Below the pieces are notes generated by a model. That model ran no database searches. It had not been told where the DNA came from and saw only the letters and a list, made by a program, of their open reading frames with translations. A stretch of DNA of 64,000 nucleotides, taken from Polyangiales bacterium. GTDB taxonomy: Bacteria; Myxococcota_A; Polyangia; Polyangiales; Polyangiaceae. Below are positions 1 through 64,000 of the stretch, in pieces; positions within the stretch are counted from its first letter, which is position 1; every line of letters starts with the position of its first letter. Made by a program: the position numbers and the translations under genes. The stretch spans positions 1 through 64,000 of the forward strand of contig JBBRLQ010000027.1 in assembly GCA_038231275.1 (NCBI GenBank), read 5' to 3'.

Positions 1-130
1 AGAGACGACCTACTCTCCCGACCCGAGGCCACAACCCTGAACTGACCCCGAGAGAAGACGTCGCTTCGCTCCGATCGCCATCCGGCGTGCTGGGTGATCG
101 CGATGCGCCGAATTACCCGATCGCCATCGG

Positions 131-169
131 CGGGACGCGCACGCAGGTTCGAATCCTGCCGCCTAGACC
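131..169 (+). pseudogene. Orphan tRNA 3' half (tRNA-Pro-like)
   Basis: Perfect T-arm GCAGG-TTCGAAT-CCTGC (143-159), then CGCCTAG-A-CC (G72/A73 as in tRNA-Pro), preceded by CGG-GA. No matching 5' acceptor strand within 1-130. Confidence 0.5.
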
Positions 170-186
170 GAGAGCACACGACCCGC

Positions 187-259
187 GCGGTGCTCGTGCT
201 CTGGTGAGCACACCTGCTCGACAAGCAGGACCAGGCAGGTTCGATCCCTGCGCGCCGCA
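187..259 (+). tRNA. tRNA-Val(GAC), atypical (C33)
   Basis: Acceptor GCGGTGC/GCGCCGC-A, D-stem GTGC/GCAC, anticodon arm CCTGC-TCGACAA-GCAGG, T-arm GCAGG-TTCGATC-CCTGC. No encoded CCA. Confidence 0.85.
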
Positions 260-274
260 CTGCATTTTCGATAC

Positions 275-350
275 GCCGATGTAGCCCAACTGGCAGAGGC
301 CGCAGTTTCAGAAACTGTGTGGAGTGAGGGTTCGAATCCCTTCGTCGGTA
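275..350 (+). tRNA. tRNA-Leu(CAG) with short variable region
   Basis: Acceptor GCCGATG/CGTCGGT-A, anticodon arm GCAGT-TTCAGAA-ACTGT, 7-nt variable region, T-arm GAGGG-TTCGAAT-CCCTT. Confidence 0.85.
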
Positions 351-384
351 CCGCGCTCACGAGCGCGACACGTCACGCCTCCCT

Positions 385-468
385 GCCACTGTGGTGGAAC
401 GGCATACACGACAGGCTGAGAACCTGTGCTCCATCAGGAGTGTGAGGGTTCGAGTCCCTCCGGTGGCA
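385..468 (+). tRNA. tRNA-Leu(GAG)
   Basis: Acceptor GCCACTG/CGGTGGC-A, anticodon arm ACAGG-CTGAGAA-CCTGT, long variable arm GCTCC-ATCA-GGAGT, T-arm GAGGG-TTCGAGT-CCCTC. Confidence 0.93.
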
Positions 469-518
469 CTGATTTTTTTCGAAAGGAGCTTTCAACCAAC
501 AACCCAGTGAGATCCGTC

Positions 519-1025
519 ATGCGAACCCTGCTGCTCATGCCGTGGATGACCCCCCACAAAATCGTCTCTTGGCAACGCGCTGTCGTGCTCGTCGTCCTCG
601 GCAAGGCCGAGATCCTCGAGGAGTATGACGTGGCGCTCGGCCCCGTCGTCGACTTCAAGACGCCGTCGGTCGTGCGCCTCACCAAGGGGCACCCGATGCA
701 GAAGCGCGCGGTTCGCTTCTCGCGCCTCAACGTCTTCACCCGCGACGGCTTTCGCTGCCAGTACTGCGGCGTGAAGAAGGAGATGCGTGAGCTCAACTAC
801 GACCACGTGCTGCCGCGCGTTCGCGGTGGAAAGACCGAGTGGGAGAACATCGCCACCTCCTGCTACGGCTGCAACGATCGAAAGGGGAGCCGCACCCCAG
901 AGGAGGCCGGAATGAAGCTTCTCCGGAAGCCCTTCAAGCCGAAGTCCCTCCCGCTCACGCCTGCGTTTCACGTCGACGCGTCCGCGATCCCTCCCGCCTG
1001 GCATCCGTTCTGCCAGGTGGGGTGA
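519..1025 (+). CDS. HNH endonuclease (McrA/HNH_5-like) with PLMP-like N-terminus, 168 aa
   Basis: Motif RDGFRCQYCG...DHVLPRVRGG...N...SCYGCNDRKG. Start moved to ATG 519 (GTG 507 possible) because the track start overlaps tRNA-Leu. Confidence 0.9.
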   Translation: MRTLLLMPWMTPHKIVSWQRAVVLVVLGKAEILEEYDVALGPVVDFKTPSVVRLTKGHPMQKRAVRFSRLNVFTRDGFRCQYCGVKKEMRELNYDHVLPRVRGGKTEWENIATSCYGCNDRKGSRTPEEAGMKLLRKPFKPKSLPLTPAFHVDASAIPPAWHPFCQVG

Positions 1026-1073
1026 GCCGTCCGGACGCGCGCGTGCGCGAGCGTGATTCCCCACGCGGCCTCC

Positions 1074-1105
1074 GCCGTCCTGGCCCGAGACGCTAAACCG
1101 GGCCG
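1074..1105 (+). ncRNA. Putative H-type pseudoknot element downstream of the HNH gene
   Basis: CGTC(1076-79)/GACG(1089-92) and GGCCCG(1082-87)/CGGGCC(1099-1104) interleave, with an A-rich loop CTAAAC. Confidence 0.45.
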
Positions 1106-1131
1106 CTTACTTTTTCGTTTCAGTAGATTCG

Positions 1132-1176
1132 TTCGAACGAAACATGAGCCGAGGCTCGACTCACGTTTCGTTTGAA
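1132..1176. repeat. 17-bp imperfect inverted repeat with 11-nt spacer
   Basis: TTCGAACGAAACATGAG ... CTCACGTTTCGTTTGAA (2 mismatches, one a G-U pair), in AT-rich sequence. Confidence 0.75.
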
Positions 1177-1188
1177 TAGATCGCTTTT

Positions 1189-1275
1189 GGAAGACGAACT
1201 GGCCGAGCGGCCGGGCCTGTCTCGAAAACAGTGCGTGCCTCCGGGCATGGGGATCAAGACCTCCGGCTTCCGCCA
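1189..1275 (+). tRNA. tRNA-Ser(CGA), 8/4 fold, CCA encoded
   Basis: 8-bp acceptor GGAAGACG/CGGCTTCC (1 mismatch), G73, 6-bp D-stem CTGGCC/GGCCGG, loop CT-CGA-AA, V-arm GTGCC-TCCG-GGCAT, 4-bp T-stem with aberrant loop ATCAAGA. Confidence 0.8.
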
Positions 1276-1279
1276 ACCA

Positions 1280-1363
1280 GGAAACCGAGCCACGCGCGGG
1301 CGTGGGCCTGGCCGCTACCCAGCGCGTGCCTTCGGGCATGAAGTTCGACTCTTCCGGTTTCCG
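1280..1363 (+). tRNA. tRNA-Ser(GCT), 8/4 fold, C33
   Basis: 8-bp acceptor GGAAACCG/CGGTTTCC, G73, 6-bp D-stem CCACGC/GCGTGG, loop CC-GCT-AC, V-arm GTGCC-TTCG-GGCAT, T-arm GAAG-TTCGACT-CTTC. Confidence 0.82.
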
Positions 1364-1407
1364 CTCTTCTTCCGCTCTCCGTCGTTGGTGCCGAGTTTTC
1401 TCCTCCT

Positions 1408-1489
1408 GGGTCGGAGGCAGATACGGTTGGCTGCGCGTGTCCGTAAAACACGTCCTTTCCCGGTGGGGGTTCGAATCCCTCCCGACCCA
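1408..1489 (+). tRNA. tRNA-Tyr(GTA), atypical (A8, C33)
   Basis: Acceptor GGGTCGG/CCGACCC-A, D-stem GCAG/CTGC, anticodon arm CGTGT-CCGTAAA-ACACG, T-arm GGGGG-TTCGAAT-CCCTC. Confidence 0.85.
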
Positions 1490-1498
1490 CAGAGAACG

Positions 1499-2884
1499 TC
1501 ATTCACGGGCGGCGGGTGACGCGCGCTTCTCGACGCGCTCGATCTTGCCCCTCGTCAGGAAAATAAACCTGGCCACGAGGACGAACGCGACGATGACGAG
1601 GCCGAGCGTCAATCCCCACCACAGCCCCGGCGCGCCGAGACCAACGCCGAAAGCGAGCCAGAGCGCGATGGGTAGGCCGATCACCCAGTAGGCCACGAGG
1701 TTCGACAGGAACGCGAACCGCACGTCGCCCGCGCCGCGTAGGGCGCCGGACGCGACGCCTTGCACACCGTCGAAGAGCTGAAAAACAGCGGCGATCATGA
1801 CGAGCTTGGCGCCGAGGGCGACGACGCGATCGTCCGGCGTGAAGAGGCCGACCAAGCCGGCCGGGATGAGCGCGAAGACGACGGCGCCGATCGTCTGCAG
1901 ACCGCCACCGAGCGCGATGCCAAGGAGGCCCGTGCGGCGCGGAGAGACGCCCTCGCCGACGGCGTGCCCCACGCGGACGGACGTAGCGGCGCTGACGCCG
2001 AGCGACGCCATGTACGTGAAGCTCGCGAGGCCGATGGCCACTTGGTGAGCGGACGCCGGAACCTCACCGAGCCGGCCCGACACCAGCGCGACGAGCGAAA
2101 AGATGCCGAGCTCCGCGAAGAGCTGGAGGCCGACCGGCAGGCCTACCCGGAGCGTCGTGCTCACCGGGACATGCTCGCTCGCTGCGCCGGCGTTGCGTGC
2201 GCGCGCGGCGCCGAGCGCGATGGCGACGAGCACGATCTCGGCGAGGGACGTGGCGAGGCCCGCGCCGAACGCGCCGAGCGCCGGAAGACCGACCGCAGGA
2301 AGACCGAGCGCCACGAGGACCCCATCGCCGCGCACGAGCAGGTTACAGACGACCCAATTCATCAGGTTGGCGACGAGCGCCGCCACCAGCGCCGGGCGCG
2401 CGCTTCCTCGTGCCTGCAAGTACGTGCGCGCCGCGATGTACGCGCCGTAGAGGCCGAGCCCCGGGAGCTGCCCCGTCAAATACCAGCGCGCGCGGATCGT
2501 GATCTCGTGCGAGACGCCCATCGGCTCGAGCAGGAACGTGATGCCCATTCCCAGGAGGGCGATCGGGATCCACGTGAGTGCGATCGCCTTCAGCGTCGCC
2601 TTGAGGGCGCCCCACGCGCGACCGGTTTCTCCTGCGCCGAGGGCCTGCGATGCGAGCGGCTCGAGGCCCATCCCGATTCCCATCGAGATCGACGCGACGC
2701 CGAAGCCGATCGAGCGCCCGATCGTCGCGCCGGCGAGCTCCGTCACCGAGACGCGGCCGAGAACCGCCGTGTCGACGAGGCCCATCGATACGAGCAGCAT
2801 CTGCGCAGACGTGACGGGCCACGCGAGGCGCGCGAGCGTGGCGAGCTCGCTGAGAGCGGTCCCTCGGGGGGAGTCAAGAGGCAC
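1499..2884 (-). CDS. MATE family efflux transporter (NorM-like)
   Basis: LAWPV...MGLVDTAVLGR, QLFDGVQGVASGALRGAGD, about 12 hydrophobic segments. Confidence 0.92.
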   Translation of the reverse strand: MPLDSPRGTALSELATLARLAWPVTSAQMLLVSMGLVDTAVLGRVSVTELAGATIGRSIGFGVASISMGIGMGLEPLASQALGAGETGRAWGALKATLKAIALTWIPIALLGMGITFLLEPMGVSHEITIRARWYLTGQLPGLGLYGAYIAARTYLQARGSARPALVAALVANLMNWVVCNLLVRGDGVLVALGLPAVGLPALGAFGAGLATSLAEIVLVAIALGAARARNAGAASEHVPVSTTLRVGLPVGLQLFAELGIFSLVALVSGRLGEVPASAHQVAIGLASFTYMASLGVSAATSVRVGHAVGEGVSPRRTGLLGIALGGGLQTIGAVVFALIPAGLVGLFTPDDRVVALGAKLVMIAAVFQLFDGVQGVASGALRGAGDVRFAFLSNLVAYWVIGLPIALWLAFGVGLGAPGLWWGLTLGLVIVAFVLVARFIFLTRGKIERVEKRASPAARE

Positions 2885-2931
2885 GGAGGTTCGTCATCTT
2901 ACCAATTGTGCCCCTCGAACGGTTCGCTAGG

Positions 2932-3864
2932 ATGGGCGGCTCGGAAATGGCCATCACGCACGCGGACGCGCTAGGACGACCGTTCGTCACGGCGAGCAAA
3001 GACGAGCTCGGCGAGACCGTCGTGAGCGGCCTGTTCGAGCACGACTATCTGCAGTCGCGCATGCCGGAAGGCAAAAACGTGGTCTTCGCGAGCGCGTTCG
3101 CCCTGGCGTGGGAAGAGGTGGCGCGCGTCGGCGGCAGCACGATCCTCATGCAATACGATCCGCCCGTGATGGTCGGCATGCAGGGCGAGAAGGACTACCG
3201 GAACGATCTGGAGGCGGCCGCGTGGTTCGCCGGCGGCAACTACGGCAGCGCCGGCGTCCTCACCCAGATCCGCGAAGGGCTCGGCGCCCACTGGAACGGC
3301 ATCGCCACGCCGATGCTCCTGCCCGACAACGTGGAGCCGGAGCACCTCTTCGCGTACGCGTACATGTTCAAGCACGTCGCGTACAACGAGCGCGAAGGGC
3401 ACGCCGCGCAGATCGCTCCTGGCGTGAGGCCCGAGGACTTCATCCTCGATCTTCCGCTGACGTCAGCCGACGATCGGCTCCTCATCGCGTCGATGCCGCG
3501 CGGGGAGACGCTCGCCGAGACCGTCGATCGCGCGCTCAGCCCGCGCCTGGCTTTCACGTCCACGGGAATGCCGGCGGCGTGGGCGCTCGAACGCTACCGC
3601 GTGCCGAAGATCCACTTCGACATCACGTGGAAGTTTCGCAACACGTCGGCGCGCTACGTCCTCAAGGTGGACGAGTTCGGCGCGACGGTCCTCAGCGAGG
3701 CGGCGCAGATGACGCTGCCGCTGCCGCCGATTATCGTGGCACGTCCGGGCGGGCGGGCGCAGGCGCCGATCCTGGTCGTCCTCGCGAAGCGAAACCGCAC
3801 GCGCCCCTACTTCGCCGCTTGGATCGAGAGCACCGAGCTGCTCATCCCCGATCCGGTCGGCTGA
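2932..3864 (+). CDS. Hypothetical protein with serpin-like C-terminal pattern
   Basis: Good codon bias. VPKIHFD...KVDEFGATVLSEAA...PILVVL...PYF. Start uncertain (2908/2932/2947). Confidence 0.6.
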   Translation: MGGSEMAITHADALGRPFVTASKDELGETVVSGLFEHDYLQSRMPEGKNVVFASAFALAWEEVARVGGSTILMQYDPPVMVGMQGEKDYRNDLEAAAWFAGGNYGSAGVLTQIREGLGAHWNGIATPMLLPDNVEPEHLFAYAYMFKHVAYNEREGHAAQIAPGVRPEDFILDLPLTSADDRLLIASMPRGETLAETVDRALSPRLAFTSTGMPAAWALERYRVPKIHFDITWKFRNTSARYVLKVDEFGATVLSEAAQMTLPLPPIIVARPGGRAQAPILVVLAKRNRTRPYFAAWIESTELLIPDPVG

Positions 3865-3883
3865 AGCGCAGCGGAGCGAAACG
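3863..3883 (+). repeat. 21-bp REP-like repeat, copy 1
   Basis: GAAGCGCAGCGGAGCGAAACG, identical to 61445-61465. Confidence 0.75.
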
Positions 3884-3896
3884 ACTCCTGACTGAG

Positions 3897-3925
3897 AGGC
3901 ATGACCGGCTTTTCCGGTCATGCCT
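3897..3925. terminator. Hairpin between convergent genes (putative bidirectional terminator)
   Basis: 12-bp perfect stem AGGCATGACCGG/CCGGTCATGCCT with loop CTTTT. Confidence 0.6.
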
Positions 3926-5141
3926 TGAGTAACAACCTCGGCCCGAAGACGCCGAGCTTCGAGCCTGCCATCGCCCGCACCATCTCGCGCTCGAAGAACG
4001 CGAGCTTCGTCATCGTGCCCATCCCGAGGTCGCGCACGAGGGCCAGCCAGTGCATGTCCGACTGGAAGAACGGCGTGAGCCAACGCGTCGCGAGCTGGTA
4101 GAAATCCAGGTGATCGGCGCGGCGCGCAGAGTACGTGGCGAGGGCGTCCATGACGCTGCTGGCGCCCTCGACGCACTCGGCGAGGGTCCACGCGTCGATG
4201 AGCGCGAGGTTGCACCCCTGCCCAAGCTGCGGGCTCATCGCGTGCGCGGCGTCGCCGAGGACCACGACGTTGTGGGTGTGCCAACGCGGCATCACGACGT
4301 CGTGGTAGACGGCCAACGTCACCTGCGACGCGTCCTCGATTTGCGCGAGGACCGGCGCCGCGTCGGGGCGGAGCGCGAGGATCTCCTCTTTCCAGACCTC
4401 GAGCCCCGCGTCGCGCCACGCGTCGACGGCGTCGCAGCGGAGAGACCAATAGAGGCTTACGTGCGGGACCGGATCCGCGTCGTCGGGGCCGAGGCCGGTC
4501 GGCAAGAGGCCGAGCATGCGGCGCGTCGACACCATGGTCTGTTCGAGGCGCCCCGTGAAGCGCCCCTCGGGATCGCGCGCGACGAACCAGAGGGCCCCCC
4601 AGGGATACGTCGCCACCGAGCGCTTCAGGTTTCGCTGCGCGCCGAGGTGAGAGCGCGCGCCGTCTGCGACGACGACGAGATCGTGCAGGCCGTGCGCCGC
4701 GCCGCGCTCGTCCACGACGACGACGCGATCCTGTGACGCAGGGCGCAGGCTCGCGGCGGCGAGACCCAAATGGAGGGCGATGCGCGGCTCACGCTTGACC
4801 GCGCCGAAGAGCGCCGCGAAGAGGACGCCGCGGTGGAGGCCCAGGCCGAACATCTCCGGATCTTCGCGGGCGTACGCGAGCTCCACGATTTTTCGGCCGC
4901 GATCGGTCGTGCAGACGAGCCCGTCGAGACGCGCCGCCTTCGCGACGATCGGCGCGAGCAGCTCCAATTCCGCGAGGACGGTCTGGCCCGTGGGCTGGAG
5001 GACGATCCCGGCGCCCACCGGTCCAGGCTCGGGGACGCGCTCGTACATCGACACGCGATGCCCCGCGCGCGCGAGGAAGAGCGCGGCGGCCGCACCCGCG
5101 GTTCCGCAGCCGATCACTCCGACGTCGAGCGGGCGATGCAC
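3918..5141 (-). CDS. FAD-dependent monooxygenase (UbiH-like family)
   Basis: VIGCGTAG, VVADGARS and VLGDAAHAMSPQLGQGCN motifs. Start set at GTG 5141. Confidence 0.9.
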   Translation of the reverse strand: MHRPLDVGVIGCGTAGAAAALFLARAGHRVSMYERVPEPGPVGAGIVLQPTGQTVLAELELLAPIVAKAARLDGLVCTTDRGRKIVELAYAREDPEMFGLGLHRGVLFAALFGAVKREPRIALHLGLAAASLRPASQDRVVVVDERGAAHGLHDLVVVADGARSHLGAQRNLKRSVATYPWGALWFVARDPEGRFTGRLEQTMVSTRRMLGLLPTGLGPDDADPVPHVSLYWSLRCDAVDAWRDAGLEVWKEEILALRPDAAPVLAQIEDASQVTLAVYHDVVMPRWHTHNVVVLGDAAHAMSPQLGQGCNLALIDAWTLAECVEGASSVMDALATYSARRADHLDFYQLATRWLTPFFQSDMHWLALVRDLGMGTMTKLAFFEREMVRAMAGSKLGVFGPRLLLKA

Positions 5142-5187
5142 GCGCGCCAGAGTAGCCGCACGCGGGCGCCGAGGGTACGATGCCGTG

Positions 5188-6627
5188 ATGCGCGCGCTTG
5201 CCTTCGTGCCCGTTTTGCTCTTCGGGTTCGCGGCGTGCTCCAAGAGCTCGTCGTCGTCGGGAGGGACGCCGAGCGCTGAGGCTGGGGGCCGCACGGACGA
5301 CGCCACCGCCGCCGACACGCGGGGGCGCTGCGGTTATGCGCGGGGTGCGTTGCCCGCCGACACCCTAGGCGCCAGCGCGCCCGTCGGGAGCGACATCCCG
5401 GTCGACACGATCGTGGTCATCATCCAAGAGAACCGCTCGTTCGATCACTACTTCGCGCACCTCGGCAAGTACGCCGGCCGCAGCGACATCGACGGCGCAC
5501 CCGACACGGCGACGAACCCCGACACGATCGGTACGAACCCCGGCGGCACGCATCCCTTCCAGCATGCGACGCGCATGTGCACCCTCGACACGAACCACGA
5601 GTGGTACGGCACCCACGTGGAGTGGGACGAGGGGAAGCTCGACGGATTCTACGAAGAGAACCAGGGCTACACGACTCTCCCGCCCGACGGCGGCAAGGTG
5701 CTCCAGAGCGGCGAGCGCGCCCTCTGGTACTACGACGAGCGCGACATCCCCTTCTATTACGAGCTCGCGAAGACGTACGGCATCGGCGATCGCTACTTCG
5801 CCCCCGTCCTCGGCCCGACCTGGCCGAACCGCATGTACGCCTACTCGGCGACGAGCTTCGGTCGCACCTCCAACGATTTTCCGAGCCTCGCCGGGTACTC
5901 GTATCCGCAGAACGACGCGGTCATCTTCGACACGCTCGAGAAGGCCGGGATCTCGTGGGGCGTCGTCAACGAAACGCTCCCGGGCCCGGCGATCGTCGTC
6001 GGTCTCGGCATCGCGACGCGCTGGGCGCGAAACCCGATCATGAACAACGCGACCTTCTTCCAGAAGGCCGCCGACGGCACGCTGCCGCACGTCGTCTACT
6101 ACGAGAGCCACATCGGCCAGGAGGGGCCGTCGAAGGACGACGAGCACCCGCCGGCCGACGTGCAGATCGGCCAGAAGGGCATCAGCGACGTGATGCACGC
6201 GCTGTGGAAGAGCCCGCAGTGGCCGCACATGGCCATTTTCCTCACGTACGACGAGCACGGCGGCTTCTACGATCACGTTCCGCCGCCCAAGGCCTGCGCG
6301 CCCGACTCGACGGCGCCGATCGTGGGGCCGACCGATCCGATCGTGAGCAGCTTCGATCAGTACGGCATTCGCGTGCCGCTCACCGTCGTGTCACCGTTCT
6401 CGAAGAAGGGGTACACGTCGCACGTCCCGGCCGATCACACGAGCATCCTCCGCTTCATCCAGGCGCGCTTCGGGCTCCCGGCGCTCACGAAGCGCGACGC
6501 GAACGCGACGGCGCTGCTCGACTATTTCGATTTCCAGAACCCGCCGTTCTTGATCCCGCCGCTCATCGCGGAGCCGACGATCGATCAGGCCCAGCGCGAC
6601 TGGTGCGAGACGACCTACCGCAAGTAG
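5188..6627 (+). CDS. Phospholipase C / phosphoesterase family lipoprotein
   Basis: QENRSFDHYF, GPTWPNR, TYDEHGGFYDHVPPP, DHTSILRFI. Lipobox FAAC. Confidence 0.92.
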   Translation: MRALAFVPVLLFGFAACSKSSSSSGGTPSAEAGGRTDDATAADTRGRCGYARGALPADTLGASAPVGSDIPVDTIVVIIQENRSFDHYFAHLGKYAGRSDIDGAPDTATNPDTIGTNPGGTHPFQHATRMCTLDTNHEWYGTHVEWDEGKLDGFYEENQGYTTLPPDGGKVLQSGERALWYYDERDIPFYYELAKTYGIGDRYFAPVLGPTWPNRMYAYSATSFGRTSNDFPSLAGYSYPQNDAVIFDTLEKAGISWGVVNETLPGPAIVVGLGIATRWARNPIMNNATFFQKAADGTLPHVVYYESHIGQEGPSKDDEHPPADVQIGQKGISDVMHALWKSPQWPHMAIFLTYDEHGGFYDHVPPPKACAPDSTAPIVGPTDPIVSSFDQYGIRVPLTVVSPFSKKGYTSHVPADHTSILRFIQARFGLPALTKRDANATALLDYFDFQNPPFLIPPLIAEPTIDQAQRDWCETTYRK

Positions 6628-6636
6628 AATGACCGC

Positions 6637-7773
6637 ATGACCGTCCCCGATCGAGATCTCGTCGCGCGCGCGCGTACGGCGGCTGCCGTGGTCGCGCCGC
6701 TCGCCGCGCAAATCGAGGCCGATCGTCGCCTCCCCGACGCCGCCGTCAAAGCGCTCATCGAGGCCGGAGTCTACAAATTGTTCACGCCGCGGGCGCTCGG
6801 CGGCGCCGAAGCATCGCTCGACGTGGCGGCGCTCGCCCTCGAGGAGATCGCGCGGGCCGACGGCTCGGCGGGGTGGTGCGCGATGATCGGCGCGACGGCG
6901 AGCCTCGTCAGCATCTACCTGGGTGACGCCGAAGCGCGCGAGATCTTCGGCCCTGCGGACGCCGTGGCGTGCGGCGTGTTCGCGCCCACCGGACGCGCCA
7001 CCCCCGCGGAGGGCGGTTACCGCGTCACCGGGCGATGGGCGTTCGCGAGCGGCTGCCAGAACGCTGGGTGGCGCATGGGCGGAACCGTCGTCGCCGGCGA
7101 CGCTCCCCTGCCGAGCGGCGCGCCGAACGTGCGCTGCATGATGTTCCGCGCGAGCGAGACCGGCATCCACGACACCTGGCACACGAGCGGTCTTCGCGGC
7201 ACCGGGAGTCACGACCTGGAAGTGAGCGACGTCTTCGTACCGAGCGGGCGCGCCTTCTCGATGATCACGGACAAGCCGCGCCACGAAGGACCGACGTACG
7301 CGATCTCTCCGTTCGGAGTGCTCGCCACGTGCATCGCGTCCGTCGCGATCGGGATCGCGCGCGGTGCCGCCGACGCGTTCCTCGAGCTCGCCACCGCGAA
7401 GCAACCGCTCGGCAGCAAGCGGACGATCGCACACCGCGAGCTCGTCCAGCTCGGCGTCGCGAAGACCGAGGCCACGATCCGCGGCGCCCGCGCCCTCCTT
7501 CAGGACGCGGTCGGCGAGGCGCTCCGAGAGCCTTCCCTCCGCTCACGCGCCCAGCTCCGCGCCGCGGCCGCGTACGCGACCGCGCAGGCCGCCGCCGCCG
7601 TTGATCTCGCATACGAGGCCGGCGGCGCGACGTCGATCTACACGAAGAACCCTCTCCAGCGGCACTTCCGCGACGTGCACGTCGCCACGCAGCACGTCAT
7701 GGTCGGCCCCGTCGCCTCCACGATGGCCGGCCGCGTCCTCCTCGGCCTCGAGTCGGACGCAAGCCTGCTCTAG
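6637..7773 (+). CDS. Acyl-CoA dehydrogenase-fold flavin-dependent hydroxylase (HsaA-like)
   Basis: GRWAFASGC, DTWHTSGLRGTGSHD, LQRHFRDVH. Confidence 0.87.
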   Translation: MTVPDRDLVARARTAAAVVAPLAAQIEADRRLPDAAVKALIEAGVYKLFTPRALGGAEASLDVAALALEEIARADGSAGWCAMIGATASLVSIYLGDAEAREIFGPADAVACGVFAPTGRATPAEGGYRVTGRWAFASGCQNAGWRMGGTVVAGDAPLPSGAPNVRCMMFRASETGIHDTWHTSGLRGTGSHDLEVSDVFVPSGRAFSMITDKPRHEGPTYAISPFGVLATCIASVAIGIARGAADAFLELATAKQPLGSKRTIAHRELVQLGVAKTEATIRGARALLQDAVGEALREPSLRSRAQLRAAAAYATAQAAAAVDLAYEAGGATSIYTKNPLQRHFRDVHVATQHVMVGPVASTMAGRVLLGLESDASLL

Positions 7774-7774
7774 A

Positions 7775-8944
<1,170 letters not shown>

Positions 8945-8946
8945 GA

Positions 8947-11319
8947 TTAATTCCTCAGCGGCTTGTTGTTCATGAGCATGTACTGCATGCGCTCTTGGCT
9001 CTTCGGCTCGCCGCACAGGCTGACGAAGGCCTCGAGCTCGAGCTCGAGCATTTCGCTCTCGGTGACCTCGCGCGCCGCGCCGCCGATGCCGCCGCACAGG
9101 ACGACGGCGAGCTTACGGGCGATCTTGGCGTCGTGCTCGCTGGCGAAGCCGCCGTGCACGAGCGTGTCGACCATCATGTGGAGCGTCGCGATGCCGCTCT
9201 CGCCGGGCAACGTGTACGCGCGCGGCGTGGGCGGATGGTAGTTGCTGGCCGCGAGCCCGATGACGCGCGCCTTGGCGTCCGTGAGCTGGCGGGCGCGATC
9301 GAACGACACGCCGTCGTTCTTGCGGAAATACCCGAGCGCCTTTGCCTCCTCGGCGCTGGTCGCCACCTTGGCGAGGGCGATGTTCTTGAACGTCTGCGTC
9401 ACGTACTCGTACGTGTTGACGTTCGCCCCCTCGGGGATGCCCTCGAGCGCGCGCCACAGCATGTTCATGTTGCCGCCGCCGCCCGGGATGATGCCGACGC
9501 CGACCTCGACGAGGCCTGAGTACGTCTCGGCCGCCGCCTGCACCGCGTCGCTCGCGAGGCAGAGCTCGAGCCCGCCGCCGAGCGTCATGCCGTACGGCGC
9601 CGCCACGACCGGCACGCGCGCGTACTTCATCTTCTGCACCGCGACGTGCAGCGTCTTGACCATCTCGCGGATCTGCTCGAACTGCCCTTGGCTCGCCGCC
9701 ATCACGACGAGAAGGAGGTTCGCGCCGACGCAGAAGTGGTCGCCGTCGTTGGTGAGCACGAGGCCGCGGAAATCACGCTCCGCGCGGTCCACCGCCTGGC
9801 CGAGCATCGTGATGACGTCGGCGTCGATGCTGTTCATCTTCGTCTTGAAGCGAAGCGCCAATACCCCGTCGCCGATGTCCCACGCCTCGGCGCCGTCGTT
9901 TTTGAGGACCGGAGACGCGCCCCTTCGCAGGATTTCGAGCGTCGCGTAGCGCGGGTCTTCCTTCTTCGCGACGTACTTTCCGGCCGCGAGATCGAAGACC
10001 TCGTTGCCCTTGTAGAAGGCCGTCGCGCCGCTCGCCTTCATCTTGGCGATGGACTCGGGCAGCTTGATGCCGTCCTTCTGCATGCGGTCGACGGTCGGAG
10101 CGAAGCCGAGCGCGTCCCACGTCTCGAAGGGGCCGAGCTCCCAGTTGTAGCCCCAGCGCATGGCGTCATCGACGCTCGCGACGTCGTCGGCGATCTCGCC
10201 CATGCGCCGCGCCGAGTAGGCGAGCGACTTGGAGAGGACCTTCCACGCGAACTGCCCGGCCTTGCCCGGATCGCTGGCGAGCTTCTTCACGCGCTCCTTC
10301 GGATCCTCGACCTTGGACAGCGACTTGGTCGTGTTCTTGATCTCGGCGTCGCCGCCCTTGGCGCGGTACTCGAGCGTCTTGGGATCGAGCGTCTGGATCT
10401 GCTTGTCGGCGCCCTTCTTGTAGAAGCCGCCCTTGGTCTTGTCGCCGAGGAGCTTCTTCTCGACCATCGCGCGGATGTACGCGGGGACCTTGAAGACCTC
10501 GCGGTCCTCGTCCTCGCCCAGCGCGGCGTAGCAGTTGTCGGCGACGTGGACGAACGTGTCGAGGCCGACGAGATCGGCGGTGCGGAAGCTCGCGCTCTTG
10601 GGGTGGGCCATCGGCGAGCCGGTGATGTTGTCGACGTCCTCGGGGGAGAGGCCGTCTTCGAGCATCTGGTGAATGGTCGCCATCATGGCGTGCGCGCCGA
10701 TGCGGTTGCCCACGAAATTCGGCGTGTCCTTGCCGCGGACGATGCCCTTCCCGAGGACGTCGGCGCCGAACGACGCGACGCGGTCGTACGTCTCCTTCGA
10801 CGTGTCGGGGCCGGTCACGAGCTCGAGGAGCTTCATGTACCGCACCGGGTTGAAAAAGTGCACGACGAGGAACCGGCTCTTGAACGACGCCGAGCGCCCT
10901 TCGACCATGTCCTTGATGCGCAGGCCCGACGTGTTCGACGCGAGGATGCAGTCGTCGTGCACGATCTTCTCGAGCTTCTCGAAGAGGGCGCGCTTCACGT
11001 CGATGCGCTCGAGCACCGCCTCGATGATGAAGTCGCACGACGCGAGCTTCGCGAGATCGTCCTCGGTGTTCCCGATCTCGACGAGCCGCGCGTTCGCCTT
11101 GTGGAAGAACGCGGCAGGCCGCGCCTTCAGCGCCTTGTCGAGCCCCCCGGCCGAGAAGCGGTTGCGCGCCGCGCGATCGGTCTTCTCGTTGTCCTTCAGA
11201 TCCGGCGGGACGATGTCGAGGAGCAGCACCTCGAGGCCCGCGTTCGCAAAATGCGCCGCGATGCCGCTGCCCATCACACCTGCCCCGATGACGCCACAGC
11301 GGCGAATCGGCTTGCTCAT
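8947..11319 (-). CDS. 3-hydroxyacyl-CoA dehydrogenase / enoyl-CoA hydratase (FadN-type)
   Basis: [20 protein letters not shown]-terminal crotonase LGGGLE and [18 protein letters not shown]. Confidence 0.95.
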
Positions 11320-11416
11320 GACTGACTCCTTTGGGGGCGCGGAGCTTAGAGCGAACGGCGTTTGCACGGAACGGGCAAACGACGGCAGCGACCCACCCGA
11401 TGGCTCGCGCAAGCCC

Positions 11417-13036
11417 TCAGGGGTCGACGAGTACGCCGGGGTTAAGCACAGCCATGGGATCTACGGCCTTTTTTGCGGCACGCAGGGCCAGGGCGAACGG
11501 ATCGGGGCGCTCGCGATCGTACCAAGGGCGGTGCGTGCGGCCCACGGCGTGATGGTGGGTGATCGTCGCGCCGCACGCCGAGAGCGCGTCGCTCGCGGCC
11601 TTCTTGATGGCGGCCCACTGCTCGAGCTCGTGCCCCTCACGCGCGGCGCCGACGAACGTGTAATACGGCGCGGGGCCGTCCGGATAGACGTGCGTGAAGC
11701 GGCACGTCACGACGCCGCCGCCGCACTCGCGACCCAGAGCGTCGAGGACTGCGCGCTTCACCTGCTTGTGAAGCGCGGGAAATTTGTCCCACGTGCAGGC
11801 CGTCTCGAAGGTGTCGGCGAGGACACCCAACGTGACGAGCGCGCTCTGGAGATACGGCGCGTCGAAGAACGCGCGGCGCCAGCTCGTGGCCGTCTCGTTC
11901 GCGCGCGCGGTCTCGCCTTCGTCGGCGTAGACGGGCGGGCTCGAGCACGCGCCGCCGTGCGCCGTCGCGAGGGCGAGGGCACGCTCCATCCACGGCGCGA
12001 GCGGGTGATCGGCGGACTCGAACGCGAGGAGGAGCACATTCTTGCCGTCGCTGGGCACGCCGTGGAGGAGCGCCTCGCGGGCGTCGAGAAGTCGACAGTT
12101 CGACGGATAGAGACCGGCCTGCGCGATCGCCCGGCACGCCTCCGCGCCTTCGGCGAATGTTGCATAATACACGCTCACCGAGGCTCGAAAACGCGGGCGC
12201 GGCACGACGCGGAGCCACGCCTGGGTGATGACGCCGAGGATGCCTTCGGAGCCGAGCGCGAGGCGATCGGGGCTCGGGCCGGCGCCGGACGCGGGAAGTC
12301 GCCGCGACTCCCAGACCCCCCGCGGCGTGACCATGCGGATCGACTCGACGAAATCGTCGATGTGCGTGAGGAGCGTCGCGTAGTGGCCGCCGGCGCGCGT
12401 CGCGATCCATCCGCCGACCGTCGAGAGCTCGAAGCTCTGGGGGAAGTGCCGCAGCGTGAGGCCGTGCGCCGCGAGCTGCTCCTCGAGGACGGGACCGGTC
12501 GCGCCCGCTTGCACCAACGCCGCGCGCGAGACGGCGTCGACCGCCAGGACGCGATCCATCGCCGTGAGATCCAGGCTCGCCACGCCGCGAAAGCCGCTCG
12601 GGAGCGGACACTCGACGCCGCCGACCACGCTCGTGCCGCCGCCGAACGGGACGATGCACACCTTCTCTTCTTCTGCCCACGCGAGCGCGTCGGCCACGTC
12701 GTCGTCGGTGCGCGGCGCGAGGACCAGATCGGGCGCCGTTGCGAAATCGAGACGAAACGCGCGGACGACGTCTCGGTAGCTGCGGCCGTACGTGTGGAGC
12801 GCGCGGTCGCGCGGGTCAACGGATGCGAGCGCGGCGAGCGACGCGGGCGCCCCGACGCGCGGCACCGGCAGACGAAGATTCGAGAAGGAAGGGAGCGCGC
12901 GCGGCATGCACGCGACACCGAGGACGGCGCTCACCTGCTCGGCGAGCGCGCGGCGCGCGGCGTCGTCGGGAAATTTGTCCTCGTAGCCCCAGGCCCAAAA
13001 GCTGCGAGAACGCGCGGACGCTGCGGACGTCATCAC
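11417..13036 (-). CDS. FAD-binding oxidoreductase (alkyl-DHAP synthase-like)
   Basis: PFGGGTSVVGG, HFPQSFELSTVGGWIATR, THHHAVG, LNPG. Confidence 0.88.
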   Translation of the reverse strand: MMTSAASARSRSFWAWGYEDKFPDDAARRALAEQVSAVLGVACMPRALPSFSNLRLPVPRVGAPASLAALASVDPRDRALHTYGRSYRDVVRAFRLDFATAPDLVLAPRTDDDVADALAWAEEEKVCIVPFGGGTSVVGGVECPLPSGFRGVASLDLTAMDRVLAVDAVSRAALVQAGATGPVLEEQLAAHGLTLRHFPQSFELSTVGGWIATRAGGHYATLLTHIDDFVESIRMVTPRGVWESRRLPASGAGPSPDRLALGSEGILGVITQAWLRVVPRPRFRASVSVYYATFAEGAEACRAIAQAGLYPSNCRLLDAREALLHGVPSDGKNVLLLAFESADHPLAPWMERALALATAHGGACSSPPVYADEGETARANETATSWRRAFFDAPYLQSALVTLGVLADTFETACTWDKFPALHKQVKRAVLDALGRECGGGVVTCRFTHVYPDGPAPYYTFVGAAREGHELEQWAAIKKAASDALSACGATITHHHAVGRTHRPWYDRERPDPFALALRAAKKAVDPMAVLNPGVLVDP

Positions 13037-13042
13037 GCGACG

Positions 13043-14533
13043 CTACGCCGTGGCGGCGCGCGCGGCGAGGGACTGCTTGTCGATCTTGCCGACCGGCGTG
13101 CGCGGCAGCTCGGGCGCGATCACGATCGTCTTCGGCACCTTGTATCCGGCGAGGCGCCCACGGAGGAAGGCGCGCAGCGTCTCGGCCGTCAATTCCTCGC
13201 CCTCCCCTTCCAGCGCGCGGAGGACGACGAACGCGACGCCCACCTCTCCCCATTTCGGGTCGGCGATCGCGACGACGGCGGCCTCGGCGACCTGCGGGTG
13301 CTCGCACGTGGCGATCTCCACCTCCGCCGGGTACACGTTCTCGCCGCCGGAGATGAACATCTCCTTCTTGCGCCCCGCGACGAACCATCCGCGCTCCGTC
13401 GCGCGGAGGACGTCGCCGGTGTGGAGCCATCCGCCCGCGAGCGCCGTCGCGGTCGCTTGCGGATCGTTCAAATAGCCCGAAAAAAGCTGTTCGCCGCGGA
13501 GGAGCAGCTCGCCGGGATGTCCGGGCGGAACGTCCGCGCCGTCCTCGCCGATGAGGCGCGCCTCGAGGCCGAACGTCGGCGCGCCGACCGAGCCGCGCTC
13601 GGCGCCGTCGAGCGGGCGAAAGCAGTTCGGTCCGCACTCGGTCATTCCGAAGCCTTGAAGCAAGCGCAGGCCTTTGCGGTCAAACGCGCCCTGGAGCGAC
13701 GGAGGACACGGCGCGCCTCCCGTGACCCAAAGGCGCACGACGCTCTTGTCGACGAAACCTCCCGCGAGGAGGCGCTCGATCATCGTCGGCACGCCGAACG
13801 ACACTGTGCACCGCTCTGCGATCAGCGCCTCCGCCGACGCGTTGGCCTCGAAGCGCGGGAGCACCGCGACGCGACCGCCTACATAGAGGAGCGGCGTCGC
13901 CAGGACGTTGAGCCCGCCGGTGTGAAAGAGCGGCGCGTCGACGAGCGCGACGTCGGCATCGGTGAGCTCCCAGGCGCGGCGCGTGCTCTCGGCGTTCGCT
14001 GCGATGGCGCGCGCGGGCAAGATGGCCCCCTTGGGGCGACCGGTCGTGCCCGACGTGAAGAGGATGACGAGCGCGTCGTCGAGTGTGCCGTCGACCGCGT
14101 CGTAGCCGACGTCGGCGAGGAGGTCTTCGTCGGTGAGGCGCGCGCGCGGGACGTCGGCGGACGCGAGGACCGCCGCGTGCGTCTCGTCGACGAAGAGCAC
14201 CTTGGGGTCGGCGATCTTGACGACGGGCTCGAGCTCCCGCTCCGTGAGGCGCAGGTTCAAAGGAACGATGGCGGCCCCCAGCATCGACGCCGCGACGAGC
14301 AGCTCGAAAGTGCGCACATCGTTGAGCGCGAGGATGGCGACGCGATCGCCGCGCTTCACCCCGTGGCGATCGCGCAAGAGCCGCGCGATGCGTGAGCTCC
14401 GAGCCGCGAGCTCGCGGTACGTTCGGCGCTCGACGGCGGCGACGGAGACGAGCGCGATCGCTTCCGGGCGGCTCTGCGCGTGTGCCTGGACGATGGCGGC
14501 GAGCGGGACCATCTCGGACGAATCGCCCACCAA
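13043..14533 (-). CDS. Acyl-CoA synthetase (AMP-binding)
   Basis: FTSGTTGRPKG, GFGMTE, WLHTGD, GGENVYPAEVE, GKIDK. Confidence 0.92.
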   Translation of the reverse strand: MVGDSSEMVPLAAIVQAHAQSRPEAIALVSVAAVERRTYRELAARSSRIARLLRDRHGVKRGDRVAILALNDVRTFELLVAASMLGAAIVPLNLRLTERELEPVVKIADPKVLFVDETHAAVLASADVPRARLTDEDLLADVGYDAVDGTLDDALVILFTSGTTGRPKGAILPARAIAANAESTRRAWELTDADVALVDAPLFHTGGLNVLATPLLYVGGRVAVLPRFEANASAEALIAERCTVSFGVPTMIERLLAGGFVDKSVVRLWVTGGAPCPPSLQGAFDRKGLRLLQGFGMTECGPNCFRPLDGAERGSVGAPTFGLEARLIGEDGADVPPGHPGELLLRGEQLFSGYLNDPQATATALAGGWLHTGDVLRATERGWFVAGRKKEMFISGGENVYPAEVEIATCEHPQVAEAAVVAIADPKWGEVGVAFVVLRALEGEGEELTAETLRAFLRGRLAGYKVPKTIVIAPELPRTPVGKIDKQSLAARAATA

Positions 14534-14596
14534 CGACGCGCTGTCAACAAGAGCGAGTACCCAGGCGCACGTCGAGTTTTGCTACCCTCCCGTACC

Positions 14597-15412
14597 ATGG
14601 CAAAGCCCTCGCGCTCCCCCACCGACGAAGCCCTCGACCAGGTGCGTGACGTCTGCTTCGCGTTCGCAGGTGCCGAGGAGAAGATGTCGCACGGCGCGCC
14701 GTCGTTTCACGTGAAGGGGAAGATGTTCCTCATGTTCGCCGACGATCACCACGGCGACGGGCGCGTCGCGGTGTGGTGCAAGGCGAGCATGGAGGAGCAG
14801 AAGCGCCTCGTGGCGAGCGACCCCATGCGGTACTTCGTGCCGCCCTACGTCGGCGTGAAGGGTTGGGTCGGCGTGCGCGTCGACGGCGGTCGGGCCGACT
14901 ACGTCGACCTCGCGATCCTCGTCGAGGCCGGGTGGCTCTCGGTCGCGCCGCCGCGGTACGCGCGCGAGCCGGGCGCCGCGCCGAAGATCGTGCGCAAGCC
15001 GGCGCCGCCGCTGCCGACGACCGATCCGAAGGTGGCGCGCGCAGCGCTCGAGCGCCTGAGCGCGCTCTGCCTCGCGCAGGCCGAGGCGACGCGCGAGACG
15101 GAGGCGAGACACGCGACGTTCCGCGTGCGCAAAAAAGTCTTCGCGTACTTCCTCGACAACCACCACCGCGACGGCGTCATTTCGGCGTGCGTGCGCGTGC
15201 CGATGAAGGAGCACGCGCGCGCGATCGCCCAGGATTCCAAGCGTTTTTACTCACCGGCGTACATCGGACCGAAGGGGTGGCTCGGGATCCGCCTCGACGC
15301 GAAAAAGGTCGACTGGAAGGATGTGGAGGAGCGCGTGGCCGCGAGCTGGGCGTCGGCGGCTCCGAAGTCGCTCGCGAAGGTGTCGACGCCGTCGCGGCGC
15401 GGGGCTAGATAG
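14597..15412 (+). CDS. Tandem MmcQ/YjbR-domain protein
   Basis: Two repeats, DDHHGDG...PPYVGVKGWVGVR and DNHHRDG...PAYIGPKGWLGIR. Confidence 0.85.
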   Translation: MAKPSRSPTDEALDQVRDVCFAFAGAEEKMSHGAPSFHVKGKMFLMFADDHHGDGRVAVWCKASMEEQKRLVASDPMRYFVPPYVGVKGWVGVRVDGGRADYVDLAILVEAGWLSVAPPRYAREPGAAPKIVRKPAPPLPTTDPKVARAALERLSALCLAQAEATRETEARHATFRVRKKVFAYFLDNHHRDGVISACVRVPMKEHARAIAQDSKRFYSPAYIGPKGWLGIRLDAKKVDWKDVEERVAASWASAAPKSLAKVSTPSRRGAR

Positions 15413-15417
15413 CGCCC

Positions 15418-17628
15418 ATGCGAACGCGTACCTGCCTCGTCCTCGCCCCGGTCCTCTTCCTCGCGTGCGGCGGAGGCGATCTCCCGACGCCGACCACGCC
15501 GACCACGGCCGCGAAGACCGCGGAGACATCGACGACGGCCAAGCCGCCGGCGCACGGGAGCGCGTATCCGGACTCTCCGAAGAAGCCGGTCGTCGACGAG
15601 TACTTCGGCACGAAGGTGATCGACGACTACCGCTGGATGGAGGACGCGAAGGACCCCGGCGTCGCCGCGTGGACCGACGCGCAGAACCGCGAAACGCGCG
15701 GCAAGCTCGACGCGATGGAGGCCCGCCCCAAGGTGCGCGCGCGCGTCGCCGAGCTCCTGTCGCAGCGCCCCGCCTCGTTCGACGAGGTCACCACCGTCGG
15801 CGAGCAGGTCTTCGCGCTGAAGACCCAGCCGCCGAAGCAGCAGCCGATGCTCGTCCTCTACACCGACGCGACGAAGCAGACCGAGAAGGTCGTCCTCGAT
15901 CCGAACGTCGTCGACGCGACCGGCAAGACGGCGATCGATTTCTTCGTCCCGTCGCGCGACGGCAAGAAGGTCGCGGTGTCGCTCTCCGTCGGCGGCTCCG
16001 AAGCCGGCGACGTGCGCATCTACGACGTCGCGACCGGCAAAGACGCGCCCGACGTCCTCCCCCACGTGAACGGCGGCACCGCGGGCGGAAGCGTCGCGTG
16101 GAACGCCGACGGGACCGGCCTCTTCTACACGCGGTACCCGCGCGAGGGCGAGCGCCCGAAGGCCGACCTCGACTTCTACCAGCAGCTCTACTTCCACAAG
16201 CTCGGCACGCCGATCGCGAGCGACAGCTACGTGCTCGGCAAGGATCTCCCGCGCATCGCCGAGATCAAGGTGACGACGAGCGGCGACGGCAAGACGATCC
16301 TCGCCGCGGTGGAGAACGGCGACGGCGGCGAGTTCGCGTTCTACGTGAGCGACGACAAGGGCGTCTTCTCCCAGATCGCGCGCTTCGAGGACAAGATCGT
16401 CGACGCGCGCTTCGGCGCGGACGGCGCGCTCTATTTGCTCACGCGCAAGGGCGCTCCGAAGGGCGCGATCCACCGCCTCGCGAAGCCGTTCGCGACCAGC
16501 AAGGCGACCGTGGTCGTGCCCGAAGGCGACGGCGTCATCAAGCATTACGCGGCGACCAAATCGCACCTGTACGTCGCCGAGCTGCTCGGCGGCCCGTCAC
16601 GCCTTCGCGCGTTCACGCTGACGAACGGCAAGGCCGGAGCGCCCGAGGCGATCGAGCTCGCGTTCAAGATCGCCGGCGTAGGCGGGCTCGAAAAGATCGG
16701 CGGGGACGACGTCCTCTACCGGGCGGAGAGCTACACGAACGCCCCCGGTTGGTTCCGCTTCGCCGCGGCGACGAAGAAGAGCACGGCCACGCAGCTCGCC
16801 CAGGCGACGCCGTACTCCATGGACGACGTCGAGGTGGTACGCGAGACCTGCAAGTCGAAGGACGGCACCGACGTGCCGATGAGCGTCCTCCGCAAGAAGG
16901 GCCTCGCCCTCGACGGCACGAGCCCCGCGCTCCTCACCGGGTACGGCGGCTACGGCGTGAGCCGCACGCCGCGCCTCCGCCCGATGAACCGGCTGTGGCT
17001 CGACCAGGGCGGCGTCTTCGCCGAGGCCAACCTCCGCGGCGGCGGCGAGTTCGGTGAGGCGTGGCACGACGCGGGCAAGCTCGCGAACAAGCAAAACGTG
17101 TTCGACGACTTCTACGCGTGCGCGCAGGCGCTCGTCGCGAAGGGGTACACGAAGCCTGAGCGCCTCGCGGCGTACGGCGGATCGAACGGCGGGCTCCTCA
17201 TGGGCGCGCAGATCGTCCAGCACCCTGAGGCGTACCGCGCGGTCGTGTCGGCGGTCGGCATTTACGACATGCTGCGCGTCGAGACCACGCCCAACGGCGC
17301 GTTCAACGTGACCGAGTTCGGCTCGGTGAAGGACGAGAAGCTATTCCGCGCGCTCTTCGCCTACTCGCCGCTCCACAACGTCAAGGACGGCACGGCCTAC
17401 CCGTCGGTGCTCTTCATGACCGGCGCGAACGATCCGCGCGTCGAGCCCTACAACTCGCGCAAGATGACCGCGCGCCTCCAGGCGGCGTCGTCGTCGAACC
17501 ACCCGATCCTCATCCGCGCCGACGCGGACACCGGCCACGGCATCGGCACGCCGCTGAACGCCGCGATCGAGGAGAGCGCGGACATGTTCGCGTTCCTCAT
17601 GAACGAGCTTGGAATGCAGGCGAAGTAG
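15418..17628 (+). CDS. Prolyl oligopeptidase (S9A) lipoprotein
   Basis: GGSNGGLL nucleophile, NDPRV, GHG. Lipobox FLAC. Confidence 0.95.
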   Translation: MRTRTCLVLAPVLFLACGGGDLPTPTTPTTAAKTAETSTTAKPPAHGSAYPDSPKKPVVDEYFGTKVIDDYRWMEDAKDPGVAAWTDAQNRETRGKLDAMEARPKVRARVAELLSQRPASFDEVTTVGEQVFALKTQPPKQQPMLVLYTDATKQTEKVVLDPNVVDATGKTAIDFFVPSRDGKKVAVSLSVGGSEAGDVRIYDVATGKDAPDVLPHVNGGTAGGSVAWNADGTGLFYTRYPREGERPKADLDFYQQLYFHKLGTPIASDSYVLGKDLPRIAEIKVTTSGDGKTILAAVENGDGGEFAFYVSDDKGVFSQIARFEDKIVDARFGADGALYLLTRKGAPKGAIHRLAKPFATSKATVVVPEGDGVIKHYAATKSHLYVAELLGGPSRLRAFTLTNGKAGAPEAIELAFKIAGVGGLEKIGGDDVLYRAESYTNAPGWFRFAAATKKSTATQLAQATPYSMDDVEVVRETCKSKDGTDVPMSVLRKKGLALDGTSPALLTGYGGYGVSRTPRLRPMNRLWLDQGGVFAEANLRGGGEFGEAWHDAGKLANKQNVFDDFYACAQALVAKGYTKPERLAAYGGSNGGLLMGAQIVQHPEAYRAVVSAVGIYDMLRVETTPNGAFNVTEFGSVKDEKLFRALFAYSPLHNVKDGTAYPSVLFMTGANDPRVEPYNSRKMTARLQAASSSNHPILIRADADTGHGIGTPLNAAIEESADMFAFLMNELGMQAK

Positions 17629-17636
17629 CTCCGCGT

Positions 17637-18779
17637 CTAGAACCACGTCGTCATTCCCAACGTCACGGTGTCCTGCGCGCGCGCGTTCGCGACGTAGGGG
17701 CGCGCAGAGCTGCCGTCGCCGTCCACGAGGCCCGCGTAGAACGCCGGCGTCGCCGCGAGATCGTGGCGGTACTCGAGGCGCACCGACACGTGCTCGTGCG
17801 GGCGAAAATCGAGCGTCGCCGTCTCCGAGCTCACCCATCGCGTCGGCCAGAAAATCGGCGCCGCGATGCCGCTCGGGCCTTGCGCGCGCTTCTCGAAAAA
17901 GAGGTCACCGCGCCACGCGAGGAAGAGCCACTCGGTGAGCTTGGCACGCGCGTAGAGCGCGCCGGCGGCCCACCCCGACAGGCCCAGCCGATTCGGCTCC
18001 GCGCCGACGTCGGTGTACACGATGGCGGCGAGGCGCGGAGACAGCGTGATCTCGGTGAACACGTCGGCGAGGTGCCGCCACGGGTGCCCTTCAGGCGCGT
18101 CCCGCGGACGCTCGAGGCCGCCGAAGTACATCGCCGTCACTCTCACGTCGCGGGAGACCCGGCTCGAGAGCAGGAGGCTGACCGACTTGTTGCCGTCCGC
18201 GCCCACGATGTCGTTCCATCCGTTGAAGACGGCGAGCTGGAGCGCAGTCTCCGTCCCGAGCCGATGGGTTCCGCGTACGCCCGCGTGGTACGTCGGGAGG
18301 CCGCTCCACACGAGCGAGCGCGACCAGTTCCATTCGTCCTTGACCGCGAAATCCTCCATACCGAGCGGCGACAGAAAGATCCCTGCCTCGGTGAGGACGC
18401 CGGTGCCCAGCGGCACGTCGTAGCCGACGTACGCCTCCTGGACGAACGAGAAGCGGCGGTCGGCCGGCGAAATGTACGCGGGCCCGGTCTGGCCTGCCTG
18501 GAGCGCGATCCATCCAGACACGCGGCCGGTGTGGCCTTCGAGCTCGATAACCGCGTTTTGCAGGACGAACGAGTCGCTCCGCGAATCGAAATCCCGTAGC
18601 GCCGTCAGGTGATTCGACGGACGGTTCGCGTTGTACGACGTGTACGCCTCGACGTAGCCCCCAACCTCGAATCCCGGCGCGTCTCCCTGATGCGCGCGCT
18701 CGTCGACCTCCCGCTCGGCGTGGGCGCTCCGCACGACGAGGAGGATCCCCGCAACCCCGTGCGCGAAACGCCGCCTCAT
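17637..18779 (-). CDS. Outer-membrane beta-barrel porin (DUF1597/BBP2-like)
   Basis: Signal peptide, QEAYVGY, WNWSRS, RLEYRHD, C-terminal F. Confidence 0.8.
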   Translation of the reverse strand: MRRRFAHGVAGILLVVRSAHAEREVDERAHQGDAPGFEVGGYVEAYTSYNANRPSNHLTALRDFDSRSDSFVLQNAVIELEGHTGRVSGWIALQAGQTGPAYISPADRRFSFVQEAYVGYDVPLGTGVLTEAGIFLSPLGMEDFAVKDEWNWSRSLVWSGLPTYHAGVRGTHRLGTETALQLAVFNGWNDIVGADGNKSVSLLLSSRVSRDVRVTAMYFGGLERPRDAPEGHPWRHLADVFTEITLSPRLAAIVYTDVGAEPNRLGLSGWAAGALYARAKLTEWLFLAWRGDLFFEKRAQGPSGIAAPIFWPTRWVSSETATLDFRPHEHVSVRLEYRHDLAATPAFYAGLVDGDGSSARPYVANARAQDTVTLGMTTWF

Positions 18780-18808
18780 GCGCGCATCATCCTAGACCGA
18801 ACGCTGAA

Positions 18809-19621
18809 CTAATAGCTGTCGCTCGAGCCGCCCCCGCCGGAGTCGCCGCCGCCGCTCGGTCCGCTGTCGCCGCCACCGCCGCCGCCCCAGCCACCGTCGC
18901 CGCCTCCCCCGCCCCAGCCGCCACCACCACCACCGCCCCCGAGGAACCAAAATCCGCCGCCACCACCACCGCCGCCGCCGCCACCGCCACCGCGTCGCCG
19001 GCTGAGGACGATGATGATGACGATGATGATGATCGCGATGACGGCGACCTGGACCGGGCTCACGTGCTCGCGTTCGGCTTGCCGTCGTGCGCGAGGATCT
19101 TGCGGGCCTGGCACCGCGCCGTGCATCACGGTCGACGCGATGGCGTCGGTGCCGGCGACGATCCCGCCGTGAAAATCGTCCAGCTTGAGGCGCGGGCCGA
19201 TCTTCGTGCGGATGATGTCGTTGGCGTCGAGATCGGTCAGATCTCCTTCGAGGTGCTTGCCAACCTCGATGCGCACCTTGCGCTCGGCGGGCGCGAGCAC
19301 GATGAGGACGCCGTTGTCGTCCTTGCTCCCGACCTTCCACGCGCGAAACGTGGTGATCGCGACGTCGTCGATCGACTCCCCTTCCAGCGAGGCGACGAGG
19401 AACACGGCGATCCATGGCCCACCGCCCTGCTTGATCGCGACGAGGCGCCGATCGATGTCGTCCTTGTCCCCCGCGCTCAGCTTTGCCGCGGTGTCCACGA
19501 CATAGGAGCCGTCGGTCGGCCCGGCGGGAGGCGTGAACGCCCACGCGCCGCGCGGCGCGAGCCAGAAGGCCAGCGCCGCGAGGACGATCCCGAGCCACGC
19601 GTTGGCTCGGAGGGTTCCCAT
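18809..19621 (-). CDS. TPM domain protein with Gly-rich C-terminus
   Basis: WKVGSKDDNGVLIVLAPAERKVRIEVG, TM helix, poly-Gly tail, next to lemA. Confidence 0.92.
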   Translation of the reverse strand: MGTLRANAWLGIVLAALAFWLAPRGAWAFTPPAGPTDGSYVVDTAAKLSAGDKDDIDRRLVAIKQGGGPWIAVFLVASLEGESIDDVAITTFRAWKVGSKDDNGVLIVLAPAERKVRIEVGKHLEGDLTDLDANDIIRTKIGPRLKLDDFHGGIVAGTDAIASTVMHGAVPGPQDPRARRQAEREHVSPVQVAVIAIIIIVIIIVLSRRRGGGGGGGGGGGGGFWFLGGGGGGGGWGGGGGDGGWGGGGGGDSGPSGGGDSGGGGSSDSY

Positions 19622-20226
19622 CAGAAGCTGACCTTGGGGGCGGCCTGCGCTTCGGTCGACGCGTTGAAGTACGCACGCGTCTTGAACGGCTTGCCCGTCA
19701 CCTTGTTGACCGCTTGGCCGCGGATCTTGCCGAGCTCGGTGTTGTAGTCCTTCACCGCCGCGTTGTAGTCACGGCGCGCGATGAGGACGCGGTTCTCGGT
19801 CCCCTCGAGTTGCTTCTGCAAGTCGTGGAACGCCTGGTTCGCCTTCAGATCGGGGTAGCGCTCGTCGATCATCATGAGGCGCGACAGCGGCCCCTTGAGC
19901 TGCTCTTGGGCCTTCTCGAAGGCCGCCATCTTCGCCGGATCGGTCAAGTCGTCGGCCGTGAGCTTGATGCTCGCCGCCATCGACCGCGCCTCCATCACCT
20001 TCGTGAGCGTCTCCTCCTCGTGCTTCGCCGACCCCTTGGCGGTCGCGACGAGGTTGGGGATGAGATCGTAGCGCCGCTGGAGATTGGCCTCGACGTCCGC
20101 CCATTTCTGGTCGCAGGTCTGATCCTTTTCGACGAGCGCGTCGTAGCTCTGGCAGCCGCCCGTCAGCGACAGCACGAGCGCAGCGAACAGCGCGAAAATT
20201 AGCGAACGCCTGGAGGTGTTGGTCAT
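19621..20226 (-). CDS. lemA: LemA family protein
   Basis: LQRRYDLIPNLV, YPDLKAN, LEGTENRV...RRDYN. Confidence 0.95.
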   Translation of the reverse strand: MTNTSRRSLIFALFAALVLSLTGGCQSYDALVEKDQTCDQKWADVEANLQRRYDLIPNLVATAKGSAKHEEETLTKVMEARSMAASIKLTADDLTDPAKMAAFEKAQEQLKGPLSRLMMIDERYPDLKANQAFHDLQKQLEGTENRVLIARRDYNAAVKDYNTELGKIRGQAVNKVTGKPFKTRAYFNASTEAQAAPKVSF

Positions 20227-20299
20227 CTCCGGGACACCGTAAGGACGGGCCCTCGTCGATGCAAGCCTCACGACGGCTTGCGGAAGCGCGGCCGTGTGC

Positions 20300-21214
20300 T
20301 TAGGCGGGGGCACCGAGGCCGAAGAATCCGCGCGCGGTGCCGCCGACGAGGGCCTCGAGCGCGTCCGGGCGTAGGCCCATCGCCGCGATGCGTTTGAGCT
20401 CGCGGTCCCACGCGTACGGCACGTTGGGAAAATCGGTGCCGTACATGATGCGCTCGGGCCTCGCGCAGAAGAGCGCGGGAGGGCGATCGGGGAAGTATTC
20501 GGCGAGCATCATCGTCGTGTCGAGCCACAACGTGTCGTACCTCTCCACGAGCGACAGGTACGCCTCGAACTCGTCGGCGCCGAGGTGCGGGACGCAGACA
20601 CGAAGGCGCGGGTGCGCGCGGAGGACGCGCTCGATCCGCTCGGCGGCGCAGATCGCGTGGGCGTCGCACTTGTACGCGTCGCTCTTCGGCTCGCGGCCGG
20701 CGTGGATGACGAGCGGCTTGTCGTGGCGCGCGCACGTCTCGTAGATTTCGTGGAGCTCTTGCGCGTCGGGGGCGAAGCACTGAACGTGGCAGTGGAGCTT
20801 GATCCCCGCGAGGCCTGCGGCGAACGCCTCCTCGACGATCGCGACCGCGTCCGGCTCGCCCGGCAGAACGGTGCCGAGGCCCGTCACGCGCGGATCGTTC
20901 CGTGTGAGCTCGGCCATGTACGCGTTGAGGGCGCGGGCCATGCCGGGCTTGTGCGCGTAGGCGAGCGCGATCACGTGCCCGACGCCGCGCGCTTCCAGGA
21001 ACGAAAGAACGCGCGGGCTCGTCAGCTTGTGGCGGATCGGCCAGGCGTGCGCGTCGAACCAGCGCCAAATCGCCGCGAAGACCGCGTCGGGGAAGAGGTG
21101 CACATGCGCGTCGATCACCGGCGGAAAATCGGACGGGACGCGCGGGCCGTCGGCGTCGTCCACCGGTCCCAGCTTCATGTACGACGCGCAGCCGAGGGCG
21201 GGCGGATTGTCCAT
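20300..21214 (-). CDS. Amidohydrolase_2 family protein
   Basis: IDAHVH, GIKLHCH, PHLG, MYGTDFP. Confidence 0.9.
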   Translation of the reverse strand: MDNPPALGCASYMKLGPVDDADGPRVPSDFPPVIDAHVHLFPDAVFAAIWRWFDAHAWPIRHKLTSPRVLSFLEARGVGHVIALAYAHKPGMARALNAYMAELTRNDPRVTGLGTVLPGEPDAVAIVEEAFAAGLAGIKLHCHVQCFAPDAQELHEIYETCARHDKPLVIHAGREPKSDAYKCDAHAICAAERIERVLRAHPRLRVCVPHLGADEFEAYLSLVERYDTLWLDTTMMLAEYFPDRPPALFCARPERIMYGTDFPNVPYAWDRELKRIAAMGLRPDALEALVGGTARGFFGLGAPA

Positions 21215-21247
21215 GTCGCGTCACATCTTATGGGTAAGAATCGTCTG

Positions 21248-22507
21248 GTGGACAGGGTCCTCCTCAACGTCGATGCCGGCGAGCTCCCGGGCGAGCCGGA
21301 GGAGCTCTACGCGCTCGCGCACCTCGTCAACATCGCGTGCGGGGGGCACGCGGGGGACGACGCGTCGATGGATCGGGTCGTTGCATGTTGCACACATTCC
21401 GGCACGCAGCTCGCGGCGCACCCGTCGTACGACGATCGCGAAGGGTTCGGGCGCCGGGACGTCGACATGGATCCCGACGCGCTGGAGCGGCTGGTGCATG
21501 ACCAGTGCGCGCGGCTGGCGGCGCGCGCGGCGAAGGGCGGAGCGGTGGTGCGGGCGATGAAGCCGCACGGGGCGCTGTACCACGTGGTGGACCGCGATCC
21601 CTCGCGCGCGCGGGCGGTCGTCGCGGGCGCATCGCGCGCGCTCGGCCGGGAGGCCGCCATGGTGGGCCTCCGAGGCGGCGCGCTGGCGGACGCGGCGCGT
21701 GCGGCCGGCCATCCCGCGTGGGCCGAGCGCTTCGCCGACCGTGGCGTGCGTGACGACGGCTCGCTCATTCCGCGCGGATCGCCCGGCGCGCTCGTCACCG
21801 ATCCGGCCGCCGCGGCGCGAACCGCGGCAACGATCGCCGCCGCCGGCGACACGGACACCGTCTGCGTGCACGGCGACACGCCCGGCGCCCTCGCGATCGC
21901 GCGCGCCGTCCGGCGCATCCTCGACGTGGTGGGGCCAGTGCACGCGTTCGGCGACGAGGCGTGGCGCTGGAGCATCGCCCCCTCCGCGGATCGCCGCGCG
22001 CTCCTCGATCGGTTGCGCGCGATGCCGGGCGCGCGCGACGCGATGGTGACCGAGTCGCTCGCGTGCGTCGTGGGCGCGCGACCCGATCTTCGCGCGCTCG
22101 CGCCGCTCGCCGAGTCGACCGCGCCGCCGCGAGATCACGTGATCCGTGTCCGTTACGACGGGGAGGATCTCGGCGCGATCGCGGCCCACACGAGCCTCTC
22201 GCGCGACGAGGTCGTGGCCCTGCACGCGGGCCGCGTCTACACCGTGAGCGTCGTCGGCTTCCTCCCCGGATTCGCGTACCTCCGCGAGGTCGATCCGCGG
22301 ATCGCCGTACCGCGCCGCGCGACGCCGCGCCCCCGCATCGCGGCCGGCTCGGTAGGTATCGGTGCATACTACACGGGCATTTATCCGTGCGCGTCGCCGG
22401 GCGGCTGGAACCTCCTGGGCACCGCGCTCGATGTCTGCCCCTTCGACGCGACGGAGGGCGCGGCGTTGGCGCTCGGCGATCGCGTCCGCTTCGAGCCGGC
22501 GCCGTGA
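21248..22507 (+). CDS. Fused 5-oxoprolinase PxpA (LamB/YcsF) - PxpB protein
   Basis: N-terminal LNVDAGE, NIACGGHAGD, KPHGALY, CVHGD. C-terminal GFLPGFAYL, IYPCASPGGWNLLG. One frame; start GTG 21248 or ATG 21230. Confidence 0.88.
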   Translation: MDRVLLNVDAGELPGEPEELYALAHLVNIACGGHAGDDASMDRVVACCTHSGTQLAAHPSYDDREGFGRRDVDMDPDALERLVHDQCARLAARAAKGGAVVRAMKPHGALYHVVDRDPSRARAVVAGASRALGREAAMVGLRGGALADAARAAGHPAWAERFADRGVRDDGSLIPRGSPGALVTDPAAAARTAATIAAAGDTDTVCVHGDTPGALAIARAVRRILDVVGPVHAFGDEAWRWSIAPSADRRALLDRLRAMPGARDAMVTESLACVVGARPDLRALAPLAESTAPPRDHVIRVRYDGEDLGAIAAHTSLSRDEVVALHAGRVYTVSVVGFLPGFAYLREVDPRIAVPRRATPRPRIAAGSVGIGAYYTGIYPCASPGGWNLLGTALDVCPFDATEGAALALGDRVRFEPAP

Positions 22508-23310
22508 TCGAGATCGCGCGTGTCGCGGGGCTCGCCTCCGTCCAGGACGGCGGCCGTCCGGGTCGCATGCACGAGGGCGTCCCTCCAGGCGGAGCGATGG
22601 CCCCCGCGCACCTCGCGTTCGCGAACGCCTCCGCCGGCAACGCCGTGGGCGAGGCCGCGCTCGAGGCGTTCGGCGATCTCGAGATCGTGGCGCGGGGTCC
22701 CGTCGTCGTCGCGACCGACGCGGGGCTCGTTCGCGCGCTCGCTGCGGGAGAGCGCGCGACCTTCACGCGACCGGCGTCGGCGCGCGTGCACTACATCGCC
22801 GTTCGCGGGGGCGTCGACGTGCCTCTCGTCCTCGGCGGACGGGGGACGCTGCTGTCCGCGGGCCTCGGCGGTCACGAGGGTCGCGCACTCCGACGGGGCG
22901 ACGTGCTCGCGGTCGGCCACGCGCCACGCGCCGACGCCGCGATCACGGCGTCTCCAGAGGTCGATGCACCGGCGGCGATCGCCATCGCGGCCGGCCCCGA
23001 CGTCGACGTGTTCGACGAGGCGGCCCTCGCGCTTCTCACGAGCGCGACCTTCACGATCTCCCCTTCGAGCGATCGCACCGGCACCCGCCTGGTCGGACCT
23101 CCGCTCCCTTCGCGTGACGCCACGGCGCGCGCGTCGTCCCCTATGGTACGCGGCGCGTTCGAGATCACGCCGGACGGCGCCGCGATCGTCCTCGGCCCCG
23201 ATCACCCGACGACCGGAGGCTACCCGGTGCTCGCGTGCCTGAGAGTCCTGGATTTTGGCCGCTTCATGCGCCTCCCGCTCGGATCGACCGTGCGCTTCGC
23301 CGCGTCGTGA
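22504..23310 (+). CDS. pxpC: 5-oxoprolinase subunit C
   Basis: SVQDGGRPG, SDRTGTRL, DHPTTGGYP. GTGA overlap with the upstream stop. Confidence 0.9.
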   Translation: MIEIARVAGLASVQDGGRPGRMHEGVPPGGAMAPAHLAFANASAGNAVGEAALEAFGDLEIVARGPVVVATDAGLVRALAAGERATFTRPASARVHYIAVRGGVDVPLVLGGRGTLLSAGLGGHEGRALRRGDVLAVGHAPRADAAITASPEVDAPAAIAIAAGPDVDVFDEAALALLTSATFTISPSSDRTGTRLVGPPLPSRDATARASSPMVRGAFEITPDGAAIVLGPDHPTTGGYPVLACLRVLDFGRFMRLPLGSTVRFAAS

Positions 23311-23316
23311 GCCGCG

Positions 23317-24300
23317 TCAGTTGCAGTGCCCGCCGCCGCCCTCGGGCACGCACATGATGCTGCAGCAGAACGGGTTCGACCCGGCCGGGCTGCAGAACGA
23401 GCCAGGCGGCGCGCAGTCCGCGCCGCTGTCCTTCCCCGCGTCCTGCCCCGCGTCGGTGCCCGAATCGAAGGCAACACAGACGCTGCCGTTATAAAAGTAT
23501 CCCGAGTTGCACGCGAACTGGCACTGGGAGTTCGCGCAGCCCGTCGAGTAGCCGTTGGGCGGCGCGGACGTCGTGCAATTCTGGCACCCTCCGCCGCAGT
23601 GGGTCGGATCGTTCGCCGTGTCGTAGCAGCCGGGAACCGAACATCGCATGTACGGCAGGTTGCAGGTGTAGTCGCAGAGCCCGCCGCTGCATTTCGGGTT
23701 GCCGTTGCCGTTCGGCGATGTCCCGCACGCCTTCCCGCACTGGTTGCAGTTGTACGGGTTCGTTTGAAGATCGACGCACGAGGCGTCGCAGACGGTGTTC
23801 GGGCAGTTGTTCGTGCAGCCGCCGTCGACGCAGAAGTCTCCCTGGATGCAAACCTTCGTGCAGCTGCCGCAATGGCCGTTGTCGCCCTTGAGATTCGCCT
23901 CGCAGCCGTTCGACGCGTCCTTGTCGCAGTTCACGTAGTCGGTGGCGCACTGCGAGATCGTGCAGCCAGGGCACGCGTAGCCGGTGACTTGAGGAGGATT
24001 GCCGAGCGCGGTGGCGCACGACCCGCAGCCCGTCGCGGTGCACCCGAACGTCGGATCGTCCACCGACTGGCATCCGTTGCACGCCTTTTTTCCAGCGCCG
24101 CATCCGCCGTCGGCCCCTCCTTCGTCGACGATGACCGGCGCGTCGCCACCGGCCTCGCTCGGCGGCGGTATCACGTCGAGGCCGCCTTCGAACGGCGCGT
24201 CGAGCGGATCTCCGCTGTCGAGGCCGAGCACGGCTGCGCAGCCGCCTGCGAACAGGGCTCCGAGAAGGACGCCGGCGACGAGACGGCCGTTCAAAGGCAC
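23317..24300 (-). CDS. Cysteine-rich repeat lipoprotein (myxobacterial type)
   Basis: Lipobox-like AGGC, repeated D..NCG.CG..C units, DAG linkers. Confidence 0.8.
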   Translation of the reverse strand: MPLNGRLVAGVLLGALFAGGCAAVLGLDSGDPLDAPFEGGLDVIPPPSEAGGDAPVIVDEGGADGGCGAGKKACNGCQSVDDPTFGCTATGCGSCATALGNPPQVTGYACPGCTISQCATDYVNCDKDASNGCEANLKGDNGHCGSCTKVCIQGDFCVDGGCTNNCPNTVCDASCVDLQTNPYNCNQCGKACGTSPNGNGNPKCSGGLCDYTCNLPYMRCSVPGCYDTANDPTHCGGGCQNCTTSAPPNGYSTGCANSQCQFACNSGYFYNGSVCVAFDSGTDAGQDAGKDSGADCAPPGSFCSPAGSNPFCCSIMCVPEGGGGHCN

Positions 24301-24301
24301 G

Positions 24302-25318
24302 TCAAAACCGCCCGCGGGCGACGAGCCCGGCTTCGTGCGCGTCGAATGACGGTGCGAGAGCGACTCCACCCTTGGCGTCGCCCTTGGGCGCCGTGAGATA
24401 GACGACCGCACCGCCCGCGATCGCCGCCGCGCCGACGACGAAGAAGACCGTCGAGAGCGTCGCGGCGTGGAGGCCATCCTGGCGGAGGCTCAGCCCGGTG
24501 GGATCGCATTTGTCGGCGGCGTTGCAGTGCGTGTCGGCGTCGCTCTGCTTCGACTTCGCGGAGAGGCCGAAAATCGTGCCGACGCCGAGCCCGACGACGC
24601 CGACGCCCGCGACGACGAGACCGATCGTGCGCTGTGTGTTGCCCGAACGAGCAGGCTCCGGAGCCGGAGCCGGAGGCGCAGTCGGAGTTGGGACCGGCGC
24701 CGCAGTCGGAGTCGGAGTCGGGCTGCTTCGCGAGGGGCGGAGCAGCGGAATATCCATCGCCGTCGTGCCGCCGGGAACGGCAGTGATCTCCGACTCCCAC
24801 GCGTTGCCGTCCTCCGACATCGAGCGGACCTTGTGCGGCCCGGGATCCACCATGATCGGCTGGCCCCACTCTTTCTGCTCCAGCTTGCGGCCGTCGAAGA
24901 TGATCTGCTGACCCGCCGCCGCGACCTCCGCCGACACGCGGAACGTGAGGCGCGGCACGACCTTCTCGAGCTTGTCGGCACGATCGCGCGCGATCTGCTG
25001 GCGCGCGTCCTTGCGGGCCGCGGCGAGCTTCTCGGCCTCGCGAAAGAGTCCGAGCGCGATCGCAGGGTGGTTGTTGTTCTCTTGGCAATCGGCGAGGTAG
25101 AGCGTGACGCCGAGCCCGGAGGCCAGCTTGCGGCTGCGCTCGAGCATGTCGCACGCCTCGGCGTACTTCTTCTGCTCGAGCAGCTTCACGCCCTGGTTGA
25201 AGAGCCCCTCGGCCATCGCGACCTCGGCGGCTCCTTGGGCGCGCGCGGCGGTTGGAACGAACGCGGCCGCGCCGAACGTGAGGGCGGTCATGGCCGTGAC
25301 GGCGGCGAGCGTCTTCAA
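24302..25318 (-). CDS. TPR/PEGA-like exported protein with C-terminal membrane segments
   Basis: Signal peptide, AEGLFNQG...YAEAC...LYLADC, VDPGPH, C-terminal GRF. TTGA overlap with the kinase stop. Confidence 0.8.
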   Translation of the reverse strand: MKTLAAVTAMTALTFGAAAFVPTAARAQGAAEVAMAEGLFNQGVKLLEQKKYAEACDMLERSRKLASGLGVTLYLADCQENNNHPAIALGLFREAEKLAAARKDARQQIARDRADKLEKVVPRLTFRVSAEVAAAGQQIIFDGRKLEQKEWGQPIMVDPGPHKVRSMSEDGNAWESEITAVPGGTTAMDIPLLRPSRSSPTPTPTAAPVPTPTAPPAPAPEPARSGNTQRTIGLVVAGVGVVGLGVGTIFGLSAKSKQSDADTHCNAADKCDPTGLSLRQDGLHAATLSTVFFVVGAAAIAGGAVVYLTAPKGDAKGGVALAPSFDAHEAGLVARGRF

Positions 25319-26823
25319 TCTCGGGCTCCGAATGCAGGCGTGGTGGGTGGCGGCGGGGGCGGAGGCGGCGGGGCTAGAGCGGTCGTGCCTCCGGTAGGCT
25401 TTCCGGCCGGAGGATGGAGGACGGGATGCGGCTTGCCACCCGCCACCGCCGGGGGCGGGGCGCTCGCGGTGGGTGGCGCCGGAGGCGGGATCGGCGCGCT
25501 GGCGATCGCCGGCGCGCTCGGAGCCGGCAGCGCCGCGACGGCGGCCAGCGGAGGCGGCGTGAGATCGACCGGCGTGCTCGGCACCGGCGGCGGCTCGGCG
25601 CGCACCGTCGTCGTCGCCGCGTTCACCGGCGAATGACCGCGCAGTCGCAGCGCGACGATCGCGACGACGCCCATCACGAGCAGCGCGGCCGCCGCCGCGA
25701 GGACGACACGCCCGACGCGCGCCGGCCGCTCCGCCACACGCGACTCGAACGCCGCCTGCGTCCCGGCGGGCCCCCCCGCTGTGCGCGCGGGAAGCGCGAG
25801 CGGGATTGGCGCCTCCGCGGAGGCCTCCACCGTCGGCGACGACCACTCGGCCAACTGCGGCGACACGACCCGCGGCTCGGAGACCACGCTCGGCCGACCC
25901 GCCGACGAGACACCGAACCGTCCCGGCTGCGAGATGACCCGCACGACGCGATCGATCGAGAGCACGCTGCGCGCCGGCGCCACCGGGCGCATCGCCTCGG
26001 CCAGCTCTGCGACCGACTGGAAGCGATCGTCGGCGCGCTTCTCGAGGCACCGCATGATCACGGCCTCGACCGCCGGCGGCACGCGCCCGGCGAGCGGTAC
26101 CGGCGCGTCCGACAGGATCGCCGCGCAGATCGACGGGATCGTCTCGCCGACGAACGGCCGCTGCCCGGTCAGGATCTCGTACAGGATGACGCCCATCGAC
26201 CAGATGTCGGTCCGCGCATCGACCTCTTTGACCGCGCGCATCTGCTCCGGCGACATGTAGAGGGGCGACCCGAGGAGCGACGAGGTCGCGGTCATCGCGG
26301 CGTCCTGTGCGCCGGCCTTCGGTTGGACCTTCGAGATGCCGAAGTCGAGCACCTTCACGACCGGCGAGCCGTCGGCGCGTCGCGACAGGAACAGGTTGGC
26401 CGGCTTCAAGTCGCGGTGGACGATCCCGGCCATGTGCGCCTCAGCGAGCGCCTCGCACGCCTGGAGGACGTAGTCGATGCCATCCTCGACCGAGACGACC
26501 CCCTCCTTCGTGACGAGCTCGTCGAGATCCCGCCCCTCCAAGTACTCCATGACGAGGTACGGCATCCCGTCGTCCACCACGACGTCGAGGACGCGGCACA
26601 CGTGCTCGCTCTTGATGCGCGCCGACGCCCGCGCCTCCCTGGCGAAGCGCGCGACGGAGGCGGAGTTCTCGAGCGCCTCCGGCTTCAGGTATTTGATCGC
26701 CACCTTCTCGTCGAGCGTCAGGTGGTGCGCCTCGACGACGAGCCCCATTCCCCCCGCGCCGAGCATGCGCTCGACCCGGTATTTTCCGGCGATCACGTCG
26801 CCTGCGCGTGTCGGGACGGGCAC
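25315..26823 (-). CDS. Membrane Ser/Thr protein kinase
   Basis: LGAGGMG, VAIK, HRDLKPAN, DFGISK, YMSPEQ, TM helix, Pro-rich tail. Confidence 0.96.
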   Translation of the reverse strand: MPVPTRAGDVIAGKYRVERMLGAGGMGLVVEAHHLTLDEKVAIKYLKPEALENSASVARFAREARASARIKSEHVCRVLDVVVDDGMPYLVMEYLEGRDLDELVTKEGVVSVEDGIDYVLQACEALAEAHMAGIVHRDLKPANLFLSRRADGSPVVKVLDFGISKVQPKAGAQDAAMTATSSLLGSPLYMSPEQMRAVKEVDARTDIWSMGVILYEILTGQRPFVGETIPSICAAILSDAPVPLAGRVPPAVEAVIMRCLEKRADDRFQSVAELAEAMRPVAPARSVLSIDRVVRVISQPGRFGVSSAGRPSVVSEPRVVSPQLAEWSSPTVEASAEAPIPLALPARTAGGPAGTQAAFESRVAERPARVGRVVLAAAAALLVMGVVAIVALRLRGHSPVNAATTTVRAEPPPVPSTPVDLTPPPLAAVAALPAPSAPAIASAPIPPPAPPTASAPPPAVAGGKPHPVLHPPAGKPTGGTTALAPPPPPPPPPTTPAFGARD

Positions 26824-26904
26824 TCTGGAAGAGTAACGGACTCCGGGCCTTCGGTAAAACCCGACGGCGGGTGGGACAACGTGGTTCGATGCGCGTCCGC
26901 GCCG

Positions 26905-27546
26905 CTACGCCGACGCGTCGATCTCGCGACCGAGCTGCTCGAGGAAAACGCGCATCGCATCGGCGCGGGCCTCCGCCATCGCGCGCGCCGTCGCCGTGTG
27001 GAGCTGCGCGGGGATGCGTAAGAGCTTCGTGAAGAAATGATCGGCCCCCCACAGCTTGTCGTCGGGCGTCCGCGCGACGCAGAGCGGATCGTCGGGGGCG
27101 TAAAAGGGCCGCTTCATCGTGGCGCACGTGGCGAAGCACCGCGCGATCCCGATCGCGCCGATCGCGTCGAGGCGATCGGCGTCTTGCAGCACCTTGCCCT
27201 CGATCGCGCTCGGCGTGAAGCCACGCGAGAACGCGTGCGTTCGGATCGCGTCGGCGACGCGCTCGGAGAACATCGCGTCCGCCCCCTCGGCACCGAGGAG
27301 CGCCCGCGCGTGCTCGGCGCACACGTCTCCGGACAAGTGCGATTCGGGGTGCCCCTTCGGATGATTGAACAGCTCGTGGAGGAGCGCGGCGGTCGTTGCG
27401 ACGTGGACGTCGGCTCCCTCGGCGGCGGCGATCGACCGCGCGCTCGCGACCACGCGGAGCACGTGCGAGAAGTCATGCGCGGGATCGGCCGATGCCGCGC
27501 AGCGCTCGGCCTCTGCGCGGAGGCGCGCCCATAGCGAATCGTTCAT
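26905..27546 (-). CDS. HD-domain phosphohydrolase (YedJ-like)
   Basis: AHDFSHVLRV, LLHE, QDADRLDAIGAIGIARCF. Confidence 0.9.
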   Translation of the reverse strand: MNDSLWARLRAEAERCAASADPAHDFSHVLRVVASARSIAAAEGADVHVATTAALLHELFNHPKGHPESHLSGDVCAEHARALLGAEGADAMFSERVADAIRTHAFSRGFTPSAIEGKVLQDADRLDAIGAIGIARCFATCATMKRPFYAPDDPLCVARTPDDKLWGADHFFTKLLRIPAQLHTATARAMAEARADAMRVFLEQLGREIDASA

Positions 27547-27560
27547 CGCCTGCTCCACCC

Positions 27561-28160
27561 TCATCCCCGCCCGCGGATGTCCGTCCATTTCGCGCCGAGC
27601 GGCGGCGGCGTGAACGCGAGGAGCGCGTCGAGCAGCGCATCGACCGACGGCCGCGTGATGACGAGCCCCAAGTGCTCCTTGGGCGCGAAACCCTCGGCGA
27701 CCACGTGCTCGAGGAGGCGGTTCACCGGATCGAAGAAGCCGCCGACGTCGAGGAGGCCAATCGGTTTCTTGTGCAGGCCGATCTGCGCCCAGGTCACGAT
27801 TTCGAAGAGCTCGTCGAAGGTGCCGAAGCCGCCAGGCATCGCGATGAACGCGTCCGCGAGCTCGGCCATCGCGGCCTTGCGCTCGTGCATCGAACCGACG
27901 ACGCGCAGATCGGCGAGGCGCGTGTGGCCAAGCTCGCGATCGGTCAGCCAGCTCGGGATGACGCCGATGACGTCGCCCCCCGCGTCGAGCACGCCGTCGG
28001 CGAGGAGGCCCATGAGCCCGACGCTCGCGCCGCCGTACACGAGCCCGATCTTGCGCGCTGCGAGCGCGGCTCCCAGAGCGCGGGCCGCCTCCGCGTACTC
28101 GGGGCGCAGGCCGGGACGCGAGCCGGTGAAGACGCAGACGCGACGGATCGAGACGCTCAT
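27561..28160 (-). CDS. LOG family nucleotide phosphoribohydrolase (TIGR00730-type)
   Basis: LVYGGASVGLMG, MHERK, PGGFGTFDE. Confidence 0.95.
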   Translation of the reverse strand: MSVSIRRVCVFTGSRPGLRPEYAEAARALGAALAARKIGLVYGGASVGLMGLLADGVLDAGGDVIGVIPSWLTDRELGHTRLADLRVVGSMHERKAAMAELADAFIAMPGGFGTFDELFEIVTWAQIGLHKKPIGLLDVGGFFDPVNRLLEHVVAEGFAPKEHLGLVITRPSVDALLDALLAFTPPPLGAKWTDIRGRG

Positions 28161-28209
28161 GCTCTCGTCTTTTAGCGCATCACGGACCCGCCGCAGAGGG
28201 CGTTTGCGC

Positions 28210-29400
28210 TCACGCGACCCTGTCGAGCTCGGCGATCATCTGGTCGCCGGTCAGGTCCGGCGCGGCGACGCCGCCGAAATACTGGAGGAGGCCCGCCTTC
28301 TCGTAGCGCGGCAAGATCCGCGAGGTCATGAGCCCGATGTCGCGCAGGTTGGGGACGAGGCGCGAGAACATCACTTCGCGGAACTCGCGCATGCCAGGCA
28401 CGTTCGTCACGTACTGCCTCCACGCCGCGCGCGGCATGCGCCCCTCGAACCACTCCTCGTAGACCTCGTAGGCCATGAAGCGGTTTCGCATCAGCAGCGC
28501 GACCTCGAACGCCCAGTCCTCGCGCTCGTCCTTTTCGCGCTGCGTGAGCTCCTTCGCGACGTGCTCCTTCAGCGCGAGGACGCCGTAGTGGACGTGTCGC
28601 GCCTCGTCGAGGATGACCATCTTGAGCAGGTTCTTGAGTAGCGGCTCCTGGGTCCCCTTGTAGAGCGTACCGAACGCGCCGAGCGCGAGGCCCTCGACCA
28701 TGATCTGCATGCCGAGGAATTTCATGTCCCAGCGCGGATCGGTCATGAGGGAATCGATGATCACGAAGAGGTTGTCGTTGATGGTGTAGAGCCGGCACAT
28801 CTTCTCTTCGAGGTACTTGCGGAAGACCTCGACGTGCCGGCCCTCATCCATCACCTGCGTCGCGCCGTACAGCTTGCCGTCGAAGAACTGCACGCTCTCG
28901 GTCACCTGCGCCGCCGCGAAGAGCGCGCCTTGCTCGCCGTGGAGGAACTGCGAGAGCGTCCACGCGCAGAGGCTGTGGCTGAACTTCATCTGCTCGTCCT
29001 TCGTGAGCACGATTCCCATCGCCTCGAGCGGCTCGTAATCGAAGAAATTTTCCGGGAGGAGGCGCACCTCCGGGTTCATGGGATCGACGCTCGTCTCCCA
29101 CGGGAGCTGCTCGCTCACCCACTGCCCGCGCTTGGCGCGCTCGTAGAGGGCTTGCATCTCCGAGTGATCGTGCGGGTACGTCCAATCGAAGTACGCGGAG
29201 TGCGACGCCGGCATGCGCGTCGGGATGCCTTGTTTTCCGCGGTGGAGCACGAGGCCGCGCACGCCGGCAGGTCCCAGCGCGCGCAGCACCTTCGGATCGC
29301 GGATCTGCATCAGCACGTCCACTGCTTCGAGCGCCTGATCGGCGCGCTCGCGCATTCCGTGCGGGAGGAGGTTGGTGAACGTTTCGGTCTTGGTCGTCAT
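28210..29400 (-). CDS. Ferritin-like diiron protein (AurF-like oxygenase)
   Basis: QFLHGEQGA, DEGRH, VEGLA, DEARH (two ExxH). ATGA overlap with the MerR stop. Confidence 0.85.
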   Translation of the reverse strand: MTTKTETFTNLLPHGMRERADQALEAVDVLMQIRDPKVLRALGPAGVRGLVLHRGKQGIPTRMPASHSAYFDWTYPHDHSEMQALYERAKRGQWVSEQLPWETSVDPMNPEVRLLPENFFDYEPLEAMGIVLTKDEQMKFSHSLCAWTLSQFLHGEQGALFAAAQVTESVQFFDGKLYGATQVMDEGRHVEVFRKYLEEKMCRLYTINDNLFVIIDSLMTDPRWDMKFLGMQIMVEGLALGAFGTLYKGTQEPLLKNLLKMVILDEARHVHYGVLALKEHVAKELTQREKDEREDWAFEVALLMRNRFMAYEVYEEWFEGRMPRAAWRQYVTNVPGMREFREVMFSRLVPNLRDIGLMTSRILPRYEKAGLLQYFGGVAAPDLTGDQMIAELDRVA

Positions 29401-30137
29401 GGTTGTCCCCCGAGCTGGGCGAAGAAGGTGCGCACTTTTCGCTCGTGCGCGCGGACCAGAAATGAATTGAGGAGCGGAAGCACTTTTTGGATCATCGCGC
29501 CGACGACCGCGGGGTCGAGGCCTTCGAGGCGCGAGGTGAGCGTGGCGGTCTCCCAGTCGAAGAGCTCGCCGAGCTTCTCTTCGATGACGGCGAGATCCTT
29601 CGGCGAGAAGCCGAGCGACGGTGAGAACCCCGCGCGGCGAACCTCTCCCCAGGTCTCGACGATCCACGCGTCGTCGGCGGCGATGCGCAAGCGCGGCTTC
29701 TTTCCTTTGGCGGCGTCGTCGATGCACGCGACGAGGCCGAGCGCGATCATCTGGCGGAGCTCTTTTTCGGGGACGCCGGCGCGCGCGAGGACGGTCTTGG
29801 CATCCACGTAGCCGGTCGCGGACGGCGCGAGCGCGTCACCGAGCCGGTCTTTGACCTCGAGGAGCATCGTGCGTTGCTCGTCGGTGAACGGATCCCTCGT
29901 CTCGCCGAGCACCGCGCGGATCGCGCGAAGCGGGAGAAAGCGCTCGTGCTGGAGCTGGCGCACCAGCTTGATCCGCGCGAGGTGCTCCTCGCCGTACCAC
30001 GCCATGTTGCGGCCGGTCTTCTCGCCCTCGGGGACGAGGCCCTGCTGGATGTAAAAGTGGATGACCTGGCGCGGTAGGCCCGTGCGCTCGGACAAATCCT
30101 TCATCCGGTACGGAAGGCGCGCGGCGCGGGCGGTCAC
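29397..30137 (-). CDS. MerR family transcriptional regulator
   Basis: YRMKDLSERTGLPRQVIHFYIQQGLV...Y...L..I. GTGA overlap with the upstream stop. Confidence 0.9.
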   Translation of the reverse strand: MTARAARLPYRMKDLSERTGLPRQVIHFYIQQGLVPEGEKTGRNMAWYGEEHLARIKLVRQLQHERFLPLRAIRAVLGETRDPFTDEQRTMLLEVKDRLGDALAPSATGYVDAKTVLARAGVPEKELRQMIALGLVACIDDAAKGKKPRLRIAADDAWIVETWGEVRRAGFSPSLGFSPKDLAVIEEKLGELFDWETATLTSRLEGLDPAVVGAMIQKVLPLLNSFLVRAHERKVRTFFAQLGGQP

Positions 30138-31252
30138 GACGCCTCCACGATCGCGCCGTCGCACGGCGATCCGATGCACGCGAGCGCGTAACCTTGCGCG
30201 CGCTCGTCGTCGGTGAGGCACGTCGGCTCGTCCATGGTCACCGTCCCGGCGTGCACTTTCACGCGGCATGCGCCGCAGCCGCCGAGGCCACAGGAGAACG
30301 GCATCGCCACGCCGGCCGCGAGCCCCGCTTCCAACAACGTCCGGCCGGGGGCCACGTCGACCGTGTGATCCTTCCCGGCCATGCGCACGGTGATACGCGC
30401 AGTGGCACGCGCGAGCGAAGGGCGCGTCGCGCGCGCTTGAGGCGAGACGAAGCGCTCCTCGTGGATTCGCGCGCGATCGACGCCGCGCGCAGCGAGGGTG
30501 TCGCGGACGACGCGCATCATGGCATCAGGGCCGCACACGTAGATCTCCGCGCGCGCAGCGAACGGGACCGCGTCGAGCGCGGCACCGAACGCACCTGCGT
30601 CGAGCGCGGCGCCGTACAGGGAGTGGAGACAGAGGCGGCTCGGGTACGCGGCGGCGAGCTCGTCGAGGGCGCGCGCGAAGATGACGTCGTGGGGGCTGCG
30701 GTTTGCGTGGAGCAGCGCGACCTCGCGCGACCCGTCGGTCTCGAGCACCTCGCGCAGGATGCCGAACAGCGGAGTGATGCCGCTGCCGCCCGCGACGAGG
30801 ACGAGCGGCGCTGTGGCGCCGTTCGCCAGAACGAAGCTCCCGCTCGGACCGAGAACGTCGAACACATCGCCCGCGCGCGCCACCTCCACGAGATGCGTCG
30901 ACGCACGCCCGCCGGCGACGCGCTTCACCGTGAGCCCGACCTTCGACGGATCGCGCGGCGAGCTCGACGCCGAGTACGCGCGGCGCACCGTCTCCCCGCC
31001 GACCGTGACGAGCAGCGTGAAGAACTGCCCGGCCACGAAGGCGATCGGCGCGCCCGTCGGATCGGCGAGCCACAACGTGACCGCGCCGGGCGTCTCGCGC
31101 ACCACCTCGCGCACCACGAGCCGGCGCGTAGGGAGCGACGCCGCGGTGAGCGCGCGAGGTCCGCGCACCGAGAACGGCGCCGTCCGCTTCCCCGCGGCGA
31201 AGCGAAGATCGCGCTGCAGTTCGGAGAGCCATCTACCGATCGGATGGGGCAT
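30134..31252 (-). CDS. Ferredoxin-NAD(P)H reductase with C-terminal 2Fe-2S domain
   Basis: RAYS, AGGSGITP, YVCGP, CGLGGCGAC...LAC. Confidence 0.92.
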   Translation of the reverse strand: MPHPIGRWLSELQRDLRFAAGKRTAPFSVRGPRALTAASLPTRRLVVREVVRETPGAVTLWLADPTGAPIAFVAGQFFTLLVTVGGETVRRAYSASSSPRDPSKVGLTVKRVAGGRASTHLVEVARAGDVFDVLGPSGSFVLANGATAPLVLVAGGSGITPLFGILREVLETDGSREVALLHANRSPHDVIFARALDELAAAYPSRLCLHSLYGAALDAGAFGAALDAVPFAARAEIYVCGPDAMMRVVRDTLAARGVDRARIHEERFVSPQARATRPSLARATARITVRMAGKDHTVDVAPGRTLLEAGLAAGVAMPFSCGLGGCGACRVKVHAGTVTMDEPTCLTDDERAQGYALACIGSPCDGAIVEAS

Positions 31253-31258
31253 CCACAC

Positions 31259-31307
31259 GTTTTGACCCGGCCCTACGTTAGTGTCAAGTGTCACGTTACA
31301 CTTTACA
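31259..31307 (-). promoter_or_regulatory. Sigma70-like promoter with overlapping 26-bp palindromic operator
   Basis: Minus strand TTGACA(31287-82)-17 nt-CAAAAC-6 nt-ATG. Palindrome TGTCAAGTGTCACGTTACACTTTACA (31282-31307). Confidence 0.65.
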
Positions 31308-31349
31308 GTGCCGTTGCCGTTTCGTGGGACGTGACCTAGGTTCTCGGCC

Positions 31350-32009
31350 ATGTCGACATTCCTCGTCACCGGCGCGAATCGTGGGATCGGGCTCGAGCTC
31401 TGCCGCCAGCTGAAATCACGCAGCGAAACCGTCATCGCCGCATGCCGCGCAACGTCGCCCGAGCTCGATCGGCTTGGCGTCCGCGTCGAGGCCGGCGTCG
31501 ACGTGGCGAACGACGAGAGCGTGCGCGGCCTCGCCAAGCGCCTGGAGGGCACCGCCGTCGACGTGCTCGTCAACAACGCCGGGGTCCTCGAGCGCGACAG
31601 CCTCGGCGCCCTCGACTTCACCAAGATCCTGCGCCAGATCGAGATCAACGCGGTCGGCGTCCTCCGCGTCTCGCAGGCGCTGCTGCCGCTCTTGCACGAG
31701 GGCAGCAAGATCGCCATCGTGACGAGCCTCATGGGCTCGAACGCCGACAATGGCTCGGGTGGCTTCTACGGATACCGCATGTCGAAGGCCGCGGTGAACA
31801 TCGCCGGCGTCTCGCTCGCGCGCGATCTCGCGAGCAAGAAGATCGCCGTCCTCCTCGTCCACCCGGGCATGGTCAAGACCGACATGACGGGCCACAACGG
31901 AATCGAGGCGAGTGAGAGCGTGAAGGGCATCCTCGCGCGAATCGACGCGCTCGACCTGAGCAAGAGCGGCCGCTTCGTCCACCAAGACGGCCGCGATCTG
32001 CCCTGGTGA
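31350..32009 (+). CDS. Short-chain dehydrogenase (C-factor/CsgA-like SDR)
   Basis: TGANRGIG, NNAG, YRMSK, HPGMVKTDM. Confidence 0.93.
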   Translation: MSTFLVTGANRGIGLELCRQLKSRSETVIAACRATSPELDRLGVRVEAGVDVANDESVRGLAKRLEGTAVDVLVNNAGVLERDSLGALDFTKILRQIEINAVGVLRVSQALLPLLHEGSKIAIVTSLMGSNADNGSGGFYGYRMSKAAVNIAGVSLARDLASKKIAVLLVHPGMVKTDMTGHNGIEASESVKGILARIDALDLSKSGRFVHQDGRDLPW

Positions 32010-32027
32010 TTCTCGGCGTGAGGCCGG

Positions 32028-33041
32028 CTACGGCACGATCAGCCGTAGCGCCTGCTTCCAAACGTCGATCGTGACCGTCTCGCTGGGATCGGCGGAGAGC
32101 TCCTCGCCGTCGAGCTGCCCCATGAGCGTCGCGCCCTCCTTCTTCACCACGAAGCGCAGCTCCAGCTTCGACGCGCGAAAGGGCTTGCTGTGCTCGATGC
32201 CGACGGCGTTCAGGACCTCTTCGGAGAGCGGATTTCCGTCCAGATCGACGATCGCCTTGCTCGTCCAATCGAGCTTGCCGCAGAACGGCACGACCTCGAA
32301 GATGCCGTCGTCGTGCTGGCTCGTGCGATCGAAGACCCACGCGCCGCCGTAGACGCGCGTGCCCTTCACGATGAGGTCCGTGACGCCCGTGAGCTCGATG
32401 GTCTCGCCGTCGGCGACCGCATGGACCGTGAACGTGTCGTCGACGACGTACGATTCGAGGAAGACGCGGAGGAGCGCGCCGGCGTACACCATCTGATCGC
32501 GGTAGATGGCCTTGAGAGGCTCGATCGGCTCGATCGCGCGGCGATCCTCGTTGCGCGTGCGGAGGACGCGCGCGCTGATGCCCCAGCCCGCCGAGTCGAA
32601 GAAGAGCGCCTCGAGCAGGCTCTTCCCGTCGGCACCGTAACGGGTGAGCCGTCCGGCGTCGAGGCGCGTCTCTTTGCCCGCGAGGACGACCGCGAGGTTT
32701 CGCTCGAGCGCGTCCTCGCCCGCCTCGAGCCCGAAGCTGCGCCCTTGATCGTTCGCGGTGCCGGTGGGCAGCATGCCCATCGCGACCTCGTCGCGGCGAG
32801 GGCTCGCGAGGATGCCGGCCGCGACCTCGCGAAATGTGCCGTCGCCGCCCATGTAAATGAGCGTGGCGTGCTTGCCGTCGTCGACCGCGCGACGCACGAG
32901 ATCGATCGTTTCGCCGGCCGGCTTCGTGGCGACGAAGTCACAGGGTGCGCCGTGCGCCGCCAGCCACGCGCGCGCGCTCTCGATGCGCTCGGCGTTCTTG
33001 CCGCTCTGCGCGGTCGGGTTTCCAACGAGGAGGATCGTCAT
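32028..33041 (-). CDS. Diacylglycerol kinase family lipid kinase
   Basis: NPTA, GGDGT, LPTGTAND, QLDGE. Confidence 0.9.
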   Translation of the reverse strand: MTILLVGNPTAQSGKNAERIESARAWLAAHGAPCDFVATKPAGETIDLVRRAVDDGKHATLIYMGGDGTFREVAAGILASPRRDEVAMGMLPTGTANDQGRSFGLEAGEDALERNLAVVLAGKETRLDAGRLTRYGADGKSLLEALFFDSAGWGISARVLRTRNEDRRAIEPIEPLKAIYRDQMVYAGALLRVFLESYVVDDTFTVHAVADGETIELTGVTDLIVKGTRVYGGAWVFDRTSQHDDGIFEVVPFCGKLDWTSKAIVDLDGNPLSEEVLNAVGIEHSKPFRASKLELRFVVKKEGATLMGQLDGEELSADPSETVTIDVWKQALRLIVP

Positions 33042-33056
33042 CCGAAGCCCACCCTC

Positions 33057-33665
33057 TCACCCTCCTAGGCAACGAATCTCGAAGCCGTAGTCGGGCCCCT
33101 TCGCGGTCGGGATCTGCTTGCACGTCGCGGCCGAGACGCACGGTGTCCCGGCCGGGAAGCAGCTGCACGACGACGTCCGCGCGCACGACTTCGGGAGGGG
33201 CAAGCAGGTGTCGGTCTCCGGCGGCGGCGGGACGTCGTTGAACGCGCGCTGGCAGTACTGCGTCGCGGCGTCGCACAGGATCGTTCCGCACGCGAAGAGC
33301 TGGCCCGGCGGGACCGTCGGCGGCGGCTTCGCGCACGGGCCGAGCGTGGTGACCGAGGCTCCGGCGCCTGCCGCGGTGCACGGATTGCCGTACGTCACGC
33401 CGTCGCAGCCGCAGACCGGCTGACCGATGTCGGTGCACGCGGTGGGGATCGCCGTGCATGTGCCAGCCGTGCCGCATGTGGCGCCGACGTCGCAGTATCC
33501 GCCCGCCGCGCACGCCTGTGTGGCGTTGCACCCTCCGCCGATCGCGCTGGGGGGCGGCGTCTTCGATCCGCCGTCGTTTCCCGTGTTTTCGACGGGCGCG
33601 ATGCTGCCGCCGCAGGCGCCGACGACGCACGCCGTCGCGAGGATCGAGGCGAAAAAGAAGCGCAT
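33057..33665 (-). CDS. Cys-rich lipoprotein with Kazal-like domain
   Basis: Lipobox VGAC, PVCGCDGVTYGNPC. Confidence 0.82.
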   Translation of the reverse strand: MRFFFASILATACVVGACGGSIAPVENTGNDGGSKTPPPSAIGGGCNATQACAAGGYCDVGATCGTAGTCTAIPTACTDIGQPVCGCDGVTYGNPCTAAGAGASVTTLGPCAKPPPTVPPGQLFACGTILCDAATQYCQRAFNDVPPPPETDTCLPLPKSCARTSSCSCFPAGTPCVSAATCKQIPTAKGPDYGFEIRCLGG

Positions 33666-33715
33666 GCGGCCCAGCGAAGCACGAAACGCGCCCGACGGCG
33701 ACGGTCCAGGAGGGG

Positions 33716-34341
33716 CTAGGAGCCTGTCCCCGAAACGTTCGTTTCGGGAACGGGCTCCGTCGTGACGATTCAGGTGGGAACCTTCCGGTTCCCCTCGAGC
33801 ACGAAGTGCTCGAGCCTCCCCTCGGTCGCCTTCGGCCAGTCGTGCTTCGCACGACGGTGGGTCGGGATCAGCGGTCGAGAGAAGCCAGCTTCAACAAAGT
33901 TGTGTACGGTGCAGAGCAAGCTCCATTCGCCGCGCACGTTGACCGCGCCACGCATCGAAAATCGGCGGAAGCCGCGCGCCTCCTTGATGTGCCCGTTCAC
34001 CGGCTCCACGATCTGCCGCCAGTACCCCCGCTACCGCCGCGGGACCGCTCGCGAGCCGCTTTTCCGCGGCCTCCGCCTCCAGCGCCTCGAACGCTCGCCG
34101 TCACGGCCATGAAATCCGACCGCTCTTCGCATCCGCGCGCGATCCGGCGCGACGAGTACACGCCCTGCGAGGACGCACCCCCGGACATTCCCGCCTCCGT
34201 GAAAATGCCGTGCGACGCGCGGCTCGCCGAAGGCGACCAGGGGAGGCTCGCTCGCCTCGCGAGCGAGGGGGTCGGAAGACCCCACTTGAACCGTCACGAC
34301 GGAGCCTGTTCGGAGACGAAGTTTCCGGGACAGGCTCCTAG
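33716..34341. mobile_element. Non-autonomous miniature element: ~120-bp inverted arms, CTAG at both ends, IS1182-family transposase fragments inside
   Basis: Arms 33716-33836 and 34226-34341 are reverse complements (CTAGGAGCCTGTCCC...GGTCGCCTTCGGC). Confidence 0.85.
33895..34175 (-). pseudogene. Fragmented IS1182-family transposase
   Basis: GVYSSRRIARGCEERSDFMAVT (DUF772-like) and VEPVNGHIKEARGFRRFSMRG...EWSLLCTVHN (C-terminal DDE part) in different frames. Confidence 0.8.
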
Positions 34342-35660
34342 CCGCCCGAATAGAACGTCGCCATCGCCGGCGGGAAGTAGAAGACGACCTCGACGATCGC
34401 GAGGACGAAGAAGAGCGACTGGAAGGTCGCCCAATCGAGTCGCGCCTTGCCGAAGGTCACGACGTGCTCGCTCGTCGCGTGCGGCGCGATCGCGCGCATC
34501 GCCGCGTAGGTCGTCGGCAGGAACATCGCGAGGCTAAAGCGCTCCCCTGCCCCGAGCGGCCCGTAGAAGCCGAGCACGAGGAGGTGCGCGAAGAGGTACG
34601 GCGCCACGAACCACCCGACCCACGCGTCGTCGCGGAGGCGCAGGACCCTCTTCCGCAGATCGGCGTTCTTGACGACGAGCGCCGTCGCGAAGCCGAGGAG
34701 CAGCAAGAAGAAGAGCGCGTAGCCGTGGGACAGGAGGCAATTGCCGACGACCTCACCCACCCCGCCGACCGTGCGAAGGACGATGTCGCCGACCGAGTGC
34801 GTCTGGAGGAAGGATCGCATCGTCGGGATCTCCGGCGGTGGGTGGTCCTTCCAGATGTCGTGGGTGCCGAACCGGCGGTTCAGCTCACAATACTGCTCCC
34901 ACGAATCGCACCACATCACGTAGCGCGTGCTCATGTCGTAGAGGTACGCGCCGTAAATGGCCTTGCTCGTCTTCGCGTACGGGTAGACCCCAGCGAAGAA
35001 CGTCGCGAAGGCGACGCCGGCGAGCGCGGTGTTCTTCAGCGCCGTCCTGACGGGGCCGCGGCGCGCGACGCGCACGACCTCACGCGCGACGATCGCGGCG
35101 ACGAACAGGTAGAGGCCGAGAAGTGCCGTCCCCTTGGTGAGGAAGCCTACGGCGGTGAGCGCGCCGGTCGCGATCGCCAGCGGCAACGTCGGCGCGCGCC
35201 ACGTTCGGCACATGACGAGGAACTGCGCGAACAGGATCGCGTAGACCAGCACCTCGGCCTGCACGTACGGAGCGCGGAACGCGATCACGAAGAAGATCGT
35301 GACCGTCGCGAGGTTCCGCGCCTCCGCGCGCGGCAGGAGACGCGCGAGCCCCCACGCGAGCAGCAGCGAGAGCGCGAGGGACAGCGCGATGTTGACCCGC
35401 TTGGCGCGCGTGAACTGCGCGCCCGCGCTTGCGGTCGGATCCAGGAACACGGCCTGGAGCGTCGGGTAAATCGGCATCTGCCGGCGCGTCCCGATAGCGG
35501 TGAAGCCCGACTCCTTTTGCCGCACGGCGTACGCGAGGTACGAGTCCTGATCGTGGCGGACGGGATCGGTGTTGACGCGCGCTTCGTGCACCAGCGCCAT
35601 CGCGACGAACGCGACGACGCCGAGCAGGATCCACAGGTGCTTCAACCTGGCGCGCGCCAT
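34338..35660 (-). CDS. Polytopic membrane protein, GT-C (ArnT/PMT-like) glycosyltransferase
   Basis: DQDSY in the first loop, P.YP, LTKG, many TM segments. Confidence 0.65.
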   Translation of the reverse strand: MARARLKHLWILLGVVAFVAMALVHEARVNTDPVRHDQDSYLAYAVRQKESGFTAIGTRRQMPIYPTLQAVFLDPTASAGAQFTRAKRVNIALSLALSLLLAWGLARLLPRAEARNLATVTIFFVIAFRAPYVQAEVLVYAILFAQFLVMCRTWRAPTLPLAIATGALTAVGFLTKGTALLGLYLFVAAIVAREVVRVARRGPVRTALKNTALAGVAFATFFAGVYPYAKTSKAIYGAYLYDMSTRYVMWCDSWEQYCELNRRFGTHDIWKDHPPPEIPTMRSFLQTHSVGDIVLRTVGGVGEVVGNCLLSHGYALFFLLLLGFATALVVKNADLRKRVLRLRDDAWVGWFVAPYLFAHLLVLGFYGPLGAGERFSLAMFLPTTYAAMRAIAPHATSEHVVTFGKARLDWATFQSLFFVLAIVEVVFYFPPAMATFYSGG

Positions 35661-35686
35661 TGCGCGGCTACGCTAGCCGAGTTCGT

Positions 35687-35824
35687 TCAGCGGCGGTCGT
35701 CGAAGGCGCGCGGCGTCGGCGACGAGGCGGGCCGCCCCGTCGGGTCGGTGCAAGCGACGGCGAAGATCGACGCGAGGATGACGACGCAAACGGAGAGGGC
35801 GGTAACGCGGGTGGTGTGGCTCAT
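35687..35824 (-). CDS. Small 45-aa putative lipoprotein (not in the ORF track)
   Basis: MSHTTRVTALSVCVVILASIFAVAC-TDPTGRPASSPTPRAFDDRR. RBS AAAGGGGA upstream of the ATG. Confidence 0.6.
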   Translation of the reverse strand: MSHTTRVTALSVCVVILASIFAVACTDPTGRPASSPTPRAFDDRR

Positions 35825-35921
35825 GGTTCAAATCCCCTTTCGTCCGTCTTGTCGTGGGGACCCGCAGCGAAATTTCGCCTTTTTCGGCGCGCCGCGAAAA
35901 TTCGCGGAATTTACGCCAAAA

Positions 35922-36866
35922 TCAAGGGCTGATGATGTGACCGCGCGTCTCGAGCGGAGGGGCCTCGGCGTGCACGAGGTCGAACCCGTAGCCCGCGAGG
36001 AGGTAGACGAAGTGCTGCATCAGCCCACCTCGATCGAGCGGCATGTCGCGCTCGTACGCGACGTGGAGCTCGATCGGCGGCGCTCGGAAGATCACCTCGG
36101 GCGTGAAATCGAGCTCCGTGGGACCGATGAAGTTCCGGTTGCCGCGATCGGTGAACATCGTCGCGTCGACGCCCACCGAGACGTGATCGTCCACGACGCT
36201 GAGCTCGACGTGCCCGGCGTAGCGAAACAGAGCGAGCCCCGTATTGTCGGGTCGCGCGGCGTAGGTCGGGTTGACGGCGAACCAGCCAAACGTCAGCCAC
36301 CCCGACACGTCGCCGTGCGCGAGCGCCTCACCGAGCTTCGGGAACGTGGTGGCGAGGGAATAGAGGTACCGGGCGCGCGCATCGACGTACGTCTGCGAGC
36401 TCGGCGGGATCGCGAGCTCGTCCGGCGTCGCGTCGAGCGTGCGGTCGTGCTCGACGCGCGTGCCCAGCTCGAGCGCGCCCGGCCCGACATTCCAGGTGCT
36501 CGTGACCCCGGTGATGACGTCGCCCTCGCTGGGGATCAGTTTTCGGAGGCCGGTCCGAGTGCGATCGGTGAACATGTTGACGTCGATCGGAATCGACAAC
36601 TTCCGTCCGATCAAATCGATGTCGGCGTGGAGCGCGTACCGAAAGAGCGTGAGGCCCGTGTTGGCGGGACGCGCGGCGTAGGAAGGGTTGTAAATCGACA
36701 CGCCGTAGAGGAGCGATCCGGCGATGTCGAAGCCCTGATCCTCCCCCTCGACAGCGCCGCCGTGCGCGCTCCCCTGCTTGTCGAGCGCGCGCGCCGACCC
36801 TGCTCCTCCGAAGAAGAGGAGTAGAAACACGGGGACGCCGAGTCCGAGGGCTCGCGAGCAACGCAC
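35922..36866 (-). CDS. Exported hypothetical protein with internal duplication (probable beta-barrel)
   Basis: Signal peptide. Repeats NPSYAARPANTGLTLFRY and NPTYAARPDNTGLALFRY. Confidence 0.75.
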   Translation of the reverse strand: MRCSRALGLGVPVFLLLFFGGAGSARALDKQGSAHGGAVEGEDQGFDIAGSLLYGVSIYNPSYAARPANTGLTLFRYALHADIDLIGRKLSIPIDVNMFTDRTRTGLRKLIPSEGDVITGVTSTWNVGPGALELGTRVEHDRTLDATPDELAIPPSSQTYVDARARYLYSLATTFPKLGEALAHGDVSGWLTFGWFAVNPTYAARPDNTGLALFRYAGHVELSVVDDHVSVGVDATMFTDRGNRNFIGPTELDFTPEVIFRAPPIELHVAYERDMPLDRGGLMQHFVYLLAGYGFDLVHAEAPPLETRGHIISP

Positions 36867-36932
36867 GCGACGCCGATGCTACCTTGAGCGCCCTACATCC
36901 GGGGACCAAACGACCCTAGTGTAGAGGCAGCA

Positions 36933-38195
36933 ATGGATCGCATCCCCCACGTCGTGATCGTCGGCGCCGGCTTCGGCGGCCTCACTGCTGCAAAGGCGAT
37001 GGGAGGCATGCGCGTGCGCGTCACAGTCGTCGACCGAACCAACCACCACCTCTTCCAGCCCCTCCTCTACCAGGTCGCGATGGCCGGGCTCTCCCCTGCG
37101 GAGATCGCGCAGCCGGTTCGGTCGATCCTCTCGCCGCAGGAAAATACGCGCGTCGTGCTCGCGGAGGTCGCCGGCGTCGATCTCGCGGGGCAAGACGTCC
37201 TGCTTACCGACGGCGCGAGCCTCGCGTACGACTACCTCGTCCTCGCCACCGGCGCGAAGACGGCGTATTTCGGGCACCCGGAGTGGGAGCGATTCGCCCC
37301 CGGCTTGAAGGCGCTCGACGACGCGGTGGAGATTCGAAGGCGCGTGCTCACGGCCTTCGAGATGGCCGAACGCGAGGAGGACGAGGCGCGGCGGCGCGAG
37401 CTGCTCACGTTCGTCGTGATCGGCGCCGGCCCCACCGGAGTCGAGATGGCCGGCGCGCTATCCGAGCTGGCACGCAAGACGATCACTGACGATTTTCGGG
37501 CGATCCGCCCAAGCGAGGCGCGCGTCATCCTCGTCGAGGGGGGCGACCGCGTCTTGCCCGCGATGCCGACCGATCTGTCCGAGCGAGCGCGCGAGCAGCT
37601 CGCCGAGATCGGCGTCGAGGTCCGGCTCGGGATGCGCGTGACGAACATCGACGCGCACGGCGTCGAGCTGGGCGCCGAGCGTCTGACGTCTGCGACCGTC
37701 GTGTGGGCGGCCGGCGTCGAGGCCACGCCGCTCACCGCGACGCTCGGAGTGCCGCTCGACAAGATGGGCCGCGTTCTCGTCGGCCGCGATCTCGCGCTAC
37801 CCGGTCACCCCGACGCCTTCGCGATCGGCGACATGGCGCGTTTCGAGCAAGACGGCGCGCCGCTCCCCGGCATCAGCCCGGTCGCGATGCAGCAGGCGCG
37901 CTTCGTCGCCGAGCTCATCGCCCGCGAGGAGAAGAGCCAGACGCGGCTCGAGTTCCGCTACCACGACAAAGGCTCGATGGCGACGATCGGCCGCTCGCGC
38001 GCGGTGGCCCAGACGGGCAAGATTCACCTCACCGGCTTCATCGCGTGGCTCGCGTGGCTCGTGGTCCACATCTGGTACCTGATCGGCTTCCGTAGCCGCC
38101 TCGTCGTGCTCATCACCTGGGCGTGGTCGTACCTGACCTACCGCCGCGGCGCGCGCCTCATCACCGCTCGCACGTGGGAGCCACATTCGCGATAG
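36933..38195 (+). CDS. ndh: Type II NADH dehydrogenase
   Basis: GAGFGG, HLFQPLLYQVA, GAGPTGVEMAG, WAAGV, KGSMATIGR. Confidence 0.93.
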   Translation: MDRIPHVVIVGAGFGGLTAAKAMGGMRVRVTVVDRTNHHLFQPLLYQVAMAGLSPAEIAQPVRSILSPQENTRVVLAEVAGVDLAGQDVLLTDGASLAYDYLVLATGAKTAYFGHPEWERFAPGLKALDDAVEIRRRVLTAFEMAEREEDEARRRELLTFVVIGAGPTGVEMAGALSELARKTITDDFRAIRPSEARVILVEGGDRVLPAMPTDLSERAREQLAEIGVEVRLGMRVTNIDAHGVELGAERLTSATVVWAAGVEATPLTATLGVPLDKMGRVLVGRDLALPGHPDAFAIGDMARFEQDGAPLPGISPVAMQQARFVAELIAREEKSQTRLEFRYHDKGSMATIGRSRAVAQTGKIHLTGFIAWLAWLVVHIWYLIGFRSRLVVLITWAWSYLTYRRGARLITARTWEPHSR

Positions 38196-38225
38196 TCGGC
38201 GCGCGACGTCACTCGTGAGCGCCGT

Positions 38226-40127
38226 CTACCAGCCGCATTTTTCGCCCTTGATCTGATCCTTCAGCCACCCGCGAAGTGGCGCGAAGTACTCGAGCAGCGC
38301 CGTCGCATCGGCCCTGGTCTCGCCGGGGCTCAAGGTCGAAAGCGCCTCCGGCCACGGCTTGCTCGCGCCGAGCGACAGCATCGCGGAGAGGCGCTTGCCC
38401 GCCTCTTTGTTGCCGTAGATGGAGCACTTATCGAGTGGCCCAGTGTGCCCCGCCGCCTTGCAGAGCGCGCGGTGGAACTGAAATTGGTAGATGAGCGCGA
38501 GGAAGTAGCGGAGGTACGGCGTGCTCGACGCGACGTGGTACTTCGCGGCCGGATCGAAATCGGCTTCGCTGCGAGGGGCGGGAGGGGCGACGCCCTGGTA
38601 CTTCGTGCGGAGCGCCCACCACGTCTCGTTGTAGCGCGCCTTCGGCACCTTGCCGGCGAGGACGTCCCAGCGCCACTTGTCCACGACGGGGCCGAAGGGC
38701 AAAAACGACACCTTCGACATCGCCATCTTCATCTGCTGGATCAGGAGCGCCTTGTCGTTCGCGGGCAGCTGATCGATGAGGCCGAGGTTCTTGAGGTACT
38801 GCGGCGTGACGCTGAGGGCGAGCGTGTCGCCGATCCCCTCGTGGAAGCCGTCGTTCGCGCCGCCCTGGAAGAGCATCGGGCGCGTGTAATAGTGGTGGTA
38901 ATAGTAGTCGTGTCCGAGCTCGTGATGGATCGTGATGAGATCCTCCTCAGTCGGCGTGATGCACATCTTGATGCGCAGATCGTCGTTGTACTGAGGGTCC
39001 CACGCGCTCGCGTGGCACACGACGTCACGATCCTTGGGGCGCGTGAAGAGCGAGCGATCCCAGAAGGTGGCCGGTAGCTTGTCCATCCCCAGCGAGACGA
39101 AGAACGCCTCGCCCATCTGGACCATCTTGCGCGCGTCGACCTTCTTCTCGACGAGGCGCTTGCCGACGTCGAGGTTCGGCTGCCCTTTGTAGGGCTCGGT
39201 GATGTCCGAGATGTTGTTCCACTCCTGCGCCCACATGTTGCCGAGCAGGTGCGCCGGGATCGGCGCGTGCTCGGCGACCTTGTCCTTGCCGTATTTGTCG
39301 CGCAGGCGCGCGCGCGCGTAGCAGTGGAGCTCGTCATAGAACGGCTTCGTCTCTTGCCAGAGCCGCTCGACGTCGGCCTCGAGCTCGGCGGGCGTCATGT
39401 CGTAGCCGGCGCGCCACAGCTCGCCCATGTCGGCGAAGCCGATTTCCTTCGCGCCCTTGTTCCCCAGCTCGACGTAGCGCGCGAACTTGTCCTTCATCGC
39501 CGGCGCGACGGAGTGCCAGCCGGTCCACGCCTCGGTGAGCTCGTCGTAGTTCCGGCTCTTGGCGAGCGTCTTGCTCAGATCGTCGAGCGTGAGGCAGTTG
39601 CCGTTGAGGCGCTTCGGGCAGTACTTGCCCTTGCCGTAGGTGCTCGTCATCCACGATTGGATTTCGGCGAGCTCCCGGCGCTCGTTGGCGTCGCTCGGCG
39701 CGGGCACCGTCTGCGACGTGCGGAGGAGCGTCATCTGCCGCGCGAGATCGGCGGGCAGGTTCAGGTCCTTGTATCGGCGCGACGCGATGATGGCCTGCCC
39801 CGCGTACGCGCTCGTCGCCTCTTCCGCGGCGGCGGACAAGAGCTCGGTGTCGTCCGTGATGAAGTTCTGGTTCACCCATCCTGCGCGATCGCGGGCGGTC
39901 CAGAGGCGGCGGAGATCCTTGTCGACCCGCGTGAAGAACGCGGTGGCCTCCTCGACGGTCGGCGGTCCCTTCGCGGCCTCGCCAGGGAGCAAGCCGCCCT
40001 TCGCGCACTCGGGACACGCGGGCGCCACCGTCGGGACCGCCGGAGGAGGCGCAGTCTCGCCTCCGCAGGCGAGCGGGAGAAAGGGGATGGCAAACGCGAT
40101 TCCGAGTGCGGCGCTTCTGAGCTTCAT
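38226..40127 (-). CDS. M2 family peptidyl-dipeptidase (ACE-like) lipoprotein
   Basis: HHELGH, GANDGFHEGIG, PAHLLGNMWAQ. Lipobox PLAC. Confidence 0.95.
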   Translation of the reverse strand: MKLRSAALGIAFAIPFLPLACGGETAPPPAVPTVAPACPECAKGGLLPGEAAKGPPTVEEATAFFTRVDKDLRRLWTARDRAGWVNQNFITDDTELLSAAAEEATSAYAGQAIIASRRYKDLNLPADLARQMTLLRTSQTVPAPSDANERRELAEIQSWMTSTYGKGKYCPKRLNGNCLTLDDLSKTLAKSRNYDELTEAWTGWHSVAPAMKDKFARYVELGNKGAKEIGFADMGELWRAGYDMTPAELEADVERLWQETKPFYDELHCYARARLRDKYGKDKVAEHAPIPAHLLGNMWAQEWNNISDITEPYKGQPNLDVGKRLVEKKVDARKMVQMGEAFFVSLGMDKLPATFWDRSLFTRPKDRDVVCHASAWDPQYNDDLRIKMCITPTEEDLITIHHELGHDYYYHHYYTRPMLFQGGANDGFHEGIGDTLALSVTPQYLKNLGLIDQLPANDKALLIQQMKMAMSKVSFLPFGPVVDKWRWDVLAGKVPKARYNETWWALRTKYQGVAPPAPRSEADFDPAAKYHVASSTPYLRYFLALIYQFQFHRALCKAAGHTGPLDKCSIYGNKEAGKRLSAMLSLGASKPWPEALSTLSPGETRADATALLEYFAPLRGWLKDQIKGEKCGW

Positions 40128-40181
40128 CCGTGATCTCCTGTGGAAAGGGAGGCGAGGCCTATTTACGCCTACAATGGCCCG

Positions 40182-40679
40182 ATGAGGCGCCTTTTCCTTT
40201 CCGTCGCGCTCTTGGCCGTGATCTGGCCCAACCGCGCCGCCGCCGAGGAGTCGATCATCAAGAACCCCGGAGAGCACACGCGCTACGGGATCGAATTCGA
40301 GCCGCACGCGCTCCTCGGCTACGGCGGACACGGCCTCAAAAGCGGAATGCCCGGCATCGGCGCGCGCGGCACCTTCATCTTGGTCGAGAACGGCTTCGTT
40401 CCGAGCATCAACAACAACGTCGGGCTCGGCCTCGGCATCGATGTGTTCCCGTCGCGCACGGTGGTCCTCGACATCCCGTTCGTTCTCCAGTGGAACTTCT
40501 TCCTGTCCACGCACTTCTCCGTCTTCGGCGAGCCGGGGCTCGGGATCCTCTACTCGGGGGACGGGGTCCTTCATCCGGTCCTCTACGGCGGCGGGCGTTT
40601 CCACTTCACCGAGAGCATCGCCCTCACCGTCCGGCTCGGGTATCCGTCCGGCTCGGTCGGCGTCTCCTTTCTTCTTTGA
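40182..40679 (+). CDS. Small outer-membrane beta-barrel-like hypothetical protein
   Basis: Signal peptide and alternating hydrophobic strands. Confidence 0.7.
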   Translation: MRRLFLSVALLAVIWPNRAAAEESIIKNPGEHTRYGIEFEPHALLGYGGHGLKSGMPGIGARGTFILVENGFVPSINNNVGLGLGIDVFPSRTVVLDIPFVLQWNFFLSTHFSVFGEPGLGILYSGDGVLHPVLYGGGRFHFTESIALTVRLGYPSGSVGVSFLL

Positions 40680-40700
40680 GCGCCTGACCATGACCGCACG

Positions 40701-43019
40701 ATGACCACACCGAGCGCCGACGACGCGGGGCAACGCCTCGGCCGGTACACGCTCTTCGGCGAAATCGCCGCGGGCGGGATGGCCACGGTGTGCTTTGGGC
40801 GCTTGGCCGGCGAGGCGGGGTTCGCGAAGACGGTCGCGATCAAGCGGCTGCATCCCCAATTCGCGCGCGACGACGAGTTCCGCGAGATGTTCGTCGAGGA
40901 GGCGCGCCTGGCTGCCCGGATCCGGCACCCCAACGTCGCGCCGACGCTCGACGTCGTGGCCGAGGGCGGCGAGCTGTTCCTCGTCATGGAGTACGTGCAC
41001 GGTGAGTCGCTCTCGCGCTTGCTGCGCACGATGCGGGCGGCGCGCGAGCCCGTGCCGATCAAGATCGCGGCGGCCGTGCTCTCGGGGGTGCTTCACGGTC
41101 TCCACGCGGCCCACGAGGCGAAGAGCGAGCAGGGCGAGCCGCTCAACCTCGTACATCGCGACGTGTCGCCGCAGAACGTGCTCGTCGGCGTCGACGGTGT
41201 GGCGCGCGTCATCGACTTCGGCATCGCGAAGGCAAAGAGCTCGGCGCAGACGACGCGCGAAGGCGAGGTGCGAGGCAAGCTCCCGTACATGGCGCCGGAG
41301 CAGCTCGGCGTCACGCCAGCGTCGCGGAGGACCGATATTTACGCTGCAGCGGTCATCCTGTGGGAGATGCTGGCAGGGCGCAGGCTGTTCGAGGCCGAGG
41401 ACGAGCGCGTCGTGTACGCGCAGATCGTCGCGGGGGCGCACGAGGCTCCGAGCACATTCGCCGATGGCATCGCGCCGGAGCTCGACGCCGCGGTGATGCG
41501 CGGCCTCGCGAAAGATCCCGGTGACCGCTTCGCGAGCGCTCGAGAGATGGCGCTCGCGATCGAGGAGGCGACGCCGCTCGCGACGCACTCGCAGGTAGGC
41601 GCGTGGGTGGACCGCGTCGCGAGGGAGGCGCTGGCCTCGCGCGGACAGCGCCTCGCGCGTGTGGAGAGCGCGATGTCGACGTCCGACGTCGCCGCGGTCG
41701 GGCGCCCGGCGCAAGAGCCTCCGCCTGCGAGGAGCGCGAGGCCGCCGCCGAGCGTCCGGCCGCCGCCGAGCGCGAGGCCGCCGCCCGCCTCGGGTGGGCC
41801 GATCACGGGATTGCCGCCGCCGGACATCGATCCGATGGGACCGCCGCGGGCCGGGCTCGCCGCGCGTCCGCTTGCGCTCGAGGCGCCGGCCGAGAAGCGG
41901 TCGCGCGGAACGGGGGCGATCGTGGCGCTCGGCCTCCTCCTCGCGGCGTCCGTCGGCGGCTACGTCGGCGTGCCCGCGCTGGTGGAGCGGACGCTCGTGG
42001 CGCGCGCGAGGGAGCACGGGATGACGCTGGTGATCTCGGACGTCTCCACGTCGCTTCACAGCGTTCGCCTTCGCGGCGTGGAGCTCACGGCGCCGTCGGT
42101 CCCGGGCGCACGCGTGTCGGCGCGCAACGTGGATCTGGCCCTCGACGGGCTTTCGGTCGCGCGCATCACGGCGGACGAGACGGACTTCGCGCTCGACGGC
42201 GCCATCGGACCGACCCTCGCAGCCCTCGACGCGTTTCGGCGCGCGAACCTCTCGACACCGACGCCGGCTCTAAAGAGCCTCGTCGGCGAGAACGTTCGCC
42301 TGAGGTGGGAGCGCGCGCTCGGAGATCCGACGAGCATCATCGTGGAGAACGCGCACCTCGAGGTGACGCGCGACGCCGCGCGCGAGCTCGGAGAGGATTT
42401 CACGCTCTCCCTGGGTCTCGTCAAGGCGGAGACTCCGGTCGGCGCGTTCGGGCCGTACGGAGGGACCGTGACGCGCGACGGGACCGCGCTGCATGGCATG
42501 CTGCGACTGGATCCCACCGGCGCCGCCAACCTCGACGCCTCACGCGCGGCGGATGGAACCGTGACAGCGCGCATCGATGCCTCCCCGCTGACGCTCGCCG
42601 ATCTTGGCTTTCCTGCGGCGTTTGGGAGCGCGCAGGTCCTCGGCACCGCGCGATGGACGTCGGCGGGCGCGGCGAAGGTGGACGCGAAGATCGACCTCAC
42701 GCTCCGCGGCGTCACGGTGGCGGGCGCGCCAGGTGACATGCGCGTCGAGGCCGAGGCCACCGGTGACGCGCGGCGCGTTCTGCCGCTCACTGGCGCGGCG
42801 CTCACGTTCGAGGGCGTCCGCGCGCCGGTGTCGGGGACGTTCGACGCGACCGCGGGGCTGCGGGTAGAAGCGCGCGCCGTCGGGCCGAGGCGTACGTGCC
42901 CAGGCGATGCGCCTGCGCAGCTCGTCGCGGAGCTCGTGCTCGATTCGCGCCGTCTCGAAGAGGCGCGTGGCAAGATGACGAGCCCCGGACGGTGCGGGGC
43001 CAAGCGAGGTACTCCATGA
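40701..43019 (+). CDS. Ser/Thr kinase with TM helix and long beta-rich extracytoplasmic domain
   Basis: IAAGGMA, HRDVSPQN, DFGIAK, YMAPEQ, then TM and a ~340-aa beta-rich tail. Confidence 0.92.
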   Translation: MTTPSADDAGQRLGRYTLFGEIAAGGMATVCFGRLAGEAGFAKTVAIKRLHPQFARDDEFREMFVEEARLAARIRHPNVAPTLDVVAEGGELFLVMEYVHGESLSRLLRTMRAAREPVPIKIAAAVLSGVLHGLHAAHEAKSEQGEPLNLVHRDVSPQNVLVGVDGVARVIDFGIAKAKSSAQTTREGEVRGKLPYMAPEQLGVTPASRRTDIYAAAVILWEMLAGRRLFEAEDERVVYAQIVAGAHEAPSTFADGIAPELDAAVMRGLAKDPGDRFASAREMALAIEEATPLATHSQVGAWVDRVAREALASRGQRLARVESAMSTSDVAAVGRPAQEPPPARSARPPPSVRPPPSARPPPASGGPITGLPPPDIDPMGPPRAGLAARPLALEAPAEKRSRGTGAIVALGLLLAASVGGYVGVPALVERTLVARAREHGMTLVISDVSTSLHSVRLRGVELTAPSVPGARVSARNVDLALDGLSVARITADETDFALDGAIGPTLAALDAFRRANLSTPTPALKSLVGENVRLRWERALGDPTSIIVENAHLEVTRDAARELGEDFTLSLGLVKAETPVGAFGPYGGTVTRDGTALHGMLRLDPTGAANLDASRAADGTVTARIDASPLTLADLGFPAAFGSAQVLGTARWTSAGAAKVDAKIDLTLRGVTVAGAPGDMRVEAEATGDARRVLPLTGAALTFEGVRAPVSGTFDATAGLRVEARAVGPRRTCPGDAPAQLVAELVLDSRRLEEARGKMTSPGRCGAKRGTP

Positions 43020-44176
43020 CCCGACTCTCCGAGACCGCGCGCGCGATGCGCCCCGGCGTCTTCGCCGAGCTAGAGCGCCACATCGCCGCACGAGCGCCCG
43101 GCGCGCGAGAGCTCGTCCCGCTCCACATCGGCGACACGTACCTCGACCCTCCGGACGCCGCGCGTCTCGCCCACGTCGCCGAGCACCCGAGCCTCTACCG
43201 CTACGGCGCGACCGCCGGCACCGCGGAGCTTCGCGACGCGATCGCGGCGCGCTTCGGCGTCGATGGAGATCGCGACGTGCTGCTCGGCGCCGGTGGCACG
43301 CACGCGCTCTATTGCGCCGTGCGGTGCGTGCTCGATCCGGGCGACGACGTGCTGGTCTGCGCTCCGTACTGGCCCCTCGCTCCCGGCATCTTCCACCAGG
43401 CTGGCGCCCGCTCCGTCGAGGTCCCGTTCACGTCGCGCCTGTACGCCGATCCGTCGCTCGACGCCGCCGATCTGCTCGAGGCCGCGCGGACCACGAAGAC
43501 GCGCGCCGTCTACCTCATCACGCCGAACAACCCCGACGGCAAGGTCCTGTCCGCCGCGCACCTGTCGCAGATCGTCGATTTTGCGGCGAAGAACGACCTC
43601 TGGATCTTCGCCGACGAGGTGTACGCGGACGTCGCGTTCGACGCGCCGCACGTCGCGGTCGCGAGCCTGCCCGGCGCCGCAGAGCGCACCGTGACGCTGC
43701 ACTCGTTCTCGAAGAGCCGCGCCCTCGCCGGCGCGCGCATCGGTTTCGTGATCGCGCCGAAGGCCCTCATTGTCCCGGCGATGCGCATGGGCGTGCACAC
43801 GGTGTTCAACGTCCCGGTCGCGATGCAGCACGCCGCGCGGGCCGCGCTCGCGGACACCGCGTGGCCCACGCGCGCCAAGGCCACGTACCTGGCCGCCCGC
43901 GACGCCGCCGCCCGCGCGCTCGCCGGCGCGCCGGTGCGATTCCCGCTGGCGGAGGGCGGCACCTATCTGTTCCTCGATTTCACCGAGCTGCTCGCGGGCC
44001 GACCCTTGACCGCGCTCCTCACCCGCGCGATCGACGAGGGCGTCATGCTCGCGCCGGGCGCCGCGTTCGGTGAGGCGTACGCGTCATGGGCGCGCCTCTG
44101 CTACACGAGCGTCCCGGAGGCGCGTGTCCTCGAAGGGATCGCGCGCCTGTGCGTCGCGATGAACGCGCTTCGTTGA
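43016..44176 (+). CDS. PLP-dependent aminotransferase class I/II
   Basis: TPNNPDG, DEVY, SFSKSRALAGARIG. ATGA overlap with the kinase. Confidence 0.92.
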   Translation: MTRLSETARAMRPGVFAELERHIAARAPGARELVPLHIGDTYLDPPDAARLAHVAEHPSLYRYGATAGTAELRDAIAARFGVDGDRDVLLGAGGTHALYCAVRCVLDPGDDVLVCAPYWPLAPGIFHQAGARSVEVPFTSRLYADPSLDAADLLEAARTTKTRAVYLITPNNPDGKVLSAAHLSQIVDFAAKNDLWIFADEVYADVAFDAPHVAVASLPGAAERTVTLHSFSKSRALAGARIGFVIAPKALIVPAMRMGVHTVFNVPVAMQHAARAALADTAWPTRAKATYLAARDAAARALAGAPVRFPLAEGGTYLFLDFTELLAGRPLTALLTRAIDEGVMLAPGAAFGEAYASWARLCYTSVPEARVLEGIARLCVAMNALR

Positions 44177-44186
44177 GCTCCGCGGC

Positions 44187-45983
44187 TCACGCCAGATACA
44201 GCGCGTCGAGCTCGGCGCGGTAGCGTTCGCTCACGACCTTGCGCTTCACCTTGAGCGTCGGCGTGAGCTCGCCAGTGTCGATCGCGAAATCGCGCGGCAA
44301 AATTTGGAATTTCTTGATCGACTCGAAGCTCGAGAGGCGCCGGTTCGCAGCGTCGATCTCGAGCTGCACGCGCGCGCGCACCTCGGAGTCCTCCGCGAGC
44401 TTCGCGACGTCGTTGGGCCGACCGCTCTCCGCTGCGAAGCGCGTCATCGCCTCCACGTTGAGCGTGACGAGCGCGACGAGGTACGGTCGCTTGTCGCCGT
44501 GCACCATCGCCTGGCTCACCCACGGCGACTGCTTGAGGAGGTTCTCGATGTTCTGCGGCGCCACGTTCTTGCCGCCGGCGGTGACGATGATGTCCTTCTT
44601 GCGATCGGTGATGCGGAGGAACCCGTCGCCGTCGAACGCGCCGATGTCGCCGGAGTGGAACCAGCCCGACTCCTCGAGGACCTCGCGCGTGTCGGACTCC
44701 TTGTTCCAGTACCCCTTCATGATGTTGGGGCCGCGCATCAAGATCTCGCCGTCGGACGCGATCTTCACCTCCACGTCGGCGAGGACTGGACCGACCGAGC
44801 CGAAGCGAAAGCGGTCCGGCGCGTTGAGGTTGGTCGCGCCCGTCGTCTCGGTGAGGCCGTACGCTTCCAGCACCTTCACGCCGGCGCCGTGGAACCACTC
44901 GGCGAGCTCCTTCGCGAGGGGAGCGCCGCCGCTGATCGCGAAGCGCAGGCGCGTGCCGAAGCGAGCGCGGATCTTCTGGAGGACCAACTTGTCGGCGTAG
45001 CGGTACTTCACGGCGAGCAGGCCGCGCGGCTCTTCTCCACGCTCGCGCAGGCGCGCGACGCTGCGTCCGACGTCGACGGCCCAGTCGAAGACCTTGGCCT
45101 TGATGCTCCCCTGGGCGTGCGCCTTCTCGCCCGCCACGGTGTAGATCTTCTCGTAGAGGCGCGGCACGCAGCCGATGACCGTGGGGTTGGTCTCCACGGC
45201 GTTGTCGAGCGCCTTCACGAGCGATTCGGCGAACGTCGTCGTGAAGCCGGCGCGAATCGCGCCCATGACGAACACCTTCGCGAAGATGTGCGCCATCGGC
45301 AAAAAGAGGAGGTTTTCGTCTTCGGGCGTGAAATTCGCGAGGGCGGCGATCACCTTCGTCTCGAAGCAGATGTTCGCGTGCGTGAGCATCACGCCCTTGG
45401 GCGGCCCGGTCGTGCCCGAGGTGTAGATGATCGTCGCCAGATCGGCGGTCGCCACCGCGGCGGCGCGCTCGCTCACGGCGCGCTTCTCGTCGCGGCTCCG
45501 CGCGTTGCCGGCGGCCAGCATCTCACGGAACGTGGTCACCCGCGTCGCGAGGCCTCCAGGGGGTGCCCCCTTCGTCGCGTCGATGAGCACGATCGTGCCG
45601 AGCTTCGAGAGCGACGCGAGGGAGTCGCTCAGCTTCTCGAGCGCCGCCGCGTCCTCGACGAAGAGGACCTTCGCGCCGGAGTCGGCCAAGATGTACGCCG
45701 CCTGCTCGCCGATCAGCGTCGCGTAGATCGGCACCGTGACCCCGCCCGCGAGGAGCGTCCCGACGTCGGCGATGACCCACTCCTCCCGCGTCGTCGCGAA
45801 GATGGCGACGCGATCACCAGGCTCGACTCCTGCGGCGACGAGCTCCGCCGCGATCGCCCGCGCGCGCGACTCCCAGTCGCCCCACGTCGACCCCTCCCAA
45901 ACGCCCGCGCGCTTGGTCTTGAGCGCGACCCTCTCTTTTGCCTCGGCCGCCTGCGTCAGGAACAGCGAGACGACCGTCTCCAT
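44187..45983 (-). CDS. Long-chain fatty acid-CoA ligase
   Basis: YTSGTTGPPKG, YGLTET, DRKKDIIVTAGGKNVAPQ, ELTPTLKVKR. Confidence 0.94.
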   Translation of the reverse strand: METVVSLFLTQAAEAKERVALKTKRAGVWEGSTWGDWESRARAIAAELVAAGVEPGDRVAIFATTREEWVIADVGTLLAGGVTVPIYATLIGEQAAYILADSGAKVLFVEDAAALEKLSDSLASLSKLGTIVLIDATKGAPPGGLATRVTTFREMLAAGNARSRDEKRAVSERAAAVATADLATIIYTSGTTGPPKGVMLTHANICFETKVIAALANFTPEDENLLFLPMAHIFAKVFVMGAIRAGFTTTFAESLVKALDNAVETNPTVIGCVPRLYEKIYTVAGEKAHAQGSIKAKVFDWAVDVGRSVARLRERGEEPRGLLAVKYRYADKLVLQKIRARFGTRLRFAISGGAPLAKELAEWFHGAGVKVLEAYGLTETTGATNLNAPDRFRFGSVGPVLADVEVKIASDGEILMRGPNIMKGYWNKESDTREVLEESGWFHSGDIGAFDGDGFLRITDRKKDIIVTAGGKNVAPQNIENLLKQSPWVSQAMVHGDKRPYLVALVTLNVEAMTRFAAESGRPNDVAKLAEDSEVRARVQLEIDAANRRLSSFESIKKFQILPRDFAIDTGELTPTLKVKRKVVSERYRAELDALYLA

Positions 45984-45984
45984 C

Positions 45985-47679
45985 TCAGAACCCGAATTGC
46001 ATTCCGGCCTCGAGGCCGAACGACGGCGTTAGGCCGGCGTTCCCGAACGCGAAGTTCACGCGCGGTCCCACGAGAAACGCGGCGCGCGGCGAGAACGCGT
46101 AACGAATGCCGCCGCCGACCGCGGCGAATACCGGCCCGCCGACCGACCACGCGTCGACCTGTTTGGTGCCAGTCACGCCGGTCTCGCGGACGCTGACGGC
46201 GACCTTCCCACTGAACTCGCCGTAGCCGGCCGCGACCATGACATACGGCGCGAGCCCCGCTTTGCCGAGCGGATTTTTGCCGATCAAATACGTCCCTCGC
46301 ACTTCGATGTGCACGGGCCCTATTTGCGACGCTTTGCCGTCGTTCGCCGCGGCGGCGCCAGGATACCGGAGGAGGATGATGCCCGCGCGCACGCCCGCGA
46401 GGATGTTCGCCGTGATGGCGACATCGAGCGAGAGGAGCATGCGCACGTTGCCGATCGTGCCGCCGCCGGCGACCTTGTCGGTCTTGCCGTCCTTGACGAT
46501 GTTGATGTTCTGCTGGCCCGATCGATCGTTGCGGTCAGGGTAGTCGGAGCCCCCGGAGTCGACGCAGTAGTACCCGGCGGTGTTGAGCGGCGCGGCTGCG
46601 GCGTCCTGCGAGAGCTTGCACACGTCCTCCGCCGAGCCGACGAGCGTGAACTCCGCGCCGACCGAGAAGCCGACCCAGATGCGCTTGAAGGCGGACTTTT
46701 CCTCGGGCTTCGTGCACTTGTTGTTCTTGCACTTGCCGCTCGCGCAGACGCTGTCCTCCTCGCACTCCTCGTCCTGGGCCTTGCCCTTGGGCGTCTCGTC
46801 GGTGACCGGCGGCTTGCCGCTGTGGCATCCGGGGAAGTCGGGCGGGCAGTCGCCGGTGTCGGCGCATTGCGCGGGCGCGGGCTGATCGGGCAGGTGCGGC
46901 GGATCGCCTTCGATCTTGTCGCGCTTGACGGGGACTTTGTACGGGTGGTTGCGATCGCCGGCCGTGGCGACTGGATCGTTCTGCTCGTTGAAGCCCTGGA
47001 GGTAGTACTGCAAGTCCCCCTGGATGACGTCGAGGCACGGGATCTGGCCGCCCCAGCCCTTGCCCGTCTTCTTGAGCTCGGCGCTCTTCCACTCCGTCAT
47101 GCCGAAGCCCTTGTAGCGGGCGACGACCTTTACGATCGCCTCGGACCCGCCGTACTCGGCGTAGACCGGCACCGGCGTGCGAACGAGCTGCATCGCGACG
47201 GGCGTGTGCGTGAAGTCACCGGCCGGCGCGGGGCCAGGTCCGGGAGGCGCGCCCCCGCCCTTCTTCGCCTTCTCCCACGCGTCCTCGACGTCCTTCGTCT
47301 TCAGGTCCGGATCGAGCTGCACGGTGGGGTCGATGGCCATCGCCTCCGCGAAGTTTTTGACGGCCTCGTCCTTGTTGATGTTGCCGCCGATTTGGACGAC
47401 GCCGAGATCGCGTTTCAGCTGGGCGCGGATCGGGGGAGAACACTTGTCCGTCCCGCAGAGCTGCATGGCCTTGTTCAGCTTGTCGGACGCCTTCCCGAAC
47501 TCGGTCGTGAGGTAGTCCTCGTCCATCGCTTTCTTCTGGAGCTGCTTGGCCTGCGCTTCGACCGCCTTGTTCTGCGCACGCGCGGTGCGTGGCACGGCGA
47601 GCGCGAGGACCGCGAAGGCGAGCGCGACAAGGAGGGCAAAGCGAGGGGGAAGTCGCGAGAGGACGGGGAGGCGTTCCAC
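45985..47679 (-). CDS. Exported multidomain hypothetical protein (helical N-terminus, Cys-rich linker, beta-barrel-like C-terminus)
   Basis: Signal peptide, CPPDFPGC, terminal QFGF. Confidence 0.75.
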   Translation of the reverse strand: MERLPVLSRLPPRFALLVALAFAVLALAVPRTARAQNKAVEAQAKQLQKKAMDEDYLTTEFGKASDKLNKAMQLCGTDKCSPPIRAQLKRDLGVVQIGGNINKDEAVKNFAEAMAIDPTVQLDPDLKTKDVEDAWEKAKKGGGAPPGPGPAPAGDFTHTPVAMQLVRTPVPVYAEYGGSEAIVKVVARYKGFGMTEWKSAELKKTGKGWGGQIPCLDVIQGDLQYYLQGFNEQNDPVATAGDRNHPYKVPVKRDKIEGDPPHLPDQPAPAQCADTGDCPPDFPGCHSGKPPVTDETPKGKAQDEECEEDSVCASGKCKNNKCTKPEEKSAFKRIWVGFSVGAEFTLVGSAEDVCKLSQDAAAAPLNTAGYYCVDSGGSDYPDRNDRSGQQNINIVKDGKTDKVAGGGTIGNVRMLLSLDVAITANILAGVRAGIILLRYPGAAAANDGKASQIGPVHIEVRGTYLIGKNPLGKAGLAPYVMVAAGYGEFSGKVAVSVRETGVTGTKQVDAWSVGGPVFAAVGGGIRYAFSPRAAFLVGPRVNFAFGNAGLTPSFGLEAGMQFGF

Positions 47680-47842
47680 GGGGAGCCAAATACAACGAAA
47701 TTGCCCCGGCTTGGGGACAAAGAATCAAACCCGCTCTCGACCCTCTAACGCCCCCGTGAAATCCTCGTGCGAAGCACGATTCGCCGCAGGCGATTAGGGG
47801 AGGCTCGAAGCGGTATCTTCGAGGGGGCGGAGCCTCACCTGC

Positions 47843-48969
<1,127 letters not shown>

Positions 48970-48973
<4 letters not shown>

Positions 48974-49281
48974 GGGTTCTCCCCTTTGCGCTTCTGCGAC
49001 TGCGACAGCTCGATGGCTTTGTTCGCGTACTCCTCGGCCGTCTCCGCGTAGGCGGCGGCGTCGCTGTAGCTCGCCTCGCTCGCCTCGACCTGGGCCTGCC
49101 GCAGGTGCTCCTTGGCGAAGTAGTACTCGTACGGCGCGAACTGCTCGGCGCCGACCGCCTTCGCGTGCTCGAGCCGGCTCGACGCCGCGTTCACCGTCGC
49201 CGCGTAGTACACGCCGCCGCACGCTTGAACCGAGAAGGCCGCAAGCATCAACGCAGCGCCGACGAGGAAGCGAATGCTCAT
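48970..49281 (-). CDS. DUF4398-like lipoprotein
   Basis: Lipobox VQAC, A...GAEQFAPYEY..A..HL..A. Precedes the OmpA gene. Confidence 0.8.
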
Positions 49282-49330
49282 CTGAACTCGACGCTAACTC
49301 AGCAGGTCCGCCAGCGGCAAGACCGTCCTA

Positions 49331-50017
49331 TCAGATCCGGCGGAAGACGCCGACGACCACGCCGAGGAGCATCGTCGGCTTGAAGTCCATCGCGCGGACG
49401 AGGATGGGGGCCATCGTCTTGTTCGCGGGCTGGAAGCGGACGTAGTCCTTCTCCGGGTAGTAGTACTTCACGGTCGCCTCGTCCCCGATGAGGGCCACGA
49501 CGATGTCGCCGCGCTGCGCCGTGAGCTGCTTTCGCACGAAGATGTAGTCGCCGGTCAGGATCCCGGCGTCGATCATCGAGTCGCCGTGGACCTTGAGGCC
49601 GAAGACCTCTCGCCCGCCCTTCAGGAGACCGCGGTCGATGCGGACCGTGTCGATGACCTGCTCCTCGGCGAAGAGCGGAAGGCCCGCCGCGACGCGCCCA
49701 AGGATCTGGACGTCGATCATGTCGTCGTCGTTCGCGGGAAGGGCGAGCGGAACTTGGTCGCCTGCGCCCGTCTTTGCGGCAGCGCCGTTCATGCCGTTGG
49801 GCGGCGACGTCGTCGGGCGGAGGGCGCGGGACTTCATGTCCTCCCGCGTCAGGTAGCCTTTACGCTCGAGCGCGCGGAGGTGATCGTTCACCCCGTTCGT
49901 CGAGCGGATGCCCATTCGGGCCCCGATCTCGCGGAGCGTCGGGGGATACCCGCGGTCCGTGATCGACTGCCGGATGAAATCCAGGACCATCTGCTGACGT
50001 TGGGTGAGACCCTGCAT
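49331..50017 (-). CDS. lexA: SOS repressor LexA
   Basis: LTQRQ...GYPPTLREI, VAAG cleavage site, GDSM, ATVK. Confidence 0.97.
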   Translation of the reverse strand: MQGLTQRQQMVLDFIRQSITDRGYPPTLREIGARMGIRSTNGVNDHLRALERKGYLTREDMKSRALRPTTSPPNGMNGAAAKTGAGDQVPLALPANDDDMIDVQILGRVAAGLPLFAEEQVIDTVRIDRGLLKGGREVFGLKVHGDSMIDAGILTGDYIFVRKQLTAQRGDIVVALIGDEATVKYYYPEKDYVRFQPANKTMAPILVRAMDFKPTMLLGVVVGVFRRI

Positions 50018-50019
50018 GG

Positions 50020-50055
50020 CTGAACAAGGATACTGAACACCCGTCACCGCGTCAA
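50020..50055 (-). promoter_or_regulatory. lexA promoter with two TGTTCAG half-sites flanking the -10 box
   Basis: Minus strand TTGACG-17 nt-TATCCT. Sequence TGTTCAG-TATCCT-TGTTCAG-CC-ATG. Confidence 0.75.
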
Positions 50056-50217
50056 GTATTCCGGCGCAAATATGCGTACCTGTGCGCCACAGCTCGCGTA
50101 GCTCTCCACATCTTCTCCAGTTTTTGCCCTGTTTTTCCCCAACTTACACGTGCGCGCGTCTCTCACCTGAGGTGCGAGAGCGATCGCGCGGCGGGGAGTG
50201 CTCGACGGCCGACGTCG

Positions 50218-50706
50218 TCAGAATTTCCCGCTCGTCGACAGGAAGGTCAGCTTGTCGTTCGTCTCGCGGAGGCGGCCGGCCAGGGTACGGACGCAGCTCC
50301 AGAGGACCTCGTAGGCGAGGTCTTTGTGCAAAAAGAGGAGATCGTCGAACGAGTCCTTCGCGATCACCAGCAAGCGGCAGCGCTCGTGGGCGCGCGCATC
50401 GGCCGAGCGCGTCGCCTCGTCGAGGAGCGCCATCTCCCCGAACACCTCGCCCTGCGCCAGCACGGCGAGGGCCTCTTCGCCCATCCCCGCCACCTCTCTC
50501 GAGATGCGGACCTTGCCCTCGAGGATGATGAAGAGCTTGTCGCCGAGATCGCCGTACTGGAAAATCCGGGTACCCAGCGCGTGCGTCTCTTCGGTGGTGA
50601 CCTGAGCGATCAGCGCCATCGCCTCGCGGGTGAGCCCCTCGAAGAACGACACCTTGGCGAGCTGTTCCTCGCGTTCGGAGAGCTGGCTTTGCGGGGCGGC
50701 GGTCAA
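50218..50706 (-). CDS. Cyclic nucleotide-binding domain protein
   Basis: LFIILEGKVRI, FGEMALLD...RSADA. Confidence 0.9.
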   Translation of the reverse strand: MTAAPQSQLSEREEQLAKVSFFEGLTREAMALIAQVTTEETHALGTRIFQYGDLGDKLFIILEGKVRISREVAGMGEEALAVLAQGEVFGEMALLDEATRSADARAHERCRLLVIAKDSFDDLLFLHKDLAYEVLWSCVRTLAGRLRETNDKLTFLSTSGKF

Positions 50707-50771
50707 GTGATGGTCCAGGTTACCCTCGTCCTTTTCAAAGTGCGAGATTGCGCCGATGATGCGTCCCGAGC

Positions 50772-51491
50772 ATGGACCAACATCAACCGATCGTGGTGCT
50801 GGGCTTCGGAGAAGCCGCCGGCCATTGGGCGCAGGCGCTGAGCCACAACGGCCACCGCGCCGTCCTCGCGGACCCGTTCACATTCGTCCCCCCTTCGCCG
50901 GGCCACGGGCCGCGCCCCATCAAGTGCGTCGTCATCGACACCGCCCTCGACATCACGCCAAACCTCCTCCAAGCCGTCCGCGGCGCCGGCATCCCCGCGA
51001 TCCTCGCGACCAGCCCTCACATCCCGCAAAACCCCAACCGCGATCCCCTCACCCACTACGGCACGTGGATCGCGGACGCCTACGTCGGCTCCGCCGAAGA
51101 GCTCGTTCACGCCGTCCCCATCGTCCTCGACACGAACACGAGCCCGGACGGCGCCGCGCTCCACCTGACGTATCGCGGCTCGATCCCCCCGATGGAAGCC
51201 GCCTTCCCCATCGGCACCGCCTTTCCCCTCCGCGAAGGCGCCGCCTGCTTCATCGGCCGCAGTCGCGCCAGCACCGTCATGCTCGGCTCCCCCCACGTCG
51301 GCCGCATGCACGCCATGATCGCCGCCATCCCCGGCGGCGAAAAACGCGCAGCCATGATGGATCTCCAATCCCACAACGGCTCGTACGTCAAAGGCCAGCG
51401 CGTCGGCGGCGACGTCCTCTCCCCCGGCGACGAGCTCGCAATCGCCGGCTACCGCTTCGTCTTGGAGTGCTTGCCTTCTTATTCGGCGTGA
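50772..51491 (+). CDS. FHA domain protein
   Basis: C-terminal IGRS...VGRMHA...DLQSHNGSYV...LSPGDEL. Confidence 0.8.
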   Translation: MDQHQPIVVLGFGEAAGHWAQALSHNGHRAVLADPFTFVPPSPGHGPRPIKCVVIDTALDITPNLLQAVRGAGIPAILATSPHIPQNPNRDPLTHYGTWIADAYVGSAEELVHAVPIVLDTNTSPDGAALHLTYRGSIPPMEAAFPIGTAFPLREGAACFIGRSRASTVMLGSPHVGRMHAMIAAIPGGEKRAAMMDLQSHNGSYVKGQRVGGDVLSPGDELAIAGYRFVLECLPSYSA

Positions 51492-51652
51492 GCCGAATAA
51501 GAATTTACTGGTTGTGTGGGCTCGCCGCCCCCCCATCGCTTCGCGCTGGGGGCCCCCCGGCATCGCCTACGGCGAAGGCGCGCTGCGCACGCCGGCGTCG
51601 GGAAACGCGGTGGAGATGGCCGTCGTGGTGCGGAAAGAGATAATGACGGGCA

Positions 51653-52078
51653 ATGGGAGCGCTCTCGCATCTCCACGATGGACGGATCATCGGGTACGAC
51701 GTTCGCGGCGAAGCCCGGCGCATTGTCATTTACGTGAGGCCGGAGGCCACCGATGCACGCCTCCAGCTCCTCACGTTCGAAGGTGTGATCGCCTATCGCT
51801 TCGACGACGTAGCCGACGTCAGCATCCTTCTCGACGTCGAAGAGATCGCGCCCGCCCGCTTCCTCGCGAAGGAGTGGCCACAAATTAGTGCGGGCTACCA
51901 CAGATCAGGAGCCCCCGGCGGCCCCGCGCCATGGGGAACCTCGCAGGAGAAAGTCCTCGCATACCTCATCGAGCACGCCACGAAGGCCTTCGTCCTCGAG
52001 CCAACCTGGGGCATGTCAGGCTGGGTCCTCGCACGGTCCGCCGTCGTCACCGAAGCCCCCGCAAACCGCGACCCCTAA
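51653..52078 (+). CDS. Hypothetical protein
   Basis: 141-aa ORF with protein-like composition. No motif I can name. Confidence 0.7.
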   Translation: MGALSHLHDGRIIGYDVRGEARRIVIYVRPEATDARLQLLTFEGVIAYRFDDVADVSILLDVEEIAPARFLAKEWPQISAGYHRSGAPGGPAPWGTSQEKVLAYLIEHATKAFVLEPTWGMSGWVLARSAVVTEAPANRDP

Positions 52079-52106
52079 AACCACACCCTGGCAACGAGCG
52101 TCCAAA

Positions 52107-52249
52107 GCCTCCTTGCCCGGGGCGTCGCGCGGCGCCGAGCACAACTGGAAAAGGCGTGACGGCGCGAGCCCGCCCCTTCCGTGCGCTCCGTCGCGCCGGC
52201 GCGACTTTTCCGGCTCCGAGGCGCGGCGCGGCGCCCCGGGCAAGGAGGC
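52107..52249. repeat. Long intergenic inverted-repeat element between convergent genes
   Basis: GCCTCCTTGCCCGGGGCGTCGCGC ... GCGCGGCGCCCCGGGCAAGGAGGC, plus inner GGAAAAG/CTTTTCC. Confidence 0.75.
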
Positions 52250-52257
52250 GTGCGTGC

Positions 52258-53226
52258 CTAGTGCTCGCCGTTCATGGCAAGCCAGCGCTCCGCCTCGAGC
52301 GCCGCCATGCAGCCGGTCCCCGCCGCGGTTACTGCCTGGCGGTACGTGAAGTCCTGCACGTCGCCGCACGCGAACACGCCGACCTTGCTCGTCTGCGTCG
52401 TCCCCGGCTTCACCTTGATGTAGCCGTTGTCGTGCAAGTCGAGCACGCCCGTGAAGAGGTCCGTGTTCGGCGTGTGCCCGATCGCGACGAAGAACCCGGT
52501 GATCGGGACCACCATGGTCTCGTTCGTCTTCATGTTCTTCACGCGCGCGCCCGTCACCGCCTGCTTCGACACGTCGAGGATCTCCTCGATCACGGTGTTG
52601 TAGAGCACCTTCACCTTCGGGTTTTTCAGCACGCGATCCTGCATCGCCTTGCTCGCGCGGAACTCCTCGCGACGGTGCACGAGCGTCACCGACTTGCAGA
52701 TCCCCGACAGGTACATCGACTCTTCCATCGCCGTGTCACCGCCGCCGATGACCATCACGTCCTGGTTCTTGAAGAACGCGCCGTCGCACACCGCGCACGC
52801 CGAGACTCCGTAGTTCTGCAGCGCCTTCTCGCTCGGCAGCCCCAGCCACTTCGCCTGCGCGCCCGTCGCGATGACGATCGTCTCGCCGTAGTGATCGCTC
52901 TCGCCGTCGAGCCCGCTCGCCGTCACCTTGAACGGGCGCTTCGACAGATCCACCTTCACCACGTCCTCGGTCACCACCTCGACGCCCTGGTGGATGGACT
53001 GATCGCGGAACGCCTTCATGAGATCCGGCCCGGTGATCTTCGCGGGGAAGCCCGGGTAGTTCTCGACCTCGTTCGTGATCATGAGCTGCCCGCCGGGGAT
53101 GCCGCCTTTGGTCATGCCCTCGAACATCAACGGCTTCAGGTTCGCGCGCGCCGCGTAGATGCCGGCGGTGTGACCCGCGGGGCCCGAGCCGATGATGATG
53201 ACCTTGCGGGGGGTAGTGCTGCTCAT
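52258..53226 (-). CDS. trxB: Thioredoxin reductase
   Basis: GSGPAG, GGQL, SACAVCDG, GGGDTAMEE, YRQAVTAAG. Confidence 0.97.
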   Translation of the reverse strand: MSSTTPRKVIIIGSGPAGHTAGIYAARANLKPLMFEGMTKGGIPGGQLMITNEVENYPGFPAKITGPDLMKAFRDQSIHQGVEVVTEDVVKVDLSKRPFKVTASGLDGESDHYGETIVIATGAQAKWLGLPSEKALQNYGVSACAVCDGAFFKNQDVMVIGGGDTAMEESMYLSGICKSVTLVHRREEFRASKAMQDRVLKNPKVKVLYNTVIEEILDVSKQAVTGARVKNMKTNETMVVPITGFFVAIGHTPNTDLFTGVLDLHDNGYIKVKPGTTQTSKVGVFACGDVQDFTYRQAVTAAGTGCMAALEAERWLAMNGEH

Positions 53227-53260
53227 GCGTCCTTCCTTGTGCGAAACGAGCTCGAACGGC

Positions 53261-54958
53261 TCAGAAGCGGTACGCGACGCCGAAGTTGATGGTGTTGACG
53301 CTGTTCCAGATGGTGCCGAGGTTGACGGGCCAGTTCGTCCGGTACTTCTGCTTCCCGTCGGTGCACGTGTCCGGCTGGCTCGGCGACCCGGGGTTGTTCC
53401 CAGAAGGATTGCACGCAACGCCTGCGATGCCATTCATGCCGGGCGCGTTCCTGTCGTTGGCGCCTTGGTCCTGTTTGGCGAAGAAAATGTGGCCGTAGCC
53501 GAGCGAGAACTCGAGCGCGCTCTTGCTCTCCGAATTGCCGAGCTTGAGGCGGTAGGTGCCGCCGAGCGCGAAGCCGAAGCGCGCGGCGCCGGCGAAATCG
53601 ATGCTCTGGTACTGCTGATCTTGGCCGTTCGTCTCCGCGAAGACGCCGCCGCGAAGTGCGAGCTGATCCGGCAGCACGTTGTAGTCGCCGCCGAGGCGCA
53701 CGCCGAAGACGTCCTTGAAGTGCTTGGGCACGTCGGCGCTCGGCGGGAGCGTGCCGCCGGCGATGCCGTTGACGGGGATGACGCCGTCGCCGTTCGCGTT
53801 GCCGGGGAAGCGGATCTTGAACGAGTCGAGCGCGCTGTTGTTCGCCCACGTCAGATCGAGCTCGGCGTCCCACGCGTCTTGCGACATCGGATCGCGGCGG
53901 TGCGTCAACTTCGGCGTGGGCGGCGGCTCTTCTCCCTCGACCACCGGCGTCGCACGCAGCTTGTGGTAGCGGAAGCCGAGCTTGGCCTCCATGGGGATTG
54001 TCGCCTTGATGGTCGCGTTCTTCCCGCTGCCGCAGATGTTGGTGGACTGGCCGTAGCCGCAGTCGGCCGCCGACGTGTCGGTCCCCTTCACGCCGGCCGT
54101 GTCGCCCGACTGCACCGCCTTGGTGAAATAGTTCGAGTCGGTGACGACGTCGCCGGTCGCGTTGATCGGCGCGCTCCACTTGTACCAAGCGGCGATGTCG
54201 ATCGACGGCGTGGCGCTGTAAATCGCGCCGAGCGTGAAACCGGGGATGAAGAACTGCTTCACTTGAACGAGACCGCGGACATCGTTCTGATCGGGGCGCG
54301 TGCTGTCGGCGTTCAGCGCCATGCTGGAGTTCTGGAGGTGGAGGCTCGCGATGCCAAACTGGAAGCTCCCGCCGATGCGGAGGTTGTCGATCACCTCCCA
54401 GCCGACGGCGAGCGTCGGGTTGAACTGGAGACCGTCGGTCTTGAGGAGCAGGTAGCGCTGCGGCGCGGGGTTTGCGCCGTTCACGAACTCCGGCCATTTC
54501 TGGCGGCCGGCGGCGTTGGGGCCGAGCAGAGAGATCGCCAGGCCGAGGCGCTCGTTGACGCGGTACGCGAACGAGATCTGCGGGTTCAAGAACGGCGCGA
54601 TGTCGTTGCACACGCGCGGGAAGAGCGCGGACCTCGGATCGTTCGGATCGGACGAGAGGAGCCCCGACTCGAGCGTCGTGTCGCCGGCGGCGTACACGCG
54701 CGACATGCACGTGTGCTGCACGATCACGTTCACGTCGAGCGAGAGCTTCGTGTCCTGCCCGGCGAGCCCGGCCGGGTTGTAGTACGCGGCGTTCGGCGTA
54801 CTCGCGCGCGCGACCCACGCGCCGCCGCGCTGCATCTGTTCGGAGCCGCCTTCGCCGACCTCGAGGACGTTGGAGGCGCCGGCGCCGCGCGCGGCGAGCA
54901 CCCCCGCCGAGACGGTGGAAAGCACGAAGAGTGAGCGAAGGCGATTGGACAAAGCCAT
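53261..54958 (-). CDS. FadL/OmpP1-family outer-membrane transport protein
   Basis: Signal peptide, RGGAWVARA...YYNPAGL, QRY, terminal YRF. Confidence 0.85.
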   Translation of the reverse strand: MALSNRLRSLFVLSTVSAGVLAARGAGASNVLEVGEGGSEQMQRGGAWVARASTPNAAYYNPAGLAGQDTKLSLDVNVIVQHTCMSRVYAAGDTTLESGLLSSDPNDPRSALFPRVCNDIAPFLNPQISFAYRVNERLGLAISLLGPNAAGRQKWPEFVNGANPAPQRYLLLKTDGLQFNPTLAVGWEVIDNLRIGGSFQFGIASLHLQNSSMALNADSTRPDQNDVRGLVQVKQFFIPGFTLGAIYSATPSIDIAAWYKWSAPINATGDVVTDSNYFTKAVQSGDTAGVKGTDTSAADCGYGQSTNICGSGKNATIKATIPMEAKLGFRYHKLRATPVVEGEEPPPTPKLTHRRDPMSQDAWDAELDLTWANNSALDSFKIRFPGNANGDGVIPVNGIAGGTLPPSADVPKHFKDVFGVRLGGDYNVLPDQLALRGGVFAETNGQDQQYQSIDFAGAARFGFALGGTYRLKLGNSESKSALEFSLGYGHIFFAKQDQGANDRNAPGMNGIAGVACNPSGNNPGSPSQPDTCTDGKQKYRTNWPVNLGTIWNSVNTINFGVAYRF

Positions 54959-54990
54959 CTGGGTGGTCCCCGGAAACTGGTTAGTGGGAG

Positions 54991-56982
54991 CTAATCCTTG
55001 ATCGGCGTCGCCTTGAGCGAGGCGCGGCCTTCCTTCACGTAGACGGCGAACCTTACACGCTTGCAGCCGTGGCGTTGCATCAGCGCGTCGCGGTTCTTGC
55101 GCAGGGTCTGGGCGAATTTCTCGAAGGTGAGGCCCTCGGTCGGCTCGCCGCATTCGCGCTTCTTGCGGATGAAATCGTCGTAGACGCCGAGCCACTCCTC
55201 GGTTCCGTCCTCGGCGGCCCTGGCGCTCTCGCCGGTCGCGGCCGCGAGGACGTCCGCGGGAACTTGGCCGACCATCGTGGCCTCGTCCTCTTCGGCGGGC
55301 GTGTGCAGGCCGGGGACGCCCCCTTGAAGCGGCGACAGCGCGGCTTGCGTCGGCTCGTACGCGTCGGCGGGGTGCTGCTGGTGGTGCTGCGCGCCTGGCG
55401 ACGACGGAGGCCCGCCGAGCGCGGTCGTCTGCGCGAAGGGAGACGTCGCGGGCATGCCGGCGTTCGGGCGCGGCGGCGGGAACGGATTGGGACCTGCGTT
55501 GGGACCTGCGTTCGGGCGCGGCGGCGGACCCGGCGGACCCATGTGACCGCCGTGATGCTGCTGTTGTTGCTGCTGCATCTGGTGACCGAAATTTCCAGGA
55601 CCGTTCTGCGGCGGCCCTTGCGGGCGCATCTGGTGCGAGCCGGTGCCAGGGTTCGGCTGCGGCGGACCCGGCGGACGGAACGGGCTCGGCGGTGGGCCAC
55701 CCGGACCACCCGGGCTCATCTGCGGCGGAACGGAGCCGTCGGGCAACGGGAACGAGAACGCGCTCATCGCGGGCTGCGCGGGGACCGGTCCCAGGATGGA
55801 CTCCAAATCGGCGGGCTTTCGCGCCGCGCCGCCGCCCCGCTCCAGCACGCGCTCGATGCCCTGGTTCACGTCCTGCGCGATCGGGCGGTATCCGCCGCGA
55901 AAACGCGGGAGCTGGAAATAATCGAGCTCTCCCTTGCGAAGCTTCCTCGCCTGCGCCGCGAGCTCTCCCATGGGCAGCGAGTGCTCCAGGAACGAGAAGA
56001 GGATGCCGAGCGTCGCGCCGAGGAGGACGACGGCGGCGAGCACGAACCAGTTGACGCTCTTCTTGTCGGTGTCGTCGGCGCCCGAGAGAAATCCGAGCGG
56101 CCCTTTGATGCTGACGCGAGGACGCAAGACCGAGAAGCCCGCGCCGAGATCCCACGCGTCGCCGGGGAGGCGCGCGTACATGGCGCCGACGTCGGGCGAG
56201 AGCGCGTGCACGTCGCTGCGGCCCGAGTCCTTGTAGATCTTGTCGTCGACGAGCTTCGGCAGATCGGCCGCGAGGAGCTCGAACGCGGCGTCGTCGAATT
56301 TTTCACCGGAGCCTTCGTACGACGCCATCGCGACGCGCTGGTTGCCGGCATAAAAGGCGATGTTGGTGCGCGCGCGCTTCGCCAGATCCTTGGCGAACTG
56401 CGGATCGACGGCGCGGATCGCGACGATGGCGCCGACCGGCGGCTGCGTCGAGTCGTCCTCTACCGGGCGAGAGACCACGCGATAGATCTTGCCGCCCCAC
56501 ACCCAGGTGTCGTCGCGCAGGTAGCCATGCAGCGCATCGAAGACCGCGGGGTAGCCGCCGAGCTCGAACTCGCCGTTGCTGTTTACCTGCTCGAAGCCGA
56601 CCTGGGCGATGACCCGGCCATCGCGATCGACGGCGAAGATCGCGTCGGGTTTGTAGTCGACGAATTTGCCCTGGATGTCCCCGAGCGCCCTCTTCGCGTC
56701 GTCGCGCGCCTTCTGCGGGATCTTGTCGGTGTCTTTGCCGTTGGCGGCGCCGAGCGACGCGCGCACGGTGGGATCGACGCTGCCGGGCAGGAGCAAATCG
56801 AGCCGCCTGCGCGCATCGATCTGGAGCGCCCAGCCGACGGTCTGGCTGTCCGACGCGAGGCCTTCGTTCATCGCCACGCCGTTGCGCCGGTTGTACTGCC
56901 CGACGGCCACGTACACGGCGTAGAGCGACACGCCGAGCAAGATGCTGATGAGCACGTACCAGAAGCGCGACAGGAGCATCAT
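54991..56982 (-). CDS. MXAN_5187 family membrane protein
   Basis: TM-periplasmic-TM, Pro/Gly/Gln-rich linker, C-terminal FEKF...L.KNR...VRFAVYVKEGRASLKATP. Confidence 0.8.
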   Translation of the reverse strand: MMLLSRFWYVLISILLGVSLYAVYVAVGQYNRRNGVAMNEGLASDSQTVGWALQIDARRRLDLLLPGSVDPTVRASLGAANGKDTDKIPQKARDDAKRALGDIQGKFVDYKPDAIFAVDRDGRVIAQVGFEQVNSNGEFELGGYPAVFDALHGYLRDDTWVWGGKIYRVVSRPVEDDSTQPPVGAIVAIRAVDPQFAKDLAKRARTNIAFYAGNQRVAMASYEGSGEKFDDAAFELLAADLPKLVDDKIYKDSGRSDVHALSPDVGAMYARLPGDAWDLGAGFSVLRPRVSIKGPLGFLSGADDTDKKSVNWFVLAAVVLLGATLGILFSFLEHSLPMGELAAQARKLRKGELDYFQLPRFRGGYRPIAQDVNQGIERVLERGGGAARKPADLESILGPVPAQPAMSAFSFPLPDGSVPPQMSPGGPGGPPPSPFRPPGPPQPNPGTGSHQMRPQGPPQNGPGNFGHQMQQQQQQHHGGHMGPPGPPPRPNAGPNAGPNPFPPPRPNAGMPATSPFAQTTALGGPPSSPGAQHHQQHPADAYEPTQAALSPLQGGVPGLHTPAEEDEATMVGQVPADVLAAATGESARAAEDGTEEWLGVYDDFIRKKRECGEPTEGLTFEKFAQTLRKNRDALMQRHGCKRVRFAVYVKEGRASLKATPIKD

Positions 56983-57734
56983 TTCGGAGGTGCTCCCGGC
57001 GCGGGCGGGGCGGGTGCCTCCGCCAGGTTGAACGGGTCCTTCATCGTGAAGGGCCCCTTGTCCTTCACGGTCACGGCCGACGTCCCGACGAGCCGCCCGT
57101 TGAAGAACGCCTTCAGGACGTACTCGCCGGACGAGAGGTTCAGCTCGAACGCGCCGTCACGACCGGGGTACGCGATGTCGGCGACGAACTGATCGACGAG
57201 GATGAACGAGCGCAGGCTCGGGAAGAGCTCGTCGCGCACCTCGAACTTACCGCCGCCCGCGGGCAGCGAAAACTCGCGCTGCATGTTCGGGTTGATCGTC
57301 TCCGCGCGCCAGGTCTGGCTGTCCTTGATGTAGAGGCGGTGCGGGAACGGATCGAAGTTCTTGAACGCGAGGCGCGTGCCGTTCGAGATGGCGATCGTCG
57401 CCGGGACGGTTCGTCCCCCCGTGATCTTGATGAGGTGGGCCGGCTCGTGCGCGGGCTGCTGCTGCTGCGAGATCGCGGCGACGCAGATCTCGCGGAGCGG
57501 GTTGCCCGAGAGGACGCGGAACTCCGGCTTCACCGTCGGTGACGGCTCGCGCCAGGTGTACCGGTGCGCGTCGGGCTTCGCGGCCTCGGCGTAGACGTCC
57601 GGGACGAGCTTCTCCTGGCCGTTGATCCGACCGCGGACGGGACCGGCGAAGGCCGCGCCGGTGGCGACGAGGATCGCGAAGGCGAGGAGCGTGGAGCGTT
57701 GAATCGAGGGAAGGTGCCGAATCATGCATTTCAT
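56979..57734 (-). CDS. Exported hypothetical protein (cupredoxin-like N.D...H motif)
   Basis: Signal peptide, FKNFDPFPH. Overlaps the next gene by 4 nt. Confidence 0.7.
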   Translation of the reverse strand: MKCMIRHLPSIQRSTLLAFAILVATGAAFAGPVRGRINGQEKLVPDVYAEAAKPDAHRYTWREPSPTVKPEFRVLSGNPLREICVAAISQQQQPAHEPAHLIKITGGRTVPATIAISNGTRLAFKNFDPFPHRLYIKDSQTWRAETINPNMQREFSLPAGGGKFEVRDELFPSLRSFILVDQFVADIAYPGRDGAFELNLSSGEYVLKAFFNGRLVGTSAVTVKDKGPFTMKDPFNLAEAPAPPAPGAPPK

Positions 57735-57863
57735 CCGCGCGACTTCGGCCCAAGACGGCAGAGTTGCGAAGCGGCGGCGCGAGGGGTCTTCTAACTTTGC
57801 GAGACTGCTTGCGAAGACAAACGGTACCCTTATGCCGCAACCGGTGTAAACGGCTTTGGAAGC

Positions 57864-59672
57864 ATGGCAGCCCGCGCCACGTCCCTGAACGCGCCCGAAG
57901 GCCCGGTTCGCCTGCTGCCGCGCGGCGATGGGCCTGCGCCGCTCGTATTTCGGCAGGGGGCGCGCGCCCCGTACGCCGTGCGCTGGTACGGCGTGACCTC
58001 CCTGTTCGGGCACTTTCGTAACTTCATCGCCCGCGCGATCGCCAGCGAATCGGTCGACTCGCGCGACTGGATGCGACCCCTCGAGGCCGACGAGATGCTC
58101 AAGCGCGCGGTTCGAGTCCTGGGAGGGGACCCGAACGCCACCTCTCTAGTAGAGGGGCTCGGGCGGCCCATGTGGCTCGACTTCGTCGCCGACACCGGGG
58201 ACGACCGAGACGTGAGCGCCGCGGTCGGGCGCCTCGTCGCCGCCACCTACACAGTGAAGGACGACGCCGGCGAAGAGCGCACGCTGCCCCGTGGCGAGGT
58301 CTTGCTCTTCGGCGGCGACACCGCGTACCCCGTCGCGACGGCGGAGGAGATCGATCGACGCCTCGTGCAGCCGTGGAACGAGGCGTTCGGCGAACCGGAC
58401 GAGACGCCGCGCCTACTCCTCGGCATCCCGGGGAACCACGACTGGTACGACGGCCTCGACGGCTTTGGTCGCTTGTTTCGTCGCGGGACCGGCGGCGGCG
58501 CCACGCATCACCCCAAGGAGGGATCGCGCCTGCTTCGCCGCCTGCGCCGCGGTGCGCGGACCCGCGAGGTCGGCCTCGCCGTGCGCGAGCTGCACCTCGA
58601 CGAGGTCGGGGGCTTCTTCCGCCTGCTCGCCAACACCGCCCGCAGCGTCCGCGCATTCTTCCGCGGCGTCGGCATCAAGCGAGCGAAGCGCCTCGAGCTC
58701 GCGGGGTACACGCCGGTGCAGGAGTCGAGCTACTGGGTGCTGCCGCTCGCGGCGGGCATCGATCTATGGGGCGTCGATCGTCAGCTCGGACGCCTCGACT
58801 ACCGCCAGCGTCAGTTCTTCCGGCGACGAAAGCGCGAGACGCCCGAGCGCGCCAAGGTGTTCGTCGCGCCCGATCCGGCCGTCGGCTTCGGCGAGCCGTG
58901 GGATGCCGGCCAGCGCATGCTCGCCGGCTGCAAGATGTCCCTCGAGGACGAGCGGATGTTTTACCTCACGGGGGATTTGCACCACTACGAGCGCCGCGAG
59001 GTCGGCAAGTCGCTCCACGTGATCGCCGGCGGCGGCGGCGCGTTCTTGCACGGCACCCGCATCAGCCCAGCGCCGATGGGCCCGGCGAAATGCATGTACC
59101 CTACATCTTCCATGACGCAGAAGCTGACGGCGCAGGTCCCGCTGTCGCTGATGCTCGGGCGCGGCGGCTTCCTCACGCACATCGCGCTCGCGCTGGTGGC
59201 GTCGCTGGAGCTCGGCGCCGCTCTCGAAGGCGACGCGGCGCTGGTGGGCACGGCGGTGCTGGTGACGATCGCGATGAGCGTCGCCTTCTACCTCATCGCG
59301 GGGCACCAGCGCGCGCACCCGCGCACGATCGCAGCGGCGAGCGTGCCGTTCGGTGCTGCGTTGGGGTTGGCGCCGATGCTGCTCAAGCTCGCGATCCCGA
59401 AGGTGGTGCCGACGCTCGCGGGCGACACGGCGGTGATGGTGGCGTACGCGTTCTTGGGGACGTTCGTGTTCGGCGTCTTCCTGGCGTCGGTGGCGGTGGC
59501 GGGGCTCGAGCAACAGCAGGCGTTCGCGGCGCTGAGTCATCCGGGGTTCAAGCACTTCGTGAGGTTCTGCGTGCATCCGGGGGGGCGGATGGAGGCGTGG
59601 GTGATTGGGAAGGATGATCCGCTGGCGAAGGCGGACGCGACGCTGATCGACCGATTCGAGTGGGGGCCGTAA
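57864..59672 (+). CDS. Calcineurin-like metallophosphoesterase with C-terminal TM segments
   Basis: DFVADTGD, GGDTAYP, PGNHDWYDGL, GDLHHYER, AGGGGAFLH. Confidence 0.88.
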   Translation: MAARATSLNAPEGPVRLLPRGDGPAPLVFRQGARAPYAVRWYGVTSLFGHFRNFIARAIASESVDSRDWMRPLEADEMLKRAVRVLGGDPNATSLVEGLGRPMWLDFVADTGDDRDVSAAVGRLVAATYTVKDDAGEERTLPRGEVLLFGGDTAYPVATAEEIDRRLVQPWNEAFGEPDETPRLLLGIPGNHDWYDGLDGFGRLFRRGTGGGATHHPKEGSRLLRRLRRGARTREVGLAVRELHLDEVGGFFRLLANTARSVRAFFRGVGIKRAKRLELAGYTPVQESSYWVLPLAAGIDLWGVDRQLGRLDYRQRQFFRRRKRETPERAKVFVAPDPAVGFGEPWDAGQRMLAGCKMSLEDERMFYLTGDLHHYERREVGKSLHVIAGGGGAFLHGTRISPAPMGPAKCMYPTSSMTQKLTAQVPLSLMLGRGGFLTHIALALVASLELGAALEGDAALVGTAVLVTIAMSVAFYLIAGHQRAHPRTIAAASVPFGAALGLAPMLLKLAIPKVVPTLAGDTAVMVAYAFLGTFVFGVFLASVAVAGLEQQQAFAALSHPGFKHFVRFCVHPGGRMEAWVIGKDDPLAKADATLIDRFEWGP

Positions 59673-59718
59673 CGCGGTCGTGGTCGCGGTTCGTGGTCGC
59701 GGTCGGGGTCGGGGTCGC
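59673..59718 (+). repeat. (GGTCGN)n short tandem repeat after a stop codon
   Basis: CGCGGTCGTGGTCGCGGTTCGTGGTCGCGGTCGGGGTCGGGGTCG. Confidence 0.7.
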
Positions 59719-59840
59719 CGTCACGGCATCCCCCCTGGTTGGTCGCTGGTCACCGTTTGCAGGATCTTCGCCGACCCACGCCCGACCTCCGCGCGTGTCC
59801 AGCCACACAGTATTGCTGGAACAATCCGCGCTTCTCCTTC

Positions 59841-59856
59841 TGGCATACTACGTGCA
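59841..59856 (+). promoter_or_regulatory. Putative sigma54 (-24/-12) promoter
   Basis: TGGCAT-ACTAC-GTGCA fits GG-N10-GC and ends 12 nt before ATG 59869. Confidence 0.55.
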
Positions 59857-59868
59857 CCTACATGTCGT

Positions 59869-61434
59869 ATGCCGCTTCGACCTCGGCTTCTTCTTCTAGC
59901 CCTGAGCACGAGCATTCTCGCTCCCCTCGCCTGCTCGTCTGCCGCGCCCGCGACCGCTTCCGCGGAGATTGTCCGCGTCGACGCGCTCCTCAGTGGTCGG
60001 CGCGCGACGCTTTTGCGTGCTCGTACGACACGCGAGGTTCGGCCGCTCGCGCCTGGCGCGCCCGCCGGCGAGCCCGGCGTTCGTTGGGAACTGATCGACC
60101 CCACCGGAGCACGAATCGCCCGAGGCACCGGACCCGACGTCCACGCCGCGCGCTACGAGTTCGGCGAAGGAGAGCAAGTCGACCCGGTGGCCAATCCACG
60201 CAGCGCGGTCGGGACGATCTCGATCGAGATCCCCAACGTCGACGGGACGCTGCGCTTCTGGGACGCCGACGGCACCGCGGCAGGCGAGGTGCCGTTCCAC
60301 GCCCTCGGCGCGCCAGCACCTGGCGTGAGCGAGTCGAGCCTCGTGAACTTGTCCACCGACGTCCTCGGCGCACCCGTCGCGCTGGTCGATCACGGGGACG
60401 CGCGAAGCCACGTGAACTTCCTCTTCTTGCCCGAGGGGTACACGGAGGAGGAGTTGCCGCAGTTCCACGAGCAGGCCGCGCGGTTCGCGAGCGGGCTCTC
60501 GCAGATCGCGGGCTACTCCGATCATTGGGACGAGGTGAACGTCTATTACCAGGACGTCCGCTCCAAGAGCTCCGGCATCGCCGATCCGACGCGACCGGAC
60601 GCGACGAGGAGCACCGCGTTCGAGGCCACCTTCGGCGACGGCGTCAGCTCGCCGCAGCGGTGCATCCTCCCGTCGCACCGCGTGAGCGCCGCGGCCATCG
60701 CGAGCGCGCACGCGATCGCGCGGAAGGTCGCCGCCGATCAAATCGTGATCGTCGCCAATACGAGCGTATACGGCGGCTGCGCGATTCCCGCCGATCGCAT
60801 CGCGGTCATCTCCGCGAACGACGCGGCCATCCGCATCGTGGCGCACGAGGTCGGCCATTCGCTCTTCAAGCTTGCCGACGAGTACGCCTACAACCCGCCC
60901 ACCTGCGATGTTGCGCGCTGGAAGAAGGGGACCGCGAACGTGTCGAGCGACCTCGCCGCGTTGCCCTGGCAGGACCTGATCCCGGACGGCACGACGCTCC
61001 CGAGCGAACCGAACGACTCGGCGACGCCCATCGGCGCGTTCGAAGGGGCCGGATACTGTGCGACCGGCGCGTATCGACCGTCCGACAAGTGCATGATGAA
61101 CCTCCTCGCGGACTCGTTCTGTCCCGTATGCAGGCGCGAAATCGATCGCTACTTCGCAAAGCGTACCGGGGCAGGCCCCATCAACGACGTGCGCGTGCGC
61201 AACGCGAGCGGCGCAGGGCTCTTCGTCGGCTGCGACGGCACGACGTCCGAGACGTGCTCGGAGCTCACGTACATCGCAGCAGGCAAGACCGCGCTGATTC
61301 ACACGCAGGACGGCTCGATGATCCTCGACAACCAGACGGTCCCCAACGCGCCGGTCGCCATGTCCTTCCAGCACGTCACCGCCGCCTCCGCGGACGTGAC
61401 GGTCGGCGCCGACGCGACCCATCCTCTTCGGTGA
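59869..61434 (+). CDS. M64 (IgA peptidase-like) metallopeptidase lipoprotein
   Basis: Lipobox PLAC, EGYT, HEVGHSLFKLADEY, FEGAGY...YRPS..CMM...FCPVC. Confidence 0.9.
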   Translation: MPLRPRLLLLALSTSILAPLACSSAAPATASAEIVRVDALLSGRRATLLRARTTREVRPLAPGAPAGEPGVRWELIDPTGARIARGTGPDVHAARYEFGEGEQVDPVANPRSAVGTISIEIPNVDGTLRFWDADGTAAGEVPFHALGAPAPGVSESSLVNLSTDVLGAPVALVDHGDARSHVNFLFLPEGYTEEELPQFHEQAARFASGLSQIAGYSDHWDEVNVYYQDVRSKSSGIADPTRPDATRSTAFEATFGDGVSSPQRCILPSHRVSAAAIASAHAIARKVAADQIVIVANTSVYGGCAIPADRIAVISANDAAIRIVAHEVGHSLFKLADEYAYNPPTCDVARWKKGTANVSSDLAALPWQDLIPDGTTLPSEPNDSATPIGAFEGAGYCATGAYRPSDKCMMNLLADSFCPVCRREIDRYFAKRTGAGPINDVRVRNASGAGLFVGCDGTTSETCSELTYIAAGKTALIHTQDGSMILDNQTVPNAPVAMSFQHVTAASADVTVGADATHPLR

Positions 61435-61444
61435 TGAGTGGAGC

Positions 61445-61465
61445 GAAGCGCAGCGGAGCGAAACG
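61445..61465 (+). repeat. 21-bp REP-like repeat, copy 2
   Basis: Identical to 3863-3883. Confidence 0.75.
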
Positions 61466-61473
61466 CTCTTGAG

Positions 61474-61845
61474 CTAGCGCGAAGCTGAGAGCTCCACGAC
61501 CACCGCGTCCACGCTGTGCGTCGTCGGGACCCTCACCTTCGACACCGACACCCTGATGTGCGTCGCCGGCGTCTCCGCGAGGAGCCGATCGAGCAAGAGG
61601 CGCGCGTACGTCTCCAGCAGTCGATGCGAACGCGCGGTTCCTTCTTCGACGACGAGGCGCGCGACCCAGTCGTAGTCGAAAACCTCGCGAACGTTGTCGC
61701 TCTGGGGCATCCGCTCGAACGGCAGCGTCACGTCGACGTCGACCGACACGTCTTGCGGAATGTCGCGCTCGGAGCGGGAGGCGCCCATCCTCGCGCGGAA
61801 ACGGACGCCACGGAGGGTGATGCGGTACGTCTTGGTCGGCTGCAC
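61474..61845 (-). CDS. folB: Dihydroneopterin aldolase
   Basis: ITLRGVRFRARMG....ER...Q...VDV, FDYD, LLET, VSVSK. Start GTG 61845, or 61986 if the RG repeat is translated. Confidence 0.8.
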   Translation of the reverse strand: MQPTKTYRITLRGVRFRARMGASRSERDIPQDVSVDVDVTLPFERMPQSDNVREVFDYDWVARLVVEEGTARSHRLLETYARLLLDRLLAETPATHIRVSVSKVRVPTTHSVDAVVVELSASR

Positions 61846-61861
61846 GATCGCGAGTCTACCC

Positions 61862-61975
<114 letters not shown>

Positions 61976-61982
61976 CGAGCGC

Positions 61983-63233
61983 TCACTCTTTTCGCCGTGA
62001 CGCCGCCCGAACCAGATACCCCAACACCAGCGCGCCCGCCGCAGTCCCCCACTCCGCGCGCGTCCCATGGGCGACGAGGAGCAGCGGCGCCACCAGCGCC
62101 GGAATCGCGAGCCACCCATCCCGTGGGACGAAGCCGTGTCGGCGCCGCACCGACAGCCATGCCAGCGCCGCCGCGGCCGACGCGAACTGGCAGAGCACCG
62201 CCACGCTCGACATCACGAGGAGCTGATCGAGGTGCGCGCCGAACGCGACCGCGAGGCCGACGACGAGCGCCAGCGTCACAACGAGCGCGCGGCGCGGGAC
62301 GCCGTGATGCATCTCGGAGAGGCGCCCCGCGAGGGACTCTTGCGCGGCGAGCGCGGCGAGGTAGCGCGGCGTCATCGAGATCATGCCGAACGCGATGCCC
62401 AGCGCGGACAGCGACGTGCCCCAGGTGAGGAGCGCGCGCATCCCCGCCCCTCCGACGGCCCCCGCCGCGTCGGCGAGCGGCGCCTCCGACGCTCCTAGCG
62501 CGCCGCCGAGCGCGCGCGTGCACACCGTCTGGAGCACGAGGTAGAGAAGCGTGGCCGCGCCGAGCGATGCCACCGTCGCGAGCGGCACCGCGCGGCCGAC
62601 CGATCTCGCCTGCCCCGCGACGACGGGGACGATCTCGAAGCCCTGGAACGCGAACGTCGCGAGCAGCGCGGCGCCGAGCCACGATCCGCCTCCGGGCGCC
62701 GTCGCCGTCGCCGCGACGACCGGCTCGGCCGCGACCGGAGACACCGCGAGCCCGACCACCGCCAGCGCGAGCAGCGGCACGAGCTTCAGCGCCGTGAGCC
62801 CCGTCCACACGCGCGCCGAGAGGACGATCCCGATCGCGCACAGCGCCGCGAGCGCCGCCGCTACGAACGCCCCAAGCGCGCGCGCCCCTCCCGTACCGAC
62901 CAGCGCCTGCGCCAACCCCACGCACGTCGACGCCGTGCTCAAGACCGCGCTCACGTACGCCATCCACCCCACGGCAAACGCGATCCACGGCGGAAATGCC
63001 GCGCGCGCGTACAGCACCGGCCCGCCGTCCTCCTGGAACCGCCGCGAGAGGCGCGCGTACACGAGCGCGACCGGAGCGAGCAGCGCCGCGGTCAGCGCGA
63101 ACGCCATCACACTGCCACCGGGCGGCGCCGCGCGCGCGATCTCCGCCGGCGTGAAGAAGATCCCGACGCCGACGATGCCGTTCAGCCCGAGCGCGAACAG
63201 GCTCGGAAAGCCGAGCGGCCGCCGCTCGCTCAC
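61983..63233 (-). CDS. APC family amino-acid permease
   Basis: NGIVGVGIF, GGPVLYARAAF, FAFQGFE, PRYLAALA. Confidence 0.9.
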   Translation of the reverse strand: MSERRPLGFPSLFALGLNGIVGVGIFFTPAEIARAAPPGGSVMAFALTAALLAPVALVYARLSRRFQEDGGPVLYARAAFPPWIAFAVGWMAYVSAVLSTASTCVGLAQALVGTGGARALGAFVAAALAALCAIGIVLSARVWTGLTALKLVPLLALAVVGLAVSPVAAEPVVAATATAPGGGSWLGAALLATFAFQGFEIVPVVAGQARSVGRAVPLATVASLGAATLLYLVLQTVCTRALGGALGASEAPLADAAGAVGGAGMRALLTWGTSLSALGIAFGMISMTPRYLAALAAQESLAGRLSEMHHGVPRRALVVTLALVVGLAVAFGAHLDQLLVMSSVAVLCQFASAAAALAWLSVRRRHGFVPRDGWLAIPALVAPLLLVAHGTRAEWGTAAGALVLGYLVRAASRRKE

Positions 63234-64000
63234 CGGACGCGTGCGGGGATCTTCAAGACGAAACGCGTCCCGGTCGGCGTCACCGCCTCCGCGTGGATGT
63301 CCCCGCCGTGTCCCTCGAGGATGTTCTTCACGATCGAGAGGCCGAGCCCCGTGCCCTTGCCGTCCGTCTTCGTCGTGAAGAACGGGGCGAAGACGTGCGG
63401 GAGGTTCTCGCGCGAGATGCCGTGCCCGTTGTCCTCCACGAGGACGAAGACCGTCCCGCCCTCCACGCGCGTCGTCACCACGAGTCGTCCGTTGCCGGCC
63501 GGCATCGCGTGACAGGCGTTGGTGACGAGGTTCACGAAGACCTGCGCCAGCTGTTCGGGCATGCCCTCCACTTCGGGCAGCTGCGCCGCGTAGCGCCGCT
63601 CGACCTTCGCGCCCGCCTCGTCGAGGACGTGCTCGCAGAACGCCAGCGCCCGATCGACGACAGTCTGCACGGAGACCGCCACCGGCGACTCGCTCGACGG
63701 CCGCGCGTACGTCACCAAATCGCGCGTGAAGCGGAGCATTCGCCCCGCGCTCTCGTTCACCCGGCGGAGGCGCTCGAGATCGTCGGCGTCGCCGCGCGCC
63801 TGCGCCCGCCGCGAGAGGTAGTCCGTGTACGCGACGATCGACGTGAGGGGGTTGTTGAGCTCGTGGACGACGCCCGCCGCGATCTGCCCGAGGCTGGCGA
63901 GCTTCTCCGCCTGCACCATGTGCGAGTTGAGCTTGCGCAGATCCGACGCGGCGGACTCGGCGATGGCGTACTTGCGGGCCTGAATCAGGCCTCGCTGCAT
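63230..64000 (-). CDS. Sensor histidine kinase (5'-truncated by the window edge)
   Basis: EKLASLGQIAAGVVHELNNPL, NLVTNA, DNGHG, PFFTTK, GTGLGL. Confidence 0.95.
   Translation of the reverse strand: MQRGLIQARKYAIAESAASDLRKLNSHMVQAEKLASLGQIAAGVVHELNNPLTSIVAYTDYLSRRAQARGDADDLERLRRVNESAGRMLRFTRDLVTYARPSSESPVAVSVQTVVDRALAFCEHVLDEAGAKVERRYAAQLPEVEGMPEQLAQVFVNLVTNACHAMPAGNGRLVVTTRVEGGTVFVLVEDNGHGISRENLPHVFAPFFTTKTDGKGTGLGLSIVKNILEGHGGDIHAEAVTPTGTRFVLKIPARVR

Follow-up and report, generated by a model that had tools for sequence, protein, structure and literature searches.

A long array of diverged tRNA genes with a resident HNH endonuclease gene in a Polyangiales genome

Organization of the locus

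The window, a stretch of 64,000 nucleotides from a Polyangiales bacterium, opens with a compact group of tRNA genes. Read along the + strand, positions 142–1490 hold the 3′ part of a tRNA-Pro(CGG), then Val-GAC, Leu-CAG and Leu-GAG, an HNH endonuclease gene, a hairpin, two tRNA-Ser genes and Tyr-GTA, which is the final gene of the array. The features are listed below, with the evidence for each in parentheses.

1..141, no strand assigned: right end of an IS-like multicopy repeat, ending ...GGGACGCGCA at 141 (BLAST to contig ends)
142..169, + strand: 3′ part of tRNA-Pro(CGG), comprising the T arm and the 3′ strand of the acceptor (ARAGORN on the joined flanks)
187..260, + strand: tRNA-Val(GAC) with C33 (ARAGORN; Rfam, 43.9 bits)
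275..352, + strand: tRNA-Leu(CAG), 78 nt, class-I-like, with a short unpaired variable region (ARAGORN; Rfam, 46.1)
385..469, + strand: tRNA-Leu(GAG), canonical class II (ARAGORN; Rfam, 54.8 bits)
519..1025, + strand: HNH endonuclease gene, 168 aa (PF14279, 4.5e-15; PF01844, 2.2e-13)
1081..1116, + strand: terminator-like hairpin and U-run, 3′ of the HNH stop codon (fold of -12.4 kcal/mol, z = -1.9)
1122..1185, + strand: imperfect hairpin, 64 nt (-28.3 kcal/mol, z = -4.1)
1189..1276, + strand: tRNA-Ser(CGA), 8/4 type (minimum-energy fold; alignment of relatives)
1280..1366, + strand: tRNA-Ser(GCU), 8/4 type, with C33 (ARAGORN -ps90; compensatory changes)
1408..1490, + strand: tRNA-Tyr(GUA) with C33, A8 and an 11-nt unpaired variable region (ARAGORN; Rfam, 44.2)
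1499..2884, - strand: MatE-family transporter gene (PF01554, 3.4e-44)

At default settings, ARAGORN and the Rfam model RF00005 agree on four tRNAs, all on the + strand (Val-GAC, Leu-CAG, Leu-GAG and Tyr-GTA), and neither calls Ser-CGA or Ser-GCT. Together with folds and relatives, these calls confirm an earlier note on this DNA, which had described six complete + strand tRNAs, one 3′ half and an HNH gene between Leu-GAG and Ser-CGA. The convergent MatE gene is the downstream border of the module and lies outside it. A domain scan of 10 flanking ORFs identified two-component proteins, MFS, MatE and FAD monooxygenase; among these 10 there are no rtcB, Ro60 or RNA-repair domains and no integrase, transfer or phage genes. 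A sigma-70 consensus scan of window positions 1–1700 yielded no promoter, and the single site returned by a terminator consensus scan is on the - strand and unrelated to the array. Other Rfam matches from a permissive scan of positions 1–1700 (mascRNA, bxd_2 and plastid elements) fall far under their gathering scores and were dismissed as chance or tRNA-like echoes.

The structured non-coding DNA that had been suspected behind the HNH gene resolves into two hairpins. The first (1081–1116) is conserved in sequence in the relatives G001 and G015 and is not called by the consensus terminator scan. The second (1122–1185) is the more stable, none of 200 shuffles folding as well, and no second copy of it was found in the genome. 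In G001, a relative of the same genus, a tRNA-Pro(GGG) stands in its place, as judged from the alignment and from ARAGORN on the G001 locus (L090).

Continuation of the array across an IS-like repeat

The earlier note had expected the array to run on upstream of position 1, and contig C12 bears this out: it carries 24 further tRNAs in 2.4 kb (C12:226768–229169) and the 5′ part of a tRNA-Pro(CGG). The repeat end at which C12 stops recurs, inverted, as window positions 1–141, and bases 142–147 (CGCAGG) are identical to the last 6 bases ahead of the repeat on that contig, a repetition at both flanks such as a target-site duplication would produce. When the two flanks are joined in silico, ARAGORN at default settings calls a tRNA-Pro(CGG) of 77 nt. 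We infer that the IS-like repeat split this gene and broke the assembly between C12 and C27, a junction at which the repeat is spanned by neither contig nor read.

The repeat matches the ends of contigs C2, C12, C13, C33, C37 and C72 with 80–83% identity over 70–142 bases. Its terminal inverted repeats of ~70 nt contain repeated motifs; their alignment is good for the first ~70 bases and poor after that, with 79/116 columns overall. Read depth in the probable source run is 81–118 over window positions 1–162 versus 9 elsewhere, roughly a tenfold excess. A 47-aa ORF start at the other end of the repeat has a weak match to the IS21 transposase model (NF033546, E 0.008, 15.7 bits, far under the cut-off). 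The interior of the repeat is absent from the assembly, where no other right ends were found; the copy on contig C3 is a solo end.

Positions 142–1490 of the window thus close, on the 3′ side, a long same-strand array of tRNA genes in this Polyangiaceae-like myxobacterium. Across this junction (C12 226768–229247 plus window 142–1490) the array would comprise ~31 same-strand tRNAs in ~3.8 kb, or ~8 per kb. The joined array holds tRNAs for 19 amino acids, and no tRNA-His was found in it. All of the tRNAs are on the + strand, and the gaps between them are mostly 1–160 nt, the HNH gene excepted. Hairpin-plus-U-run sites occur inside the array, making more than one transcript possible. Gene order is shared between genera: the relative G015 has Ile-GAT, Pro-CGG, Val-GAC, Leu-CAG and HNH in the same order as here. 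We also note a partial duplicate of the Lys-CTT 3′ end in the C12 part.

Among sequencing runs, only the probable source run contains the stretch; the others share at most 0.16 of the sampled words. Two RNA-labelled runs (X20 and X12) cover only parts of positions 433–1134, and at 85–95% identity their reads derive from relatives and not from this organism; uncovered tRNA stretches carry no weight here. One soil RNA run shows HNH relatives only, with DNA carry-over possible. Joints listed for run X1 have sides of 20–24 bases and were set aside as tRNA genes of other organisms.

Non-canonical tRNAs of the window

Of the six complete tRNAs, only Leu-GAG is canonical; the other five break the rules, as had been claimed. 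One departure is at position 33 of the anticodon loop, where U is near-universal in tRNA and where Val-GAC, Ser-GCT and Tyr-GTA of the window have C. C33 is found in all 13 listed array Val-GAC sequences (12 distinct), despite very different stems, and the housekeeping Val-GAC copy has U33. Among array tRNAs, C33 occurs in 13/19 Pro-GGG, 13/33 Gly-GCC and 82/652 overall, compared with 0/43 housekeeping tRNAs. The 78-nt Leu-CAG likewise has company: short Leu tRNAs are present in 32 of 43 related loci that bear Leu, and short-armed Leu tRNAs recur in arrays, in phages and in Anabaena. Housekeeping Leu tRNAs are 82–87 nt.

The two tRNA-Ser genes share an extended acceptor stem. For Ser-CGA this stem has 8 bp with one mismatch (A6.G67), accompanied by a 6-bp D stem with the tetraloop GAGC, a 5-bp variable stem, a 4-bp T stem, the T-loop ATCAAGA (A54), G73 and an encoded CCA. 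Folded alone, its minimum-energy structure is the cloverleaf; at its position the relative G007 has the anticodon GGA, which is also a serine anticodon. Ser-GCT, recovered with ARAGORN -ps90, has an 8-bp acceptor, a 4-bp T stem and G73. Its minimum-energy fold differs from the cloverleaf, which is supported by ARAGORN and by covariation. Three related genomes keep both Ser tRNAs, and the acceptor, anticodon and T stems show compensatory changes there. The eighth acceptor pair is present in 27/27 array Ser tRNAs as G:C or A:T (one G:T), and a 7/5 alternative is possible in just 2 of them. Three housekeeping Ser tRNAs are 7/5 with U8; the fourth was mis-registered by the script.

Judged by these sequence features, the window Ser tRNAs are of the published 8/4 type. 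Mukai et al. describe (8/4) tRNA-Ser and allo-tRNAs in tRNA gene clusters of phages and proteobacteria (PMC5389517), and the likenesses include the 8-bp acceptor and 4-bp T stem, the long D stem with tetraloop, the long variable arm, G73 and the serine anticodons. The present pair differs from those described there in lying one after the other immediately behind an HNH gene, within a chromosomal array conserved in Polyangia, and in that one member has C33 and the other an A54 T-loop.

A further trait in the earlier note, that the tRNAs are mostly without CCA, is real but ordinary in this genome. CCA is encoded in 5/24 array genes and in 9/43 housekeeping genes, and since the latter are mostly without it too, a missing CCA is ruled out as a hallmark of the array.

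A second tRNA set beside the housekeeping set

For each of the six window isoacceptors, and for Pro-CGG, housekeeping copies with higher scores lie elsewhere in the genome, so that the window genes are spare tRNAs, as had been proposed, and not sole copies. For Trp-CCA and Ile-GAT, no Infernal-supported copy was found outside the array in the 94%-complete assembly, so the array as a whole may not be fully redundant. With Infernal, the 43 non-array tRNAs score 53–77 bits (median 65.1) and 23 array tRNAs score 29–68 bits (median 52.8), several of the latter lying under the family cut-off. U33, the TTC T-loop and the D-loop GG are each present in 43/43 housekeeping tRNAs and in 21/24, 19/24 and 19/24 array tRNAs, respectively. 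Array and housekeeping isoacceptors are 50–76% identical. The array thus adds a second, strongly diverged tRNA set beside the housekeeping set.

Are these genes simply decaying? The acceptor mismatch and A54 T-loop of Ser-CGA, the loss of Pro(GGG) behind the HNH gene and the disruption of Pro-CGG imply that some decay is ongoing. Extended to the whole locus, this would make the array the remnant of a dead phage tRNA cluster in which the odd members are pseudogenes and the HNH gene is a selfish leftover. The low Infernal scores, the interruption of Pro-CGG by the IS-like repeat, the absence of the Pro-GGG found in G001, the Ser-CGA mismatch and the partial Lys-CTT duplicate on C12 could all be read in this way. 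Stems are kept paired by compensatory substitutions over large sequence distances, however, gene order is kept between genera, and the HNH ORF is intact in all listed matches with its catalytic residues invariant. We consider a dead relic very unlikely.

The HNH protein

The 168-residue product of the embedded gene retains the CxxC...DH...N...CxxCN residues, including two CxxC zinc ligand pairs, and all 34 aligned homologues share C80, C83, D95, H96, N110, C115, C118 and N119. In a Foldseek search of the PDB with an AF2 model (pLDDT 86.6), only the HNH domain matches solved structures, namely the HNH domains of Cas9 and IscB and the nicking endonuclease Gme (4H9D); residues 1–65, a beta-rich N-terminal domain, have no match there. 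Because the sequence and fold matches are exclusively to DNA-cutting HNH domains, we read the protein as a putative DNA enzyme.

An alternative is that the protein binds or cuts the array RNAs, either in their processing or as an RNA-guided nuclease. Its gene is closely and persistently packed in among tRNA genes, and IscB and Cas9, both RNA-guided nucleases, give the best sequence matches to its HNH domain. These matches are confined to the ~60–90-residue HNH domain, however, the part with which those enzymes cut DNA; the 168 residues showed no RuvC or RNA-binding domain, and many family members have no tRNA nearby. An RNA-directed role seems to us most improbable, and we do not read the protein as an RNA nuclease.

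Linkage, phylogeny and distribution

The association of this HNH gene with tRNA arrays is recurrent, as the earlier note had supposed. Each of the 49 loci with the closest homologues (L010–L058) has at least two same-strand tRNAs, compared with 5/31 more distant loci, and the Anabaena homologue described below provides a further case. The tRNA immediately upstream of the HNH gene is a Leu tRNA in 33 of 46 loci, and within the clade the gene keeps a fixed position, with Leu tRNAs before it and Pro, Ser or Tyr tRNAs after it. In the HNH tree, the array-linked sequences of the sampled Myxococcota form a single clade; it has 56 rows (SH-aLRT 92), 55 of them array-linked, and its subclades follow taxonomy at the family level. 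Mapped on the tree, the array-linkage label requires 4 changes versus 25.8 in shuffles. The family also extends past tRNA arrays: of 8 homologues sampled from plasmids or phages, 5 are without any tRNA within 3.5 kb.

These data bear on whether the array and its HNH gene are an accessory island, recently acquired by horizontal transfer and moved by an active homing HNH, much in line with the earlier note, which held horizontal movement probable and mobilisation by the HNH possible. Several observations would suit such an import: the low identity (50–76%) between array and housekeeping isoacceptors, the lack of an HNH match to this query in 16/34 same-family genomes, the related modules on phages and plasmids, the placement of a locus labelled Acidobacteriota (L020) within the Polyangiaceae clade of the HNH tree, and the reported horizontal spread of L-arrays (PMC8421152). 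Against it stand the single Myxococcota clade with family-level subclades, the constant position of the gene throughout that clade, and the 10 flanking ORFs, free of integrase, transfer and phage genes. In addition, the HNH gene was found in 108/151 genomes of the order, with no internal stops in any listed match, and all 16 Sorangium chromosome loci that were fetched carry it behind 9–13 same-strand tRNAs. Recent horizontal transfer is not supported, and we regard it as quite unlikely; the module looks old and inherited across this whole order of myxobacteria. As regards tRNA content, five same-family genomes without the HNH gene have 43–47 tRNA hits and five with it have 48–72; the genome studied here has 66 above the family cut-off.

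Comparison with known tRNA arrays

An L-array is defined in PMC4758250 by at least 20 tRNA genes at a density of at least 2 per kb. With ~31 genes at ~8 per kb (counted across the junction with C12), one orientation throughout, and isodecoders redundant with housekeeping copies except for Trp-CCA and Ile-GAT, the present array is an L-array, a type of module already known from Anabaena and mycobacteria, which upholds the kinship drawn in the earlier note. It departs from the sporadic, horizontal distribution of L-arrays in having a single Myxococcota HNH clade, though 16/34 same-family genomes have no HNH match.

The closest parallel is the trn operon of PCC 7120, which has an HNH gene, all8564 (PMC8421152; also PMC4758250 and PMC5966550). 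In a tblastn search, the HNH of Anabaena pCC7120delta matches residues 16–141 with 40.2% identity (E 3e-20; NC_003273.1 52432–52815). This interval is annotated as an HNH endonuclease and is followed by 24 tRNAs; its position suggests that it is all8564. By sequence, then, the protein studied here is of the Anabaena trn-operon type, homologous to the HNH beside that operon. The two arrays are alike in having more than 20 dense, same-strand tRNAs, diverged extra isodecoders, a homologous HNH gene and short-armed Leu tRNAs. They differ in four respects: (i) the HNH gene lies inside the array behind Leu tRNAs here and upstream of the array in Anabaena; (ii) the present array is chromosomal and apparently vertical across the order, whereas that of Anabaena is plasmid-borne and sporadic; (iii) C33 is frequent here but absent from the Anabaena array (0/24) and (iv) neither rtcB nor dpsA is a neighbor here, among the 10 flanking ORFs.

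Phages offer a second comparison. In Myxococcus phage Mx1 and virus Rctr197k, a homologous HNH gene (42–43% identity) lies directly behind short Leu tRNAs. Their clusters differ in holding 4 and 11 tRNAs, and their HNH proteins fall outside the Myxococcota array clade, on long branches. A phage tRNA cluster with an adjacent homing endonuclease is also known from T4 (SegB, cited in PMC8421152). For Sorangium cellulosum So ce56, a cultivable strain that carries the homologous HNH gene with its array at locus L041, the supplement of PMC8421152 gives arrays of at most 8 genes. Our search of the freely available literature found no paper linking tRNA arrays to Sorangium or myxobacteria and none pairing 'long variable arm' with tRNA arrays, and the review PMC7609411 has no match for C33.

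A model for the array and its HNH gene

The Anabaena trn operon is silent under standard conditions and is induced by translational stress. By analogy, the tRNAs described here would be functional, forming an alternative pool that is expressed apart from the housekeeping genes. The HNH protein would be a DNA nicking or cutting enzyme co-expressed with the array; it probably originated as a homing-type element beside a tRNA-Leu gene, is now a retained resident, and may promote recombination inside the array. Taken as a whole, the explanation that we favor, and consider probable, is a long, diverged array that serves as a functional alternative tRNA pool and retains a DNA-cutting HNH resident.

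Why would the tRNAs be so oddly shaped? One possibility, which overlaps this explanation and differs in the selective force behind the shapes, is that the array is a reserve proof against toxins. The C33 loops, the T-loops and the 8/4 and short-arm geometries would make poor substrates for toxins that cut or modify tRNA, whether from competitors, kin, prophages or the cell's own defence, and translation would continue when the housekeeping pool is attacked. The deviations are conserved and non-random, as the C33 counts illustrate (13/13 in Val-GAC, 82/652 in arrays and 0/43 in housekeeping tRNAs), and homologous HNH-plus-Leu-tRNA modules occur in phages. Evasion of anticodon nucleases through anticodon-loop changes has been proposed for phage tRNAs (PMC10264068), and mycobacterial tRNA array units have been called a putative anti-defence system (PMC12803027). 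No tRNA-targeting toxin was identified among the 10 flanking ORFs, however, and the Anabaena array has U33 in 24/24 tRNAs, so C33 does not characterize such arrays in general. On balance, we judge a toxin-proof reserve to be possible but somewhat unlikely.

A bolder reading can be offered more tentatively still. Polyangia may carry an ancient, vertically inherited 'shadow' tRNA set in which C33, the 8/4 Ser tRNAs and the short-arm Leu tRNAs are adaptations to toxin attack, and in which the HNH protein is a domesticated homing nuclease that the array requires, for instance as the driver of gene conversion and turnover within its set of tRNAs. We regard this reading, taken whole, as rather doubtful.

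Long tRNA arrays have so far been regarded as sporadic elements that move horizontally and are mostly cryptic, and to our knowledge functional data on them come from one cyanobacterium only. Here, an array with a homologous HNH gene appears as a stable trait of an entire order of soil myxobacteria, cultivable Sorangium strains included. Myxobacterial arrays provide a second system, and a genetically tractable one, for asking (i) what role spare tRNA sets play, (ii) why a nuclease gene is retained inside them and (iii) whether C33, 8/4 and short-armed tRNAs decode. In practical terms, part of such arrays escapes default tRNA finders. We note also that, in this G+C-rich genome, 19 of 86 ARAGORN calls are without support from the Infernal tRNA model.

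The window holds the tail of a longer array

The same-strand tRNA genes at the start of the window (142–1490) are the tail of a long array whose remainder appears to lie on contig C12 of the same genome (G000).

Features of the array tail (window coordinates)
187–260, + strand: tRNA-Val-GAC (ARAGORN default and Rfam tRNA model)
275–352, + strand: tRNA-Leu-CAG (ARAGORN default and Rfam tRNA model)
385–469, + strand: tRNA-Leu-GAG (ARAGORN default and Rfam tRNA model)
519–1025: HNH endonuclease ORF, 168 aa (PF14279, 4.5e-15; PF01844, 2.2e-13)
1081–1116: hairpin with a U-run, 3′ of the HNH stop codon; kept in G001 and G015
1122–1185: 64-nt hairpin, 3′ of the HNH stop codon (−28.3 kcal/mol, z = −4.1)
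1189–1276: tRNA-Ser-CGA (folds unaided into a cloverleaf)
1280–1364: tRNA-Ser-GCT (ARAGORN -ps90)
1408–1490, + strand: tRNA-Tyr-GTA (ARAGORN default and Rfam tRNA model)

The earlier note had listed Ser-CGA and Ser-GCT, both of which default ARAGORN and Rfam searches miss, and both are real. They are kept in a genome of the same genus (G001) and in two of the same family (G015 and G007), and their acceptor, anticodon and T stems show compensatory changes. The G007 counterpart of Ser-CGA has the anticodon GGA in place of CGA, retaining serine. The structured DNA that the same note had placed behind the HNH gene is likewise borne out by the two hairpins, the 64-nt one occupying the position of a tRNA-Pro(GGG) in G001.

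Base 1 of the window is base 1 of its contig (C27), and the array extends past it, as had been supposed. The 3′ end of C12 carries 20 same-strand tRNAs by ARAGORN at default settings, or 24 with relaxed settings or Rfam. It closes with a tRNA-Pro(CGG) of which only the 5′ two-thirds are present, and then a repeat end that five further contigs also have at their ends. Window positions 142–167 supply the T arm and acceptor strand absent from this gene, positions 1–141 are an inverted copy of the repeat end (∼80% identical), and the six bases CGCAGG are present at both flanks of the repeat. When the flanks are joined in silico, minus the repeat and one 6-base copy, ARAGORN at default settings calls a tRNA-Pro(CGG). 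The order Gly-GCC, Met, Gln-TTG, Val-CAC, Ile-GAT, Pro-CGG, Val-GAC, Leu-CAG, HNH, Ser-CGA, Tyr is the same in G015. Read depth in the probable source run is 81–118 across positions 1–162 and ∼9 beyond. The repeat looks like an IS21-type insertion sequence, but the match is weak, with only 47 aa of the ORF assembled. The C12–C27 junction, spanned by no read or contig, is inferred, and on it rests a joined array that packs ∼31 tRNA genes into ∼3.8 kb and covers 19 amino acids, with no tRNA-His found anywhere in it.

Several further elements were seen in locus L009, which covers the C12 array region. A run of GACTCC/GACCCC hexamers (L009:14530–14640, equal to C12:226529–226639) precedes the first array tRNA by ∼130 nt. 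Two copies of the near-palindrome CTCGATTTCGAG are present, one in an A+T-rich stretch upstream of the array (L009:14188–14202) and one between Gln-CTG and Thr-CGT (L009:15197–15212), directly ahead of a hairpin with an 11-T run; these copies and the hairpin may be operator and terminator sites within the array. At L009:15010–15037, the 3′ end of the adjacent tRNA-Lys(CTT) is partly duplicated.

Array tRNAs are distinct from housekeeping tRNAs

The earlier note had taken the array for a spare set, and the window isoacceptors are indeed not the sole genomic copies: each of them, as well as Pro-CGG, has a housekeeping copy, to which the array isoacceptors are only 50–76% identical. In a whole-genome Infernal search the 23 array tRNAs score 29–68 bits (median 52.8), with several array genes under threshold, versus 53–77 bits (median 65.1, computed by hand from the scores) for the 43 non-array tRNAs. 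U33, the TTC T-loop and the D-loop GG are each present in 43/43 housekeeping genes, compared with 21/24, 19/24 and 19/24 array genes, respectively. An encoded CCA is rare in both groups.

For Trp-CCA and Ile-GAT, a supported non-array copy was not found in the G000 assembly (94% complete). ARAGORN calls in this G+C-rich genome include 19 of 86 (75–99 nt; for example, C1:499951–500043 and C15:61285–61377) that lack an RF00005 match at E ≤ 0.01, and most of these are probably false. The sole non-array ‘tRNA-Trp’ call is among them, as is a putative tRNA-SeC called by ARAGORN alone (C13:9961–10057).

Non-canonical tRNA shapes are conserved

All 27 array Ser tRNAs from G000 and its relatives have an eighth acceptor pair, formed by nucleotide 8 and the base 5′ of the acceptor 3′ strand. 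It is a G:C or A:T pair (G:T in one case), only four T-stem pairs come after it, and just two of the 27 could adopt a 7/5 alternative fold. Combined with a D stem of 6 bp, a tetraloop, a long variable arm and G73, this predicted branch of an 8-bp acceptor stem and a 4-bp T stem identifies them as the (8/4) tRNA-Ser described by Mukai et al. (PMC5389517).

Across 47 related loci, 82 of the 652 array tRNAs have C33 instead of the near-universal U33, versus 0/43 housekeeping tRNAs; as the Sorangium genomes are closely related, these raw counts overstate independence. In array Val-GAC, C33 is present in each of the 13 sequences listed (12 distinct) despite widely different stems. Short Leu tRNAs (≤80 nt) are present at 32 of the 43 loci with a Leu gene, and the Anabaena array and two phages have them too; the length of housekeeping Leu tRNAs is 82–87 nt.

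Unusual anticodons are also present in related arrays. Two relatives have a UUA-anticodon tRNA (L020:2309–2381 and L023:2222–2294; ‘tRNA-Stop’ in ARAGORN) that would read UAA, and the related arrays also include His-AUG, Ser-ACU, Ile-UAU, Gly-ACC, Arg-GCG and Leu-AAG.

The HNH gene is linked to tRNA arrays across an order

Among the best 80 genomic loci with an HNH homologue, the 49 closest (49–69% identity) all carry at least two same-strand tRNAs, and up to 32, versus 5 of the 31 more distant loci; the association proposed in the earlier note is therefore recurrent. Nearly all of the 49 are labelled Myxococcota or ‘delta proteobacterium’, L020 being labelled Acidobacteriota. The tRNA immediately upstream of the HNH gene is Leu at 33/46 loci and the next one downstream is Pro at 17/32.

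In an HNH tree of 89 rows, built by a quick method with SH-aLRT as sole support, the proteins from Myxococcota arrays group in a single clade of 56 rows (SH-aLRT 92; 55/56 rows array-linked) with Sorangium and Sandaracinaceae as subclades, and the array label requires 4 changes versus 25.8 in shuffles. Placement of rows outside this clade is unsure because of long branches. A search of 151 genomes of the order recovers the protein in 108 (E ≤ 1e-30; one unpublished genome, G120, is counted), and internal stops are absent in every match listed. Genomes of the same family have 48–72 tRNA hits with the HNH gene (n = 5) versus 43–47 without it (n = 5).

The L020 record (Candidatus Sulfotelmatobacter) has its HNH within the Polyangiaceae clade, beside four long Leu tRNAs, reflecting either transfer into another phylum or a misbinned contig. 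G000 itself has a second, diverged HNH-like stretch (C1:504219–504396; 69% nucleotide identity to window 709–886).

The catalytic and zinc residues of the HNH protein are invariant, and its sequence and structural model (pLDDT 86.6) match solely DNA-cutting HNH domains (Cas9, IscB) and the Gme nicking endonuclease. Contigs from a soil metatranscriptome (X20) and a cDNA-labelled run (X12), 85–95% alike, cover parts of window positions 433–1134, and this cover is confined to the HNH ORF and the sequence 3′ of it. It is a weak hint that the HNH genes of relatives are transcribed, in a signal that could include DNA carry-over.

Relationship to other arrays and HNH homologues

The module falls within an established class, long tRNA arrays accompanied by a linked HNH gene (PMC8421152, PMC5966550). 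Compared with the published arrays, (i) it is old and, apparently, has been passed down vertically within a myxobacterial order; (ii) its HNH gene is fixed within the array and (iii) its non-canonical tRNA features are conserved. The array is flanked by two-component, MFS, MatE and FAD-monooxygenase genes, with no RNA-repair or mobility genes among the flanking genes examined. By analogy, and given this conservation, the array tRNAs may serve as an alternative pool and the HNH protein may be a retained DNA nuclease.

Beyond the myxobacteria, the HNH of the window shares 40% identity with the one adjacent to the Anabaena trn operon, and in phages Mx1 and Rctr197k a homologous HNH gene immediately follows Leu tRNAs. 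Another five of the plasmid or phage homologues sampled have no tRNA within 3.5 kb. The homologue on Acaryochloris marina pREB6 (L101, 73440–73937), without a tRNA within 3.5 kb, adjoins a plasmid-borne methionyl-tRNA synthetase gene and a YlxR-family gene. At four loci in MAGs of Pseudomonadota or Bdellovibrionota (L077, L079, L083 and L088), a more distant HNH homologue lies ∼300–550 nt from an opposite-strand Ile-GAT/Ala-TGC pair, the usual spacer tRNAs of rRNA operons.

Follow-up and report, generated by a model that had tools for sequence, protein, structure and literature searches.

The closest described relative of the locus analyzed here is the trn operon of Anabaena/Nostoc sp. PCC 7120, a tandem, same-strand run of redundant isodecoders that is induced by translational stress and from which 23 of 26 tRNAs are charged (PMC8421152). 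We studied a 64,000-nucleotide stretch of a Polyangiales genome (the window), which opens with part of a similar array. Judged from its sequence, this array belongs with the L-arrays described in PMC8421152: it is long and tandem, it adds redundant isodecoders to the 42 housekeeping tRNAs of the genome, and it is linked to an HNH endonuclease gene. The likeness extends to the HNH protein, which in a homology comparison has a relative adjoining the Anabaena operon, and to RtcB or TROVE genes near homologues of the window array. The two loci differ in that the HNH gene lies beside the operon in Anabaena and inside the array here. They also differ at position 33 of the anticodon loop, where some tRNAs of the window array have C in place of U. 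None of 24 tRNAs called in the Anabaena array (GC 0.44) has C33, and there is no Val-GAC or Gly-GCC among them; neither "C33" nor "U33" occurs in the searched text of PMC8421152.

Other described systems resemble parts of the locus. The window tRNA-Ser(GCU) shares with the (8/4) tRNA-Ser, or allo-tRNA, an 8-bp acceptor stem, a 4-bp T stem, a long D stem with a tetraloop, a long variable arm, and G73 (PMC5389517); it differs in being the usual serine form of myxobacterial arrays (37 of 40 genes) and in having C33, which is absent from the class as described in that source. Nuclease-insensitive phage tRNAs (PMC10264068), such as the T5 tRNA-Lys confronting the PARIS nuclease AriB (PMC12409363), are likewise accessory tRNAs whose anticodon loop differs from that of the host copy, and C1 mycobacteriophages have a Val-GAC with C33, printed in PMC10264068 with no comment on base 33 in the text found. 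However, the array here is chromosomal, the proven escape sites lie at other positions than 33, and neither colicin E5 nor gamma-toxin is blocked by U33C. Natural, functional C33 is also found in the initiator tRNA-Met of multicellular eukaryotes (PMC5041475, PMC8887486), but this is a P-site tRNA for which the t6A machinery is relaxed toward C33, whereas the array genes encode bacterial elongators, treated in the same two sources as invariantly U33. We found no paper in the open-licence literature that describes C33 in bacterial, array, or phage tRNAs.

RESULTS

The window is the start of one contig (C27) of the source genome, and another contig (C12) ends with the remainder of the array. Together they hold 31 tRNA genes on the same strand, 27 of which were found by two finders and 4 by eye (Table 1). 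The two contigs probably join within the array, as indicated by a tRNA-Pro(CGG) whose halves lie on either side. This gene is cut in its T arm by an insertion sequence with subterminal repeats (window 1-167 and L081:13806-14000, the end of C12), which by its features is IS21-like. The element is multicopy, with its end sequence recurring at the ends of five other contigs (labeled C2, C13, C33, C37, and C72), and it broke the assembly between C12 and C27. Elsewhere, the array contains a long hairpin (L081:12188-12290), and a structured leader precedes its first tRNA (L081:10880-11110). Matches of the window HNH protein in PADLOC were partial, covering the HNH domain only, and were rejected. In the source genome, rtcB is not beside the array but on contig C18, and TROVE had no match at an E value of 1e-20.

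TABLE 1 Array features at the start of the window
Feature	Position	Strand	Details
Insertion sequence, right end	1..141	.	TG...CA ends, 6-bp direct repeat on both sides
tRNA-Pro(CGG), 3' part (T arm, acceptor strand)	142..167	+	Pairs with 5' part (U33) at end of C12
tRNA-Val(GAC)	187..260	+	C33 at 219; 6-bp D stem, 4-nt loop, A73; cloverleaf z = -3.5
tRNA-Leu(CAG)	275..352	+	U33; short variable region (7 nt); ARAGORN, Rfam, base-33-blind finder
tRNA-Leu(GAG)	385..469	+	G34 with U33; ARAGORN, Rfam
HNH endonuclease gene inside array	519..1025	+	168 aa; Pfam HNH_5, E = 4.5e-15
tRNA-Ser(CGA)	1189..1275	+	U33; by eye: 8/4-type fold, unusual T loop, encoded CCA; missed by ARAGORN
tRNA-Ser(GCU)	1280..1363	+	C33 at 1313; 8-bp acceptor, 4-bp T stem, 6-bp D stem with tetraloop, long variable arm, G73
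tRNA-Tyr(GUA)	1408..1490	+	C33 at 1442; G1-C72, A73; last array gene

A sequence-only reading of the window had singled out C33 in three array tRNAs, and all three loops were confirmed, each on a paired anticodon stem: TCGACAA (Val, 219), CCGCTAC (Ser, 1313), and CCGTAAA (Tyr, 1442). ARAGORN calls Val-GAC and Tyr-GUA, and the Rfam model RF00005 places both in the standard register; Ser-GCU, which ARAGORN does not call, was called only by a structure finder blind to base 33. A DNA contig of sequencing run X1 showed 0 differences from window positions 150-1520. Since this contig may be the source of the window itself, homologues are the better argument against sequencing error. Over the whole array, C33 was found in 5 of 31 tRNAs (Val-GAC, Ser-GCU, Tyr-GUA, Ala-GGC, and, on C12, Gln-CUG), compared to none of the 42 housekeeping tRNAs in the source genome, defined as dispersed genes that pass a canonical filter (Fisher P = 0.011). 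All five have a housekeeping twin with U33. A relaxed ARAGORN search of the whole source genome returned 7,253 calls, mostly false, and was discarded. The further proposal that C33 tRNAs all carry G34 holds for the three named tRNAs, and G34 is enriched, but it fails as a rule: Gln-CUG combines C33 with C34, and the 12 array tRNAs with G34 divide into 4 with C33 and 8 with U33, such as Leu-GAG (385-469).

The window Ser-GCU has the 8/4 fold of PMC5389517 and is thus not degenerate. Its 8:65 pair is G-C, and 49:65 is U-C. Among 40 array serine genes (loci L001-L072), 8:65 was Watson-Crick in 37, with G-C (23) and A-U (14) covarying, and 49:65 in 2. Array serine tRNAs of myxobacteria mostly escape ARAGORN. 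Some array Tyr genes may also be 8/4 folded; 8:65 is Watson-Crick in 7 of 17.

We gathered homologous loci by relatives of the window HNH protein (the best 80 of 462, mostly from Polyangiaceae and other myxobacteria), leaving out 33 HNH loci with fewer than 5 ARAGORN tRNAs. Among 708 distinct array tRNAs called by ARAGORN, base 33 was U in 622, C in 84, A in 2, and G in none. A finder bias toward C was ruled out on two counts. ARAGORN recovered base-33 variants about equally (554 with C, 518 with A, and 519 with G, of 622), and the finder blind to base 33 gave U in 557, C in 99, A in 6, and G in 4 of 666 tRNAs. Judged by eye, the 10 purine cases comprised about four real A33 tRNAs and register slips. 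When one array per lineage was retained from the HNH tree (28 arrays, 565 tRNAs), C33 was present in 69 tRNAs and a purine in 1. The tabulation of position 33 suggested with the original observation finds C33 recurring in homologous arrays, against none in the housekeeping tRNAs of the source genome.

Some array tRNAs were unusual in other ways. A33 was seen in Arg-GCG at L014:4525, L040:4354, and L042:5630. The Pro-GGG of Sorangium arrays (loop TCGGGGA; L032:5565-5759 and others) is nearly a copy of the adjacent Pro-CGG (TTCGGGA), and its loop can also be read as CGG shifted by one base. In Sorangium cellulosum So ce56, the tRNAs with C33 include Pro-UGG and Pro-GGG. One small group of odd tRNA-like genes (L112:1501-1745, genome G001) comprised an Arg-UCU with G33, a gene whose anticodon loop has 8 nt, and a Tyr-GUA that lacks a long variable arm.

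C33 was unevenly spread over anticodons. In the 28 lineages it was found in Val-GAC (9/10), Gly-GCC (10/20), Val-CAC (4/8), Ala-GGC (3/8), Glu-CUC (7/19), Ser-GCU (4/14), and Tyr-GUA (3/14), with zero cases among the 565 tRNAs in Lys, Trp, Cys, Met, Arg, Gly-UCC, and Leu-CAG. It accompanied G34 in 48 of 229 tRNAs versus 21 of 336 for the rest and C36 in 37 of 160 versus 32 of 405, while with U34 the counts were 6 of 115 versus 63 of 450; P values on array lineages are overstated, as the arrays are kin. The idea that C33 makes a loop free of U was rejected, for the anticodons CCG, CGC, CCA, GCA, CAG, and ACG all lack C33. In the 28 lineages C33 was not significantly depleted from t6A-class (12/145) or Q-class (12/81) tRNAs, and lost modification therefore does not account for all of the gaps.

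The enrichment with G34 and C36 would be expected if C33 tuned decoding, either by weakening or reshaping the U-turn against strong G/C codon-anticodon pairing or by stopping an unmodified U32/A37/A38 loop from zipping up, an idea in line with the extended-anticodon framework (PMC5041475). Anticodon stems of C33 tRNAs also have more Watson-Crick pairs (4.77 versus 4.49 of 5), and C33 was coupled to A38 in all six Val-GAC genes of one phylum sample (see below). However, those six genes are syntenic and may reflect one event, C33 co-occurs with A38, C38, and U38 alike, and C33 is missing from several strong anticodons (Arg-CCG, 0/17; Ala-CGC, 0/9; Ser-GGA, 0/9). We consider tuning rather improbable.

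C33 clumped by array beyond the expectation from anticodon mix (P < 0.0002; P = 0.012 without L002), and its share rose with the GC content of array tRNAs (ρ = 0.53, P = 0.004, among kin that are not independent). The share tracked none of C32, C59, C60, or loss of U8 in the 28 lineages, and its independence of C32, C59, and C60 gives no support to a general loss of U from loops. The pattern is specific to position 33. At other positions, U8 was missing from 191 of the 708 array tRNAs, mostly in favor of purines (A in 81, G in 89, C in 21), and U55 was replaced by G (55 cases) more often than by C (6 cases). Of 112 orthologue sets, 6 varied at base 33 (with differences between Sorangium strains among them) and 24 at base 32. 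In one array lineage, C33 reached 11 of 18 tRNAs (L001) and 13 of 21 (L002), with Asn, Thr, Phe, His, and Asp among them and no rise in U8 loss. In two genomes, the array contains or adjoins an EF-Tu-family gene (L001:2064-3299 and L011:602-1801; 81% identical to each other), which is possibly a partner for noncanonical array tRNAs.

A further possibility is that the C33 genes have no part in translation, as decoys or as pseudogenes in decay. The split proline gene and the missing U8 in array tRNAs might suggest decay, and of the 26 genes in the Anabaena operon, which has been proposed to act as a sponge, 3 are pseudogenes (PMC8421152). Against this, stem changes kept pairing in 21 of 25 cases in C33 tRNAs and in 431 of 533 in U33 tRNAs, identity elements are intact, C is the only base admitted, and 23 of the 26 Anabaena operon tRNAs, which have U33, are charged. 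C33 stems are thus kept as well as U33 stems, which places the genes under purifying selection; it does not follow that C33 itself is favored. The original claim that C33 looks selected rather than decayed accordingly stands in its second half: recurrence in homologous arrays, restriction to C, the uneven spread over anticodons, and the preserved stems argue against decay and error, but not for C33 being favored. The decoy function also proposed from the window is made unlikely by C33 in solitary canonical Val-GAC genes of other bacteria, and we give decoys and decay together very little credence.

We give as little to editing, in which C33 would be changed to U (or pseudouridine) after transcription and the gene left free to drift to C. 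Precedents are C8-to-U in Methanopyrus (CDAT8) and C32-to-pseudouridine in Vibrio (TrcP). A change almost exclusively from U to C and concentrated in some arrays fits an editor. Yet there was no deaminase among the recurrent array neighbors or 34 proteins scanned (an unlinked enzyme might still act), and the five PF00383 genes of the source genome are all on other contigs. A general editor would also not be expected to show an anticodon bias, and the housekeeping tRNAs of the genome with the 13/21 array have not drifted (C33 in 1 of 34, namely a Val-GAC whose contig is possibly foreign). Among 21 runs listed, only X1 (DNA) contained the stretch; the RNA-labeled runs X20 and X12 contained pieces of other organisms, with zero depth at 219, 1313, and 1442.

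Valine tRNAs with C33 were also found beyond the arrays. In the family of the source organism (121 genomes), housekeeping Val-GAC had U33 in 114 of 114 genomes with a match, and two C33 matches were extra copies. We then scanned 282 genomes in four other phylum samples, centered on records reading Bdellovibrionota, Acidobacteriota, Nitrospirae, and Desulfobacterales, with a canonical-tRNA pattern requiring C33 and allowing any anticodon. This pattern fits 13 tRNAs of the source genome and therefore samples part of each tRNA set. Genomes with a canonical C33 tRNA numbered 6 of 79, 4 of 81 (a sample including one unpublished genome, G365, as a U33 row in the denominator on which none of our claims depends), 0 of 61, and 5 of 61, respectively. 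All 15 such tRNAs were valine (14 Val-GAC and 1 Val-UAC); those of three samples are at loci L293-L302 and in genomes G499, G511, G512, G519, and G539. The 10 C33 Val-GAC genes that were checked were all solitary, in DNA of GC 0.33 to 0.63, and each was the sole Val-GAC match in its own (incomplete) assembly; Val-UAC might share the decoding load in these genomes. In one phylum sample, 6 of 6 C33 Val-GAC genes also had G38 changed to A in an otherwise identical gene, and the single-change form occurred in 0 of 74 matches.

In genome G001, a canonical C33 Val-GAC (L100:1501-1576) lies upstream of thrS on a contig weakly similar to the source genome; since G001 has another Val-GAC, with U33, this contig may not belong to the bin. 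We also weighed an internal -35 box (TTGACA in the U33 form of Val-GAC) as the cause of C33 and put it aside, as the housekeeping gene retains the box in 114 of 114 genomes and other isotypes would be left unexplained.

Mobile elements carry the variant as well. Viral contigs yielded 61 C33 Val-GAC loci versus at least 111 with U33, with a median flank GC of 0.51 versus 0.45. C33 was seen in 5 of 12 tRNAs of virus Rctr197k, 0 of 5 of phage Mx1, and 1 of 29 of a Pseudarthrobacter plasmid array (a Val-GAC). Of eight HNH loci on plasmids or phages, four (L083, L085, L086, and L089) had no tRNAs.

This convergence on Val-GAC, in the actinobacterial plasmid array, the 61 viral loci, and C1 mycobacteriophages (PMC10264068, supplementary file 2, row 9), is one reason to consider that C33 is an escape from enzymes that read the anticodon loop. 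The arrays recurrently neighbor RNA-repair genes (TROVE/Ro60 in 26 and RtcB in 5 of 82 clustered stretches; a Band-7 protein is another recurrent neighbor), C33 clumps at the array level, the Anabaena operon is induced together with toxin RNases (PMC8421152), and human EDN cuts a C33 loop less well (10.1101/815803). In our searches, direct U33C tests existed for two anticodon nucleases, and both point the other way. Colicin E5, whose targets include tRNA-Tyr, and the Kluyveromyces lactis gamma-toxin cut U33C like wild type (PMC1635277 and PMC2275089), and G33, which protects from both, was never found among the 708 array tRNAs in the ARAGORN set. The proven T5 escape from AriB lies at positions 39/41 and 16, not 33 (PMC12409363). 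Cleavage linked to Salmonella RNA repair maps to 36/37, not 33 (PMC7790460), and CdiA-CT EC536 cuts at 32/33 (PMC11724271), with no U33C test in the text found of that source. Our literature searches found no bacterial nuclease reading U33. Escape of this general kind is possible, though we doubt it. Its most specific form we hold to be unlikely: that some widespread bacterial enzyme, either an anticodon nuclease or a toxin that modifies tRNA, recognizes U33 in valine and some other G34/C36 tRNAs and has driven repeated, convergent U33C in phage tRNAs, stress-induced arrays, and sole housekeeping Val-GAC genes.

DISCUSSION

C33 in these tRNAs is real and nonrandom and occurs in a known type of array. 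It is not a proven defense against tRNA-cutting toxins and looks like a working, tolerated variant. Our preferred reading, to which we assign a probability of roughly 0.55, is that C33 is a functional variant, more or less costly according to the anticodon, which has spread in redundant copies through relaxed selection and GC pressure. The tRNAs of the window would then be working accessory tRNAs of an L-array that are made, charged, and used in decoding, with C33 probably near-neutral rather than favored, and C would be the sole substitute that the U-turn accepts. The cost would be near nil for valine (A35-C36), small for other anticodons with G34 or with C34-C36, and apparently too high in most tRNAs with U34 or A34 and in those for Lys, Met, Arg, Cys, and Trp. 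Where C33 is cheap, and with AT-to-GC pressure helping, it would build up in the redundant array copies, for which housekeeping isodecoders with U33 stand in; the main housekeeping copies would mostly remain U33.

Published work offers a structural basis for such tolerance. The U of a U-turn can be replaced by protonated C (PMC4105743), and the contacts of U33 to purine 35 and pyrimidine 36 use its 2'-OH and O2 (PMC5041475). C keeps both groups, from which we infer that valine anticodons are permissive. The substitution should nonetheless have consequences for modification. In Escherichia coli t6A synthesis is blocked by C33 (PMC8887486), and the TGT motif is U33-G34-U35 (PMC4425180), which C33 removes. 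As tgt is present in the source genome, we predict that t6A37 and Q34 are missing from the array Ser-GCU and Tyr-GUA with C33.

In favor of tolerance we count the C-only spectrum, the intact stems, the distribution over anticodons, the restriction of canonical C33 to valine, the U33 twins, and the correlation with GC. Against it, array Val-GAC has C33 in 9 of 10 lineages compared to U33 in 114 of 114 housekeeping matches of the family, and a U33C tRNA-Gln in yeast has a phenotype (PMC3664417). The 13 of 21 C33 tRNAs of L002, with U8 loss not raised, are poorly explained by drift. Drift alone is also insufficient for the clumping by array and for C33 at low GC, as in the Val-GAC of L293 (GC 0.33) and 16 of the 61 viral loci (GC below 0.45).

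Reviews hold U33 to be invariant in bacterial elongator tRNAs, and the natural C33 genes are exceptions. Near-identical housekeeping Val-GAC pairs with U33 and C33 are ready, matched substrates for measuring the role of U33. The scan blind to base 33 also reveals that some array genes escape tRNA finders. If a U33-reading toxin does underlie the valine pattern, the map of C33 would name the substrates and targets of a conflict system. If there is no such toxin, the finding would be a modest correction, with C33 a variant that is tolerated depending on the anticodon and is not to be read as nuclease escape without an assay.

What the first reader, a model, noticed from the sequence alone, without database searches (positions are those of the whole stretch)
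1189..1363. Two tandem serine tRNAs with an 8/4, tRNA-Sec-like cloverleaf
Seen: both fold with an 8-bp acceptor stem and 4-bp T-stem instead of 7/5. Both have a 6-bp D-stem closing a 4-nt loop, a GC-(4 bp)/(4 bp)-N-GC bulged anticodon stem, a near-identical V-arm (GTGCC-TYCG-GGCAT) and G73. The stems differ in sequence yet keep pairing, which is covariation between the two copies. Ser-CGA also has T-loop ATCAAGA instead of TTCRANY. Established: 6-bp D-stems typify tRNA-Sec, and 8/4 allo-tRNA and tRNA-Ser species have been described as rare forms. Inference: these are SerRS substrates with altered EF-Tu or nuclease recognition, or with a non-ribosomal role.
Basis: partly seen in the sequence, partly recalled or inferred. 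Interest (0 to 1): 0.8.

Follow-up and report, generated by a model that had tools for sequence, protein, structure and literature searches.

The report
Two 8/4-fold serine tRNA genes
These are two real serine tRNA genes with a rare but already published shape (8-pair acceptor stem, 4-pair T stem), sitting in a myxobacterial tRNA gene array that is related to the tRNA clusters of very large phages.

Summary
Each has an 8-bp acceptor stem, a 2-nt linker, a 6-bp D stem with a 4-nt loop, a bulged 6-bp anticodon stem, a 5-bp V arm, a 4-bp T stem and G73. A 7/5 fold would need a U·C pair. ARAGORN and Rfam miss both genes.

A covariance model found homologues in 13 of 60 related genomes. It also found them beside a conserved HNH gene in 26 of 80 Myxococcota loci and in 12 of 31 IMG/VR viral loci. 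Covariation is strong: 22 of 29 pairs show compensatory changes, and pair 8 is G-C or A-U in 25 of 25 sequences. Of 83 clean 8/4 hits in bacterial loci, 79 carry Ser anticodons.

The genes belong to a tRNA array of about 30 genes that is split over two contigs. The genome also has a full canonical 7/5 tRNA-Ser set.

This is the (8/4) tRNA-Ser class of Mukai et al. 2017, so it is a new member of a known kind. The most likely role is accessory, SerRS-charged, EF-Tu-compatible Ser tRNAs for UCG and AGY, the two commonest Ser codons here. Earlier work in this scan reached the same class on other DNA.

The parts
1189..1275 (+). tRNA-Ser(CGA), 8/4 fold. The anticodon is at 1223-1225, G73 at 1272, and an encoded CCA at 1273-1275. 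It has an A6.G78 mismatch and the T loop ATCAAGA.
   Evidence: Read from the sequence. The cloverleaf is the RNAfold MFE. Model R1 scores it 102.4 bits and R2 89.1 bits. ARAGORN and Rfam do not call it.
1280..1363 (+). tRNA-Ser(GCU), 8/4 fold. The anticodon is at 1314-1316 and G73 at 1363. There is no encoded CCA. All 29 pairs are standard and the T loop is TTCGACT.
   Evidence: R1 scores it 102.3 bits and R2 90.4 bits. ARAGORN and Rfam do not call it.
519..1025 (+). HNH endonuclease ORF (168 aa) inside the tRNA array, just upstream of the two Ser genes. The same order is kept in relatives and in viral contigs.
   Evidence: Pfam HNH_5 at 4.5e-15 and HNH at 2.2e-13. The order HNH then 8/4 Ser is seen in 26 of 80 genome loci and in 12 of 31 viral loci.
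1408..1490 (+). tRNA-Tyr(GUA) with an ordinary 7/5 fold. It is the last gene of the array.
   Evidence: ARAGORN. Rfam tRNA at 44.2 bits, with the alignment showing a 7-bp acceptor and a 5-bp T stem.
385..469 (+). tRNA-Leu(GAG), 7/5 fold with a long V arm. Array member.
   Evidence: ARAGORN. Rfam at 54.8 bits.
275..352 (+). tRNA-Leu(CAG) of only 78 nt, with no long V arm. Array member.
   Evidence: ARAGORN. Rfam at 46.1 bits, with a short variable region in the alignment.
187..260 (+). tRNA-Val(GAC). Array member.
   Evidence: ARAGORN. Rfam at 43.9 bits.
143..167 (+). The 3' part (T arm and 3' acceptor strand) of a tRNA-Pro(CGG). Its 5' part lies at the end of contig C12.
   Evidence: Read from the sequence. 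The assignment is by eye. The acceptor strands on the two contigs pair over 7 bp.
1..142 (.). One end of a multi-copy, IS-like repeat that interrupts the tRNA-Pro gene and causes the contig break.
   Evidence: It is inverted-repeat related to the C12 tail. Copies lie at the ends of C33, C37, C72 and C13 and inside C3 and C2. Word depth in run X1 is 80-115 here against about 9 further on.

Best explanation
The two genes encode functional accessory serine tRNAs of the published (8/4) tRNA-Ser type.

Inferred: they are transcribed with the rest of a tRNA array of about 30 genes. The array runs from contig C12:226768 to that contig's end, then window 1-1490.

Inferred from identity features: the genome's single SerRS charges them through the long V arm, G73 and the G1-C72/G2-C71/A3-U70 acceptor end.

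Inferred from geometry and from published tests on other 8/4 tRNAs: because 8+4 keeps the canonical 12-bp acceptor/T branch, EF-Tu carries them to the ribosome. There they read UCG (anticodon CGA) and AGC/AGU (anticodon GCU).

Shown: the array and its embedded HNH gene share ancestry with tRNA clusters of very large phages. The direction of transfer is not shown. The array duplicates the chromosome's canonical 7/5 tRNA-Ser set.
For: Structure:
- The 8/4 fold is kept by covariation in 25 homologues. 22 of 29 pairs are compensatory. The 8th acceptor pair is G-C in 18 and A-U in 7. The T stem is paired in 100% of cells.
- A model-free alignment gives the same fold.
- The alternative fifth T pair is impossible in 83 of 92 unique bacterial hits.

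Identity:
- 79 of the 83 clean 8/4 bacterial hits carry Ser anticodons: GCT 32, CGA 26, GGA 16, TGA 5. The other 4 are 2 tRNA-Sec and 2 Tyr-like.
- All 20 clean viral hits carry Ser anticodons.
- The discriminator is G in 60, U in 18 and A in 5.
- The first three acceptor pairs are invariant and match the four canonical tRNA-Ser genes of this genome.

Constraint:
- Against a same-genus genome, the two genes differ at 2 of 84 and 3 of 84 positions.
- The 3 differences in Ser-GCU fall on the linker, the bulge and the V loop.
- The spacers have diverged and carry a roughly 50-nt indel.

Use:
- UCG makes up 45% and AGC 34% of Ser codons in 1395 long ORFs.
- There is one SerRS gene.

Published: 8/4 and 9/3 tRNAs insert Ser efficiently in E. 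coli, and (8/4) tRNA-Ser occurs in phage tRNA clusters (PMC5389517; abstract and section 13).
Against: - There is no expression or charging evidence. The one RNA run with any overlap covers only the HNH ORF, at 88-95% likeness.
- Gene 1 has an A.G mismatch in the acceptor stem and the T loop ATCAAGA, with A at position 54. The same loop recurs in the same-genus genome, in one viral contig and in phage DSS3_MAL1.
- A neighbouring tRNA-Pro of the same array is split by an IS-like repeat, so not every array gene is kept intact.
- The array is redundant with the canonical set.
- No 8/4 gene was found in 14 Sorangium loci or in 47 of 60 relatives.
- No sigma-70-like promoter was found in window 1-1800. 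This scan says little for this phylum.
Confidence: 0.78

Rival explanations
1. The genes are decaying passengers. The array is a relic of a phage-derived or otherwise mobile tRNA cluster, and the two genes are no longer used, or barely used, in this host.
For: - An IS-like repeat splits the tRNA-Pro(CGG) of the same array.
- Gene 1 has an A.G mismatch that the same-genus copy lacks.
- A tRNA-Pro(GGG) that follows the HNH gene in many relatives is missing here.
- The genome has a full canonical Ser set.
- The distribution is patchy: 13 of 60 relatives.
Against: - Between the two same-genus genomes the tRNA bodies are 96-98% identical, while the spacers diverged with indels.
- Covariation is strong, and Ser anticodons are strictly kept across 41 bacterial loci.
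- Gene 2 has 29 of 29 standard pairs.
Confidence: 0.1
2. The genes are translating tRNAs whose 8/4 shape exists to escape something that acts on ordinary 7/5 tRNA-Ser. This could be a tRNA-cleaving defence or toxin nuclease, or a modification enzyme. The array would then serve as an attack-proof spare set, first for the phage and then for the host.
For: - The shape is tied to phage-type arrays. 12 of 31 viral loci with the HNH homologue have model hits.
- The cultured phage DSS3_MAL1 has four such genes.
- Only Ser tRNAs, not the Leu or Tyr tRNAs of this array, have the shape.
- Mukai et al. note allo-tRNA genes near toxin-antitoxin systems (section 16).
Against: - No nuclease or defence gene was identified next to this array. 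The flanks hold transport, signalling and fatty-acid genes.
- The anticodon loops, the usual target of such nucleases, are ordinary.
Confidence: 0.1
3. There is cross-talk with selenocysteine synthesis. The 6-bp D stem with a 4-nt loop and the 8-bp acceptor stem let SelA and/or SelB act on these Ser-tRNAs.
For: - The genome has selA, selB and tRNA-Sec clustered on C13.
- A review states that the long D stem is what SelA reads on tRNA-Sec and that the 8-bp acceptor stem is the SelB determinant (PMC7609411, passages seen).
- tRNA-Sec genes score about 43 bits with the 8/4 Ser model.
Against: - 4 of 11 related genomes with strong 8/4 hits have no SelA match: G026, G038, G040 and G049, which are 85-97% complete.
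- The branch is 12 bp, not the 13 bp of tRNA-Sec.
- The anticodons are sense Ser codons used thousands of times, so conversion to Sec would be harmful.
Confidence: 0.02

Closest known systems
[quoted passage not shown]
   Same: - 8-bp acceptor stem plus 4-bp T stem.
- Long D stem with a tetraloop.
- Lengthened anticodon stem.
- Long V arm.
- G73 or U73.
- Ser anticodons.
- Location in tRNA gene clusters of phages and some bacteria.
- The paper's supplementary table lists soil and aquatic metagenome entries of the same design.
   Different: Here the genes sit in a chromosomal array of a Polyangiaceae-like myxobacterium, next to a conserved HNH gene. The words Myxococc, Polyangi, Sorangi, Sandaracin and Chondromyces do not occur in the paper's supplement, and 'myxo' does not occur in its main text. 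Gene 1 has A at T-loop position 54.
Bacterial tRNA-Sec (selC product; Rfam RF01852)
   Same: - 8-bp acceptor stem.
- 6-bp D stem with a 4-nt loop.
- Long V arm and G73.
- 5' end GGAAG, as in this genome's own tRNA-Sec on C13.
   Different: - tRNA-Sec has a 5-bp T stem, giving 13 bp in all, and anticodon UCA.
- The two genes here have 12 bp and Ser anticodons.
- RF01852 does not match them even at E up to 10.
Canonical bacterial class II tRNA-Ser (7/5)
   Same: - Long V arm and G73.
- G1-C72, G2-C71 and A3-U70.
- The same anticodons.
- The genome has four such genes (C1 three times, C32).
   Different: - The canonical form has a 7-bp acceptor stem, a 5-bp T stem, a short D stem with a large D loop and a 5-bp anticodon stem.
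- The Rfam tRNA model and ARAGORN find the canonical genes but not the two here.
- Model R2 does not match the canonical genes at E up to 1.
tRNA array units of prokaryotes (Tran et al., Genome Biol Evol 2016, PMC4758250) and tRNA clusters of large phages
   Same: ARAGORN tRNA genes in 2.4 kb on C12. This exceeds the definition in that paper's abstract of at least 20 genes at 2 or more per kb. Array members are redundant with a housekeeping set and some are irregular.
   Different: That survey's main text does not contain Sorangium, Myxococc, Deltaproteobacteria or HNH. Here the array carries an HNH gene and 8/4 Ser genes, and it shares both with IMG/VR contigs of 83-435 kb.

Membership tests
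(8/4) tRNA-Ser / (8/4) allo-tRNA (Mukai et al. 2017) | 12-bp acceptor/T branch split as an 8-bp acceptor stem and a 4-bp T stem | tested here: met
   Both genes meet this. The 8th pair covaries, G-C 18 and A-U 7, in 25 of 25 sequences and 28 of 28. A fifth T pair would be U.C.
(8/4) tRNA-Ser / (8/4) allo-tRNA (Mukai et al. 2017) | tRNA-Sec-like D arm: long stem closed by a tetraloop | tested here: met
   Both genes have a 6-bp stem and a 4-nt loop. All 6 pairs show compensatory change in the family.
(8/4) tRNA-Ser / (8/4) allo-tRNA (Mukai et al. 2017) | Long V arm and a lengthened anticodon stem | tested here: met
   The V stem is 5 bp with a tetraloop. The anticodon stem is 6 bp with one bulged nucleotide. 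Both helices covary.
(8/4) tRNA-Ser / (8/4) allo-tRNA (Mukai et al. 2017) | Discriminator G73 (or U73) and, for the tRNA-Ser subgroup, a serine anticodon | tested here: met
   Both genes have G73. The anticodons are CGA and GCU. In the family, 79 of 83 clean bacterial hits have Ser anticodons.
(8/4) tRNA-Ser / (8/4) allo-tRNA (Mukai et al. 2017) | Serylation by SerRS and activity in translation | not testable with these tools
   This is only inferred. The paper's tests used other 8/4 and 9/3 tRNAs in E. coli.
Bacterial tRNA-Sec | 13-bp branch (8/5) and anticodon UCA | tested here: not met
   The T stem is 4 bp and the anticodons are CGA and GCU. RF01852 gives no match at E up to 10. The genome's true tRNA-Sec is on C13.
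Canonical class II tRNA-Ser (7/5) | 7-bp acceptor stem, 5-bp T stem, and a short D stem with a large loop | tested here: not met
   The fifth T pair would be U.C in both genes. Opening pair 8 costs 2.4 kcal/mol. The Rfam tRNA model does not match.
tRNA array unit (Tran et al. 2016) | At least 20 tRNA genes at 2 or more per kb | tested here: met
   ARAGORN genes in C12:226768-229169. Rfam adds 3 more. There are 7 more in window 1-1490, counting the split Pro gene and the two Ser genes.

The most novel reading that the evidence does not exclude
The 8/4 shape may be kept in phage-type tRNA arrays, and only for serine, because it hides these tRNAs from a factor that recognises ordinary 7/5 tRNA-Ser. 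That factor could be a tRNA-cleaving defence or toxin nuclease, or a phage-made shut-off enzyme. The array would then be an attack-proof spare decoding set that Polyangiales have taken over from, or share with, their giant phages.
Probability: 0.1. Interest if true: 0.7.

Novelty: new member of a known kind. Interest (0 to 1): 0.3.

Why it matters
The practical value is in annotation.
- ARAGORN missed both window genes.
- ARAGORN also missed 16 of the 23 homologues in related loci.
- Rfam missed both window genes.
- Four such genes lie unannotated in a GenBank phage record.
- tRNA counts of myxobacteria and large phages are therefore too low.

The biological addition is modest. A defined family of 8/4 Ser tRNAs, always beside the same HNH gene, links the chromosomal tRNA arrays of Polyangiales to the tRNA/tmRNA clusters of 83-435 kb viral contigs. 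A cultivable carrier would allow a test of whether array tRNAs are used by the host. The fold itself and its serine identity were published in 2017.

Tried and rejected
- **7/5 fold.** Rejected. It needs U.C as the fifth T pair in both genes. That pair is possible in only 8 of 92 unique bacterial hits, most of them low-scoring canonical Ser tRNAs.
- **tRNA-Sec.** Rejected on anticodon, T-stem length and the lack of an RF01852 match.
- **Single-sequence folding statistics.** The z-scores of -0.95 to -1.7 are not informative. In one search gene 2 was folded from 1281, one base short. It was redone with the right ends.
- **Prophage context.** Not found. The flanks encode MatE, an FAD monooxygenase, a phosphoesterase, fatty-acid oxidation genes, PrsW, a beta-CASP nuclease, Amt, arginase and histidine kinases.
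- **Expression.** One search of sequencing runs and one laying of reads were done. The RNA run X20 covers only 518-1035, the HNH ORF, at 88-95% likeness. Nothing covers the tRNAs. All data were contigs, so no conclusion follows.
- **Promoter and terminator scan.** It found 0 promoter-like sites and 1 terminator-like site on the minus strand, against 1.4 expected.
- **Viral nature of the IMG/VR records.** My own test with Terminase_6N found no match over the cut-off in any of 5 records. One match was below the cut-off. The viral label therefore rests on IMG/VR classes: 3 records with direct terminal repeats and 100% CheckV completeness, 1 linear and 1 provirus.
- **Sorangium.** 14 loci with the HNH gene and an array gave no 8/4 hit within 3.5 kb on either side.
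- **Myxococcus phage Mx1.** It has the HNH homologue between two Leu tRNAs but no 8/4 hit within 6 kb on either side.
- **Obligate link to SelA.** Rejected: 4 of 11 carriers have no SelA match.
- **Phylum-wide sample.** 6 of 151 genomes matched at E up to 1e-5, but only 30 candidates per genome were scored. The hits at about 43 bits are either tRNA-Sec (L142, L143; TCA anticodons) or canonical 7/5 Ser tRNAs (L144, L145). This is a weak lower bound.

Full report
**1. What is in the window**

The stretch 1189-1363 holds two head-to-tail units of 84 nt each, counted to the discriminator.

Gene 1 is 1189-1272, followed by an encoded CCA at 1273-1275. Gene 2 is 1280-1363 and has no CCA.
- an 8-bp acceptor stem;
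- a 2-nt linker;
- a 6-bp D stem closing a 4-nt loop;
- a 6-bp anticodon stem with one bulged base on the 3' side;
- a 7-nt anticodon loop with CGA (gene 1) or GCU (gene 2) in the anticodon position;
- a 5-bp V stem with a tetraloop;
- no spacer before a 4-bp T stem;
- a 7-nt T loop;
- G as discriminator.

Gene 1 has one A.G mismatch at the sixth acceptor pair and the T loop ATCAAGA.

ARAGORN calls four other tRNAs in the window but nothing here. Rfam gives no tRNA or tRNA-Sec match here, either at gathering score or at E up to 10 on a 2.2-kb slice.

**2. Is the 8/4 fold real?**

Between the two copies, 57 of 58 pair cells are standard pairs and 6 of 29 pairs differ on both sides. 5 of 500 shuffles reached this.

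For gene 1 the 8/4 cloverleaf is the RNAfold minimum. For gene 2 it lies 1.2 kcal/mol above the minimum. Opening the eighth pair costs 2.4 kcal/mol in both. Single-sequence z-scores are weak, so I looked for homologues.

A covariance model of the two genes (R1) matched only these two genes strongly in the window's own 9.28-Mb genome. It matched 13 of 60 related genomes of the same order at E up to 0.01. In 11 of those the score was 50 bits or more, and the hits were often tandem pairs.

For the 25 sequences with E up to 1e-10:
- 97.9% of 724 cells are paired;
- 22 of 29 pairs show compensatory change;
- 0 of 500 shuffles reach this;
- sliding the 3' partners drops pairing to 39.6-49.7%.

The decisive eighth acceptor pair is G-C in 18 and A-U in 7, with none unpaired. 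The 4-bp T stem is paired in every cell.

That alignment was fitted to the model. I therefore repeated the test with a plain MAFFT alignment of 28 sequences (2 from the window, 21 bacterial, 5 viral) and RNAalifold. The same 8/4 cloverleaf came back, with pair 8 as G-C 18 and A-U 10.

A 7/5 reading needs the last V-arm base to pair with the partner of position 8. This is U.C in both window genes and is impossible in 83 of 92 unique bacterial hits.

**3. What the family is**

Of the 83 clean 8/4 bacterial hits, 79 carry serine anticodons: GCT 32, CGA 26, GGA 16, TGA 5. Two are tRNA-Sec genes and two are Tyr-like genes in one locus. All 20 clean viral hits carry serine anticodons, five of each of the four. 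Discriminators are G 60, U 18 and A 5.

The first three acceptor pairs (G-C, G-C, A-U) are invariant or nearly so. They are the same as in the four canonical 7/5 tRNA-Ser genes of this genome. That these pairs belong to the SerRS identity set is my recollection, not a tool result.

The genome has one SerRS gene. UCG and AGC, the codons read by the two genes, make up 45% and 34% of serine codons in 1395 long high-GC3 ORFs.

Against a same-genus genome the two genes differ at 2 and 3 of 84 positions. In the GCU gene all three differences fall on unpaired positions. The spacers meanwhile have diverged and carry a roughly 50-nt indel. This is the pattern of genes under structural constraint.

**4. 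Context**

The window starts at the beginning of contig C27. Contig C12 ends with 20 ARAGORN-called tRNA genes in 2.4 kb. Rfam finds three more there that ARAGORN missed.

The last tRNA on C12, a Pro(CGG) by my reading, breaks off in its T arm. Its T arm and 3' acceptor strand reappear at window 143-167. Between the two parts lie the ends of a multi-copy IS-like repeat. This repeat also sits at several other contig ends and has roughly tenfold depth in the likely source run.

So the two Ser genes belong to one array of about 30 genes. In the window it ends as Val, Leu, Leu, an HNH endonuclease ORF (519-1025; Pfam HNH_5), Ser, Ser, Tyr. The genes on both sides of the array are ordinary chromosomal genes. 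The genome has a full set of canonical tRNA-Ser genes elsewhere.

**5. Relatives of the array**

Close homologues of the HNH protein were sought in one genome per species. They lie in records titled Polyangiaceae, Polyangiales, Sorangium, Sandaracinaceae, Myxococcales and similar, almost always inside tRNA arrays.

- In 26 of 80 such loci, R1 finds one to six 8/4 genes just downstream of the HNH gene on the same strand.
- In 14 Sorangium loci it finds none.
- One same-family genome's hits coincide with a contig titled uncultured Polyangiaceae bacterium. The window's organism is therefore probably a Polyangiaceae member. This is an inference.

The same HNH protein, at 46-61% identity, occurs in IMG/VR contigs of 83-435 kb. 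There it lies within tRNA clusters that in several cases also hold a tmRNA.

- 12 of 31 viral loci have 8/4 hits of up to 81 bits.
- IMG/VR classes three of five checked records as having direct terminal repeats and 100% completeness.
- My own terminase search found nothing over the cut-off.

The cultured phage DSS3_MAL1 (MN602268) has four 8/4 Ser genes of 67-83 bits in gaps of its annotated tRNA cluster.

**6. Comparison with what is known**

Mukai et al. 2017 (PMC5389517) describe exactly this design. I read the abstract, sections 13 and 16, and the supplementary table. They report:
- (8/4) tRNA-Ser with a tRNA-Sec-like D arm, a long V arm, longer anticodon and acceptor stems, and G73 or U73;
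- occurrence in bacteriophages, proteobacteria and rumen Clostridia, including phage tRNA clusters;
- that 8/4 and 9/3 tRNAs insert serine efficiently in E. coli.

The window genes meet every structural criterion (see the membership table), so they are members of that class. They are not tRNA-Sec, because they have 12 bp rather than 13 and sense anticodons. They are not canonical tRNA-Ser either.

I did not find the myxobacterial setting in print. The supplement of Mukai et al. has no Myxococc, Polyangi, Sorangi, Sandaracin or Chondromyces. Its main text has no 'myxo', and neither does the 2020 review. The tRNA-array survey has no Sorangium, Myxococc, Deltaproteobacteria or HNH in its main text. 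These searches cover only the held library and these papers.

Earlier reports of this scan describe the same class on other DNA, including a myxobacterial array. I reached my reading before seeing them.

**7. Rival readings**

- A relic reading gains from the IS-split Pro gene, the A.G mismatch and the patchy distribution. It is opposed by the conservation pattern.
- A link to selenocysteine synthesis was considered because selA, selB and tRNA-Sec are present and the D arm resembles the SelA determinant (review passages). However, 4 of 11 carrier genomes have no SelA match.
- A nuclease-escape reading remains open and untested.

**8. Verdict**

It is unsupported on altered EF-Tu use and on a non-ribosomal role.

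This is a new member of a known kind. Its interest is moderate to low, and it lies mainly in annotation and in the link between Polyangiales arrays and giant-phage tRNA clusters.

Noticed in passing
window 1-167 and G000:C12:229191-229388: A tRNA-Pro(CGG) of the array appears to be split in its T arm by a multi-copy IS-like repeat with inverted ends. A short duplicated stretch (about GCAGGT) lies at the two junctions. The repeat also ends contigs C33, C37, C72 and C13, and it explains the contig break.
   Followed up: partly
window 275-352: tRNA-Leu(CAG) is only 78 nt and has no long variable arm. ARAGORN also calls short Leu tRNAs of 73-78 nt in several related arrays (for example L010, L014 and L024).
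   Followed up: no
window 519-1025: An HNH endonuclease gene is conserved inside the tRNA arrays of Polyangiales, Sorangium and Sandaracinaceae. It is also found in IMG/VR contigs of 83-435 kb and, at about 43% identity, in Myxococcus phage Mx1 between two Leu tRNAs. Soil metatranscriptome contigs match it at 88-95% likeness.
   Followed up: partly
L063:5082-5160 and L063:5246-5326: Two tRNA-Tyr(GUA)-like genes in a Polyangiaceae MAG array also appear to have an 8-bp acceptor and a 4-bp T stem, with A73. An earlier report of this scan notes 8/4 Tyr tRNAs in a Caulobacter phage.
   Followed up: no
G000:C12:227554-227703: This gap in the array has no called tRNA. It holds a long-range helix of about 12 bp, a T-arm-like hairpin and a 7-nt loop with CAA in the anticodon position. 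It could be an aberrant tRNA-like RNA.
   Followed up: no
G000:C12:226960-227034: A degenerate partial copy of the neighbouring tRNA-Lys gene, with the same T arm and 3' acceptor strand. It suggests local duplication and decay inside the array.
   Followed up: no
L034:3117-3231 and L009:1212-1363: Two 8/4 Ser-type genes carry large insertions, one of them 35 nt in the T loop. The insertions could be introns or inserted elements.
   Followed up: no
L150 (MN602268.1) 2898-2986, 2994-3078, 3706-3789, 4802-4886: Four 8/4 Ser tRNA genes lie unannotated in the GenBank record of phage DSS3_MAL1, in gaps of its annotated tRNA cluster.
   Followed up: yes
L110, L111, L112, L116 (IMG/VR loci): The viral tRNA clusters carry a tmRNA gene a few hundred bases upstream of the HNH homologue. 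Their tag peptides begin ANDNA or ANDNG, like the host genome's own tmRNA tag (ANDNAIALAA).
   Followed up: no
G000:C13:5400-10057: selB, selA and tRNA-Sec lie clustered, so the organism probably uses selenocysteine.
   Followed up: partly
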